A stretch of DNA of 64,000 nucleotides from Anthoceros angustus (taxonomy: Eukaryota; Plantae; Anthocerotophyta): assembly GCA_010909165.1 (NCBI GenBank), contig MU008202.1, forward strand, positions 186,001 to 250,000, written 5' to 3'. The notes under the pieces are model-generated. The model was given only the letters and a program-made list of their open reading frames with translations. It ran no database searches and was not told the origin of the DNA. The position numbers and the translations under genes are program-made. Positions 1 to 64,000 of the stretch are shown here, in pieces (position 1 is the stretch's first letter; every line of letters starts with the position of its first letter).

Positions 1-180
1 CCTGGCATGGATTTAGGAGCCCAGTATCCCATTGTCCCTACGCATTCCTGCACTTGAGGTTAGCCTGACTTGAATCACACAATCCTACAAAGCTTTGCTT
101 CCAAGGTCAAGTTGCTTCACATGCAGACTACGTTGCACCAGACAGTACTGTGTGTGCACTAACTTGCCCCTCGAGTGACT
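1..180 (-). pseudogene. Possible decayed 5' part of a PLS-PPR gene running off the window edge
   Basis: Minus-strand translation YCLVQRSLHVKQLDLGSKAL*DCVIQ...GILGS* resembles a first L motif (compare FYTLLKQCVGQKDLPLGRRVH at 38.0 kb) but has in-frame stops. Confidence 0.25.
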
Positions 181-1171
181 GTTTGGGAGAGCTTGTCCTT
201 GTCCATAGCAACTACCAGCCCAAATCACCCAATCGAGGAATAAAGCTGCCTCAGCTGCTGGGTCACGGCCGAATAGACTAGTCAATCCAGGCATGGACGG
301 TGTTGCGAGCTGCGATTCTTGATGGAAGCTTTTGCGAGAGGGCAGTGGAATTCGGCACTGGGTGGCAGCCCACAACACTCGCCTTCATCTGGCAGAGCTC
401 TGCGCGCTCACGATAACGAATGTTGAGCCTGAGAGAAATTTGTGATCGATCCACAGGCTCACGTTCTGGCTGTGCTTGCTCCTGCTCCTGACTATCCCAA
501 CTTCAACGCGTACGGCCTGTCAATGTGTCCTCGTTGCCATATCAATGGGTGCCGTTACGATCGCCATCGTATCCAAAACCGAGCCAACATTCATGGAGTC
601 ATGTTTCCGGCATCAATCACAGTTTTGAATCTTTATAGGTTAGATTTTATATTATCTGGTAATGAAAAAACCTTATATTTATAAAAAAATATAATATATA
701 AATAATTTTGAATAGTATGATTTCTTACAGCATAACTAAAAATATTTGAAAGGATACTCTAAATATTGCTTTGTTTACGAGGGTCGAAACTATATGCAAG
801 GTAGGTATAGAAATTGAAGGGATAGTGCCAGCTACAATAAGTTTGTATGATTATAAATTGTCATTGCGTGTGGTCCTGTATGGCCAATGCATTTGCTCCC
901 GCAAAAAGTGATAAAAAGCACCAACTTAGAACACGTATTACTAGGCAACTATTTAAAATATTACAGTGTAGTACAAGGCTGCACAATGAAATCATTAAAA
1001 AAATTTTGTCTAACGCTATTCGAGAATTTATGAGAGATTTTACAATACCTTTTCAATATCCATGAGGTTCAACTACCATTCAAAATTTTATCTTAGACCA
1101 ATATGTCACAAGGCATGTCAATATGATACAATGTGTTCTTGATTTGTTTGGTTATCAATTTGTATCTCACC

Positions 1172-1642
1172 ATGATTCCAAATATCTTCAAATTTCTTGG
1201 GCTTTTGCTTCACTTTTTTTACTTTTTTAAAATTACCAATGAGCAACCATTTGTATTTGACAGACATGGATGTTACAGACCTATATTGGATCCTTTAGAT
1301 ATAGGATTAGTTGTTATAAGATTTAATGTGATACAAATGTTACTAGAGATGTATAAGCTACCCAAACCAAGACCTCAACCAGATTCTTTGGAGTTTTATG
1401 TGCATACAAAGTTGCCTGAATTTGATGGAACACTATTCTGTCCGGATAACCCGCGTGATACACCACAACAATTACAAGCAAGGACAAAGCAATGTCATTC
1501 ATGCGTGGCATATGGGGTAGAGTTGCTGATGGACAAGTTATGTAAGTCTTACTCTAGTGCAAGTCTTTTATTCGATGAATGCTTCGTGGCTTATGAATAT
1601 GTTAAAATTGGAGGAGATTATTGTCCAATGCCGAAAAACTAA
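1172..1642 (+). CDS. Secreted cysteine-rich protein, single Gnk2/DUF26-like domain, intronless, 156 aa
   Basis: ATG at 1172; hydrophobic N-terminus MIPNIFKFLGLLLHFFYFF; C-terminal C-X17-C-X2-C...LC...ASLLFDECFVAYEY matches the DUF26 pattern C..C-X2-C...C...C-x3-YE; a decayed paralog lies at 3689-4161. Confidence 0.6.
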   Translation: MIPNIFKFLGLLLHFFYFFKITNEQPFVFDRHGCYRPILDPLDIGLVVIRFNVIQMLLEMYKLPKPRPQPDSLEFYVHTKLPEFDGTLFCPDNPRDTPQQLQARTKQCHSCVAYGVELLMDKLCKSYSSASLLFDECFVAYEYVKIGGDYCPMPKN

Positions 1643-2125
1643 ATTGTAAGAGGACAATCTATATCATTGGACGAATTTGGTAACCAAGTGGCAATGTTGA
1701 ATACATAATGAACAAAAGATCCATATTTCAATAAAATAAGTCACTTGAATTTTATCAATAATCTAAGTTTTTCCTTATTATTTCAATAATCTAAGGCTGT
1801 CCTTATAATTTTAGGAGACCCAACTTCCACTTTTATGGAGACCATGTACATCAAAACAAATACAAGTGATGTGATAGGTGGATCTCAACTTGTAAAACTT
1901 TGAGCATACTTGCAAAGTCTTCGGATCTTAGGAGTGAATTGTGTACTCTAAGCTTTCTATCCAAGAAATCTTGAAGAGAAGATTAGATGTCAACAATAAC
2001 AGCAAGAAATAGCGATTACTTAGGAAGCCAACGAAGCTATTACATGTTATAGTTTATATGGGTGGTCTCACAGGGAAGCGGGGGAGTTTGGCGTGCTCAT
2101 CAAATATCTAACAATATTGATTAGT

Positions 2126-2545
2126 CTAGCTTGGGCACAATGATAGGGGTACAACCTGTCCATCTTGGGCACAATGACGTCGAACAACCAGTCCATCTTG
2201 GGCATAGTGACATCAAACAACCAGTCCATCTTGGGCACAGTGACGTCGAACGATCGGTCCATCTTGGGCATAGTGACATCAAACAACCAGTCCATCTTGG
2301 GCACAGTGACATCGAACGACCGCTCCATCGACCGCTCTATCTTGGGCACAGTGACATTGAACGACCGGTCCATCTTGGGCATAGTGACATCAAACAACCA
2401 GTCCATCTTGGGCACAGTGACATCGAACGACCGCTCCATCGACCGCTCTATCTTGGGCACAGTGACATTGAACGACCGGTCCATCTTGGGCATAGTGACA
2501 TCAAACAACTAGTCCATCTTGGGCACAATGACACTGAACAACCCG
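2126..2545. repeat. Minisatellite, 33-bp unit (GTCCATCTTGGGCAYAGTGACATCRAACRACCA) with 45-bp variants, about 12 units, 111-bp higher-order period
   Basis: Units read directly; the 33+33+45 block recurs (CGCTCCATCGACCGCTCTATC at 2321 and 2432). Confidence 0.95.
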
Positions 2546-2961
2546 TCTCAAGCACGGTTAGGCCATCTCAGGCACGGTAACAGTAATCATAACCCACTCA
2601 GAATGCAAAACTTGCAGATGTTCAAAAATCCGAAAATGCGGATAGTTGAGAAGAAAGTTCGGAAGAAAAGCTTAGAAATCACATATATAGGATATTGAAG
2701 GCTATCCATTTCTAGAGACGAAATATGCTGCAATTGATCAAGGTCAAGGTGTAAATGCTTTTGTTCATTTTGTATGCTCGTAACTTTCCATCCTATAATG
2801 GTCATCAATCATTAGTAGATATTAACAATTCTTCTAGCTCTTCAAGGGTTAAAACTCATACAAGGCATAGAATTGCAAGGTAGATACTTTCTCTTAGCTC
2901 ATTTGACATGCTAGAGTAATTATGTACAGTTCTAAACTGTCCCTTCTAAACAACCAAAAAA

Positions 2962-3119
2962 TTTGCCGTTGCTGAAAGCACACGTATGTGTTAGAGAACA
3001 CTAATTTCTACATAGTTTGCTGTTACTAAAAGCACACGTATTACGGAACACCAATTTCCACTACGTTTGTTGTTGCTGAAAGCATACGTATTAGGGAATA
3101 CCAATTTAGAACACGTATT
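2962..3119. repeat. Three ~52-bp degenerate tandem repeats
   Basis: TTTGYYGTTRCTRAAAGCAYACGTAT at 2962, 3016 and 3066, each followed by GAAYACYAATTT. Confidence 0.85.
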
Positions 3120-3688
3120 CTGCTTGTACAATCACAATCATCAAGAAATCTATGTCTAACTATTTGAGAATTTGTGGCACATGTTTGTCTATACTTTTTC
3201 AATCATCCATGAGGTTCAACTACCAATTAAAATATTATAATATGGGAGCTTCAATATTACGAGAATAACATTTCACATTTAAAGAAATGAGATGCCAAAA
3301 TGTATGATATAATATTATACTATGTGCCTATGTTTACATGCATTGGTATATACTAGTTTGAGGTCGAAATGATCAAAGATCAAGTATGAAAATAGTATTA
3401 CGATTTTTGTTGGTGTTTGTTAAAAAGTAAATTTTATACTTTTGAGCAAAGACAAATTATTGGAAAAAAAATCTAATTAGAAAAAAAAATCTTATTAATA
3501 AAAATTCTTTACTGTAAGTAATGTTATCAATTAAATTTTACAAATTTAATTTGGAGAGAACGTGAAGAATTTATAAATATGCAGAGATGGAAAGTCCCAT
3601 CTACACCCGGGCGATGAGAACAACTCTCTAGAGGGCTCCAGGCCAAGGGGGACTACCCTATGTTATGATAATAGATATGTATCTCACC

Positions 3689-4161
3689 ATGATTGGAACT
3701 ATATTCAAATTTGCGGTTTTTTTTTATCTCATGCTTTCTACTTCTTTAGGATCACCAATGGGTAGTCCTTTGTATATAACAGACATGGATGTATTCAACC
3801 TATATTGGATCCTCTAGACATAGGATTAAGTATTAAACGATTCCACTTGCTACAAATGTTACTAGAGATGTACAAGCTACCCAAACCCAGACCTCATGGC
3901 AATGTTTTTGAGTTTTATGTCATAAAAAGTTGCCAGAATTTGAAGAAACACAATATTGTCCTGGTAGCTCACTTGATACATCCGAACAATTATAAGGTAG
4001 GACAAAGCAATGTCATTCATGTGTGGCTTATGGGGCAGGGTTGCTTATGGACAAGTTGTGGAAGTCTTACTTTGGTGCAACTGTTGTTTTAAAGGAATGT
4101 ATTGAGGCTTTATGACTATGCAAAAATTGGAGGAGATCATTGTCTAGTGCCGAGAAACTAA
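3689..4161 (+). pseudogene. Pseudogenised paralog of the 1172-1642 DUF26-like gene
   Basis: Colinear (LDPLDIGL, QMLLEMYKLPKPRP, RTKQCHSCVAYG, KIGGD) with TAG/TAA at Gln positions, a Cys->Trp change and frameshifts; upstream flank is also homologous (920-1085 vs 3100-3232). Confidence 0.8.
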
Positions 4162-4949
4162 ATCAAAATAGGAAAATCTATATCAAAATGGATTAAATTC
4201 TTCTATGTGATCTATATTCTTTTATCACCTCAATTTTATTCAAGTTTGTTATTGAGTTTTCTAGATAGAATTTAATGTAATTTGTATATAAATTATGAAA
4301 TTTAACATATGCAACTTCTCATATCCACATACTAAGATTGTAATATAATTCTAGTACTAGAATTGACAAAAGTTCAAATGATTTTTTCAACCAAGTACTC
4401 TATCTTTGTAAACCATGCATAATGGCCGTCCTTGAGGATGGTAGATTAAAAAACAAGGTTTGCATTCAAATTGCACTTAACAGTCTAGCAATAGAGTATT
4501 GTCAATGTGCACAAAGCTGTACTCCTAAGGAGACTATAAATCAAAACAAACGCAGAGCATGTGAACGGTAGACTGACTCATGTGGAAGTTCAAATGTATA
4601 AAATGAGGTAACATTCTCGTCACTATATTTTTAAGCATCTTAACTTATTTCTTAACTTGCATCTTAACAAGCTTACACCCTCTCCTTAGGTTATAAAGGG
4701 AGAAAGAAGAGGACTGCCAATGATACCGATGGTCACCATCCCTGCTCTGAATCAATCCAAGGACTATATGTGGTTCTGGTGACCGTCTCGGGTATGATAA
4801 CCTTGATATCACATGTCCACATGCACAAATGGTCTTATGACAACTTATTATTAAATGCAGATGCTCACCTTCCAGGTTGTGCATTTGCCGCCGACTTGGA
4901 ATCTGGCAGAAAAGTACACTCTTCTAAACTTGGTTGTTGGCACCTCCCC

Positions 4950-5730
4950 GGTGGACATGTATGCAAAATGTGGCAAACTGAAGATGAAGATGCAGGCCAG
5001 GGTTTTGACAGCACAGCCACGAAGGATGTTGTGATATGGAATGCCCTGATATTTGGTTACGGACACAGAATGTGGAGACAAGGAATGCCCTGATCGCTGG
5101 GTATGCCGAGCAAGGGCTTGGACATGAGGCACTTGTTATGGAATGCCCTGATTGCTGAGTATCTATACCAAATTTGGGGAAGTGAAACATGCACGCCAGG
5201 TTTTTGACAGCTTGAACACGAAGAATGTGGTGACGTGGAATGGCCTGATTGCTGGATATGCAGAGCAAGGACTCAGCCGATGGAGCAAGAGGGCCTCAGT
5301 TGGGCTAACCCTGTTACTTTTGCTTGCCTTTCTGAAGGCCTGTACAAGCACCGGTGGCTTACAGAAGGGCAGGCAGCTGCACTAACAGATTGCGGAAAGA
5401 GTGCTGTCGGATACCTCAGTGGCTGGCAACTGCCTGGTGGACAGTGTATGCAGAATGTGGTGAACCGGAAGACGCACGCCAGGGTTTTTGACACCACGAA
5501 CACATAGGATGTGGTGGCCCTGATAGCCGGGTGTGCTGAGCAAGCGCTCGGACCAAGAGGTGCTTGTTCTGCAAGGACAAATGGGGCCGGGGGGCCTGAC
5601 TATGTTACTTTTTGCATGCCTTGGGAAAGGCCTGTGGAAGCTCTGCTGCCTCACAGAAGGGCAGGCATCTGCACTTACAGACTGTTGAAAGAGGACTGCT
5701 GGATGAAGTGGTGGTGGGGAACTGCCCTGT
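4950..5730 (+). pseudogene. Decayed PLS-class PPR gene
   Basis: VDMYAKCG, KDVVIWNALIFGY, ARQVFDSLNTKNVVTWNGLIAGYAEQG and LKACTSTGGLQKGRQLH are spread over several frames with stops and frameshifts. Confidence 0.85.
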
Positions 5731-5840
5731 TCCTGTTCGTTTAGGGATTTGTCTCATATTTTCACAAAGGTGATACGATTCCTCGCGGAAGATGAATCCG
5801 TTTGGCGAGGAATGGTGGAAGGGAACGGGGGGTGTGAGAA

Positions 5841-5963
5841 AGCGGTTTCGGCGCGCCCATTGTGCAAGGAGCAGCGGTGGACGGCCGAACTCCGCGGCAG
5901 TTAAAATGGCCGCACTCCGCGGCAGTTGAACCTCCCTGGTTCCCCCCTGCTGGGCCGCACTCC
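5841..5963 (+). promoter_or_regulatory. Alpha-tubulin proximal promoter with duplicated ACTCCGCGGCAGTT (MYB core) and an RRCSGTT match
   Basis: AGCGGTT at 5841-5847; ACTCCGCGGCAGTT twice (~5889, ~5914), 180-300 bp upstream of the ATG. Confidence 0.35.
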
Positions 5964-6139
5964 CTGGAAGGTGGATGGTGGCCCTTCTGCGCTCGTCGCC
6001 CCCACCACGCCCCACCGCACAAGTGCAGTGCGCAGAGGCGTCGCCATCGCGATATCGATCGGATCCGGAGGCGCGCCTCCCGAATCGCACTTGATCCCGA
6101 TTCCACTACGCCGGATCGCCATCCCCATCCGCCGCCAAC

Positions 6140-7997
<1,858 letters not shown>

Positions 7998-9642
7998 GCC
8001 ATAGGTCATGTTGCTGTCCACGCTACACTTTTTCTGCACGCACCCATCAGGTTCACTCACATGTATGTGCACAATGCACCTTGGAACTGTTCAAGTTTCT
8101 TCTCCCTTCTCCCTTTCACACTTCAGCTCAGCTCAGCTCAGCTCAGCTGATCATGAGTCCCGGTGTAGTCATACATAGTGCCACTTTCTACATCGTCTTC
8201 CTCCTCTGGACACTCCAGCACTGCACTTTTAAGTTGGACTTTATTAAGTATGTATGTATTCAACTAGATCACACGACCGGTACATTTTACACATATTAAT
8301 TTTTTTAACAATTTTTACAATCTCCTTTAATGAGAAAATAAATTTTAAACAAATTTCCTAAAAATCACTTAAATATAACGATTCGTTAATTCTCTCTCTC
8401 TCGCATGTAGTAAACAACATGCTGCATATTTTACAACTTTGCATGCTTTCTGCTTTGGGGAGTCAATGCCGAATACTTCTGGAATAGAGAGAGCTTTCTT
8501 GCCGCAGGGGTGGGCACTTGTATCCCCAGCTTGTCCACAAGATTTTTTTCTTCATCTTGGATGGACTAGATTAGTTAGTTTATAGGACTATGATTAGTCA
8601 AATCTAAACTTCTAACTTATCTACTCCTTGCACCAACTATATCGATGCATCTTCCTTCTTGCCCTAAGTTGGCCTCCTTTACCTAGATCTACATATATCT
8701 CTATGCTTAGGGCCCATATGACCACTGATCAAAAGCCCTCATTACTTATCTTCATCAAGCCTAGATCTCTAGCCGTCTTGTCCATTCACGGCAACTGGCC
8801 GTGATATGTGGGATATTTTCTTCTCTTAAAATAAAAAGTCAAAGTATCATCTTTAAAACACACCAATCTTAGCTGGTTACATTATGTTTATATTCCTTTA
8901 GTGCTTCGCACAAGGGAACTTGACATGCCCCATGACATTGGTGAGAAGTGGACCTTTTAGTGTTTTGTTTTTTAAAATTTCATGATTGGTGATATTGTGT
9001 ATTTTTGGTGATATTGTAAACCAGTTTCGCCACACTTTAATTTTTGTTCTTACTGATCAGAAGAGACTTGTCAATATGGATTTGCCAAGTATATATTCAA
9101 AAGGGTTATATATATATTTTTGGTCATTTATATAGCGGGGAATTGAAGGTGAATGCCTTGGATTTACTACTTTTTGTGATTTTTTACTTTTTGATCTACT
9201 ATGGTCTCGAGGGCGGATTGGTAATTATATGGCAGAAAAGGCTAATTAGGTATAAATTTGCCAAGTGTATGTACAAAAGGGTTCTATATTTTTGTCATTT
9301 ATACATCGGGGAATTGGATGTGGATGCCTGTTATTGACTATTGTCTATGAAGTTTGCCTTCCGAGACACTATGGTCTCGAGTAAAAGTTTACAAGGATGA
9401 TGTAAACAGAATCTGTGGATTTATGGATTATGATGGTGGTTGCAAGCTTTTTGTAAATATTTGTACGAAAAGTGATTCGATTTTGCAGTATTAATCTATG
9501 TACTATCAATTGTATGAATAGTAATTTGATGTATGTATGAAAAACATAGGATGAGGCATAATTTGTGAACTAACTTTTTATTTTCTATGATGCAAGGGAA
9601 AAAGTTGAAAATAGGTTTAATCTCGTTTTTCAGTAATGTATT

Positions 9643-10483
9643 CTAGTCTGAATTGATGTTATGGTGCTTGTGGCAATAATCCCAGGCGACGTTGATTTGT
9701 GATAGATTCTGCTGTTTGAAGGAATGCTGCAAAGGCTTCCAGCGTTTTCTGCAACAGAAATTTAGGATCCGTTGCCCACTTTGAGGTAGCAGGTACCTTG
9801 TCTCTAGCTTCTTGATATGCTGGGTAGTCAAAGACAAAATGTTTCTCTTCTCCTATTGCTCTTGATTGGCATTGCTGGCAAATTCTCATAGCTCTTTCTT
9901 TTTCTTTCGTCTTGGTCACAACTTCCAGATAATGAGCCTCGCATCTAAATTTTGCCATTAGCTGTAGAAGGTTGATCCTTAGATAGCATTGAACAAAGTA
10001 TGCTATGCTCGCCTCACATCTAAATTTTGCCATTAGCTGTTGAAGGTTGATCCTTAGATAGCATTGAACAATGTATGCTCTAATGGGTGTTGTCGACATA
10101 GAGGGCTTTGTCCACCTTTAGAGGTTTGCTGGGCCACGTCGTTAATATGTAGCCCTTCTTAATATCTTCTGACCATATTGTGAGCTGTATTCACTGACCG
10201 GCTTTTCCATTTTCTATTGGAATTTGCTGCTCTGTGATTGCCAAGCTTGGTATCCTTTCACAACTCATTGACGTAATGCGTTGTACATACCTGGTGGTCT
10301 CTATGAAGCCGTGGATTTCAACTAAGTATTGTCCAAGTTCTGCTAATATGATTTCTCTTGGAGTTCTCTGCTTGATGTTGATCGAGTTCTCTCATCTAGC
10401 TCAGTTTTGTAATCTTAATTTGTATTAGCTTAAAGTGGGAAAAAAAGAACCAGGACAACTGTGGACTGTTCCTGCTTTGCCTT
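9643..10483 (-). mobile_element. Non-LTR retrotransposon (LINE) 3' remnant, copy 1
   Basis: IKQRTPREIILAELGQY...RYVQRITSM and MAKFRCEAHYLEV...RICQQC...EEKHFVFDYPAYQEAR resemble the post-RT region and C-terminal CCHC-type knuckle of LINE ORF2; internal 75-bp duplication near 9936-10070. Confidence 0.75.
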
Positions 10484-11208
10484 CTTCGCACAAGGAACTT
10501 GACATGCCCCATGACATTGGTGAGAAGTGGACCTTTAGTGTTTTGTTTTTAAAATTTCATGATTGGTGATATTGTGTATTTTGGTGATATTGTAAACCAG
10601 TTTCGCCACACTTTAATTTTTGTTCTTCGATCAAGAGACTTGTCAATATGGATTTGCCAAGTATATATTCAAAAGGGTTATATATATATTTTGGTCATTT
10701 ATATAGCGGGAATTGAAGGTGAATGCCTTGGATTTACTACTTTTGTGATTTTTACTTTTGATCTACTATGGTCTCGAGGGCGGATTGGTAATTATATGGC
10801 GAAAAGGCTAATTAGGTATAAATTTTGCCAAGTGTATGTACAAAAGGGTTCTATATTTTTGTCATTTATACATCGGGAATTGGATGTGGATGCATATTGA
10901 CTATTGTCTATGAAGTTTGCCTTCCGAGACACTATGGTCTCGAGTAAAAGTTTACAAGGATGATGTAAACAGAATCTGTGGATTTATGGATTATGATGGT
11001 GGTTGCAAGCTTTTTGTAAATATTTGTACGAAAAGTGATTCGATTTTGCAGTATTAATCTATGTACTATCAATTGTATGAATAGTAATTTGATGTATGTA
11101 TGACGAAAAACATAGGATGAGGCATAATTTGTGAACTAACTTTTTATTTTCTATGATGCAAGGGAAAAAGTTGAAAATAGGTTTAATCTCGTTTTTCAGT
11201 AATGTATT

Positions 11209-12046
11209 CTAGTCTGAATTGATGTTATGGTGCTTGTGGCAATAATCCCAGGCGACGTTGATTTGTGATAGATTCTGCTGTTTGAAGGAATGCCGCAAAG
11301 GCTTCCAGCTTTCGCAATGTAAATTTAGGATCCGTTGCCCACTTTGAGGTAGCAGTACCTTGTCTCTAGCTTCTTGATATGCTGGGTAGTCAAAGACAAA
11401 ATGTTTCTCTTCTCCTATTGCTCTTGATTGGCATTGCCGGCAAATTCTCATAGCTCTTTCTTTCTTTCGCCTTGGTCACAACTTCCGGATAATGAGCCTC
11501 GCATCTAAATTTTGCCATTAGCTGTAGAAGGTTGATCCTTAGATAGCATTGAACAAAGTATGCTATGCTCGCCTCACATCTAAATTTTGCCATTAGCTGT
11601 TGAAGGTTGATCCTTAGATAGCATTGAACAATGTATGCTCTGCTCTAATGGGTGTTGTCGACATAGAGGGCTTTGTCCACCTTTAGAGGTTTGCTGGGCC
11701 ACGTCGTTAATATGTAGCCCTTCTTAATATCTTCTGACCATATTGTATTTTGGTGATATTGTGTATTTTTCATTTTCTATTGGAATTTGCTGCTCTGTGA
11801 TTGCCAAGCTTGGTATCCTTTCACAACTCATTGACGTAATGCGTTGTACATACCTGGTGGTCTCTATGAAGCCGTGGATTTCAACTAAGTATTGTCCAAG
11901 TTCTGCTAATATGATTTCTCTTGGAGTTCTCTGCTTGATGTTGATCGAGTTCTCTCATCTAGCTCAGTTTTGTAATCTTAATTTGTATTAGCTTAAAGTG
12001 GGAAAAAAAGAACCAGGACAACTGTGGACTGTTCCTGCTTTGCCTT
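11209..12046 (-). mobile_element. LINE 3' remnant, copy 2
   Basis: Duplicate of 9643-10483 with additional frameshifts. Confidence 0.75.
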
Positions 12047-12763
12047 CTTCGGGCACATCATTTTCTCCCTGAGCTAGAACATACAGATTAATCTAGTTCA
12101 GTTTTATAATATATTATATAGATTATCTTACAGATATACCAGTCTTATGCATGGAACTTAATTCTATATATGATCTTAATTTTTACAATCTTGAAAAACA
12201 CATCAATCCTATCTAATCTAGTTTGGTTTTATCTTAGTTATGATCTTAGTTTCCTTGTAATGCACTTGTGAAGTACCTGCATAACCAGATTCTTTTCCAT
12301 TCTGATCCTGCCAGGCGGCACGCGGTCGTTGGAACACTGTGCACGGGGCATGAGCGACCGTTTAAAAAAATCTCACGAAAATATCGAGGAGGTGATGCTT
12401 TGTATGGAGTGTCAGTGGGTGCTGATCCATGATCCGGTTACGGGGAGTTAACGAGACTGACAGATTTTGTTTGTGTGAACGACTACCTAAAGTCCCAAGT
12501 GTACAAGAAAGCTCTTCCCACCGGCACTGTGGTTGTGTGTGGCGTCTTCTCGACGCCGGAAGTCCTTTGCAGTCTTCCTGGTTTATGTGGGTAGCTGGAT
12601 GTGTTGTGAATTCTGTGAAAACTAGGATTGTGACATTCTCCTTGTCGTTGTGCCCTGTTACGCTCCCCTGCCCCGTCGCATGATCGGGCTGAAGACCTGC
12701 TTCCAGGTTCCTTACACACTCACGCGTAGGTGTGTGTGAGCGAGGTTATAGAAACTGGCAGGA

Positions 12764-14888
12764 ATGGTTCCAAGCGACCGGATTGTCACCCAGCTTCTCG
12801 ATCTGCCGGACGATGCCCTCCGCCTCGTCCTGCTGAAACTGAGCTTGGAGGATATCTGCTCGCTGGCCAGGACCTGCCGGCTGCTGCATGCTCACAGCAA
12901 TGATGACACGGTGTGGCTGCCCCGCTGCAAGGCCTGGGAGAAGGATGTGAATCTAGCAGATTGGCGGCGCTTTGTTTTCTCCACCAAGGCCCTCTACCGG
13001 CTGTTACGCTATTTCAGCAAGATCGTTGGAGTATGGAGTGCGCAGGAGCTTCGACCTCGCGGTGGCATTTTGTTCATTACTTGGGTCTGCCCTGATCTCT
13101 TTCTAAATGCCTTCTGGTGTCTCGACGCCTGTCTAGGCTAGGTTGGGCGGCGGACTAAGAGTCGAAGGTTTTGAACGCAGGGCAAGGGCAGGCTGGTTGC
13201 TTCTCGCGTTCTGCCGAAGGGGTCGAATTCCCGTGAGTGTTTGTCTTTGCACTTCTTGCCCCATCTGGTGCCAAGGTCTTTTTGGCGGCTAGTGTGACTT
13301 TTTGGTCATGTGTATGTGCAGGGGGTTCACTGTTGTTCAAAGAGACCTTGTTCATACGCCTGTTTGAGCTGGTTGGCTTGCCGGATGGCAGCGCAAAGAT
13401 GTTCCTCCTCTCAGCTAGAGCGGGCTGTGAGGTGGTCCGGTTGCCTGGTTGTTTGGTTTGGGGTTCTTCTGATACTAAAGACTCTTTCCATTTTGATATG
13501 TATGGGCTAGGCAGCGCTTCTGCCCAGGCAGACAGGGTAAGTGTGAGTGCCCCAGCTGCTGTTGGAGATGATTCTGGTGTTCTCAGATTCTGTGTTCGAG
13601 TTTGGAGGTGGTAACTGCTTCTTGTTCCCCCAGGAAGCTCTTGCGTCAGTTGGAAATGATGTTCACTCATCGGGAGAAAGGCAAACTTGTAGTGAGGCTG
13701 TTGACCTACGAACCTACTTGAGAGCACCGGCTACGGATGAAACGAGGCTCATTGACTCATTGCAGCAACGTTTTCTGATGCATAATATGGCTCACGGTGC
13801 TGAGCAGCAACTCATACAGATCCCTCAGCAGATGGAAAATGATGTGAGTTTGTTCAAGATCCTTGTCGAACATAGTGAAAACGTTATCAAGCCTTACTAA
13901 GAATCTCTTTGCATCCTCAGGGGCCAGCGAGCAGTGGGGGTAACAGGGCGATTCGTTATATGATGCGTCTAGCAACTCGAGGTATGAAGCCAATTGTGAT
14001 CATCATAAGTGTGGCAGCATGACTTTCTGATGCATGTATTGCGCTCTTGGAGCGAACATATTATTTAGATACTTTGATAAAGTGGCAGAGTGTTGCTTGG
14101 CAAAGATATTCTTTTGCTAGCTTGTTTTGTAGCTAGTAGATGAAAGGAGTGTCCGGTGCCGTCAAGGATCACCTAACTGCTATGCTTGCTTCAATAGGTG
14201 AACTTCAAGGTTCTTGCATCCGGGTCTGGCAGTCTCAATATGCCAGGCTCACCATTGGTGAGCCGAAGCCAGGACAGGAACTCAACGGCCTGTGGAGCGG
14301 AGTATATGGGCCACACGGGCTTGAAGTTGTGCGGGTCTCCTACAAGGATGATGAGATTGTGGCCACTAAGGTTCTTGGTACGTTATTTCATGGAGGAAGT
14401 AGAGTGCATGTCGTTTGGACCTGGTGCGTGACCGCAGCCAGGTCAGGCTAGCCTAGCTGCAATTATGTTCAGGAATTTGATGGCGTTTATGTTGGCCAGG
14501 TGATCCCAACGTACCTTGTGGGGCAGATACGTTCAAGGTGCGGATTGACACCATGACTAACAACGTTCCAGTGAGTATTCAGACACTCGCTGCTGCTCAT
14601 ATGAGTGGAGGAAGACCTCCAGAGCTTGTGAAGATGTAAGTCTACTTGAACCCATAAATGTCCAGATTTGTTGGCTCCATCAATTATCATGGAGTAGCAC
14701 CCACTGTAAGTGGTGCATTGCTTACGTGCAGGTACAGAGGTTTCGGGAGGATAGCTGATCACGACTTCACGAGCCCACAGTGGGTCGGTGGACGACTTTT
14801 GGTTGACAGTTCTGGGAACATTTCCTTCCTATGGGAGGATGCTGATTTTCTGATTCAGTTCCAACGGTTTGAACTTGAACGGATGTAG
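12764..14888 (+). CDS. F-box protein with C-terminal cyclin-D1-binding/DUF3506 domain (FBXO31-like), multi-exon
   Basis: F-box LLDLPDDALRLVLLKLSLEDICSLARTCR; C-terminal GLWSGVYGPHGLEVV..IVATKVLGDPNVPCGQ..YRGFGRIADHDFTSPQWVGGRL; GT-AG introns. Confidence 0.85.
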
Positions 14889-15199
14889 GAGTATTCTCTC
14901 GTGAGCTGCTGTGTGTATCTGTAGCAACCTCGTCTGTCACAGAGTCCCTCCTGATGGTAGTTGGTAAGCGGCAAAGTGTTAGCAGCAAGGGCCTCTGTCT
15001 TGGCGAGGTTTGTACATGTTGTAAATTATGCTTGCATCGTATTTAGTGTTGGGGTCTCTTGTTTGATGGTTGATCTCGCATGAAGGGGAGATGTACCCCC
15101 AGCGGATCTTTTTTCTGTCCTATCTTAACTCGCTTTCATTCATTGCCCGGTCGTAGTTAGAGAGATTTGGGTCTCAGGCCCCTCAGCAGAGAGAAATTT

Positions 15200-15560
15200 C
15201 TATTAGAGAATGCTGTTATCCACGGTACAGCCTTTATACAACTGCACTTCACCGCTTGAAACACTACCAGTGACAGCTTGCATACGAGACATATTTCTGT
15301 TAGAGAAGGCTGTCATCCGCGGCACAGAATCTGTGTACAACTGCACCTGACCGCTTGAAACACTACCAGTGACAGCTTGCATGCGAGATATATTTCTGTT
15401 AGAAGCTGTATACAACTGCACCTGACCGCATGAAACACCACCAGTGACAGCTAGCATGCGAGATAAATTCCTATTAGAAAATGCTGCCATCCGCGGTACA
15501 AACTCTGTATGCAACTGCACCTGACCGCTTGAAACACCACCAGTGACAGCTTGCATGCAG
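15200..15560. repeat. Four degenerate tandem units (periods ~99/75/99 bp) between convergent gene ends
   Basis: CAACTGCACCTGACCGCTTGAAACACYACCAGTGACAGCT at ~15238, 15338, 15413 and 15512. Confidence 0.9.
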
Positions 15561-15657
15561 TTCGCAAGATTCAACGTATCGTGGTTACTCTGGCAAGGAA
15601 TAACATCTCTCAGCCAACCATAGCGAATGCAAATGGACTAGGTTGACAAGTTCCCGT

Positions 15658-16528
<871 letters not shown>

Positions 16529-16883
16529 GGAGTCTCCTCGCTTCCGCTGAAAATCCTCGCAGCGGAAGTAGCGGGGACAATGAATTTGTGAGGTTACGAG
16601 GGACAGGCTCCACCTCGGCCCCCCGCGCGCGTGATGTGCTTGAAGTGTGCAGTCATATCCAGCGGAAACCTTCCTGTCTGCAGGACGATACAGTTGCTAC
16701 GGACGCTCAAATGCGGAACAGACCTGAACGCGCTTCTCAATTTTGAATCAGGTGCGAACTGGCAAAGGGGATGGAAACCTGGACAGTTTCAGTTGGCTTC
16801 TTGCATGCAGGAGAAGTACAAGTGCGGCAGGACTCAATGTGAGCCTCTCGATCGCTGGGCTGTATACAACATATGTACAAACT

Positions 16884-19347
16884 TTAAGTGCTGGAGGGCA
16901 AAACCAGACGGTCTGAACCTGTCACCATCTTCACGTCAGTGATGACATCTCCCGTTTTAAGCTGTGACAGAAGCTCTTTGCCTTTCGTCACGTACCTGCC
17001 CAGCGACAGGAGCTATCAGAGAACTGATCAGACACGATCTTCATGTTGCTTGGGTGATATGGAAAGATAGTTACCCAAAAACAGAGAACTGGCCCTCGTC
17101 AAATGAAAGCCCTCCCAAGCCAGCCTGCAAAGTCCCCAGAAAAGTATAGATCAGCCGAGTCCGAAAAGCTCAGATGCCCCAAAAAGGGGAGGCTTTAAAG
17201 GTAGGGTTTTACTCACACTTCGCTTGTCATACAGGTAGAAGAAGAACTGAGAGGGTGAAGAGAAATCCTCAGATTCAGGGTTATGCGCCATTGCTACAGC
17301 TCCGTAGACTGACAGGGGAAGCACTGGCAGTTCACCATCCTTCACAGCGAACCATATATACTTTTCAGTGTACCACGTTAATTGCAACCAAGAGCTGCAC
17401 AAGGTATACTTGAGTCAGCAGCTTACTTGCACACTTAGAGTCGTCCTGTACAATGGCTGGAATTCACCAGCTGGCAGTATCTCAATCGGTAGGGACCTGC
17501 CCACCGTGTTGTTAGCTTCGTTGTCTGTCAGAACAGCTTGCTCCGTACTCCTGAGCTTAATCCCATTGTATGCACCTTTCTGAACCTGAACCCTCCACAA
17601 GAAGTTCACGTCAAAAAGCCTTGCCAGCAGCATCCTACCTCAGAGACAAGTATCTCAGGGAACAGGAGGTCCTTGCATTACCAGTTCTGCGAAGTTGCCA
17701 GCAGTCAAGGGAGCCGAGTACCCATCTAGGACAACCTGTATCCTCCAAGGTAAGTAAAGTGACAACGAATGAGCTCGCAGAAATAGGAAAACGACTTCTG
17801 AAGCTCAAAGGAGAAAAACAGTGGTTGGCCACAACCTCGACAGTTCCCTCTTTTTGGAGCCCGCCACCAGCAGATACAGTGAAACCCGACCCATCACCTT
17901 TTGACACAGTTAATGCAACAGTAGCCCGGCCTGTCAACCTGCGCACATTCAAATTCTTCACGTAACTGCATTTCAGCTGATCAGCCTGCAGATGATGAGA
18001 GAAAACTACCACACATCTCACCTTGGAAATTCCTGATACTGTGCTGGTAATAAGAAGGGCAAACCTGGTGCCTGCAAAGGAACCCGCCACACAGGTGATC
18101 CTTCATGATTTCGAACTACTGATATTGGTAAACCACTTGAAGCAGAGAGCGCTACCTGAAGAGTTTCTAACTCAGCTATGATCTCCAGTGCATTGGCAAG
18201 CCTGATTGACACTTTGTCAGGGTCCTTGGCATCAATTGCTTGCAGTAAATCTGTGAGACTTGTGTTCTGTAGACAAAGCTCCACTGAGTTAACAGTGGAA
18301 CATGGACTGACATGTAAAGCAGACTCCCCCAGTTCCGTGCTTGATCAGGCTGTTTGTCCAGATCATAACACACTGCCCAGCCAGATCTTCATTCGATCAT
18401 ACAGAAACAGAAACTTCCAATGGTGAGTTGTGTTACCTTTCCGTCAATCAGACTGTTGTAGAGCTCAACACCCCGGGCTTTCTGGTCTGCAGGTACAGCA
18501 GCCAAAATTGCCCCTTTTTCATCTGTTGCCAACTGCCACAAAGTTACAGATGAATGCGTATATGGAAGTCAAGAATGTGCCCCGAGATGCCCAAACAAGG
18601 CGTGTACACCGGCTTACCTTGAGAGCCTTTTTCACATCTGACTCCATAGTCCCATAGGGCTTTCTTTGAGGTATACGGAGCAGGTAAAAAATATCTTCCA
18701 AAGAATCCTGTCAGTCCGCAAGGCCGATCAGTCGTTAAACCCATGGCTGATGCCCATCACCTGTGCACCTTGAATGACTTCACACACTGACCTGTATTTT
18801 CTTCATCGACAAATTCACGGCAGGAATTGCTCTCCGCAGAGCAACCTCTGGCGATCTCGGCACCTTGGTATCGGGGGAGTAGAGTACTGCTTCCGCAGCC
18901 GGTGGCCTCAGGACGTCCATCATCCCGTCAAGCGGAACCGGTGCTGTTGCTTGAAGCAAAGCCACGACCATTGCCACAGCGCGCCCAACAGCCTGCCTGC
19001 TCCACGACTCTGGCTTCTCTACCAAAAACGATGTCGACACCTCCGTTTCCGCAACATCACTCTACCGATGCAACAAAACACGTCAACATGAGCTGAAGCC
19101 AGGGACCACCACCAGCCCCAGCCCCAGCCCCAGCCCCAACCCCAACCCCAGCACCCACACTCCGGTAGGAAGAAACCTGAGAAACAGCTGAGCACCTCCA
19201 CCTCTGAGTCACAGCTCTGCATCCAAGCTTGCATCCAGCATTCCCTGCTGCAAACGCCTCTTCTCTGAAACAAGCTCTCCGCTGGCCCTTCACAAGGGAA
19301 ACGGCAGGGCAGAACGGGGACGACAAGGGCAGCACTGACGACACCAT
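16884..19347 (-). CDS. CYP37: Thylakoid-lumen cyclophilin CYP37-like, many exons
   Basis: Transit-like N-terminus; AEA|VLYSPDTKVPR..ALRRAIPA; EDIFYLLRIPQRKPYGTMESDVKKAL; LPLEI-like SLPIEILPAGEFQPLYRT; LPVLPLSVYGAVAMAH; SQFFFYLYDKR; stop TAA at 16884-16886. Confidence 0.9.
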
Positions 19348-19968
19348 CACGTCGATGAGGATGCACACGATGACACCCACCCAGTCGACCCACTTCACCA
19401 ACCTCCCGCGCAATGCATTTTACTGCACTGCCGCGACGGAAGGTTAGAAGAGACGACTGGCAAGCTGAAACCAAGACGACCAAAGGTCTATCTGTCCCTC
19501 AGATTCTTTCATTGCCCTCCTCTCCAGGCTCTTCCTTGTGATACAAAAAATGTGTCTGTATATACTGAGAGCAGCACAATGTACTGGGAGCCCACAAAAA
19601 TGAGGCTGACCCTCGGCTTACCTTCCACAATCGGGCAGACGGGATCATCCTCCAACGGTCTCGCCGCTGGCTCCAACAGTTTGTTTCGGATAAGCTCCGA
19701 GCTCCCAGCCTCAAGCTAAAGACAGCGCTAACAGCACGCCTGTGCGAAGGAGTTACGAGGATGAATCGTAACAGGGTGCCCTAGGGGCTCTCTCTCTACA
19801 CACTCTTTCTACTCTTCACTGGTCGTCAAGTCTCGTCTCGTCTCGTCTGCTGCGTGTCTATCTATGTACATTCACACTGTCCGTCCGTCCGGAAGGTAGG
19901 CAAGAAAGTCGATGCTACCCGTGCGGTTGGTTTTGTGGGCGATAGAGCGTGACGATCCGATGCGATTC

Positions 19969-21340
19969 TCACACGGCGACGACGCAGCAATGGCTGCAGA
20001 GATCCTTGGCCTCGTAGCAGGGGCGGCGGACGGGGTCGATGCAGGTCCAGGGCTTGGACCCGGGCGGGCAGTCGAGGTGGAAGACGTCGATGGTGTCGAG
20101 GCAGCCGAGGGGGTCGGAGGGGATGCGGTAGCCGCCGATGAAGTAGAGGTTGGAGGCGATGGCGGCCATGGTGAGGAAGCAGCGGTGCGCGCCCTGGAGC
20201 TCCTCCTGCTGCCGCATTCGGCGGTGGGAGCCCTTCACTTCCTTCCACATGTTCACCTGTTCGTCGTACATCTCGATGCGGCCCTTCCAGAGCTGCAGCA
20301 GGTCGCCGGAGCTGTAGAATTTCCCCTCCAGGCTTACGATCTGGTTGGGCGGGATGTCGAGCTGCCACATCCCCTTATGCAGCTCCCATCGCCGCGTATC
20401 CGGATGAAACACGTCCACGGAGCTCCTGTCGATGGTGAAGACACACTCGGCTTGGCAGCCTTCCGGGGCCGCGAACCCGCCAATCACATGCACCTTCTGG
20501 TCGACGGTGACGCCCACGCACCTGTACCTCCCGTGCTCATGGCGGGCAGCGCCTCCCATCGATCCTCCTCCGGGTAGTACACCTCGGCGCTCGCCACGCC
20601 CTGCTCGACCCCGGCCTGCCATCGCCCCCCGGCCACGTAGATGAGCCCCCCGGCCACTGTGCAGGCAAAATCCACCCGGGGCGTGCCCATGCTCGCGCAC
20701 TGCGTCCACTCCCCCGTGGTGCAGTCCAGCGAGAACACCTCCCTGCGCATCTCCACGTCCATCTCCACGAAGCCGTTCTGGTTGGGGCTCCTGTGCGAGG
20801 GGTCCATCTGCTTCGTGCACAGCCGACCCCCTATCACGTACAATCGCTGGTGCGTGGACACGAAACCGAATCCTGTCACCCAATGGCGTCAGCCATGGCA
20901 ACGCTACTGAGCTAAAAGAAGGTCTCTCTGGAAAACAGCGACGACTCACCTTTGAGGATCTCGCAGGGGCGGAGGCCCGGGATGGTGCCCATTGGGTGCC
21001 AGACGTTATGCTTGGGGTCGTATGCGGTCACCCAGACGTTGTGCATCCAGGCCGGGAGGGGCGGGGCGGCGGGCGGGAGCGGAGCGCCCCACGGGCACCG
21101 GCGGCAGAAGGAGAGGTAAATCCACGTCTCCTGCAGGCCCAGCCGGCGGCGGAGGCGGTAGAGCTCACGCGACGATAGAGCGCGCCTCCAGGCGCGGCTG
21201 ACGCGCCTGAGGGCCGAGTGGGACGATCTGGGGACGTGCGCCAGGCAGCGCAGCGCCAGAGCCGCGTCCTTCAAGCCCGGGATGAGGCTGGGCGCCCCGC
21301 TCGGGTCCGGGCTCTCCATCGACTCTCCTGCTGCGACCAT
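19969..21340 (-). CDS. F-box/kelch-repeat protein, 2 exons (21340-20950, 20872-19969)
   Basis: LIPGLKDAALALRCLAHVP F-box; kelch GG/W motifs (LYVIGG, IYVAGG, VHVIGG, LYFIGG); the kelch portion shifts frame near 20535 in this assembly. Confidence 0.85.
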
Positions 21341-21687
21341 GCCGTCTGCATCGGCTGGGCTGGGCTTGGAGAGCGCGGTGCAAAAGGAGTGGACACGCTT
21401 GCCTCGTGGCTATTCTCAGCTGCCCTGCTTGCTTCGCTTCCATCGCTCCTCCGATGGACGCACCAAGGTGCCGTTTGTCGTTACAGATCCGCCTCACCTT
21501 GTCCGCCCAAACGGACACATCAACCACGGTATCGAAAAAACCGACACATTACATGCACTCCAATTTGACGAACAAATTAGGTACTCCAGTTATAATACAG
21601 CGATGGTCAGTGAAGGGGGGAGTATGGTATCTGAGTACATATTAGGTGCATGGCGCAAACAGAGAAGAATACCTAGGTCTAGGGCAA

Positions 21688-21855
21688 CTGAGACTAGGTA
21701 CAATCCATGGCATCTGGGACTAGAGTCCATGGGAGCTGAGACTCTAGTCCATGGGAGCTGAGACGAGAATCTATGGGAGATGAGACTAGAGTCTATGGCA
21801 GCTGAGACTAGAGTCTATGGCAGTTGAGATAAGAATATATGGTAGCTGAGATTAG
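21688..21855. repeat. 22-bp minisatellite (CTGAGACTAGAGTCYATGGSAG), about 7 units
   Basis: Period 22 read directly (21736, 21758, ...). Confidence 0.9.
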
Positions 21856-22040
21856 GTCAAAGCAGCTGCTACTTTGGGGGACTTCCGCCTTCCACAAGCA
21901 CTTGGCAATGAGCCGATAATCGCCTGAAGCGAGAAGGCATCGCATGCACCTGCTTCAGCCTGCAACGCTCGTTTTCAGCTTGAGGAACAACCTACTAGAC
22001 AAACGTCACCTGCCTTGACCAAGCTCTTGATGGTTTTTTT

Positions 22041-25000
22041 CTACCCGATCGTCGAGGCTACCGGAGCGTCTGTCACTGGGAGAGCAGCTGGCTTTGTTCT
22101 GCGAGTGACGGTCATGTGCAAGCCCTCTGAAGTGTGGATGGTGGCTCCTGTCGTCATGCCAACCTGATGCAAGAGGCGAGATAAGAAAACAACGAATCAC
22201 TTACTTGATAACAGTGATCACCAGAGCAGCATCACCAAGAGGAATCCTCGCGACAAAGCAACACCAACGATCTCACTTACTGCAGGAGCTCCAGGGGTTA
22301 GCTCAAACTGAAACCGTCGGGACAGCAGAGCAACGGCGGTGATGTTCTGCAGGTTATTGCCATGCATGGATGAGCGTTGTTTCAGGAGCCAGGACGGCAG
22401 GGTGGAGTACAAAGTAAGGTTCCACACTTCGTACCTCAAACGTTGCAAACACATCACCCACACATTTACGAGGGCCTCCTCCAAAAGGCAAGTACCTGCA
22501 CACGATAAGATCCATTATGAACACAATGGCAACAAATTACCGGAACATTTCTACGAAGGCAACTTCAGATGGTTACCGGAAGTTCTGAGTAACCTCAGTT
22601 GGATCAGGCCCATCCACTGCCCATCTTTCTGGCCGGAACTCGTCAGGCTCATCCCAAAGACGTGGATCGCGGTGCAAATTCCACACAGATATGAAGATAT
22701 CCTCCCCTCTGCACAAACGAAGCACACATACCTGTTGTGACTAGACAGCCAAGGCTTCATATACAAATTAAGGGCCATTCGTGAGACACATACGGTCCGA
22801 TCTCATATTTGCCGAGCTTGTCATTTTCCAGTGATCGTCTGATCAGCACAGGTGGTTGTGGGTATAGCCGCATGGACTGATGGTTGTGCGAAAACGGTTA
22901 GCAAACAAGAAAGCACAAAAGTGATAGCACGTCAGGTTGCACCTACACGAGATTTAGTGGGAAGGTATGTACGTGCATACCTCATTGACCACTCTGGTTG
23001 TGTACTTCAATTTTTTCATATCATCTATAGTTGGTAACCGATCACCTAGCACAACATCAACCTGCAAGGAGTATTCTAATAAGCCAACAACCACCTTTCA
23101 TTTGCGAGTTTATCACCTACCAAAGCTATGAACTCACTCAAGAGCAAACGCAGCAACTGACAAGCATTCATGTGCTTTACCTCTTGCTGCAGCTTCGCAG
23201 TCACGCTTGGGTTCTGTGGAACAGACAATAGAGGCAAAACCCTCAGAAAGAAAATCAAGACTTCCTTTCAAGCCAGCATATGCATGAACAAGTTTGTTAC
23301 CTTTGCAAGGAGGTAGAACGTCCAAGTAAGAACAGCTGCAGATGTCTCATGCCCTGCTATCAGAAGTGTCATCAAGTCATCGCGCAACTGCTTGCTTGTA
23401 ACCTGCTTAACAATTCCGAAGACTTTTCATTTAGCTGACTGCAGGGAGTCACTCCTCATTTCTGAAGGGTAGGTCTGTACTTACATCATCACCAGATGCC
23501 AACAAAAAGTGCAGTATACTTGGATCACGCTCACTGACGTACTCCTCGTGAAAGCTCACGTCCTCCTCATCAACGATTCTCTGTTACCATGTACGTCAGA
23601 TTGAGAAGAGGCCGGGGGTTTAAGAACAAGCATATCTGCAAATGACCTGTGTCCAGAAAAACTGACAGATGACACAGTACACACCTTACACGTGTCAATG
23701 AGAAAGTCCAGTGTTTCATTGATCAGCTTCAGAGAGGCTTGCACCTTCTGTTGGCGTGGTGAAAGAGCAGCGAGAGGAGGGATTTTCCAGTACGGAAACA
23801 AAGCTGTGCTCCGCATCTCTGATTCTCTTAATGCTACGTACACTGCCTATGAAACGAACATGTCTTGAATTAGGGGAGGTCAGTTAAGAACCTGCAACTG
23901 AAATACTGGGATGCCACCTAATGTCATTTACCTCAACAATGCCCGTATCATTTGAAAGAGAGTCAAACTCATAGTTGAACACAGCCTTGCCAATCACATC
24001 CAAAGTGAACCGGGAAAACAATGACTCCATCTCTACATCCCCGCCTTTAGCTGCAGCGACATCAAGCTTCTTGCAGAGATTCTCGGTTGCGGCTGAAAAG
24101 AGGTCAACCATCTTGACCACAAACTGAAGACCCAACTAGACCTTGTCAGTTGTCACAGCTCAAAGGGAGCAAAAGCACGGAGGAGTGACCAATCGGTCGG
24201 GGACACTAACAGTGCGTAGCCCTACTAACCTTCCTATGTAGAGATGGAACGATTGCCCGCCTGCGCACTTTCCACACCTCGCCATCTGCTGGGATAAGAC
24301 CTTGGCCCATGACAAAGTCTAAGATTTCTGCAAGAATACCCTACAAAAGAGAAGCTGACGTTAGTGTCCCAAGTCCACACCATGGCACCAGAACAGGTCA
24401 GCAGCAAGAACACCCCAACATATCCTATCAAGGGTGTTGTATGAGGTCTGCCTATCCTCCCAGACCACAAACGGCAAGTCACCTTGGAGTAAGCCTTGGA
24501 ATTGTCCTTGAGCAGATGCTTCACATTATCTGGATCTGAGACAATAACGAATGACTGGAAATTTGACCAAAGAAATCAGTGAAGGAGCACCAGAAAAAGC
24601 AAGAGTTCTTCTATCCCAAGTGAAACATGTTCGAGGTACAATGCGAATGGAGGTACCCTCGACAGTGAGAGAGCTCAGATGATACCTTGAAAGGTCCAAA
24701 CGCCAGCCTGAACGGTGAGCCATAGGTCTTGAAAAGATTATACAGTGGAACAAAAAAAGGTTGGCCCACAATGCTGCTAACTTGGCCAGCTGCCTCAGGC
24801 ATTTTCTTCGATGCCTCTCTTCTCCAGTCCCTCTCCAACTCCGCCAAATATCTAGCCAGTGCACGTCCGGGAGGTCCAGCATTCACCACCACGGACCGCA
24901 GATCTTGCAGGAAAACATACCTGCCATCAAATACTGGTGAGTACTAAAGCTTCCAGTCCTTCCTTTGGCAGTTCCAAACCGGCGAATGGCTCACCTGTCT

Positions 25001-25480
25001 GCCCCAGTCTTGGTGAACTCCCCAGACAGAATCCGATTATTGATCTCAGCCTGTTTCAGTTCCAACAACTCTCGTTCCAGACTCTCACCTGTTTCATCCT
25101 CCTCCGTACTGCCGCGCTTCCTGCCATTCCCATTCCCAATGGCCGAGACGATCCAAAGTGATTTGGATTTGTCTGCAATAGAGACAGGAAGGTGGTGCAG
25201 TCAGATCACATCCGTGCTACTCTGCCTGTCAACCTCATCCAAGCTCCAGCAGCAGGAAACAGAGAAGCGAGCTGGGCCCTGACGTACTTCTGGATAGCGG
25301 GATTTGGGAAATCCTCAAGTCAAGATCCACTGCCCCAATTTTGGGCTGCTGCCCGAATCCCACCTGGTGCCTCCCAGAGAGCAGAGCAGCTGCTCTGCCA
25401 CCGCCAGAGTCGGTCAGGGACTGGCAGCCGGTGACCGCAGCTGCAGAGGAGCGGCAGGCGGCGCTGCTTGCTGCAGCCAT
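22041..25480 (-). CDS. CYP97A: Cytochrome P450 CYP97A (LUT5-type carotenoid beta-ring hydroxylase), many exons
   Basis: [68 protein letters not shown], heme motif [23 protein letters not shown]; stop TAG at 22041-22043. Confidence 0.93.
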
Positions 25481-25790
25481 GGCTGGTGCTGCGTTCTCTG
25501 GTCCAGCAGAGAACTTGTCACCAGCGGAAAGGAGCGAGCCGCCCTTCTCTCGGTTGGCACGCGCCGCCCATCAGCTGCTGCGTTGCTGACGGGGCAAAAA
25601 TTCCTGCCTTCCCGCCAGTGCATTACAAAGATAACAAACAAACGGCCATCGAGGCATTTCAGGCATAAAGAAGAGCGTGTGATGCTCTTGAGCTTGCCGA
25701 CGCACATCGTGATCGCTGATTCTCGCTGCAAGAAAACAATTACTACAGTACCAGCTAGTAGCGGCGGCTTTTAGGAAAGGCAGATGCTCT

Positions 25791-26040
25791 GCTGCCTAGG
25801 GCCGCAACCCTCCTCCTGTCGATGTACATACGTAGAAACTTCCCGGTAATCCCCCTACATTGATGCTTTGCTGCCTAGGGCCGCAACTTGCAACCCTCCT
25901 CCTGTGCGTGTTGGTACTTTCCGTCCCGGTCATTCTCCTACTTTGATGCTATGCTGCCTAAGGCCGCAACTTGCAAGCCTCCTCTTGTGCGTGCTGGTAC
26001 TTCCCGTCCTGGTCAGTCCCCTATATGCTTTCGTGTCCTG
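25791..26040. repeat. Three ~80-bp degenerate tandem repeats
   Basis: GCTGCCTARGGCCGCAAC...CCTCCTCYTGT at 25791, 25870 and 25953. Confidence 0.85.
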
Positions 26041-26049
26041 TTTCCCGTT

Positions 26050-26300
26050 AATCAAGAACCTTCCTTGATCCCGTCACTCCCATCAAGATTCTCGTCCAGT
26101 TGTCTTGCAGACGAGGAAAATCAGGTACCACGTCCATCGTTCTCAACTCGTCCTGTGCTATGCGGAACAAGGCTGAAGGTGGGAGAACCATCAGACCGCC
26201 AAGACCAGCTCTGGATCTTGATTCAAGGGAAGAAGAAGGAAGTCAGGTAGAGGCTATCATTGGACATGCTGCACGACGGGGTGGCGTTTACACTGGTGAT
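26050..26300 (+). mobile_element. Possible Ty3/gypsy chromovirus integrase-chromodomain relic
   Basis: RPPRPALDLDSREEEGSQVEAIIGHAARRG resembles the PPP..EEEyEVEAIL.H..RRG chromodomain start. Confidence 0.35.
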
Positions 26301-26641
26301 CTTTTCTATTGCATTTCCATCAGGAAGGAGATTACAGATGGTAATAGAACTACAACTACACTACAGCAACTCGTACAACAAGGGCGATATGCGTGCCTGT
26401 AGTGTCTACATGAGAACACTGCGTCCTGTGATGTGAACTTGCGAAGTGCTCCACAGGAAGGTTTCAAGTCCTCCCAAAGAATGAGGTGTCCTCTGCTAAG
26501 AGTTGGAAGAAGGACGAAGGATTTCTCCGCTAGCAAGGTTTCTCGCCTCACCCCGCTTGCAGGCTTGCTCAAGTTCAAGCTCGGAATTTCCGATCTTGCG
26601 CAATGTGGCTAGTCTTCACACTTTCAAAACATGGCTCGCCT

Positions 26642-27742
26642 TCACGCTTGCACAATGGCTCCAGCTCTGTACCAGCAAGAACCGAGGAAAAGGCTGTGGA
26701 TCATCACATCTGCGTGCTCACCAGCCGCGGGGCGGGCAGGCCCGGCCATTTCCCCTGTCAGCACGAAGATCTCGTTCTTGTGCCCGAAGGCCCGAGGAGC
26801 GTGAATGTTGAAGGCGTCCTTGGCGGGGGTGCCGGGGGCGGCCACATTGTGCCACTTCCCGGACTCGGAGCTGAATCGCTGGAAGGAGTCTCTGAGCGTG
26901 AGATTGAAGATGCCAGAGTCGGTGGCCACCAGCTCCCCGTCCAGCAACCCGGAGCTGCTCATCTGGAAGTCCCGGTGCCAGGCGTCCGCGGCGGGATCAT
27001 ACACCAGCACCACGGACTGCTGCGACTCCATGAGGAAGCCCTTGACGAGGAGCTTGCCTTGGAAAACGAGGTCACAGTCGATGGTGTCCAGCGGCACCGG
27101 CATGTCGCAAACCTTCCTCCACTCGTCTCTCCGCACGTCGTACACCTCAGTGCAGACCTCCACCTTCCCGCAAGCGCTGTACCCCCCGGCGACGTAGAGG
27201 CAGCCGTCGATCACTCCGCAGGCAAAATTGCTCCTGGGAGCGCGCATGGACGCGCCCTGGGACCATCTGTGCGTCACCGTGTCCAGCACATGGACGTGCT
27301 CCGTCTGCGGCCGGCTCCCGTAGAGGGACTTCCTCCCGCCGATGAGCAGCACGGAGCCGTCCACGGCCGCGAGCCTGTACCCGTCCAGCCCCGCCTCCTG
27401 CGACAGGCCGCAGGAAGGCGGCAAAGAGACCTTGCACAGCATCTGCCTGCTGCTCAGGTCATACATGCAGCAGGTGGCCTGGGGGGACGCAGCCACATCC
27501 GTGCACAGCACGAAGAGCCAGGCGTCCGAAAGCCCCAAGGCCTTCCGGTAGCGGTAGAAGTCGAGGCTGGTGAGCACCGAATTCCAAGTACTGGACACGG
27601 CGCGGAGGTTGCCGTGGTGCAGCCGGGGCACCCGCAGCAAGCACAGCAGAGCAACATGGTCCGGCAGCCCGGGAATCATCTCCGGCCTCTCCATCAGCCC
27701 TAGCACCTCTTCGCACACTTTACAGAAGCACACACAACACAT
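26642..27742 (-). CDS. F-box/kelch-repeat protein, intronless (alternative start 27694)
   Basis: MIPGLPDHVALLCLLRVP F-box; kelch motifs VLLIGG..WSQGASMRAPRSNFACGVIDGCLYVAGG..EVYDVRRDEW. Confidence 0.92.
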   Translation of the reverse strand: MCCVCFCKVCEEVLGLMERPEMIPGLPDHVALLCLLRVPRLHHGNLRAVSSTWNSVLTSLDFYRYRKALGLSDAWLFVLCTDVAASPQATCCMYDLSSRQMLCKVSLPPSCGLSQEAGLDGYRLAAVDGSVLLIGGRKSLYGSRPQTEHVHVLDTVTHRWSQGASMRAPRSNFACGVIDGCLYVAGGYSACGKVEVCTEVYDVRRDEWRKVCDMPVPLDTIDCDLVFQGKLLVKGFLMESQQSVVLVYDPAADAWHRDFQMSSSGLLDGELVATDSGIFNLTLRDSFQRFSSESGKWHNVAAPGTPAKDAFNIHAPRAFGHKNEIFVLTGEMAGPARPAAGEHADVMIHSLFLGSCWYRAGAIVQA

Positions 27743-28171
27743 CCAACGCTGCGCAGCTCAAGCTCCAGATCTTCACCGATTCCTGCACCAGTGCTCCCAA
27801 TTCCAGCTCCAAATCCTCACCGATTCCTCCTGCTCCAGTGCTCCCAATTCCAGCTCCAGCGCTTAAATCCTCCAGCCGGGAGCGGGGATGGATGCACAAA
27901 GGGAGAGGCAAATCCGCATCCGTGCAAGTCGCAACGACACCGAGGCCATCGCATCATGTCCCCGGCACACCATAGCCGCAAAGCTCTTCTTCATAGAGGA
28001 GAAACCAAATCCGACATCGCAGATCAGACCCGCGGCACACGCAGGCGTGCACAAGTAGCGGGCTCTGGATCGGGCGCAACCGGCACAAGCGTATCGCCCG
28101 TGCAGCGCCAGATATTTTGATTCGATTCAATGCTATTCGATGCGACTTCCAGACGGTAAAAACCGGCCTGT

Positions 28172-28252
28172 CACGTGAGATATTTGGCTTGTGTCACGTG
28201 TCGGGTAGTGAGAAAGCCTGCACCTCCTACTGAAAGAAGCTCCGGACACGTG
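28172..28252. promoter_or_regulatory. Cluster of three G-boxes (CACGTG), ABRE-like, upstream of the kelch gene
   Basis: CACGTG at 28172, 28195 and 28247; two in ACGTGTC/GACACGTGG context. Confidence 0.45.
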
Positions 28253-29264
28253 GGCTTCAGAGAGGCGCCCCGTGACGGGCCCGCATTGTACAGCCCCTGC
28301 AGCATTGGTGCCGTGCTTTCAATAATATCTCAGGGTTGTTGGAAGTCGCCACAGATTCTATACACTCGGCGATCCTATCCTATTTCTCCTAATCGGCTGC
28401 TTCTAGAAAAACGTAACCCCTTGGCCCACCCTTGGGTTATGTATCACAGCGAGCACACGAGATCTTGTATTGTAAGTCTTCTAAAGGACGACTATGGTTT
28501 TATTGATTACGTTTCGTGTTGATGAACTTGCATAAGGGAGTTCAACTTGATAGTAAAATAATTATATGTATAGATATATATAATAATAAATAATATATAA
28601 TAATAATAATAATAATAATAAATAAGTTCATCCTAAATAAATAAATAAATAAAAATCATTAACTAAAGAAATATGTTCTAAATTTATTTACATCATATCT
28701 TTCACTTGGCTAAAACGTCCAGTTTTACTTTGCTATATCATTGAGCTCTCTTATTTAAAAAAATATTTGATATAATTTGATCATTATATCTTTGTACAGT
28801 AATAATTTCACAATAAATATACATAAGATTGACTTTATGTACTGACCTATGGTGTTGTCTTTGAGGTAGGGCGTCTAGGACTCTTTGCTTAGGGGGTATG
28901 AGACCACATCTTATGGAATTGAATAATTTTTATGAATTATATAAAAAGTAATCATGATATTAGAAACCTTTCATTTATACTATTTTTTTGTTTGACGCTA
29001 TCGTGATGAAGTATTCATATTTATATGTTCTTATTGGTCATTGTTGTCTCTATCTTCCAAGTTATGATCTGTTTCTACTATATGTCTTCCATCCTTGATT
29101 GCAAATCTTGTACGGGCAGGGCCACAAGGTTGTGAGATAACCTTTCCCCACGGCATTTTAACGTCTTACATCATTTGACTTTGTATATTTCTACTATTTT
29201 AATATCAGTCATTATTTTTCTTAAATATCAACTTGAAAAATGCTCTCTAACTTTTCGGGTTCAA

Positions 29265-29448
29265 GGTCACTATGTTCAAGGTGTTTTGCCGCCCACATAT
29301 TGTCGAAGATAATATTTTCGCGCCAACTCAATCAAGCTCCTCAACGTCTTACGACGAGGGGTCACTATGTTCAAGGTGTTTTGCCACCCACATATTGTCG
29401 AAGATAATATTTTCGTGCCAACTCAATCAAGCTCCTCAACGTCTTACG
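29265..29448. repeat. 95-bp direct tandem duplication
   Basis: GGTCACTATGTTCAAGG...CGTCTTACGA at 29265 and 29360. Confidence 0.93.
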
Positions 29449-29882
29449 ATCCCTCGTCGTATTCCACTGGGTCAAGGAGTACCATTTCGCCCGAAAGTAG
29501 CGCGTACCCTCTTCGTCAGCTAGGCGTAAGCGAATTTCCAACTCTGCTCAAAGCAAATTGTAAGCTCCCGATTCTCCGGTACAGACCAAGAACGATTGTG
29601 ATGGAGGGAAACTATGGTGACTAGCAATTAACGACAACAAATCCTAACCTAAAATTTTCTCACGATACAACCAAGCAAGCCTACGCAACTAGGCATTTAG
29701 TTGTGCGTCTATTAGGACCTTAAGTTGATCAGGACAATACACCAAATCTGATGTCTCCCTAGCAACCAAGGTGCGGTAGCCAGGTGCGGGCTGAGTTGAG
29801 GAAGTAATTCCCTCAAACGCTGTGCTGATATCTGATCAACAATTACTAGAAATCTCACAGCAGAATTGTGTAAGGATCTCCC

Positions 29883-30047
29883 TTGAACACACATTTATAA
29901 GAACGTAGTGATTTAAGTATCTTGAGCTTAGATCGGTACTTAGATGAGGTGACTAAAGGGAGTGGATGCCCTTGGTGCAAGTAGCTTAGGTACACCATGA
30001 CGGAAATCTATCCTTAGTGGACTTAAATAAAATTCTTCTTCTTCTTC
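29883..30047 (+). mobile_element. Retroposon 3'-end insertion with (TTC)n tail
   Basis: Absent from the paralogous site near 33113; ends TTAGTGGACTTAAATAAAA(TTC)5; a related end occurs inverted at 60019-60075. Confidence 0.55.
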
Positions 30048-30190
30048 TGTCAGCCAACATTGGGAACAAGATTTTGTTACCAGATTGCACCAGAAGTCTC
30101 GTTCTTATTCTATTCTCGATCCGCAATACCAAATGAAATGCACCAGAATCCTGTCCTCATCGTGCTTCTCGATTCATTTGGTAGGGTTTT

Positions 30191-30345
30191 GAAGATGAAT
30201 GGACATTTGAAGAGACTAACTGAAGATGAATGGACATTTGAAGAGACTAACTGAAGATGAATGGACATTTGAAGAGACTAACTGAAGACGAATGGACATT
30301 TGAAGAGACTAACTGAAGATGAATGGACATTTGAAGAGACTAACT
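30191..30345. repeat. 31-bp minisatellite x5 (GAAGATGAATGGACATTTGAAGAGACTAACT)
   Basis: Near-perfect units at 30191, 30222, 30253, 30284 and 30315. Confidence 0.97.
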
Positions 30346-30360
30346 AACCGTTTCTAAGCT

Positions 30361-30473
30361 TTTTAATAAGAAACTTTATTATGAAAAAGAGATGGAAACC
30401 ATCTACCCATGACAAGACCAAAATCCCTTATGAGGGGACCAGACCAGGGGGACTAACCCCCGTTGTCGCCCCG
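30361..30473 (-). mobile_element. 113-bp retroposed insertion with 13-bp target-site duplication
   Basis: CCGTTTCTAAGCT at 30348-30360 and 30474-30486; single-copy empty site in the paralog near 33238; AATAAA and A-rich end on the minus strand. Confidence 0.7.
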
Positions 30474-31399
30474 CCGTTTCTAAGCTACCAATTGCAAGTT
30501 TCAAAGTTTCCAACGCTTAGCACCTACACCAGATGGCACTCCTGTTTTTAGAATACCAGATGACACACCAGATATCAGTCCTGCTAGATGCAACGCTAAT
30601 TAGAGGGGGAAATCACCAGAGGGACCAACAGCCTACTGGCCAACACAGTCACAGCTGCAAGCTTGGAAGAACAAGGGCAAACATTCAGGGCCTACCAGAA
30701 CCCCGCCTTAAGTTTAATGCAATCCAGCACGGGGTCAATTCTAACTCGTCTAGAAGCGCAGGTTGGATACCTGAGAGTCAAGGAGGCCCATCAGACGGAT
30801 GCATAATACAATGTGACCTCGGACTTGGTCAAACAAACTATCACGACAACCAAGTACAAAAATGTCAGAGTGCCGAAAAATGGCATGACAAGTGAAGGCA
30901 ATAGTGTCAACATCCCTTGGAAATATCTCCACTTTGTTTCCGGCAAAATGCTAGAGCACCTATGCTTGGATCCTTAGCAACTTGTAATGCCTTTGTAAAC
31001 CATATATGATCGCAATCTATCAGCAAGCTTGAACTGTTTGAATATTCCCTTCCTCGGGCAACACATCCCAGAGAGAATTTAAAACCGGAAACCTAGGTAT
31101 CTTGAATGCTGCTGAGTAGGGGCCACTGATGGATGCACCTGAGCTCTTGTTTTAGTATGGCAACATGCCTCAGCAGTCAGCACACTGGCTTGTTTGGAGA
31201 GTGTTTATTGTGGCTTGTGGTTTGAATAGCAGTTTTGCATGGACCTTGTGACGGTTATGCGTCGCAGATGATGCCCCGCCACTAGCTGTAATCCCGAAAG
31301 TGAGAAACCACACGGCTCTGAGTCGCTCTTTGAGAAACACATGGCTGATTGTCCAGGTTTCCGCTGGGCAGAAACGTATCCGGCCAGAACAAGTAGTTA

Positions 31400-32060
31400 C
31401 TTCCTGGAACCGTAGGCGGCACCAATCAACGTACGAATGGCCCTCCTGTCGTACAGAGCGCTGGACCTTCCTGACCCAGTCCTTGCTGGGCATATGCAAC
31501 ATCAGCTTCTAAATCCTTGTGCTGAAATCCCGCCGCAAGTTCTAAGTTCTGGATCATGCTTAGATGCAGCCGTCTGCGTTTCTCATGCTTAGGTGTTTGC
31601 TAAGCAGGTCCAAGTGCAGAGAACCGCAAGAGCTAGATAGAAGAACTGTGTAACAGTGAAGACACTGGACAGCTCCCAGTGCAACAGTATTTAAACTTGG
31701 CAGTGAATCGTTGAACTTCCTTGCCCTCCGGTACATGATAAGACTACAGATGACGAGCTTCATCACTCTGGCTAAACGTTTGCATGCGATAGACATGGTC
31801 CAGTGAAACTCTCAGAGATCAACGACCGTTGGGTACCACATACTTTTCCTACACCAAAGCTGACAACTGCCACCTTAACCGTAACAAGGACTGTCTCCAC
31901 ATGTGCCAGGCAATGGAGGACGTACATGATGCGCAACAGCTGGTAAAGCAGACAGAATTCTCATATAAAACTTCTACGATTAGGCCCACCCACAAAGGAC
32001 TCCAAGGCATCACTGCATGAGTACACAAACCAACGCCCTCCAACTCTTTCTCTTGTGGAG
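31400..32060 (-). pseudogene. Heavily decayed PLS-PPR relic
   Basis: AYAQQGLGQE, SLIMY..ARKFNDSLPSLNTVA and ENSVCFTS..ASCTSSIA.HM.RQ are scattered across frames. Confidence 0.5.
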
Positions 32061-32191
32061 AACACACTCTTGTAAATCACTGGAAAATCCACACAAATCT
32101 ACTCGCATCTACACCTACTGGTGGAATATCATCATAAATCCGCCTATTGAAACGCCGGAGTATCAGTTGTCAACCACAGCGGCAAGTCCAT

Positions 32192-32773
32192 CTACGTTTG
32201 TGAATCTGGAGCATCAGATGAATCTGGATCGTCATGTGGATCTTGGGAATCAGGTGAAAGTGGATTATCATATGGATCTGGAACATCAGGGAACTGGCGG
32301 AATGTGCATGTATAGATTATTTCTCCCAGCTGCTCCAGCGCTCGTTTCTCCCGCTCTGTCCAGGGTTCAGATTCCTCCTTGAGCAGTCGCGCATTCAGTA
32401 AAATGTAAAGATCATCCGCCGACTCATTGTCGTAGGTATATTTTCGCCCCAACTTAAGCACCGTCCTCAGGGCCTCATGATCCCTTGTCCTGGTATTCCC
32501 TTGGGTCAGGTAGTACCACTTCTCCCAGTGTCTGTCTCGATCGTCGTCGTCTATTTCAAACGGCCTACCCATACGGATGATCCAATGTCCCCTTTGGGCT
32601 ATCCTTGTTGTCGTGTGTCCCGCTTGAACTGCCTTCTTGTGCCGATAGGAGCACGCTTTGTGAAACGTTCGCTTAAACTTAGGTTTCCCCTCGTTGCCAA
32701 CCACTCCCTCGGCAGCACTTGTCTCGGGCTCTGTGAAGAAAACTCTGGGCTCTTCTAGGCGAAAGAAGGGCAT
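32192..32773 (-). CDS. Orphan protein of unknown function (~193 aa from ATG 32773), acidic D/P-rich tail
   Basis: Uninterrupted non-repetitive ORF; the decayed paralog at 29.4 kb retains peptide-level similarity with conservative substitutions. Confidence 0.5.
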   Translation of the reverse strand: MPFFRLEEPRVFFTEPETSAAEGVVGNEGKPKFKRTFHKACSYRHKKAVQAGHTTTRIAQRGHWIIRMGRPFEIDDDDRDRHWEKWYYLTQGNTRTRDHEALRTVLKLGRKYTYDNESADDLYILLNARLLKEESEPWTEREKRALEQLGEIIYTCTFRQFPDVPDPYDNPLSPDSQDPHDDPDSSDAPDSQT

Positions 32774-33473
32774 GCCACCTTCCTCAGCCAGGCCCAAGCG
32801 TACTTCCAACTCCGCTCAAACCAAATAGTAAGCTCCCAATTCTCTGGTACAGACCAAGAACGACTGTGATGCAGGAAAACTATTGCACGATACAACCAAG
32901 CAAGCCTTAGCAACTTTCTAAGGTACCTAGCTAGTTGTGCAATGGGCATCTATTAGGACATTAAGTTGATCAGGACGATGAACCAAACCGGATGCCTCCT
33001 CTGGCGAACAGGCCGAGGTGCGGTACACAGGTGCGGGCAAGTTGAGGAAGTTTTTCCCTCAGAAGCTGATCAACAAACTGCAAACCTCACAGCGGGATTG
33101 TGGAAGGATCTCCCCCTGTCGGCCAACAGTCACACTGGCAACAGAGCTTCGTTACCGAATTGCAACAGAAATCCCGTTCTCATCAGTTCTTTGATTTTAA
33201 AGTGTTCTGAAGATGAGCGGACATTTGAACAGACCAGCCGTTTCTGAGCCACTTTCAAGTTTCTCATGCTAGACGAGCTATCAACTGCAGGGGAGCTGAT
33301 TACCTGACTTTTTGGGGCCAATTGACAAAACGAATATATCTGTCACAATATGTGGGTATCCGAGAAGCCAAATGATACCGCCCATATTTTTTGCGGCAAC
33401 ATTCATATGTGCTGCACGGAATTATGACATTCTAAAACCTATATGTTTTGTCCTCTACCTAGCTCGGAATTTT

Positions 33474-34919
33474 CTACAACTTTGACCGACCAGCCTCCAG
33501 CTCTCTTCTTCGCTCTGCATTCTTGGCTGCTTTGAACAGCGTGGAGTGCACCTCCTCAAAATGAGGAGCCATGGCCGTCTGCACTGCTGACATCCATCTC
33601 TGTATCTTTTGATGATGGCCAAATAAGTCGGATCGCATCGCTGAGTCCAGCAACTGGCACACACGAACCTCACACAGCCAGGTCAGAAGTGTCACAAATC
33701 CACACAACCAACTCACTTGACGAAGCAATTGTTTCGAGCCTCACATCAAGTTGCTTCAGTTCACAGGCTAGACTTAAATCAGCGATTGAGGGCTGTGAGC
33801 TGCCAGCCAAAAAGCGTGTCTCTCCTTTCAGCCATACTGTTTCCATCTTCAGGAGTGAGGCTCTCAGCGTCCCCTCAGCATCCTTCAATACTGCTTCATT
33901 ACTGGGCCGCCCCAACAAGGGATTTATTACAAGGTGCAACACAACGGTAGCTGCACTCCAGGAATGCCGTTCAGCAATCAGAGGCATGAGAGGGGAAACC
34001 ACCAGAAGGTCCCACACCTACTGGAAAAGTCACTGCTGCAAGCTTGGAAGAACAAGTGCAAACATTCAGGACCTACCAGAACCCCGCCTTAAGTTTGAGT
34101 GGTGCCAATCCAGCACGGAATCAATTCTTGCTCGTCTAGAAGCGTCGGTTGGATACCTGAGAATCATGAGGGCCCATCAGACGGATGCACAATACAATCT
34201 GACCTTGGACTTGGGTCAAACAAGCGCGACAGCCAAGTACCTCACCAGTGATCTTGAACTCCTGGGCGCGTACAGGCCAGGTAGCGAAGAATGGCATGAC
34301 TGCGACAGCAAGTGAAGACAATAATGTTATCATCCCTTGCGAAAAGGAGATTCTTGAGAGCAATTCTGCAGGAGTCACAGATTCCTCTTCAACGTGAGAC
34401 AGACCAAGCAGCGAAAGTTCCTGACTAACAGATACCTTTCAAAGAGCTTGTATCCAGCATCATCAATAGCAGGCACTTGGGCCATGGGATTAATGACTGC
34501 AAATCAGAACGGAGATAAGGTGACAGCCCGGCACACGGAGTCATAACTCTTCAGCGTAGGGATGCTGGGAATCACACGCACCTTTGAACTCCTCTCTTCT
34601 GTTTTCTCCGTTCAATATGTTGAGCAAATGAATTTGGGCATCAATGTTGTTCATCCTGTGCCACCCAAACGAAGAAATGACAACGGAAGCAATGACCAAA
34701 TGCAACTACAATTCCAGACCGTGCCCAACTAAGAGAACTTGCCGCAGAACCCAGGCATCTGCAATTGTTGCCCTCGTCTCGCCAGTAAACGAACCAGCCC
34801 AGAACGAGGGCAAATCATGTAAGACAGACAGCGTGAGGTTGAGCATACCTGCAGAAGATGAGGACCGCCCGCGAGGGCTGCGACATCCTGTCCACGTAGA
34901 GATGAAGCTTGCCGTCCAT
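33474..34919 (-). CDS. GSTT: Glutathione S-transferase, theta class, multi-exon
   Basis: MDGKLHLYVDRMSQPSRAVLIFC (catalytic Ser), INPMAQVPAIDD..KLFE, RARIDSVLDWHHSNLRRG, FLAGSSQPSIADLSLACE. Confidence 0.95.
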
Positions 34920-35082
34920 GACCGCAAATCGGAGGCGCCCACCGACAATGAGCTGCTTTTGCAACGTGAACCCTTGGAACTGCTGTACCCAGCAAGGGAG
35001 GGGAAGAAAATCAGGTCCAGTCAAACCCGAAAAAACGTCTCCGCACCCTCGCAAATTTTGTAGCCAGCCTCAGGCAAGCTCA

Positions 35083-36459
35083 TCAGAAATTGTCATCGCT
35101 GCTGTTATCCTGCAAATCTTTATGATCGCCGCCATCGATCTCTAGCATGTCGGAGTCATCTGCCTCCAGCGCTGGCGAAGGTGTCTCCCTCTCCGAGTTG
35201 TTGAGGGATGCTTGGATAGACATGATACCTCTTGCCAAGCGCTCCTCGCTCTTTTCCAGCCGCGAGGAGAGCACCGACGCAATTGCGTCTGCTCGGGGTT
35301 CACCTCTGTCGTGGCTGGAAGTCTTCCTGGATCCTCCAAGGCTGCCGCCCTTTGACGAGACGTCGATCTTGAACGTGGCTCTGGAGGATCCCGATCCGGT
35401 TCCCTTCAGGGAGGAAGCGCCGCCGCGGAACCAGTTCCGGAAGGTGCTTCCCTCCGCCTCTGCCCCTGCCTCTGCCCCTGTCTCTGCTTCTGCCTCAGAC
35501 TCATCCTCAGAGCTCCCAGCTTTGAGCATGGCTTCTTCAGGCACCTCCTCTCCTCTGAGGATGCTCACCTCTTCATTCTGCATGCGGCGTTGAAGGCGTC
35601 GCATCTTCCGCTGTGCTTCCTCCGCCTTCTCCTGCTCCTTGCGGCTGTGGCTTTCCATCTGCGCTTCCAGCCATTGCAGATTCCGGTGCTTCTCCAAATA
35701 CACAGCGAAGAGCCCTTTCAGCTGCCTCTCCAGAACCTCGTACTCATCCATGTACGATGGTCTCACGTTCTCCAGTGTGCTCAGCCGTTTCTCGCTCCTC
35801 TCCAGCTCCAATTTGCGCTTCTCGTACTGCGCCTGCAGGGTTTTCTCGTCATTTTCAAGACCCACCAGTTCCTCCTCAACGGCGGCGATGTTTTCCTTGA
35901 GTGCGTTGGTGGCATCCACAACGCTCTTTTCTATCTCATCCATGTCGGTGTTGAGATTTGCGGCCACCCATCTGGCCTCATACAGTTCTGGCTCGTCTGC
36001 CAGGCAATCATAGAGCGCAGCCCCGCACTTGGTGATCTCGTTCACCAAAGCTCTGGTGGCCTTGGTTTCAGAGGCTTTCCTGGTGGGGAATTGCTCGGTG
36101 TGTACCGGCTCATTCTCTTGCTGGCTTGCAATGGTCATTGCCTCGGCTAACACGGAAGCAATTTTGAGGAGCTCCTTCACAGCAACCCCATCTGCAGAGT
36201 ACAACCTCCTGGGGTTCAACTTGATTCTGCCCTTTGAAAGCATCAACTGGGTTGCACTCTTCAAGAAAGCCACCCTCTTCTGCTCAGTGGAGATGTCTGT
36301 TTCTAGCTCGGCTGTACTATCATATCTTGACACCAACCAATGCAGACAGTCAGCCACCAATTCGAAGTTTGGAGATCTGAAGCTGTCCATAGAAATTGGT
36401 CTTGGATACCCAAGAGTCCTCATCGTCACCACGAACTTACGCATGTCAGAGTAAGACAT
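35083..36459 (-). CDS. CLUAP1: Clusterin-associated protein 1 / IFT38 (IFT-B subunit), intronless
   Basis: MSYSDMRKF..MRTLGYPRPISMDSFRSPNFELVADCLHWLV..IKLNPRRLYSADGVAVKELLK..LENVRPSYMDEYE; coiled coil; acidic tail ending DDNF. Confidence 0.95.
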   Translation of the reverse strand: MSYSDMRKFVVTMRTLGYPRPISMDSFRSPNFELVADCLHWLVSRYDSTAELETDISTEQKRVAFLKSATQLMLSKGRIKLNPRRLYSADGVAVKELLKIASVLAEAMTIASQQENEPVHTEQFPTRKASETKATRALVNEITKCGAALYDCLADEPELYEARWVAANLNTDMDEIEKSVVDATNALKENIAAVEEELVGLENDEKTLQAQYEKRKLELERSEKRLSTLENVRPSYMDEYEVLERQLKGLFAVYLEKHRNLQWLEAQMESHSRKEQEKAEEAQRKMRRLQRRMQNEEVSILRGEEVPEEAMLKAGSSEDESEAEAETGAEAGAEAEGSTFRNWFRGGASSLKGTGSGSSRATFKIDVSSKGGSLGGSRKTSSHDRGEPRADAIASVLSSRLEKSEERLARGIMSIQASLNNSERETPSPALEADDSDMLEIDGGDHKDLQDNSSDDNF

Positions 36460-37595
36460 CTTGGATTGAGCATATACCCTACGTCTTGCTTCCAGATGTT
36501 ACTAAACACTGCCGATGGAAAGTGTGGGAACAACTCCTGAACCACAAGGAATGGACACTCCAGACGACGGTTGTGTCCGACATCCGTGCAAGCTTATTAT
36601 CCCTAACTGCCTCATTTGCAGCGATGGAACAAGGCAGGAGAGGATGGAGGAGCAATGAGCCAAGCTGTTGCCTTCTGAATCTTCTCTCTCGTTTAGGTCA
36701 CATTTGCAGCGTCAAAAGTCATGTAACCGTCAAGTCTTTCGGCTCTGACAATGTACACAATCTGCAGTGAAATGTCTCACCCAGCACCGACTGATAAGTC
36801 CTCCAAGAGGATGCAAGATGGCTATCCTTTGCTCAAGGTGCCCTTTCATTCGAATGCCGTTTTTCCTCATAAGAGACGAATTTCGCTGCTGGGACTGTCT
36901 CCAAGAAGGGGCTTTAAAAGAACTCGCTCGAACTGATGTTCAGATGCTAACCCAGAGTTTTTGTACGAGCAAACACATTTCTTCGCTCCTTATCTCGCCC
37001 TGAATTTGGTGGTCCTGCATGTTGTGACAGTCGTACATGCGCTTGTAGTTTCGATCCTTCAGAAGTTGGGAAGACTCGGGTTTGCAGGTGACCATTTGGC
37101 GAGCTTCCGCACATGTAGGCAGAGCACCGACTGTGGTAGGCGGCATCAGGATGTCGTCGAGCTGGCCAATCCTGTTCTTGGAAAGGGACTCCAGGGTTAC
37201 CAAGATAATCAGTTATGCAAACTGTGACGATGCGAGATGAAACTATTAGTACAGTAGCTGGTGAACATGTGAGATGAAACCATTAGAACAGCAGCTGGGA
37301 TCGCTTGAAACAGCCCGTCCGGTGCCGGCTGCCGGGCAAGGTCTTCACAGGATGGATGGACCTATCGAAGACCAAGCTCCAGGGAAGACGTGCTCTGCCA
37401 TTTCTGGGACAGCAGACTTGACGAGCAGTGCGCCCACCCACTTCTTCGTCTAGGTCCATCCATCCTGTGATCCAGAACTTGCCCAGTAACCGGTACCGGT
37501 TGAAGCGATGACTGTCTGGAGCGTGGTAATTAGATCCGGCCAAGAGCAGCACGATTCGCTGAGGCAGCTGTCTTTCTGGACCCAACAAATTGTTG

Positions 37596-40037
37596 ATGGG
37601 GTTAACTGGTATTCCAGCAAGAGCTCCCCCCGCCCACCTGACTTCATGCAATCAAGCTTTGGCAAACGACGACGCTGTCACGTGTGGCGCTTGGGCAAGG
37701 AAGCCAGCCCGTGAACGAGGATATCTGGGTGGATTGGGTCGTGGCCGGGAGCTCTTGTGGCAACCATCCTTCGTATATCGAACATATCGGTGGGATAACA
37801 GGGAACGTAGGAGGAGCCCCAGTTCGAGTTTGGATGTCTTGGGGCGTGGGGAATTCCAGGAGGTCGTGTGGTTAAGCAACCTCTACAAGCCCGCAGGATA
37901 CGAAAGTGGCCTAACGGCTGAAACTGTGAGCAACTTGTGTCAGCAGGGGGAGCTCACACGGGCTGTTGAGGCTCTGGGTGTTCTGGTGCACGCAGACTAT
38001 CCTACTCCCAGATCACTTTTTTATACGCTCCTAAAGCAATGTGTGGGTCAGAAGGATTTGCCTCTGGGTCGCCGGGTTCATGCCCTCACTGTGAAGCAGG
38101 GTTACGAGTTGGACACGTTCTTGTGCAACCACATCCTGCGGATGTATGCTTCCCGTGCCAGGTTGCGAGAAGCGATGGATGTGTTCACCACTGTTCCCAA
38201 ACCAGATGCCTTTACCTGGTCCGCCATAATCTGTGCGCATGTCCAACACGGACAAGATAAGCAGGCCATACAGCTGTATCATCGTATGCGCAGGTCAGGT
38301 GTGAAGGCAGATGGACATGTGTTTGTTGCAGCTCTTCAGGCTTGTGCAAGGGGAGCAGACCTGAAAGCTGGGCAACAGGTGCATGCTGATGTCTTGGCCA
38401 GTGATTTCGAGCCTAAGTTGTTTGTTTGGAATTGCTTGGTGGACATGTATGCCAAATGTGGCAGCTTGGAGGAGGCTCAGAGAGTCTTCGACGGACTTCA
38501 TGAAAAGGATGTGGTGACATGGACTGCCATGATAGCAGGATATTCCCAGCAGGGCATGGGGCAGGAAGCCCTTCATCTGTACAGGGCTATGCAAGAAGAC
38601 AGTGTTGTCGCACCCAATTCTGTGACATTTGTGTCCCTCCTGCAGGCATGTGCAAGTGTGGGCAGCCTGGCTTTGAGTAAGGGGAGGCAAGTTCATGCAC
38701 AGATCACAGACCAAGGTTATCAGGCTGATTTGTTTGTAGCCAGTAGTTTGGTAAACATGTATGCAAAGTGTGGCAGCCTAGAGGATGCTCAGCGTGTGTT
38801 TGACGAGCTTCCTCGCAAAGATGTGGTCACGTGGAATGCCCTGATAGCTGGATATGCCCAGAAGGACACGGGGCTGGAAGCTTTGAGTCTTTACAGGACC
38901 ATGCAGGAAGAAGGCAGTGTTGCACCCAATTCGGTGACATTTGTGTGTGTCCTTCAGGCATGTGGAAGCCTAGGCGACCCAGCTTTGGAGAAGGGAAAAC
39001 AGCTTCATGCACAAATTACAGAACAAGGACTTCAAGTGGATGTGTCTGTGGCCAACAGTTTGGTGAACATGTATGCCAAGTGTGGCAGCCTAGAGGATGC
39101 TCAGGGCCTGTTTGACAGGCTTCCTAAGAGAGATGTGGGAACGTGGAATGCCATGATAGCAGGATATTCTCAGAAGGGCATGGGTCTGGAAGCACTTCGT
39201 CTTTACAGGGCTATGCAAGAAGAAGGCCTGGCAGCACCAGATCGTGTGACATTTGTGTGCCTCCTGCAGGCATGTGCGAACGTCGCAGCATTGCATCTGG
39301 GAAGGCAGCTTCATGCTCAGGTTAGAGAACAAGGGCTTCTCACCGACGTATTTGTAGCCAGCAGCTTAATAAATATGTATGCAAAGTCAGGGAGCATGTT
39401 CTATGCACAACAGGTTTTTGATATATTACCTGCAAAAGACGCAGTCACCTGGAATGCACTGATTGCCGGATACACCTCCCAAGGAGCCAGTGACGAGGTC
39501 TTTGACTTGATTCAGAAGATGAGAGAGGATGGCAAACAGCCAACCGGGTCCTCATTTACCAGTGTGCTAACGGTATGCAGTCATACTGGCCTAGTGAACA
39601 AGGGGCAAGAGTACTTTGAGGCTATGAGACGGTATGGCATCAGCCCCATGGTCGAGCATTACACATGCATGGTGGATCTCCTGGGTCGTGCTGGCCAAGT
39701 GGATGAGGCACTAGCTGTGGCGAGGACAATGCCTGTACTGCCTGATGCTGCAGTATGGAGCACTCTATTGGCTGCCTGTCGAAAGTGGGGCGATGTGGAG
39801 GTGGGACGCCAAGCATTTGATGAAGCTGTTTGTCTAAACAAGGTGGATGCAACACCATATGTGTTAATGTCAAATATATACGCTGGCGCCCAGATGTGGG
39901 AGCAGGCAATGGAGATGCAGGCAAGGAGAATAGGAAATGGGGCATGGAAGCAGCCGGGGCAGAGCTGGTGGACAGACACGGAAGGTGTGGTGCATAGCTT
40001 TCGGGCTGGGGATTACAACCATCCCCTCTGTGAATAA
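37596..40037 (+). CDS. PLS-class PPR RNA-editing factor: 17 PPR motifs + E1/E2 + truncated WW-type DYW (E+), intronless
   Basis: P-L-S triplets (VVTWNALIAGY / VTFV.LLQAC / SLVNMYAKCG), P2-L2-S2 (HYTCMVDLLGRAG), E1/E2, then KQPGQSWWTDTEGVVHSF and a stop. Confidence 0.96.
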   Translation: MGLTGIPARAPPAHLTSCNQALANDDAVTCGAWARKPARERGYLGGLGRGRELLWQPSFVYRTYRWDNRERRRSPSSSLDVLGRGEFQEVVWLSNLYKPAGYESGLTAETVSNLCQQGELTRAVEALGVLVHADYPTPRSLFYTLLKQCVGQKDLPLGRRVHALTVKQGYELDTFLCNHILRMYASRARLREAMDVFTTVPKPDAFTWSAIICAHVQHGQDKQAIQLYHRMRRSGVKADGHVFVAALQACARGADLKAGQQVHADVLASDFEPKLFVWNCLVDMYAKCGSLEEAQRVFDGLHEKDVVTWTAMIAGYSQQGMGQEALHLYRAMQEDSVVAPNSVTFVSLLQACASVGSLALSKGRQVHAQITDQGYQADLFVASSLVNMYAKCGSLEDAQRVFDELPRKDVVTWNALIAGYAQKDTGLEALSLYRTMQEEGSVAPNSVTFVCVLQACGSLGDPALEKGKQLHAQITEQGLQVDVSVANSLVNMYAKCGSLEDAQGLFDRLPKRDVGTWNAMIAGYSQKGMGLEALRLYRAMQEEGLAAPDRVTFVCLLQACANVAALHLGRQLHAQVREQGLLTDVFVASSLINMYAKSGSMFYAQQVFDILPAKDAVTWNALIAGYTSQGASDEVFDLIQKMREDGKQPTGSSFTSVLTVCSHTGLVNKGQEYFEAMRRYGISPMVEHYTCMVDLLGRAGQVDEALAVARTMPVLPDAAVWSTLLAACRKWGDVEVGRQAFDEAVCLNKVDATPYVLMSNIYAGAQMWEQAMEMQARRIGNGAWKQPGQSWWTDTEGVVHSFRAGDYNHPLCE

Positions 40038-40451
40038 AAAAGCCACATGCGCCACGTCTGCCATTGGAATGGAAGATAATCTGGTGTATGCACGTCCTGG
40101 GACGAGACAGGGTCCTCACTTACATCTGTATACACAGCACAGAATGGAACTACTGGTTGCAGGTTCGCAAGTCCGAGACTCCTTGGACAGATCAACTGCC
40201 AGCAACAGGTACGTAGTTTCAACTTCAATCACGGTCCTGGCGTAGCAAAATGACAATACCAGCATCTGCGGATAGGTGAAATTAGTAAGATGAAGTTAGT
40301 AACTACACTTGGAGAGATTGGATAAGACTGAGTCATTTTTGAGCACTGGTTTTGGTAGCAGTGCCGACCTGTGGTATGGTGAATTTTATAAACACGCCAG
40401 GAACGAAAAGGACCCACACCGTTGCATAATGCTCAGAAGAGCTCACATCAT

Positions 40452-41865
40452 TCATGTCCTGCCAGTGGAAAAATTACTGATGAGAACCTGCATGCACGAA
40501 AGGGACCTAGTGTCCTCCACCGGATGTGGCAGATTTTCAATTGGCATTCTCATGAACTGGTCTACTAGGAGACAAACATACTTGGACCTGTGCCACGCTC
40601 GGAGTGCATCATAGGCTTCCAAGACTTCCTTGAATTTCAGCTCCGACTCCTCTGTAATCGAGAGGCGCTTCTCAGCAAACCGAGCGCAGGCAACTGATTC
40701 CGACAAAGTAGGTTATGTATTTAAGGTACCTTTGCGGGACATGTTCCGATCAGGATGATGCTCCATGGCCCTTGCTCTAAAGGCCGCCTGGAATGAACAT
40801 AAGGCCCAAGTTAAGAGACAGAGAGCTTGTCGAAAGATACAAACGTTACCCATACCAGAGTACCTTGATTTCTGCTTCCGAATACAACGAGTGCCTTTTC
40901 CTGCCATAACAGACAATCGAGATCAGATTTCGACTATTATCTCTCACACGAAGACAATTTATCAGAACACATGGCAGAAATACAGAAAGACAAAATTGGA
41001 GAGAAAGATCTGACACCTACGCGTCTAGACCCAGAACTTGGTAGTGATGTAACAGTCCAGGCCTTTTCGATACATGTGAATCATTTCCTGACCCTGTTCC
41101 CCTGTCTTCTTGGGTCTTTTTTCCCCAATCAGTCCTAGCATTCCATCCTGCATGGCGTTGGTCGTGCCACTTCTCGTAGCTCCCAGCATACCGCATTTTT
41201 TCTCTGTAAAAGGCCTCCTGCATTCTCCGAATCCGCTCCTGCAACGAGGGGAGTCTGATAAGTGTATCAGCACTCCCCTCCGCTGCTAAAAACACGTGAC
41301 TACCTGTCCCCTACCTTCCTCATCTCATCTTCCAAGTGCTCTGGCCAAACACGCTGAGTTCGTGTGGACCCTCCTGCATCCGTGGAGTGTGTGCCCCCGT
41401 CCCATTTCCTTCTACTCGAGTTCCCATATTCTCCAGGTTTATACGAACTGCATCCCTTCAACACCCAGCTAGAATTCCATCACTTCGTTCGGACAAGCTG
41501 CTCATCTCTCAACCAACTAGCCTTTCATACACACCTGGCAATGGTGAACAGCTTTCTGCGAAGGACAAGTACGTTTCCTAACTGCACTAGCAGCGTGCAA
41601 GAGTTAGAAGGCATATTCAACAACCCTAGTTCAGCTGTGAGAAACATGGAAGTAGAAGGAACACAAGTACTGTGATTGTTGAGCTTACAGCAATGGCTGC
41701 CATGAAGAGGACTCCCAATTCCAAAACAGACCGACGACGGAGGTTTGAGGAGTCATTCTTAGCCCTGTCATTCCCCAGCTCGGAACCCGCCATTCTTTTC
41801 TCCGCGACATTATCTGCAGAAGAGTTCTTGTTCTCTGGAATCAAAAGAGCATCCGCCAACGACAT
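40452..41865 (-). CDS. DnaJ (type III) protein with C-terminal J domain and intact HPD; N-terminal exons and stop approximate
   Basis: Spliced HHYQVLGLDA|KRHSLYSEAEIK|AAFRARAMEHHPDRNMSRK|EESELKFKEVLEAYDAL; exons ..41021, 40900-40864, 40787-40730, 40651..; upstream ERIRRMQ segment and a hydrophobic stretch. Confidence 0.85.
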
Positions 41866-42249
41866 GCAGACATGCACCTGCCGATGGGATTGGCAGCGGG
41901 TGGCGGGACTTCTTGCCGCGATGTGACCGAATGATTAAAATGCAAACTTATTTCTTGATAGCATTTTAGTGGATTTTAACTCGATTTTCATCTCAGGCGT
42001 CGCTACCCTATTGCATTCCACCCCTTGTACAGGCGTGGACTGGCCTGCTGGGAGATGCAAGCAGGCATTGGGAGGACTTCGAACTCTGGAGCGGCTGTGG
42101 CGACCCCAAATACTGATACCCTAAACCTACTTCGTCTTTGTCTCCTTGAGCGAATAACTTGTAGAGCTCGGATCCCTGGTCTGAGTTAAAACTTTGGGCT
42201 CAGCTCATCTTCGAAATGTTGATTTGAGTGGAGAGTTTGGGGTGGAAGT

Positions 42250-43292
42250 ATGAATTCCTTTTGCAGACGGTCATTTGCCTTGCTGCGCAAACATTTATCG
42301 GTGCGCCTCTGCCCTCAGTAATCTCCTGAAGGATACTTTCTGCTGACCCCGGGATGCAGTTCTCTGAGTGGTGGAATTGTGCGGTGTTTCTTTCGGTGGC
42401 AGGTTGCTCAGCAGCGAAATTTTAGTGAGGAAGTCTCTGCCGCCGCTGCTGTCAAAGACGAGTGGTGGTCTGTAGATGGACGGGTTGTTCGCATTCGAGG
42501 TGGAGAGATTATTCGCCCGAAGGAAGAGTATGAGCTGGTCGCGAATCCCAAGCCCATGAATTTGAAGAAGATTAGGATTGAAAGGATAAAAAGAGCCGCC
42601 GAAACGAAGATCAGGGACCGACCGGTTGGTATCACTGTTTGTGTTGTAGCTCTCATCCGCCCTGCTGACCTTCATTGTCGTAACCCTTGTCACATTCTGG
42701 GGATAGGGACAATCAGTCTACTGGCAAAGTCACCTGAAAAACCTACAGTTTGCAAGAACGGAGTGGGAAACTCTGTGCTACGAGGGTCCCCCTAAGGAGC
42801 AAGTTGCTGTCAATTTCAATCTACATATTGACCACTACAGGGTCCTGGGGATAGAGAGGTATGCACCGTTGCTTTTAGGAGCCAATCTCTGTTTCTGTGG
42901 TAGGAAGTTGGCTTCTGACGGGCTCTTTCTCTTCTGTGGCAGGAGGAACGAGCCTTTCTCCTTACTACAGCTGAAGGTTGGAACTACACTTCTTGGTTGG
43001 GGGTTGCTAGATTCGCAGTGTGGAATTGACTCATGTTTCCTGACTGGCTCTATCTGCAGAACGCCTTCAAGAGGCGAGCCAAGCTCTATCAGCCGGATCC
43101 AAGGGAACGAGGGAAGTATAATGGTAAGGGTATTGCATGCTGAGAATCAGCAGTATTCTTTTGCCGCTTTTTATACCTTAAGAGCCGTGACTCACACAAT
43201 GTATTTGATTGTTAACAGCTGGAGCAGCCGCTAAATTCAGGCAACTCTTCAATTCCTACAAGGCCTTGTCCTCACAGAAGAATAGGATATAG
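42250..43292 (+). CDS. J-like protein (QPD instead of HPD) with mitochondrial-type presequence; exons 42250-42300, 42403-42624, 42707-42858, 42943-42976, 43060-43123, 43219-43292
   Basis: Five GT-AG introns give one open frame: MNSFCRRSFALLRKHLSVAQQRNFS...DHYRVLGIER|RNEPFSLLQLK|NAFKRRAKLYQPDPRERGKYN|AGAAAKFRQLFNSYKAL. Confidence 0.82.
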
Positions 43293-43801
43293 CTGGGTAC
43301 TCTCAACTCTGCTGGAAGCTCGTATAGGTGTGAAGCTCCGTGTCACCTTTTCCTTTTTGTAGAAAACTAAGAGATTTGCATTGGTGGCCTGCCGTCGGAC
43401 GGTCTGTCGTTCCCAGTCTCCTCGGAAAGGGAGCCAGTAGCACTCTCACTATTAAGGTTCACGTGATGCTGTTAGTACTAGCTTGGTTCCGTCTCACAAC
43501 GAAGTGCTTCGCCATGTGCTTTTAACGTGAAGCCTCTGCAATCATAAATTAGGTGTGATCTTTTCTTTGATAAAATCAGCACACTGCCGTTGTCCCGGGC
43601 TAGAGCTGGATTGAGTAGTTGAAGCCCGGTGCAGTGGCTGTGGGTCGCGACGGCCAGACCAAGAGTGCAGCCGGCTGCTCGATGTGCGAAAATCTCTCTA
43701 AGCACTACCGAGACTCCCCACAGCTTTTATTCAGTGTGGAACTCCTCAAGTTACCCACTGAAATTCACTGAGTACCCCTTCGGCAGTCTCATCTGAAGAG
43801 A

Positions 43802-46800
43802 TCATATTTGAAAATCAATAGCAGCTGAGCTGTTCTTCTCAGCCCCCTCAATTTGCTGCAACGTGGGAGACCCCGGCAGCTTCTTCGTCCTACGTCTTGG
43901 AGAAGAGGTCGTCGAGGATTTTCTCTTGGGCGACTTAGGCGGGTCTTCACTGGTTGAGGTGGACTTGGGGGATCTCGGGCTTCGAGGAGATCGGGATTTC
44001 TTTTGAGGTTTAGGCTCCACGGTCTCCTCCAAGGTAGACGGTGGAGCCACAGGCGAGACCTCAAGTTCCTCTGCGGCCACAGAAGCAATACCGGCCACAC
44101 TCTCCGCAAGAGCCACAGACGTGCTAACTGCGGCATCTGGGGATGCCGTGGGACATTGACGTACCAGATGATCCTCAGTTTGGTTCTGAGTTTCATCCAC
44201 CAACGGCGCAGGGTCCAGTGTGCCAGGCCTCGTCACACAAAGCCACTGACGGGGTGCAGTTATGTCGTCTCCTCCAGCTATCGGGAAGTGAAAGCTGCCG
44301 GTCTCCGATTCCTGTGAAACTTCAGTGTTAGTACGCGTAAGAACGACACCAGTGGCAACTTCAGGACACAAGTAGGTACCTGAATCACAATGGAGTACGG
44401 AGGTGGCATGTGGAACTCCACGTCGTCCCTTTTTGAGATTGTGAATCTGACCTGAAAATGCAAAACGGTTGACAACGACTAAAGTTAAGAACTGCTTGAG
44501 GATTCGGGTCTCTGCTCGATAAGCGGACAGTTGCACATAACATGATACCTGGTGTCGTTCTTTCCACTTTGGAAAGAAGTCGGTTCCCAAGAGTTGAAAT
44601 AAGTGATCACGCATTTCATCGTTTGTTACCAGTAAACACTTGAATCTTACTGCAGCATAGAGCCAATACCTGCGAACCCATCAGGATGAGAAAAAATACA
44701 GGCCAAAAATCTAGCAGCCTATATCTCATACTGGCCTAAACCAAAAGAGAGTAGAGAAATACAAACCAATCATCGTTTGATCCTGTCGGTGTAGTAAATA
44801 TTGTGTCCGCAACCCTCCACGCTTGCAAACACTGTTGACCATTCGGAGTCATTGCAGCTCCGTCTTTTGTCCGCTTATGATGCAAGACAATGAGAGGTAG
44901 TTTCTTTGATGGACTCAATTTCTGTACTCCCTTCACAACAGCATTAACCTGCAGAGGAGGAGTCACAGTAAGTCGTCAAGCAAAGGACAGCTCTGAACTC
45001 AAAGGATCCAACCCATGCGTTCTCCTGACCTGCTACTGGGAGAGACTACAACAATGCAAACATGGATCAGAAAGAAGCCTTTTTCATGGCAGACCTGCGT
45101 AAAATTGAATCCCCCTTCACTGAAATTCTGATTCAGCAAGCCCACATTTGCAGCGTCCACAATTGCATCATAGGGACCATGACGGTCAAGCCATGACTGC
45201 AACAACAAACAGCGTGAATATCAGAAAGCAAAGCCACAGTTCATAAGCCAGACTACATCACTCCTGTCAAAGGAGCAGATCCATGAGCAGGCTTGAACAC
45301 TGTTCTGTGGATGAATGACACTCTTGTTTTAGACGACACTTGTACCTGAAAATTTTTGAAATCCGCACGGGCTTCTCTTGAGCAGGCAAGGGTTGCAAGA
45401 GACTCTGCAAAGCTTTCGGTCTCCCGTGGATCAATATCAATGGTTACTAGCTGCTCTTTACAGCATTGGCAAGCTCCGCTTTTATCAAGGGTGGTGTAAT
45501 CAGCTTTCCAACGACCCTTCCCAAGCCAACCCAGACCATGCCAGCCCCCCCCACCTGCTTCTATTGCTTGCTGTATTTGGTCCTGCCCCGGCGGCTTAGA
45601 CCATGTATGTCTCCCAAACTGATCAGCCCCCTCTTGAGTGAACCATCGATGGATAATGTCAACTGTAGCAGGAGACAGCTCCCGCATATTCTTTCGGAAT
45701 CTGTGTAGAAGAGCGTATACTCTGTCTTCCAAGCCTGTACTCACACTAAGTTCCAAAAGTGCCCGCAGCTCATCTTCTTCCGGCTGAACACCTGTTTCAT
45801 TCATATGAGCATATACTTCAAATGCTTTCTCCACTTGCTTGAGCTTACAGTAAGTGAAGAGAGCAGGACCATAGGACCGAAGCTTAGGAGCGATCTTCAA
45901 CGCAGCCATCTTCTTTATAACCTCAAACGCCAAATCGCCATCCTCAATCGCAACAGCTAGCCTAGCCACTGAGGTCAGTGTTGGTTCGCCAGCAGTAACC
46001 CCACTAGCTTGCATATGCTTATATATCTCAAACCCTCGTTCCTGAGCTGTTAGCTTGACTTCATCCGTGACCTCAGTAAGATTCCATGTCCATTTTACCT
46101 GATCGTTCCCGACTGCGGGCTCCTGCAGTGAGTCTACGGGAACAGACCCCTCGTTCCCGACACTTCCCTTCTCCCTACCACTCTTCCCCGCCTTCAGAGT
46201 GCCCAATGCAGCCGAGGAACACAGATACAAGAGCACGTTATACGCGTACTGGTCGAGTCTGATAGTTCCCTCCTTGACCACTTGGTCATAGAGGTTCAAT
46301 GCGTACAAGAGATCCCCGAACTTGGAGCACATGTCCAAGTTCCTTCGAAATTCTGACTCAGCGGAGTACTTCTTCTTCTTCCTTCTGCTTCCTCCGTTTT
46401 GCTTTTCGCTAGGTCTTTTCAGGGATCCCCCTACCTGGTCATCCATCTCCTCTGAATCCACAATAACAGAGCTTTCTGTCAGGCGGTCGTTGTTGGTTTC
46501 AACAGCCAACTCTACAACGCGCTGCGTGAAGGCCGTCCTTTTCTCAGTGTCCAACACTGTCTGGAACGAGGACCGACTGCGATTAGAACGATTGGAACCA
46601 ACACCGTCAGCAATGCCTGTAGTGCCGATATACAAATTTCTGTTCGAGCTCGAACTCTCTGAAACACGTCCAGAAGAATCTATCCTCGGACTGTATCTAG
46701 ACTTCCTTATCTGAACATCCTGAGAAGACTGCGGCTTCGCGGATGCCGAATCCCGATGAAGTTGCGACTTCCCGGAAACCGCTCTTCCTGTCTCCACTTT

Positions 46801-47178
46801 ACGATTCACATGCCGCGGAAACCTGCGCTCCTCCGTCCGTGCCCCGGAACCAGCATCCGCAACCTTGATATTCTGAACCAGCTTTTCCACTACCGGCCCT
46901 GGTGACTCCGAAGACTCTCTCCTCCAAACAGAATTTCTATACCTGCTACCGGCCTGGGACCAGCTCTTGGAAGACTCGGCCGGCTGGTCAGACGTTTCCG
47001 ATTGGGAAACAATGCTCCTCGCCTGCCAGCGATTTAAGGATATTTGCTGACGAGAGAAGAGCCAAGGGCAAGAGGGCCACCGAGGCAGTGACTGCAGACC
47101 CAGCTGCAGGTCCAGCTTCAATCCATTGCGCGGAACTGTGAAGCAACGTTCAGTGAAGCAATTGCAGTAGAAAAACAT
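43802..47178 (-). CDS. PRORP: Protein-only RNase P (PPR + Zn + NYN domains), multi-exon
   Basis: LDMCSK.GD..YNVLLYLCS, PKLRSYGPAL, CQCC, GPYDAIVDAANVG, TPTGSNDDWYWLYAA, LLVTNDEMRDH.FQLL, HMPPPYSIVIQE..HFP..WLC. Confidence 0.96.
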
Positions 47179-47282
47179 GGTCCTGATGATGAGACAAGAG
47201 CTTACCTACATTGCTTCATCCAGATGGATTCCTGAATTCCCAGCCACTGGCAGGACCCAAGCCGCTTGCCTTAGGGCTTTTC

Positions 47283-47324
47283 TAGGGTTTAACCCATCCT
47301 GAGCTCCCACCCTGGTATATATAT
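47283..47324 (-). promoter_or_regulatory. Telo-box and TATA-like element upstream of PRORP
   Basis: TAGGGTTT at 47283-47290 (AAACCCTA on the minus strand); TATATATAT at 47316-47324. Confidence 0.4.
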
Positions 47325-48475
47325 CTCACGCAGAAATTCAGTTTGATTCAGCCTTTCGCTAGCACAATTTAGCTCGTGGACGCTTAAATTTAATTGTGAA
47401 CAATGGACCGAGGGAGCTTGGGTGGCAATGGCATTAGGTACAATTCAAACATTCAAGCCTTGAACCACGGAAGGCAACGCAACGTTGACTTGCCCGCTTG
47501 CCATCCGAATTAAGAATTTTATTCTGCAATTCAATTGCGCCAGTTGCGATAGCTGCCTCTAAAGGACACAACTGGCCCTAGTTTTGCAGCCTGTTTGGGG
47601 CTTTGCTGGTCAATGTTCCCAAACCGCATCACGTTGTCGAGGTTCCTCGTCCAATTATGCGTTCGCTTTCCATGTGTTTTTTTTATTATGTTTTTATCGA
47701 TTATCTAGCAGGACCTTAGAATAGGTAGCACACCAAGGGCCAAAACAATTGGGGGTGCACCCTATCCTAACTTTTGATGTGAAATAGGACAGGGTTGAGC
47801 CTTGATCTAGTTGAGCCGGGAGCCTTGAGTTAACTTAAAGATCTAAAGTATTTTGCAACTGTTATTACATGAAACAAGTCTTCACATATGCCTACCTTAC
47901 AATAAAGAGCTTAAATCATCTTACAATGAAGAGCTTAAATCACAGACCTCGAAGGGCCTTACAATCGTTAGCCAACCAAGGACGAAAACAATTGTGGGAT
48001 GGTCCAATATAAGTCCGTATAAAATTACCTTGTAAAATCGCAAGAGGAGAGAATACACTCAAGGACTGAAAGTGAATACCTATCACAAAAGAATACATTT
48101 GTATAAATTGGATAAATAATTATATTTTTACTTATTGAATTATTGAATTATTAAATTAATATAATTGATTATGTTATTCTAGTTAAATTATTAGATTATT
48201 AAATTTAATAATATATCATTCATGATTTATGATTATAATTCAAGGATTAGTTACTTAAGTTTTATAGTTCTTCCTTGAAAAAAAAGCTCTTTCTATCCCA
48301 ATTACTACCCTTAACATATTCTACTTGCTTTCCGTTCTTGCGTTAATCTGACCCGCTCAAGAAATGCGCAAGCGTTTAAAAATATTTCTTTATCTCTCTC
48401 AGCTCATCCATCAGTTGCCCTTGACTTCCCTCCCTCTAAGAGGTCTTCTTGAAAGGAGTTGCAAGCTAGGTATTC

Positions 48476-48575
48476 CTCCTATACTTGGTTCTCATCTTCT
48501 CCTCTCTTTTCACTTAAACGAGCGTTCTCCTATATTTGGTTCTCATCTTCTCCTTTCTTTTCACTTAAACGAGCG
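48476..48575. repeat. 51-bp direct tandem duplication
   Basis: CTCCTATAYTTGGTTCTCATCTTCTCCTYTCTTTTCACTTAAACGAGCG at 48476 and 48527. Confidence 0.9.
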
Positions 48576-49282
48576 AGACCTGCTGCCTATAACAAAGTGT
48601 CTTTACGTATCTATCCACTAAACTTCAGAAATGCAAACAATCCGTTTGTTGTTGTCTCCAAGTGTTGGGACCAGTTCTCCCATGCTACCTTTGCATTCAC
48701 ATGTCTTTCAAGCCGAGGATGTTCATAGGTCAAATGAGTATGGGGTCTCGTGACCCTAAGATTGAGGCAGACGGATGGGTGACCTCCTAACGGCCTAGAG
48801 CCAGCGGGATATGTAGCCTTTGCAACATGGATGTGGAATCGAGAAAGCATTTTCTCTTCTCCTACACGTTCTCTATAGGTACTAGGAAAGATTTGAGCAT
48901 GCTTTTTGAATGTACTGATTTTTCCATAAGCGCTTTTTGCTCTTTCCCGAATTCTATAACTACATGATTGTACTTACAACAAATATGCGATTTACTCACA
49001 ATAATGTTAAAAGAATGAATCTGCGAGAGACCTAGAATCTTAGTTTTAGCTATTAAAGAGGATAAGTTTGCTAGAGACTTAGGGTTTTAGTTTTAGTTGT
49101 TAAAAAGAAGAATTTGCAAGCAACCTAGGGGTTTTTTTATCTAAAATTAGTAGTAGTCCAGATATCTTTTTTTATTCCAATATATATATTGTTCCATTCC
49201 AGTCCCATGACGCTCCAATATCCATCCTTGATAGACTAAAAATAGTATTACAAAGAGTCATAATACTATGTTTTTTAACAAC

Positions 49283-49352
49283 TTGGATGCCAGGAATTGA
49301 ACTCGGGACGGGACCCTCGGGTAAAAGCAGTGTACCTCACCGTGTAGACAGA
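49283..49352 (-). pseudogene. tRNA-Glu-derived pseudogene or SINE head
   Basis: Minus strand GTCTACACGGTGAGG..CTTTTACCCGAGGGTCCCG..GAGTTCAATTCCTGGCA resembles plant tRNA-Glu with A- and B-boxes; stems are broken. Confidence 0.45.
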
Positions 49353-49599
49353 ACAACAACAACAACAACTTTGTTTAGGTCCGACATAGGATATACCGGA
49401 ACAACATCCTTATTGTTTCATAATCACTAATTTTACCTTAGATTTATTACTTTATCCAAGTAATGTATTATTGTGTACTATATGTACATATTGGAATCAC
49501 CAGGGGAAGAGCTTGTGGTCGCATGACTGCAATCTTTCTACCTAATCCAGATGAAAAAAAACTTGTTCATTCAAGCAACCAACTTGGACCCCATTCAGA

Positions 49600-51250
49600 C
49601 TTTGGTGGTATTACCACCAAAGTGATCATCCTCAACACCAAACCGTGAGCAGGCAAGTCATGAGGGCCTTGGTGGATATCGTTCAGTGTTCAAACAGTGT
49701 CCATATTTCCGATGAGGATAGCGAGCTGCTTAATGGTGATCAGCAGAGCCTCGGTTAGGTTGTAAGAGAGCAGCAAATCCAAGAGTTGAAGGTTTTGGGC
49801 TTTCCTGTTGCCATGTCTGTAAGTAGACAGACAGTGTAAACCATGTACTTAGTGTGGGAAGGCCTTTTCAGTCCTCGGCAAACGTCCTGTCAGATGGAAT
49901 CCACGTCTCCATAACAAGTTCTTTGTGGATGGATGTTTCTTCAGGTACCAGGCTGACTGTCCTTAGTGTAACTTATCCAAATTTTGCTGAGATACAGGAG
50001 CGCAGCACGGAGACGAAAGCTTGTAGGCTGGAAGTGGATTCCTGATTTAAGTGAAGTCGGCTTTTGGTGGATAGATTTGGGTAATTTAGACTCGTGACAG
50101 TATGATCATACGGTGTTGGACAGCATGAGCATACATGTGTGGGCGCGAAATGAGGCAGCAAAGTGCACATGACGGAGGCGTGCTGCGTTACAGAATTATG
50201 GCGTTTTGTGAGCGTAGAACGTTGCTGAAACATTTTGGCGATGGCAGAGGAAAAGAAGATGGCAGTTGCAGTTTCACGTGAGCTTTCTGTTGGTGCACAT
50301 GCAGCTGATCACTACCACCTCCTTCAGATTGTTACCAGTGGCGAGCCGAGAGAGTATGAACGTGAGGGGGCACCCGAAATGCTGAGCAGTCCGACGATGT
50401 GATGGTGACAACAAGCATGGAGGTCTCCCGGAGCTTCACACCTAAGACGTGCTTGGAGTAGGACTTGGGTAGCTTTCCGTGGTGCTATCGCTGAGGGATA
50501 AAGTGGTGTCATTCAATCCAGTAGGGCCCGGGTCAGATTTCTGCTTCCGGTGTGAGACGGTGGTTAAGACACTGATATATATGGCGGGAATGATCGCATC
50601 AATTTGATTCCAGGTCCGATGATAACAGCCATATGATAGATAGATAGATACATACATACATGCTTTTGTGATGCAGGTAAGAGTGTTAAGTGCAGACAGA
50701 TTCTTGTACTCACCAGTGCGTTGCATACATGTAGGCATTCGATTGTGGGATCCGGGAAGGTTGAAGGGTGGCACGTATTGATCAGTGGGGCATCGAGAGG
50801 ACTGTCCCGAATCTGTTGAGACGTTTTCGCACGGATCCGGGTCCCGGTCCCTTGCAGAGGCGGGAATGCTGAGCGTCTAATGAGAGGGCCCGGAATGCTG
50901 AATATGAGAAACCGTTACAGCCACCCAAATGAATGCACAGATTTGAGCAAAGTGGGAGGGCTGGAGGGGGGAGGCCGAGCCCTAAGCCATCAGCAGGCGG
51001 TAAGCATACATGTACAAGTACAAGCTTGGGAGTGTTGGGCCCAAGATCAAGATACGTAGCATAGCTGACACAATTGATGGGCGGTGACTCAAGAGGGCGG
51101 GCAGCATAATTGGATGTGGATGAAGTCGAGGCAGTGCAGAGTGCAATTGTGATGAGTGCAGCAGGGCACCGACGAGTGTAAGGCCGGCAGGTGAGGCAGA
51201 AACGAAGTACGAGGCTTACAGGTATGTATGTGCAATTGCGGTCTCCCATT
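49600..51250 (-). mobile_element. Possible LINE endonuclease-region relic
   Basis: LVLVHVCLPP...CIHLGGCN, TWNQIDAII and YDHTVT echo the APE-endonuclease motifs VY.P / GGDFN / TW..RID / SDH; many stops. Confidence 0.3.
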
Positions 51251-53953
51251 GGTACTTCCATGGCAGTGAATTCTTGCAGCAGTAATGGAGTTCTGGAGAG
51301 CCATGTACATATGTGGTGCAGTGAGTGGAAATGGACATTTGGAGGTAGTGGCAGGGAAGGGTGGTGAGCTGGAGGTGGAGGTGGAGCTGGGCCCCGTTGG
51401 CGGTACCGGTGTCGGTCCCGGGCCAGGGCCAGCGTACTGGTACTGGCACTGGCAACTGTGGCGGGACGCGGGAGCGGCAGAGATTTTTTATGAGGGGCGT
51501 GCTGGTGCTGGTGCTGGTGCTGGTGCTGATGCTGGTGCTGGTGCTGGGCCTTGGCCAGGGCCTGCCCATGGGTGGCCTATACCAGTCCGACTGCAATGGG
51601 CCGTCAGCTTTGGGAGGCACGGCTCGGCCCGATTGGGGCTGCGGGCGAGAGTCAGGCTTTTTAAAGCTTTGCAGCAATGCACTGCCACCGACCCACCCAC
51701 CCGCCTCCCATCCCCATTGGTGGAGCAGGTGCAGCCTGCTGCGAGGCTATGTAATTGTAATGTAGTGGGGTACGAGTGTGGAGTGTGGAATAATTGGGAG
51801 TTCCGAGTCCGAGTCCGAATCCGAGTCCGTTCCCGTTGGCCGTTGGCCTAGGACCTAGGTCGTTTTTACCGCCAGCCTGCCGGGGACATGGCTCCTTTTC
51901 CCAGTGCCGGGGCCCGGTGGTGTGTGAATGATTCAGGGGCTGGCAAATGGTAGGTGGTGCTGAGCTTTGATGGAGCAATTAATGTCGCTGGGAAAGGAGT
52001 CCCAATTATGCACCAGGCCCCGTGGTGGGTAACTTTCACAAAGCCTGTGGGCGGGAACTGTGCTGCCGTTTGGTGGACAGAGGAGAATGCAGTGGTTCGA
52101 AGCATCATCCCTTTCCCTTTCCCTTTCCTCTCCCTTTCCTCCGACCCATCTCCGTGGTGGTGTGCGAAGTACGAGCCTGGTGTTTGCCCTGTGTTGGGTT
52201 CCGCTTTGCCCTTGAAGGGCCGGGCATTGCCTTGCGTAGGGCGGGCCGAGGGCACGGCGTTTGATGGAGGAGTGAAGTCGCGTGAGGTGGGTTGTCCTGG
52301 GTTGTCCTTGCAAGAGCCAAAAAGCAACGAGTCGTGCAGTGCAGAATCCAATCCTGCACGAAATGCGACGAAGCCTGGGGCTGCGTGGTCCCCCTCGGAA
52401 GATGGGGGGCAATTGCTTGAGTTCGAATTGGGCGATCTCGGATGTGTTAATGCATATGAAGAATGATTTAGAAATTGGGTTTTGTTGTCGGCATTCCACG
52501 CACCGTCACCTTGCGACAAACCACTGTGGCCGTGCCGGGTCAGACAGTATCTACAATACGTGAGAGTATGAGAGGGACAAAACAAGAGGTGCAGTGCGCA
52601 TTGCTGGCCACGGCAGTCCCAGTCCCAGTTCCAGTCCCAGTCCCACTGCGGAGATGCCTCTCCATTTCATTAGTCCGGGGCTTCATTTCATTTGGCAATG
52701 AGTCGCAGCCTGGTGTTAGTGCAGTCTACATGACACCACGTTCTCAACGACGAAACAAGACGCCCCGGCCCGCCCCGACTGCGATCATGCGCAAGTGTGC
52801 CGTGGGCGAGTTGGGTGCCTGCGTCGCTGCATGATTGTGATGGAGAGCTCGCAATGCGGATGACGATGCAGTTGCAGGGTGCAGGGTGCAGGGTGCAGGG
52901 TGCAGGCTGTTGCTGCAGCCTGCAGCCTGCAGCGGGCTCTTTTGTCCATTTTGCATCAGAGTGTCACTCACCCATCACCCACACTGGTTTCCCGTGGGAA
53001 AAGCCAGCCCAGCTCAGCCCGGCCAGCTGGGCCGACTGTGGCAGGAGTGGGACTCGTCCTACGCTAGTGCACAGCACGCACGCACAGTCGCACACGCAGC
53101 AACAGCGTTTGCTCGCCTTCACACAGCCAGGCACAGGGCTGGGCTCTTCGCTGTTCTTTCCTTCCCGTTCCTTGACGTGGGGAGTGGAGTGGAGTGGAGT
53201 GGAGTGGGGTGGGGTGGGGGTCAAGTCAGTCAAGTAAACCGCGGGGTTGGCACGTTGGCACAGCTGGGATGAAGGAAGAAGACGCTGCAAGAAGCTGTGA
53301 CGTTGTGGGCTGGGCTGGGCTGTACCGGCTCCGGCTGGGGGAAGTCCGGCTGAGCTCACCATGATTTTGGCACCATCACACCCTCTCTCTCTCTCTCTCT
53401 CAGATGGGCGAATGGCATGCAGAGACGCAGCGCACTCATGAATGCCCTCCAGCGCACAACACCACACCACACCACACTACAATGCCCAATTCCGCGCAGC
53501 TTCCCCCGCTCAACTTACTTAACCAAGAGAAATAGAAATTGGTTAGTTAACAGGAAGAAGGAAGCGGGCAGGTGAGGAGCGGCCTCCAAGCTCCAGGCCC
53601 CATGGCCGGGGAAGGATCACACTCACACCTCACACGCGACGCGGTGGCGTGCCACCTCCTCCTACGAACCCCGCCATTATCCTTACCACTGAATGAGTCA
53701 CATTGGCAACTTCCGAGCTTCCAACCCGACCCGACTCCTTCCGACTCTGCATCTGCACTACCGACGACTACAGGGCAGTACATGCCTGTCTGCCTGCGAC
53801 AGGGATGTGACTTGTCACCGGCTCAAAGGGACATGCAAATCTTGACTGTTAGTGTCAAGTTGGCACGCAACGCAACTTGGCCAGCCGAGCTCCAACCCCA
53901 AGTCCACGAAACTCCTCCATCCATCGTCTGAATAGAACGACTTACTTTTTCCT

Positions 53954-53989
<36 letters not shown>

Positions 53990-55736
53990 TATTTCGTCCT
54001 TGCTTCCTTCCTCCTTCATCCCTTCCTCCCTTCCTCCCTTCCTGCCTTCTGTTGAGTTGCGCTATGAACGCGGACGGCGTCGCGTCTCGTGTCGTCTCGC
54101 CAGCTGCGTGTGGGTGCGTGTGTGGCATATTCCGGATGCTACAGCCAAAATGGATTGGATTAAGTTACGGCTCCACAGCGGCAGGTGGGGTCGATGGATG
54201 CGGCACGGCACTCCGGGCTGCCCAAAAACAGCCTCGCCGTGCTAGTTTAGGGCACGATGCGTGGGCGAGTTTTTGGCGTGACAAACGTGCACTCACACTC
54301 TTCCATCCTACTGTACCCGGCATCCGGCATCCGCTTAACCGCTAACTGCCACAGTCCTAACCCGAGAGGAGAGGGGAAGAGAGGACACAAGGGTAGGGAT
54401 AGATAGAGGGATCGGGAATCGGGGATCGGAGCGGAGCGGAACATAGAAGGAAGGGAGGAAGGAAGATCAGACCCGCCACGCGTTTTCATGCGACTGCGGC
54501 GTGGTCCCGCACTCCGGCTGAGACCCGGCCACCGGACTCGGCCTCGGCCTCGGATTCCGACTCCGACTCCAACTCCGACTCGGACTGGGACTGGGACTGG
54601 GACTGCCAGTCTGGGGGAACTCGGACATGGCCGCTTCGACACCCCCGGCTGCCGCACCGGCACCGCCGATGCGCGCAGTTTCTAAAAAGATCCTTACGGG
54701 CCTGGGCCTCCTCCACTCCACTCGGTAATACGATACCAAGTGTATGTATCTTGCCCGTGGATATGTGGCTGGCCCTCGGCCGCTCCCGCCGGCTGTCCCG
54801 AGGTGTCAGCAGCGCGGAGGAAATGGGGGAAGGGATTCCAATTTCCGACCATTTTGTATGCTCGTCACGCTCGTCTCATGTGACCGCCGGAGACCTTCAC
54901 ATGCGGACTCTGTCAAGTCCCAGGCTCTCCGGACCGGCTCTGCTGTTTTTAAACCCGCTTCGCATTCGTCATACTCCCGCGGCCCGCCAATGGACTCGGG
55001 ACTCTTGCTTCCTCTGCGAGCAACAGTTGGCAGCACCACCTGCTGCCACTTTCGCAAACGCCACACAATCAAAAGCCAAAGGGAAAAAGGCAAAGGCGGC
55101 AGACTAGGTACTCCAAGGCGGGCTGGGCTGGCCTGGGCTGGGCTGGCCTGGCCTACACAAATCAATCCCTCGCATGCAATCAAGGCAGCCCATGCTGCAG
55201 TGCAGTGTTAACAACAACAACATCCCATCCCATCCCATCCTGTGACTGTGAGTGAGTATGCTAATCTTACAAAAGCAAAAATACAACATGCAGCTCTCAT
55301 CAGTCCTGACTGACACTTGGGAGTCACCTCCACCTCTAATTACAAGACTGCAATCAATCATCATAACAATTGTTTTTTCTCTCATCTCTCTCCTAGCCAG
55401 CTAAATGCACTGGCTCTCTCGCTATGTGCGTTAACCCCTACTTCTACTTGTACCTCTCTCGCTACTCTCTATCGTCTGTCTGCTGTCTGTCTGTCTGTCT
55501 GTCTGAAGATATCGTGTGTCATCCAAAATTTGGCTGTGGCGCCTACCTAGCTCAGCTACATGGAAACATACGTGTGCAACTTCTCCCCCAACAACTATAG
55601 CTCTAGCTAGGTGGCACTCTCGCTTTTCCTCCGCAGTCTTCACGTCCTTCTCTTTCTCTCCTTCGCTCCGACTTTACAAAAGAACCCAACTACACAACGT
55701 CATATGACCCAGACACCAACTACCTCCCTTCCGCCC

Positions 55737-55793
55737 CTACACCCTAACTCTGTAATCCGCTTCCTGGAGGTATGACATGCTGCTATGTTGCTG

Positions 55794-55832
<39 letters not shown>

Positions 55833-57221
55833 AGCCAGCTCCGACAGTTCCTTCTGCCTTCGCATTTCAAGAATCTTCTTGTGAGAGTTGGAATGCTTCT
55901 CGTTCACATAGCCCGGACTCCCAGCAGGCCTGTACTCGGGCAGCAGCCTGCCAGACTTGTACCTCACTCCGCAGGCGTTGCACAATGTCTTGGGTCCCAT
56001 AGGCCCTGTTCTCCACTGCGGGGTGCGCTGCGTTTGACAATGCATGCACCTCCTGGGCTGCATCACATCCTGCCCCTTCTTGCCGCCCCCGCACTTCTTG
56101 TACGTCTGTGTCTGTTTCCGAACCGACAGCGACTCCTCTCCGTCAACATCACCTTCATCCTCCTCCTCCTCCTCCTCCTCCTCTTCTTGATCAGACGAAA
56201 ACACGTCCGTATCACCAGAAAGTACAGGCGACAGAGCCCGGGCCGGGCTGCGGCTGCTGCCCTTGCCCACCTCGCACCTCTTATTGCTCTTGTTGTGGGA
56301 GTAGGACTCCAGCGTGTCCGCCGAGGAAGAGGAAGACAAAATGGTGGACGTCCACACCCGCGGACCCGCTCGAGACCGCTTGGTCCGGGGCCGCCCGCGC
56401 ACAGACAGCTCAGGGTACTCGCTCGTCGCCCTGCCCGAACTCGCACTGCTCTCCAAAACCGAATTCGGGCTCCCGCTCCGGAATTGCTCCTTGCTGGAGC
56501 TCGCCTCTACTTGCTTCTCATGCTTGTTGTTGCTTTGGCTCTGACAGCCGAACGCGCTGCCGGTGGCCACACTTCTGAACGTCTCACAGCTGGCCGACAG
56601 GGCAACAAATGGTTCTTCGTGCACAAAGTTGGAGAGCCACTCCAACTCCTCTAGGTCATCACACTGCCAGACCACACACCACCAACAACCACTCTAAGCA
56701 AACCAACTCCACCTCAGCCTCCTTCTCCCGAGCAAATACCAAGTTTCAAGCCCATGTCTCGAGCCACAACCACATAATACAGGAAGAGACATAGAAGAAG
56801 CATCAAGAAGGAATAGAATGACATACAATGGCATGACATATTCACAAGGAAAGTGGACGGGACGAGACGGGACGGTGCTTACAGGCACACACAAGTCGTC
56901 CGAGCCCTTGCGAGTGTCCCCGTCTAAAACATTGGGGTATCTGCATCTGTCACCGGTTCCGGTACCCGACGAGGTGCAACTCACTGTCTCAATGGTGGAC
57001 AGGGAGGAGTCGCCGGTGTCGTCCGACAATTGCATCCCAATGGGACCGGCGATGTCCTCGTTGGAGAAGTCCAGCAAGTCATCTATCTGGAACGCCATTT
57101 CCGCAATGCTACCCCCCTCGAACTCTGCTGCTGCTGCTGCTGCTGCTGCCTTGCTAACCTGCTTTTTCATTTCAGCAGCGTAGAGCGTGGTGGAGACATC
57201 CGTGCCACCGCCAAGAGCCAT
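55737..57221 (-). CDS. GATA transcription factor (class A), exons 57221-56883 and 56663-55737
   Basis: [15 protein letters not shown]|[22 protein letters not shown], zinc finger [41 protein letters not shown]; polyA, polyE and polyQ tracts. Confidence 0.97.
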
Positions 57222-60018
57222 GAGCTGCAAGCTAGCTAGCTATGCCGGCCTCGCACTCGCTGCCCCACTTGCTCGCGGCCTTCTTCCTTCTTTTCTCCCT
57301 GCAGCTGCCGCCCGCGCGGCTCGTCGTGCTACACCCTAAGCCCTGCCAGACTCCTTCCTCAACACCGCGCAGCAGCTGCTACAGCCTTGTGTGCAGAATT
57401 TTCCTGCACGGCACACACATGGTCTCAGTACGCAGGCCTTACAAAGAAGCAAGTCTAGCAGCTTCTTGCAGTTACATGCATGCCTCGGGGCTATCAATGT
57501 GGAGGTGGTTCATGTGCGCGATGAAAGCCAGTTTAAGAGGTGACGCGGGTGTCAACCTGCTGAGCAGGAGGCATGAAAAGGCAGGCAGGCAGTCGCAATT
57601 GGCCCCCTCTGTCGCGCAGCAACAGCAGCAGCAGCAGCAGCACCGTTGCACCAGCTCCAGCTGCACTTCCAGCCTCAGCTGACACGGGAAATTGCGCACC
57701 AAAACAGAAAGCGCGGCGTTCGAGAGTGAAATTCCGCGGAAAATGCGAGCGGAAAATTTCCTCTGCCTCGCAGCTGCCGCAACAAGAGGCTGCAACGCAA
57801 GCAACAAGTCCAGGCAAGCCAGCGGGAAATTTGCAACACGCACAAGCTCAAGCTCCACAAGCTTGACAAGGCAGGAATGCAAGAGCAGCCTCAATTCTTC
57901 CTTCCCTCCTTCCTTCTTCCTTCTCCCTTCCCTTCTTCCTTCTTCCTTCTTCCTTCTTCCTTCCCTTCCCCTCCCTTTCTTGCTAGCTTCCGGCCGAGGC
58001 CGGATTGGCTTGGAGTCACTCACTCAGGCAGGCAGGCGCTGAGCTCGGCGCGGTGCAAACGAAGGAGGTCCTCGGCAGGCAAGCGGGAGGAGGAATTGCA
58101 AGAGCTCTTTGAGGTGGCGGAGGAGGAGGCACGAGTGGAGGGGCCCGAGGAGGAGGAGGAGCAGCGGGGGGCAAGCAAGGGGCGGGGCCAGCAGGGGAGA
58201 AAGCCACAAGGTGACGGGGATGGAGAGCAACAGCGGGCTTAGGTAGAGAAGGCGGGGGAGGAGGAGGAGGAGGTGGAGGAGGAGGAGCTACAGGAGGAGG
58301 CGCGAGCATTTAGTGGGAGAGAGGGCGGGGCGTGGGCGCACGCTTAGGCGGCCATGCCCATGTCCGCAGTCCAGTGCTGCACCTCAAGCCCGACTCCTGC
58401 GCTGCCGCCAACCACCCACGCAAGCAGCGAGCAGCGAGAGCTGGGACCGAGCTCAACTCGAGGCTAGCCGCGGGGGGAGCAAGGCACAGGCAGACCAAGG
58501 CAGAGGCAACAAAAGCAAACACAAGCACAAACCCGAGGGCGAAGGCGGGCAAAGGGGGCCCGGCAGCGGCAGCGGCAGCCCAGGGAGCGGGAGCAGCGGG
58601 GGCAGGCAGCGGGCAGGCACTAGCGTTCCTGAGCTTGCCTCGTGCTGGCTGGCAACCACATTCGATGCGCATGGGCTGGGCAAGCTCAGGCCTGGCCAGG
58701 CCAGTGACCAGTCCATGCCCAGGCCCAGGACCAGGACCAGCCCAGGGCCCAGGGCCCAGGGCCCGAATTGAAACTTAACTGCGGTCTGCAGTCACAGTGC
58801 AGTCGGCACAGTCGGCAACCCGGGACCCGGAACCCGGGACCCGGGCCCCGGGCCCCGGGCCCCCCGGTTTTACTGCGGCCGCGTCTCCCGTGACGAATTA
58901 AACCACGGTGCGGCCCCCGGGCAGGGCCTGGTGGCCTGGTGGCCTGGACTGGACTGGCCTGGCCTGGCCTGTCAGCCTGTGTCCGTCCGTTTGGACGCGG
59001 CAGTTAAGCGTGCCGTTAAGGCCCACGGTATCAACGGGGCCCCGTCGGGGATCGGGCCTCTCATTTCTCGTGCCGGCAACCTTGACTCGTCCCACGCTCC
59101 TGCCTCCGTCTCTACGACTTGATTCAACCACAAACTCCGTTTTCTCTTCCACACTTATTATTGCCTCACTCTAATTGTTTAGTACCTACGCAAACGCGGT
59201 ACCTACGCAAAGGCTCTACCATCAATTATTCCAATCCCGCTCAACCATCGGACGTTACGTACAAGAAGTCACCCTGGGTATACACACACTTATCCACCTT
59301 CATTACTTATCCACTCAACTTTAAGTAAGTCTAATTTATCTTCTATTATTAACTATTCAGATGACTCTCTCTCATTTGGCATAACCCTCTCTCGAATCTA
59401 AAAGCAATCTTGCAAGTGTGTGTCAGAATGCAGAATGCGGACGTGCAGATATTATTATGCGAGTGCGCCTGCACCTCCTACCGGGAGTCCTTTCCCTCTA
59501 TCTTCCGCTCGCGTACTTTTTCACGTTATCGTCCTTTGCTTTGTTCGACATTCATTTAGATTGTATGCGAATTCAAGAGCACATGCGACAAGCACTGCAA
59601 CCATTTCACCATGCACGGTCCTCCCGCCTCCACTTATGAAAGATTCGATGCATTTCCTCATCGTGCACATCTCTTGATGCCTCTTTCATTGAAAGTACGT
59701 AAGTACTTATTTGTTTCATCAGGAAACTTTATTTTTTAAGAGTGGCTTTTACACCCTTGCTACATACTGTCATTGCAACGACGTGACACTTTATTGGATG
59801 CCTCTACAGTGCCTCTATGTACATATCCATCTTTGGAATTTCATGCTTCTTATACATATATAACTTAAGTATAATCAAGAGGTAATAAGTTTTTGGATTA
59901 CAATCAGACCGCAGAAACCATTTGTACCTTTTACCTCAGTATGAATATTTTGATCATATGTAAAAAGATATTAACAAACTATGCATTACTCTTCAAGCTC
60001 TTCATTTATCAAGGGATA

Positions 60019-60090
60019 GAAGAAAAAGAAGAAGAAATATTTTAAAGTCCACTAAAGACGAATGGCGTCATGGCCCTGAAATATGACAAG
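60019..60090 (-). mobile_element. Retroposon 3' end of the same family as 29883-30047
   Basis: Reverse complement reads CCATGACG..TTAGTGGACTTTAAAATA(TTC)n. Confidence 0.45.
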
Positions 60091-62335
60091 TACAAAGATA
60101 ATGATAAAAATTTCTGGACTAGACTAGAGCTAAAACTCAAAAAAAAAAAAAAATTGAACAATTAATCGATGATGTCTATGAAATTGCTTAAACGGGGATC
60201 AAACACCGTCAATTCATCTCCACAGAAAAAAACCACTTAACCTCCAACTCGTGCAACTCTGAAAGCAGGTAAGTTCTCTTTATTAGATTTCCACAGTCGC
60301 GGTGTAAGATCCTCATGATATACAATTGAGTTGCCTGTTACGTAGGCCTTGCCTTCCTAACTACAGCCAATCAACCGTAAAGCAGAAATTGATGTGCGCT
60401 CAAGGTCACTCAAGGCTCAAGCGAAGGAAACTAGTCACTCCAAACCTTCTCAAGAAAAAGAAACTTTTCACTCCAAATCCTCTCGAGAGAAGATACTATT
60501 CATTCCAAATTAGCCCACAATCTTCAAGATGGAACAAGTTGTTTATTCCTATAGTCCAAAATCTCCGAGATAGAAAACAAGGCTTCTTTGGTACAATTTT
60601 AGGATCATAACCAGTTGTCTGCGAATGCAACTCACAAGCACATGCTCACATGGTGATGCATATAAGCAACACGAGTGTTGTACATTCTAATTAACATCAC
60701 TTCACACGATTCGAGATTAGGACACAAGTTATCACAGCTTGCCCTCAAGCCTATTTCGATACCCGGTCAGCTGAAAAACCATATGCTAAGAGCCAATAAC
60801 AAATGAAATAGATTGTCTTATCACTGTGGTACAGCTAATTGCTACAAGTACCAATCCCAAGATGCCTTCAACGTTCACAAGATTCTTTCCTGCTTGTACG
60901 ACGTTTTTCCAAACTTCAAATGTTAACTTTCACAGTCTCTAGCACTTCCTTTGGTTGCAATATATAACGCGTAATTTTTTGGAATCATGCATTGTTCATG
61001 AACTTCTGACCTTTTGTCAAACGGAGAAAGCTAAAATGTTACAACAACATCCTTGCCTCATACACCAAAAGTTTTAGGAAACACATTCTGTTGCTCCTGC
61101 TTATTAACAAAACCATACTCCACAAGATGCTTTGTGTCAAAATTTTGTTGATAATTATAATCACTTGCTGCTGATTGTAAAATTCAGCCTGCTGCTCCTA
61201 GTACTATACCCTCTTCCATTCTTCCTCCTTCTACCGAAATAGCTTTGAAACTCTTTAAAGTACCAATCGTTATTGTTGTAGTTGATACGATAAATATCTT
61301 GTCACTTTTAATGATCAAGTCCTTCAGCCTCAGCATTGGTTTTGTATCTCTTGTCCTCAATCTTGCGTAATCTACCGTAGTTTCTTGCTCAATCTTTCAT
61401 TACGGGTGCACAATCAGCACCAGCATTTTCAGCAATCATGAAATCACAAGCTATTCTCTACAGTTCTTGCTAACTAAGAATAAACCCTAAACTATCACAT
61501 TTAACTTTGCTAATCTTTATGTGATCACATCTGTTCACACTGTACGGCATATCTATGCAGCATTAACAAAATCTAGAATCTAAATTCCCAGCATTACACA
61601 TGCTCATGTATTGTATTATACAAGCTATTACTAAAATGTGACACCCATGCTCATCTTTTATTAATTGTACTTCACCATTCGTGACTTTACTTAGAGGTGT
61701 TCCCAATATGAAGAATGGTTGTTATAACCAACTCTTACAACTAATAATTAACTCTAACCTTTATAATTAAATTAAAAATTAAAAATTAAAACCTAATAAA
61801 GTAAAGGACTAACGTGATGAATGGTGCCCTGTTTTAATCTTAGTATTTTCTTTGTGATCTAGAAATCTTTCCAGACATTTATAGAACACTTTATTTGTGA
61901 TCTAGTTAACTTTTGAGAAATGAGACAACACCAACTTGCTTTGAGCACGACCATTAGACTCTCGAAGTCTTCAGTACTTATGCTGTACTTGCACTTTTTT
62001 ATTCCTCATCAAATTATTATATAACAAGTTTTAATAAAATCAATTATTTCAAATAAAATTCTGAATGAAAAAAAATGTAGAGATAATACGTATTTAATAA
62101 TACTTATTTTATGGAGCAGATACTGAGGCATGGAATAGTTTGCTAACTACGAGATGTTACAAGGTGTATGAGATGTTACAAGTTGTATGTGGGTATATTG
62201 TAGAGCGCTTTTTCAGCGGAGCCAGGGTGGGCGGTTTACGGGAAAGTTCCAGTGTTCCAGTGTTCCAGTCTCCAGTCCGGACGGGGACGCGGTTTGGGTA
62301 CGTACCTGCATAGGTTGGGCGCCGGGGTGTGGGGC

Positions 62336-62550
62336 CACGTGAAAGAGCGTGCACAATGTATTATCTGGGGAGTTTCCCGGACGCCACGTGTCGGGGTTGC
62401 GGCGGCGGGTCGCTCTGTTTCGCTTTCAAACTGTAGAAATATCGCGCCAGTCGCGTCCAGGAAAGGGCGGCGAGAGGATGCCGTGTAGCACTTTGCATTG
62501 CATGCGGCATGGAGGCATCCATGCATGTATGGCATGGCAAGTTGGCATGG
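62336..62550. promoter_or_regulatory. ABRE/G-box plus RY-motif cluster
   Basis: CACGTG at 62336 and 62385 (GCCACGTGTC); TGCATG/CATGCA at ~62499 and 62520 in a CATG-dense tract. Confidence 0.35.
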
Positions 62551-64000
62551 GGCCGGGGCGTGCCTTAATTTTTGGCGCATGATTAGGGTTTTTGCGGGGG
62601 CCGTGGCCTGGCCCTGCCAGAGCAGCGCCGATGCTGTGTGCGTAAGCGTAAATGCGGGGAAGCGGGTGCAATAATACCGATAAAGAAGATGCCGGTTACC
62701 TTGAAAGGAGAGGAAGTGCAGGGTGCACAACACGTCGGGGAAGCCGGAGTGGGGGAGCGGGGGGTGGACTGTGTGTGGGCTTGGCTCGCGTTTCCGCTTC
62801 TCGTTGCCGGGGTCTCGGGGGATTCACGTTGGAGCACGTCCCGCCCTCGCGGCCCCCCGTTCTCACCTCGCCCGCTTAGCCTGCTCCGCTGGGAATCGGA
62901 TCCCGGAAGCTGGGCGTGGCGTGGCGCTTTGACTGTGTCGTCTACTGCGCTGGAGGAACTATTTGACCGGGGCATCCAAGTGGAGTCGGCAGGCGCAGAA
63001 CATGCTGGTGGCGTCGCGGCACGTTGGCCGGGCCCGGGCCCGGGCCCGGGCCCTTGCCGCGGATCCAACTCTTCCCTCCCGCGCCAGCAGCAGCGCCAGC
63101 AGCGCCAGCAGCGCCAGGCAGGGCAACACTTGTCAGCGAGCCGCGAGGCGCGGAACGAGGAACGCAACACAACACGAGAGGCGGGCCCGGGCAGCGATGC
63201 AGTGAGCATGCATGGAGACATGGTGGGCAAGGGCTAGGGCTAGGGCTATGGCTATGGCTACCGTGCTGGCTGGCTGCCCCGCTGTTTATATCGGCTTACA
63301 TGCTACTCAACATGGAGGTGGTATTTCAGGGTTTGCTATTACTGCCGGAGAGGGATATGTAGGTAGTATCCAGCCAGCGAGCCGCTGCACGTTTGTCGGG
63401 GCGCGGGGGCCGAGGGGCCGACGCTGCACGGCAGCATGACATCGCCATGCCATTGCGCGGGGGATCCATGTATGCATGTAAAGCAGGCTGCAGGCGCTGG
63501 TGGGGGAGCGGATCGACCAGCTTGATCTGCGCATGTGACATGGATCGCGCCAACTGCCACATGACACCGCCAGCGAGTGCGAATGCGAGTGCGCTAAAAG
63601 GCCAGTCAACACCAACTAACCTGCACAGCACACTGCTCTGCTTTCTGCATCCGTGAACACATGCGTCGGGCATCCCTTCTGACAAGGATCAAGGGCTTGT
63701 AAAGCTGGCCCGGCCCCGTGGGACACCCTGGCTTGGGACTCTAGTCGCACACTCGCAGGACCATGCTTGCCTGCCTTGCACATGAAGCTGCTCGCCGTGA
63801 AAGCCTTGTTTTAGGTCGGTGCAGATGGCATGAAGCTTACCGACTTGTCAGTCCACTTCCCAGCTGCCAGGGAGAGAAAGAATCTCAGTCTGGATAAGGA
63901 GATATCCCGTCCGGAGGCCGCCTCCTGCAGGAGCTGGAAATCAGCTCATCTCCGTGTTTTATCCACCCGGTGACCCAAGAGGAATTCAATTTCGGAATGC

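Follow-up and report, generated by a model that had tools for sequence, protein, structure and literature searches.

An old duplicate of a DJC78-like J-protein gene, facing its HPD-bearing neighbor in a hornwort genome, may encode a lineage-restricted J-like protein

Two genes that lie head to head in the genome of the hornwort Anthoceros angustus both end in a J domain, one carrying the HPD motif and the other QPD. Are they partners, or only relatives? A sequence-only reading of the locus had taken them for a co-regulated activator and a catalytically dead partner or decoy. The genes lie in a 64,000-nucleotide stretch (the window; contig MU008202.1 of assembly GCA_010909165.1, positions 186,001 to 250,000), in whose numbering coordinates are given unless another locus is named.

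In the window sequence, the genes are divergent, with predicted ATGs at 41865 (minus strand) and 42250 (plus strand) that are 385 bp apart. Six-frame translation and a splice-site listing gave a minus model of 289 amino acids in seven exons and a plus model of 184 or 198 amino acids in six exons; both frames are stop-free, and all introns of both predicted models are GT-AG and 76-124 nt long. HPD (CAT CCT GAT) occupies 40757-40749 of the assembly in the minus gene and QPD (CAG CCG GAT) occupies 43090-43098 in the plus gene, whose Q codon is one base from a His codon. Both J domains are split at equivalent codons by three introns in phases 2, 0, and 1. The layout, motifs, and introns, as well as the J peptides quoted in the sequence-only reading, are thus as it had described them. 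The pre-J exon boundaries of our models were picked so as to be open. Database searches were run exon by exon, and the joined proteins were used for the frame check, codon counts, and J-domain tree. A plus-strand start farther upstream, at 41693, was ruled out, as it overlaps the conserved first exon of the minus gene.

The three introns might have been a special feature of the head-to-head pair. We rejected this idea, since the same introns are present in Dioscorea, where the corresponding family gene has six introns (phases 0, 0, 0, 2, 0, and 1), the last three at the J-domain codons of both window genes. Exon breaks at poplar-like loci are identical to the Dioscorea pattern. Judged from these gene structures, the three J-domain introns are ancestral to the family; as such they mark kinship and imply no special link between the neighbors. 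The family genes of a liverwort (Riccia, L002) and of a moss-like contig (L009) have lost all three J-domain introns, which are kept here and in angiosperms.

By sequence, the minus gene belongs to a land-plant family of class C J proteins, of which it is a typical member. A search with its exon 4 matched four plant proteins among 1.84 billion representatives, and the best match led to a family present in ferns, Psilotum, Riccia, and angiosperms, plus moss-like metagenome loci. In alignment, family members carry a hydrophobic helix in the N-terminal part, then a long ERIRRMQ helix, with the J domain at the C terminus; in the model of a fern member, this domain has pLDDT values above 90. All seven minus exons correspond to segments of the family proteins. 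Exon 1 (41689..41865, minus strand like all that follow; alternative in-frame ATG at 41793) matches the fern N-terminal motif and ends within the first half of the membrane anchor, at the position of Dioscorea intron 1. Exon 2 (41535..41581; donor at its 3′ end 41534 or 41530) holds the end of the anchor and a basic LRRK stretch (p=0.0005 against the moss-like locus L005), and exon 3 (41315..41447; acceptor uncertain) encodes, in an open frame, a polar linker with a weak family match. The ERIRRMQ helix and the sequence up to J helix I are on exon 4 (41021..41238; family profile iE 1.5e-15), the long helix I-II loop on exon 5 (40864..40900), and helix II with HPD on exon 6 (40730..40787). Exon 7 (40452..40651) encodes helices III-IV and an atypical tail of ~48 amino acids, which use of a donor-like site at 40581 may shorten. 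Hydropathy reaches 2.24 at residues 47-65, followed by basic residues, matching moss and ferns. Thus, the anchor, the ERIRRMQ helix, the long helix I-II loop, and the C-terminal J domain with HPD are all as in DJC78-like class C J proteins, and six intron positions, five of them in the same phase, are common to the minus gene and its Dioscorea relative. From this anatomy, we infer that the minus protein is a membrane-tethered recruiter of Hsp70.

We take the family to be that of Arabidopsis At4g07990/DJC78, an assignment that is probably correct. The 230-amino-acid length of At4g07990 and its C-terminal end, as deduced from a primer rather than by direct alignment, agree with the family (PMC3720927). 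DJC78 is not imported into chloroplasts, and in the literature that we found its function is undescribed.

The plus gene shares with this family the three J introns and the length of the helix I-II loop. From the LG of helix I to the K of helix II it has 12 residues; 25 of 26 family members have 13, and the 63 generic DnaJ domains compared have 9. The family introns, together with a loop of 12-13 rather than 9 residues, bear out the earlier suggestion that the two genes are related. On the plus strand, exon 3 (42707 or 42749..42858; acceptor 42706 or 42748) runs from an ARTEW motif to J helix I, exon 4 (42943..42976) encodes the long loop of family type, exon 5 (43060..43123) a basic helix II and QPD, and exon 6 (43219..43292; family profile iE 0.0096) helix III (KFRQL) to the stop, with KFRQ common to moss and Riccia. 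The result is a J-type helix pattern with a degenerate HPD. HPD[QR]N and an anchor region are present in all 26 aligned family members and absent from the plus gene, which reads QPDPR at the motif, so that the RN/QN after PD is also gone. In a J-domain tree, the plus branch is 8.4 long, compared to 1.4 for the minus gene and a median of 0.24. As the domain is so long-branched, the H-to-Q change is one among many. Neither placement of the plus domain that we considered, as sister to the minus gene (p-AU 0.40) or as a family member (p-AU 0.53), was rejected.

The two proteins also differ at their N termini. Maximal hydropathy of the plus protein, from the predicted start, is 0.29 compared to 2.24 in the minus protein, and it has no membrane anchor. 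Its exon 1 (42250..42300, plus strand; start uncertain, with an acceptor-like site at 42266) encodes a basic, acid-free, presequence-like leader, with five K/R and no D/E in the first 25 amino acids, that ends near an R-x-F-S site. Such leaders are typical of mitochondrial presequences. On composition, the plus protein is probably mitochondrial.

Several observations bear on the age of the plus gene. By blastn, no real nucleotide similarity is left between the two genes. Over 80 hand-anchored codons, identity at codon positions 1, 2, and 3 is 0.54, 0.63, and 0.35, and 17 of the 27 degenerate codons that encode the same residue differ. For CLUAP1, compared between the Anthoceros genome and a relative, 158/305 (52%) same-residue codons differ; divergence between the minus and plus genes is at least as great. 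On these comparisons, the duplication is old. A neutral copy would keep its frame and splice sites with P=0.08 at 0.05 substitutions per site and P=0.007 at 0.1, indels ignored. Since third positions are saturated while the frame is intact, the codon pattern argues for coding constraint on the plus gene during most of its history, with a recent loss of function possible.

These data bear directly on one alternative, in which the plus gene is a functionless duplicate under relaxed selection and QPD arose late in its degeneration or stems from an error of one base in the assembly. Decay would account for the very long branch and the many J-core substitutions, and also for the failure to find an orthologue of the plus gene in ESM Atlas, PDB, a 5.8-billion protein set, JGI metagenomes, or Pfam; the single base that separates the Q codon from His is what a base error would produce. 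However, six exons and five canonical introns retain an intact frame despite third-position saturation, and the adjoining PPR, CLUAP1, and PRORP open reading frames are long and unbroken. We regard decay or error as unlikely, while giving it more weight than the alternatives that follow.

A second alternative concerns the front of the plus gene. The N-terminal halves of the two proteins had been called not alignable. This was overstated, since a weak alignment exists, although the similarity is slight. Exon 2 (42403..42624, plus strand) encodes a predicted beta-hairpin, then a helix with an ERIRR-like motif. Its similarity to fern family members exceeds that of shuffled sequences (p=0.003 before any correction for about 40 tests); for angiosperms and the minus gene p is 0.07-0.09, and similarity to moss and Riccia is not significant. 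With the longer form of exon 3, the spacing W-x9-ART[DE]W agrees between the minus and plus genes, and the matches are collinear. A single-sequence model of exon 2, of low confidence (pLDDT 56), has a hairpin then a helix, the same order as in the fern model. Alternatively, exon shuffling could have produced a chimeric J-like protein: only the 3′ exons of the minus gene, starting at the phase-0 intron that precedes the ERIRR exon, would have been copied and fused to the front end of an unrelated gene with an organelle-targeted product. Consistent with this, plus intron 2 is in phase 0, like family intron 3, and lies 15 codons off the family position; exons 1 and 2 have no intron position in common with the family; and none of the exon 2 similarities to angiosperms, moss, Riccia, or the minus gene reaches significance. 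Against it, the ERIRR-like motif that closes exon 2 precedes the J domain by 57 residues, close to the 63 of the family, and the searches revealed no donor: exon 2 found no relatives in ESM Atlas, PDB, JGI metagenomes, or Pfam and no match in the 5.8-billion protein set (lengths about 86-275 amino acids), although such blanks are not proof of absence. We consider shuffling rather unlikely.

The explanation that we tentatively prefer, at a little less than an even chance, is that an old duplicate became a lineage-restricted, Hsp70-independent J-like protein while its neighbor kept the ancestral role, so that adjacency records origin, not partnership. An inverted duplication of a DJC78-like class C gene would have left two adjacent genes sharing a single short promoter region from which they diverge. 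The minus copy would have retained the ancestral job: it would span the membrane once and, going by what is known of the family, use its HPD J domain to recruit Hsp70 and stimulate it, at the membrane face that bears the basic LRRK stretch. The plus copy would have lost the anchor, gained a presequence-like, probably mitochondrial leader, drifted fast across the J domain with loss of HPD-RN, and yet been retained for a long time as a coding gene. Its product would most likely be an Hsp70-free, small soluble scaffold or client-binding J-like protein in a compartment other than that of its neighbor. Support for this explanation comes from the shared ancestral introns, the family-type loop length, the collinear weak pre-J matches, and the same hairpin-then-helix order in independent models. 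It comes also from the intact frame despite codon divergence, the absence of a transmembrane segment in the plus protein, and the fact that most Arabidopsis J-like proteins are thought to be Hsp70-independent (PMC11349236). It is weakened by the lack of a plus orthologue in the sets searched, the borderline statistics of the pre-J homology, the offset of plus intron 2, the inability of the tree to place the plus domain, a location predicted from composition, and the retention of basic residues in helix II.

As an old duplicate of this kind, the plus gene would resemble the J-like (class D or type IV) proteins, such as the 21 in Arabidopsis and TbPam18 (HSD), which have a degenerate HPD on J-type helices; most of the Arabidopsis proteins are probably Hsp70-independent, as proposed for the plus protein. 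Unlike them, it derives from and adjoins a DJC78-like gene and carries the H-to-Q change used in the laboratory. If this explanation holds, the locus contributes a J-like protein restricted to one lineage, along with a hornwort-type representative of a land-plant J family that is as yet unstudied, and illustrates on a modest scale how duplication and retargeting can give rise to a J-like protein.

The activator and dead partner of the sequence-only reading would be co-expressed and would heterodimerize or compete for clients, tuning Hsp70 as Pam16 does Pam18. The back-to-back layout invites this idea, as does the retention, in the plus protein, of a basic helix II and perhaps of the ERIRR helix, and a minus protein in the inner membrane would place both J domains in the matrix. 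Engineered QPD proteins can also be dominant if client binding remains, as DNAJB12-QPD blocks ER-phagy (PMC9798423). Were the pair to prove functional, evolution would have produced its own equivalent of the standard H33Q mutant, and the J/J-like design would have arisen a second time. However, H33Q destroys function, and in ERj1 it also eliminates ATP-dependent BiP binding (PMC1906734). The expectation that a QPD domain fails to stimulate Hsp70 therefore holds, but since ATP-dependent binding is lost too, efficient occupation of Hsp70 by the plus domain is not to be expected either, a poor fit to a decoy.

The comparison with Pam18/Pam16 (Tim14/Tim16) of the mitochondrial import motor fares no better. 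There too a J protein is paired with a J-like one, and the anchor-then-C-terminal-J topology of the minus protein resembles that of Pam18. Yet the sequence relation is limited to the generic J domain: Tim14/Tim16 chains are absent from the 59 PDB hits of the family profile, which matched generic J domains, Tim14/Tim16 are absent among the fold matches listed, and no Pam Pfam domain matched the window exons. Moreover, the plus protein has no hydrophobic segment with which both partners could be tethered in the same membrane. Pam18/Pam16 are pan-eukaryotic and their dimerization is shown biochemically, while the hornwort pair was seen once. The analogy is, on these comparisons, topological only.

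Nor does the arrangement recur. No second J-like gene is present in the available flanks of the family loci of Riccia, a moss-like contig, Dioscorea, and two poplar-like contigs. In a relative (13-kb contig from SRR33208241, with 70-74% nucleotide identity in genes), CLUAP1 follows PRORP after 1.3 kb, and the interval contains no gene for a PPR, J, or J-like protein. The duplication may predate the split from this relative, where the pair could lie at another locus. Since the CLUAP1 loci of Marchantia and Sphagnum have no neighbors in common with the window, absence in the relative is compatible with either gain or loss of the block. In addition, genes lie close together in hornwort genomes (PMC8075897), and short distances between divergent neighbors are to be expected. 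With no anchor on the plus protein, many J-domain changes, and an arrangement seen at no other locus examined, we consider an activator and dead partner improbable. Least probable of all is that a conserved H-to-Q paralogue, co-transcribed with its HPD parent from a bidirectional promoter, damps the parent by client sharing or ERIRR-helix dimerization as an independent J/J-like regulatory pair of hornwort mitochondria.

The 384 nt between the predicted ATGs (41866..42249) would be the divergent promoter region. They contain a telo-box-like element at 42119 and a site-II-like element at 42195, and no heat-shock element or TATA. Also in this region, 41923-42121 on the plus strand is an AT-rich intron-like stretch with a good acceptor at 41996, then a 42-codon open stretch with no Pfam hit; this may be a 5′ UTR intron and exon, or chance.

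The pair is flanked by CLUAP1/IFT38 (35083-36459, minus strand) and a PLS-E PPR gene (37590-40037, plus strand) on one side and PRORP (43802-47178, minus strand) on the other. The PPR stop (40035-40037) falls just past the E/E+ region, and the 250 nt that follow (to 40293) have a faint resemblance, by eye, to DYW and may be a decayed DYW-type relic. The best named matches of CLUAP1 are in Sphagnum, Klebsormidium, and Marchantia, as befits a land plant whose sperm are flagellate; the short introns, a GC content of about 50%, and the close gene packing agree with a hornwort. CLUAP1 is intronless in the window and in the relative (L001:10001-11380), while in Marchantia and Sphagnum the gene extends over 3-4 kb although its product is of similar length or shorter, which suggests intron loss or replacement by a retrocopy in this lineage. 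In both the window (43802-44614, minus strand) and the relative (L001:8018-8668), PRORP has a long S/P/K-rich low-complexity extension after the nuclease domain, diverged between the two species. Finally, in Riccia fluitans, an unannotated upstream exon (L002:9534-9656) matches the anchor-end motif of the DJC78-like family, and the annotated start of R1flu_019870 is too late.
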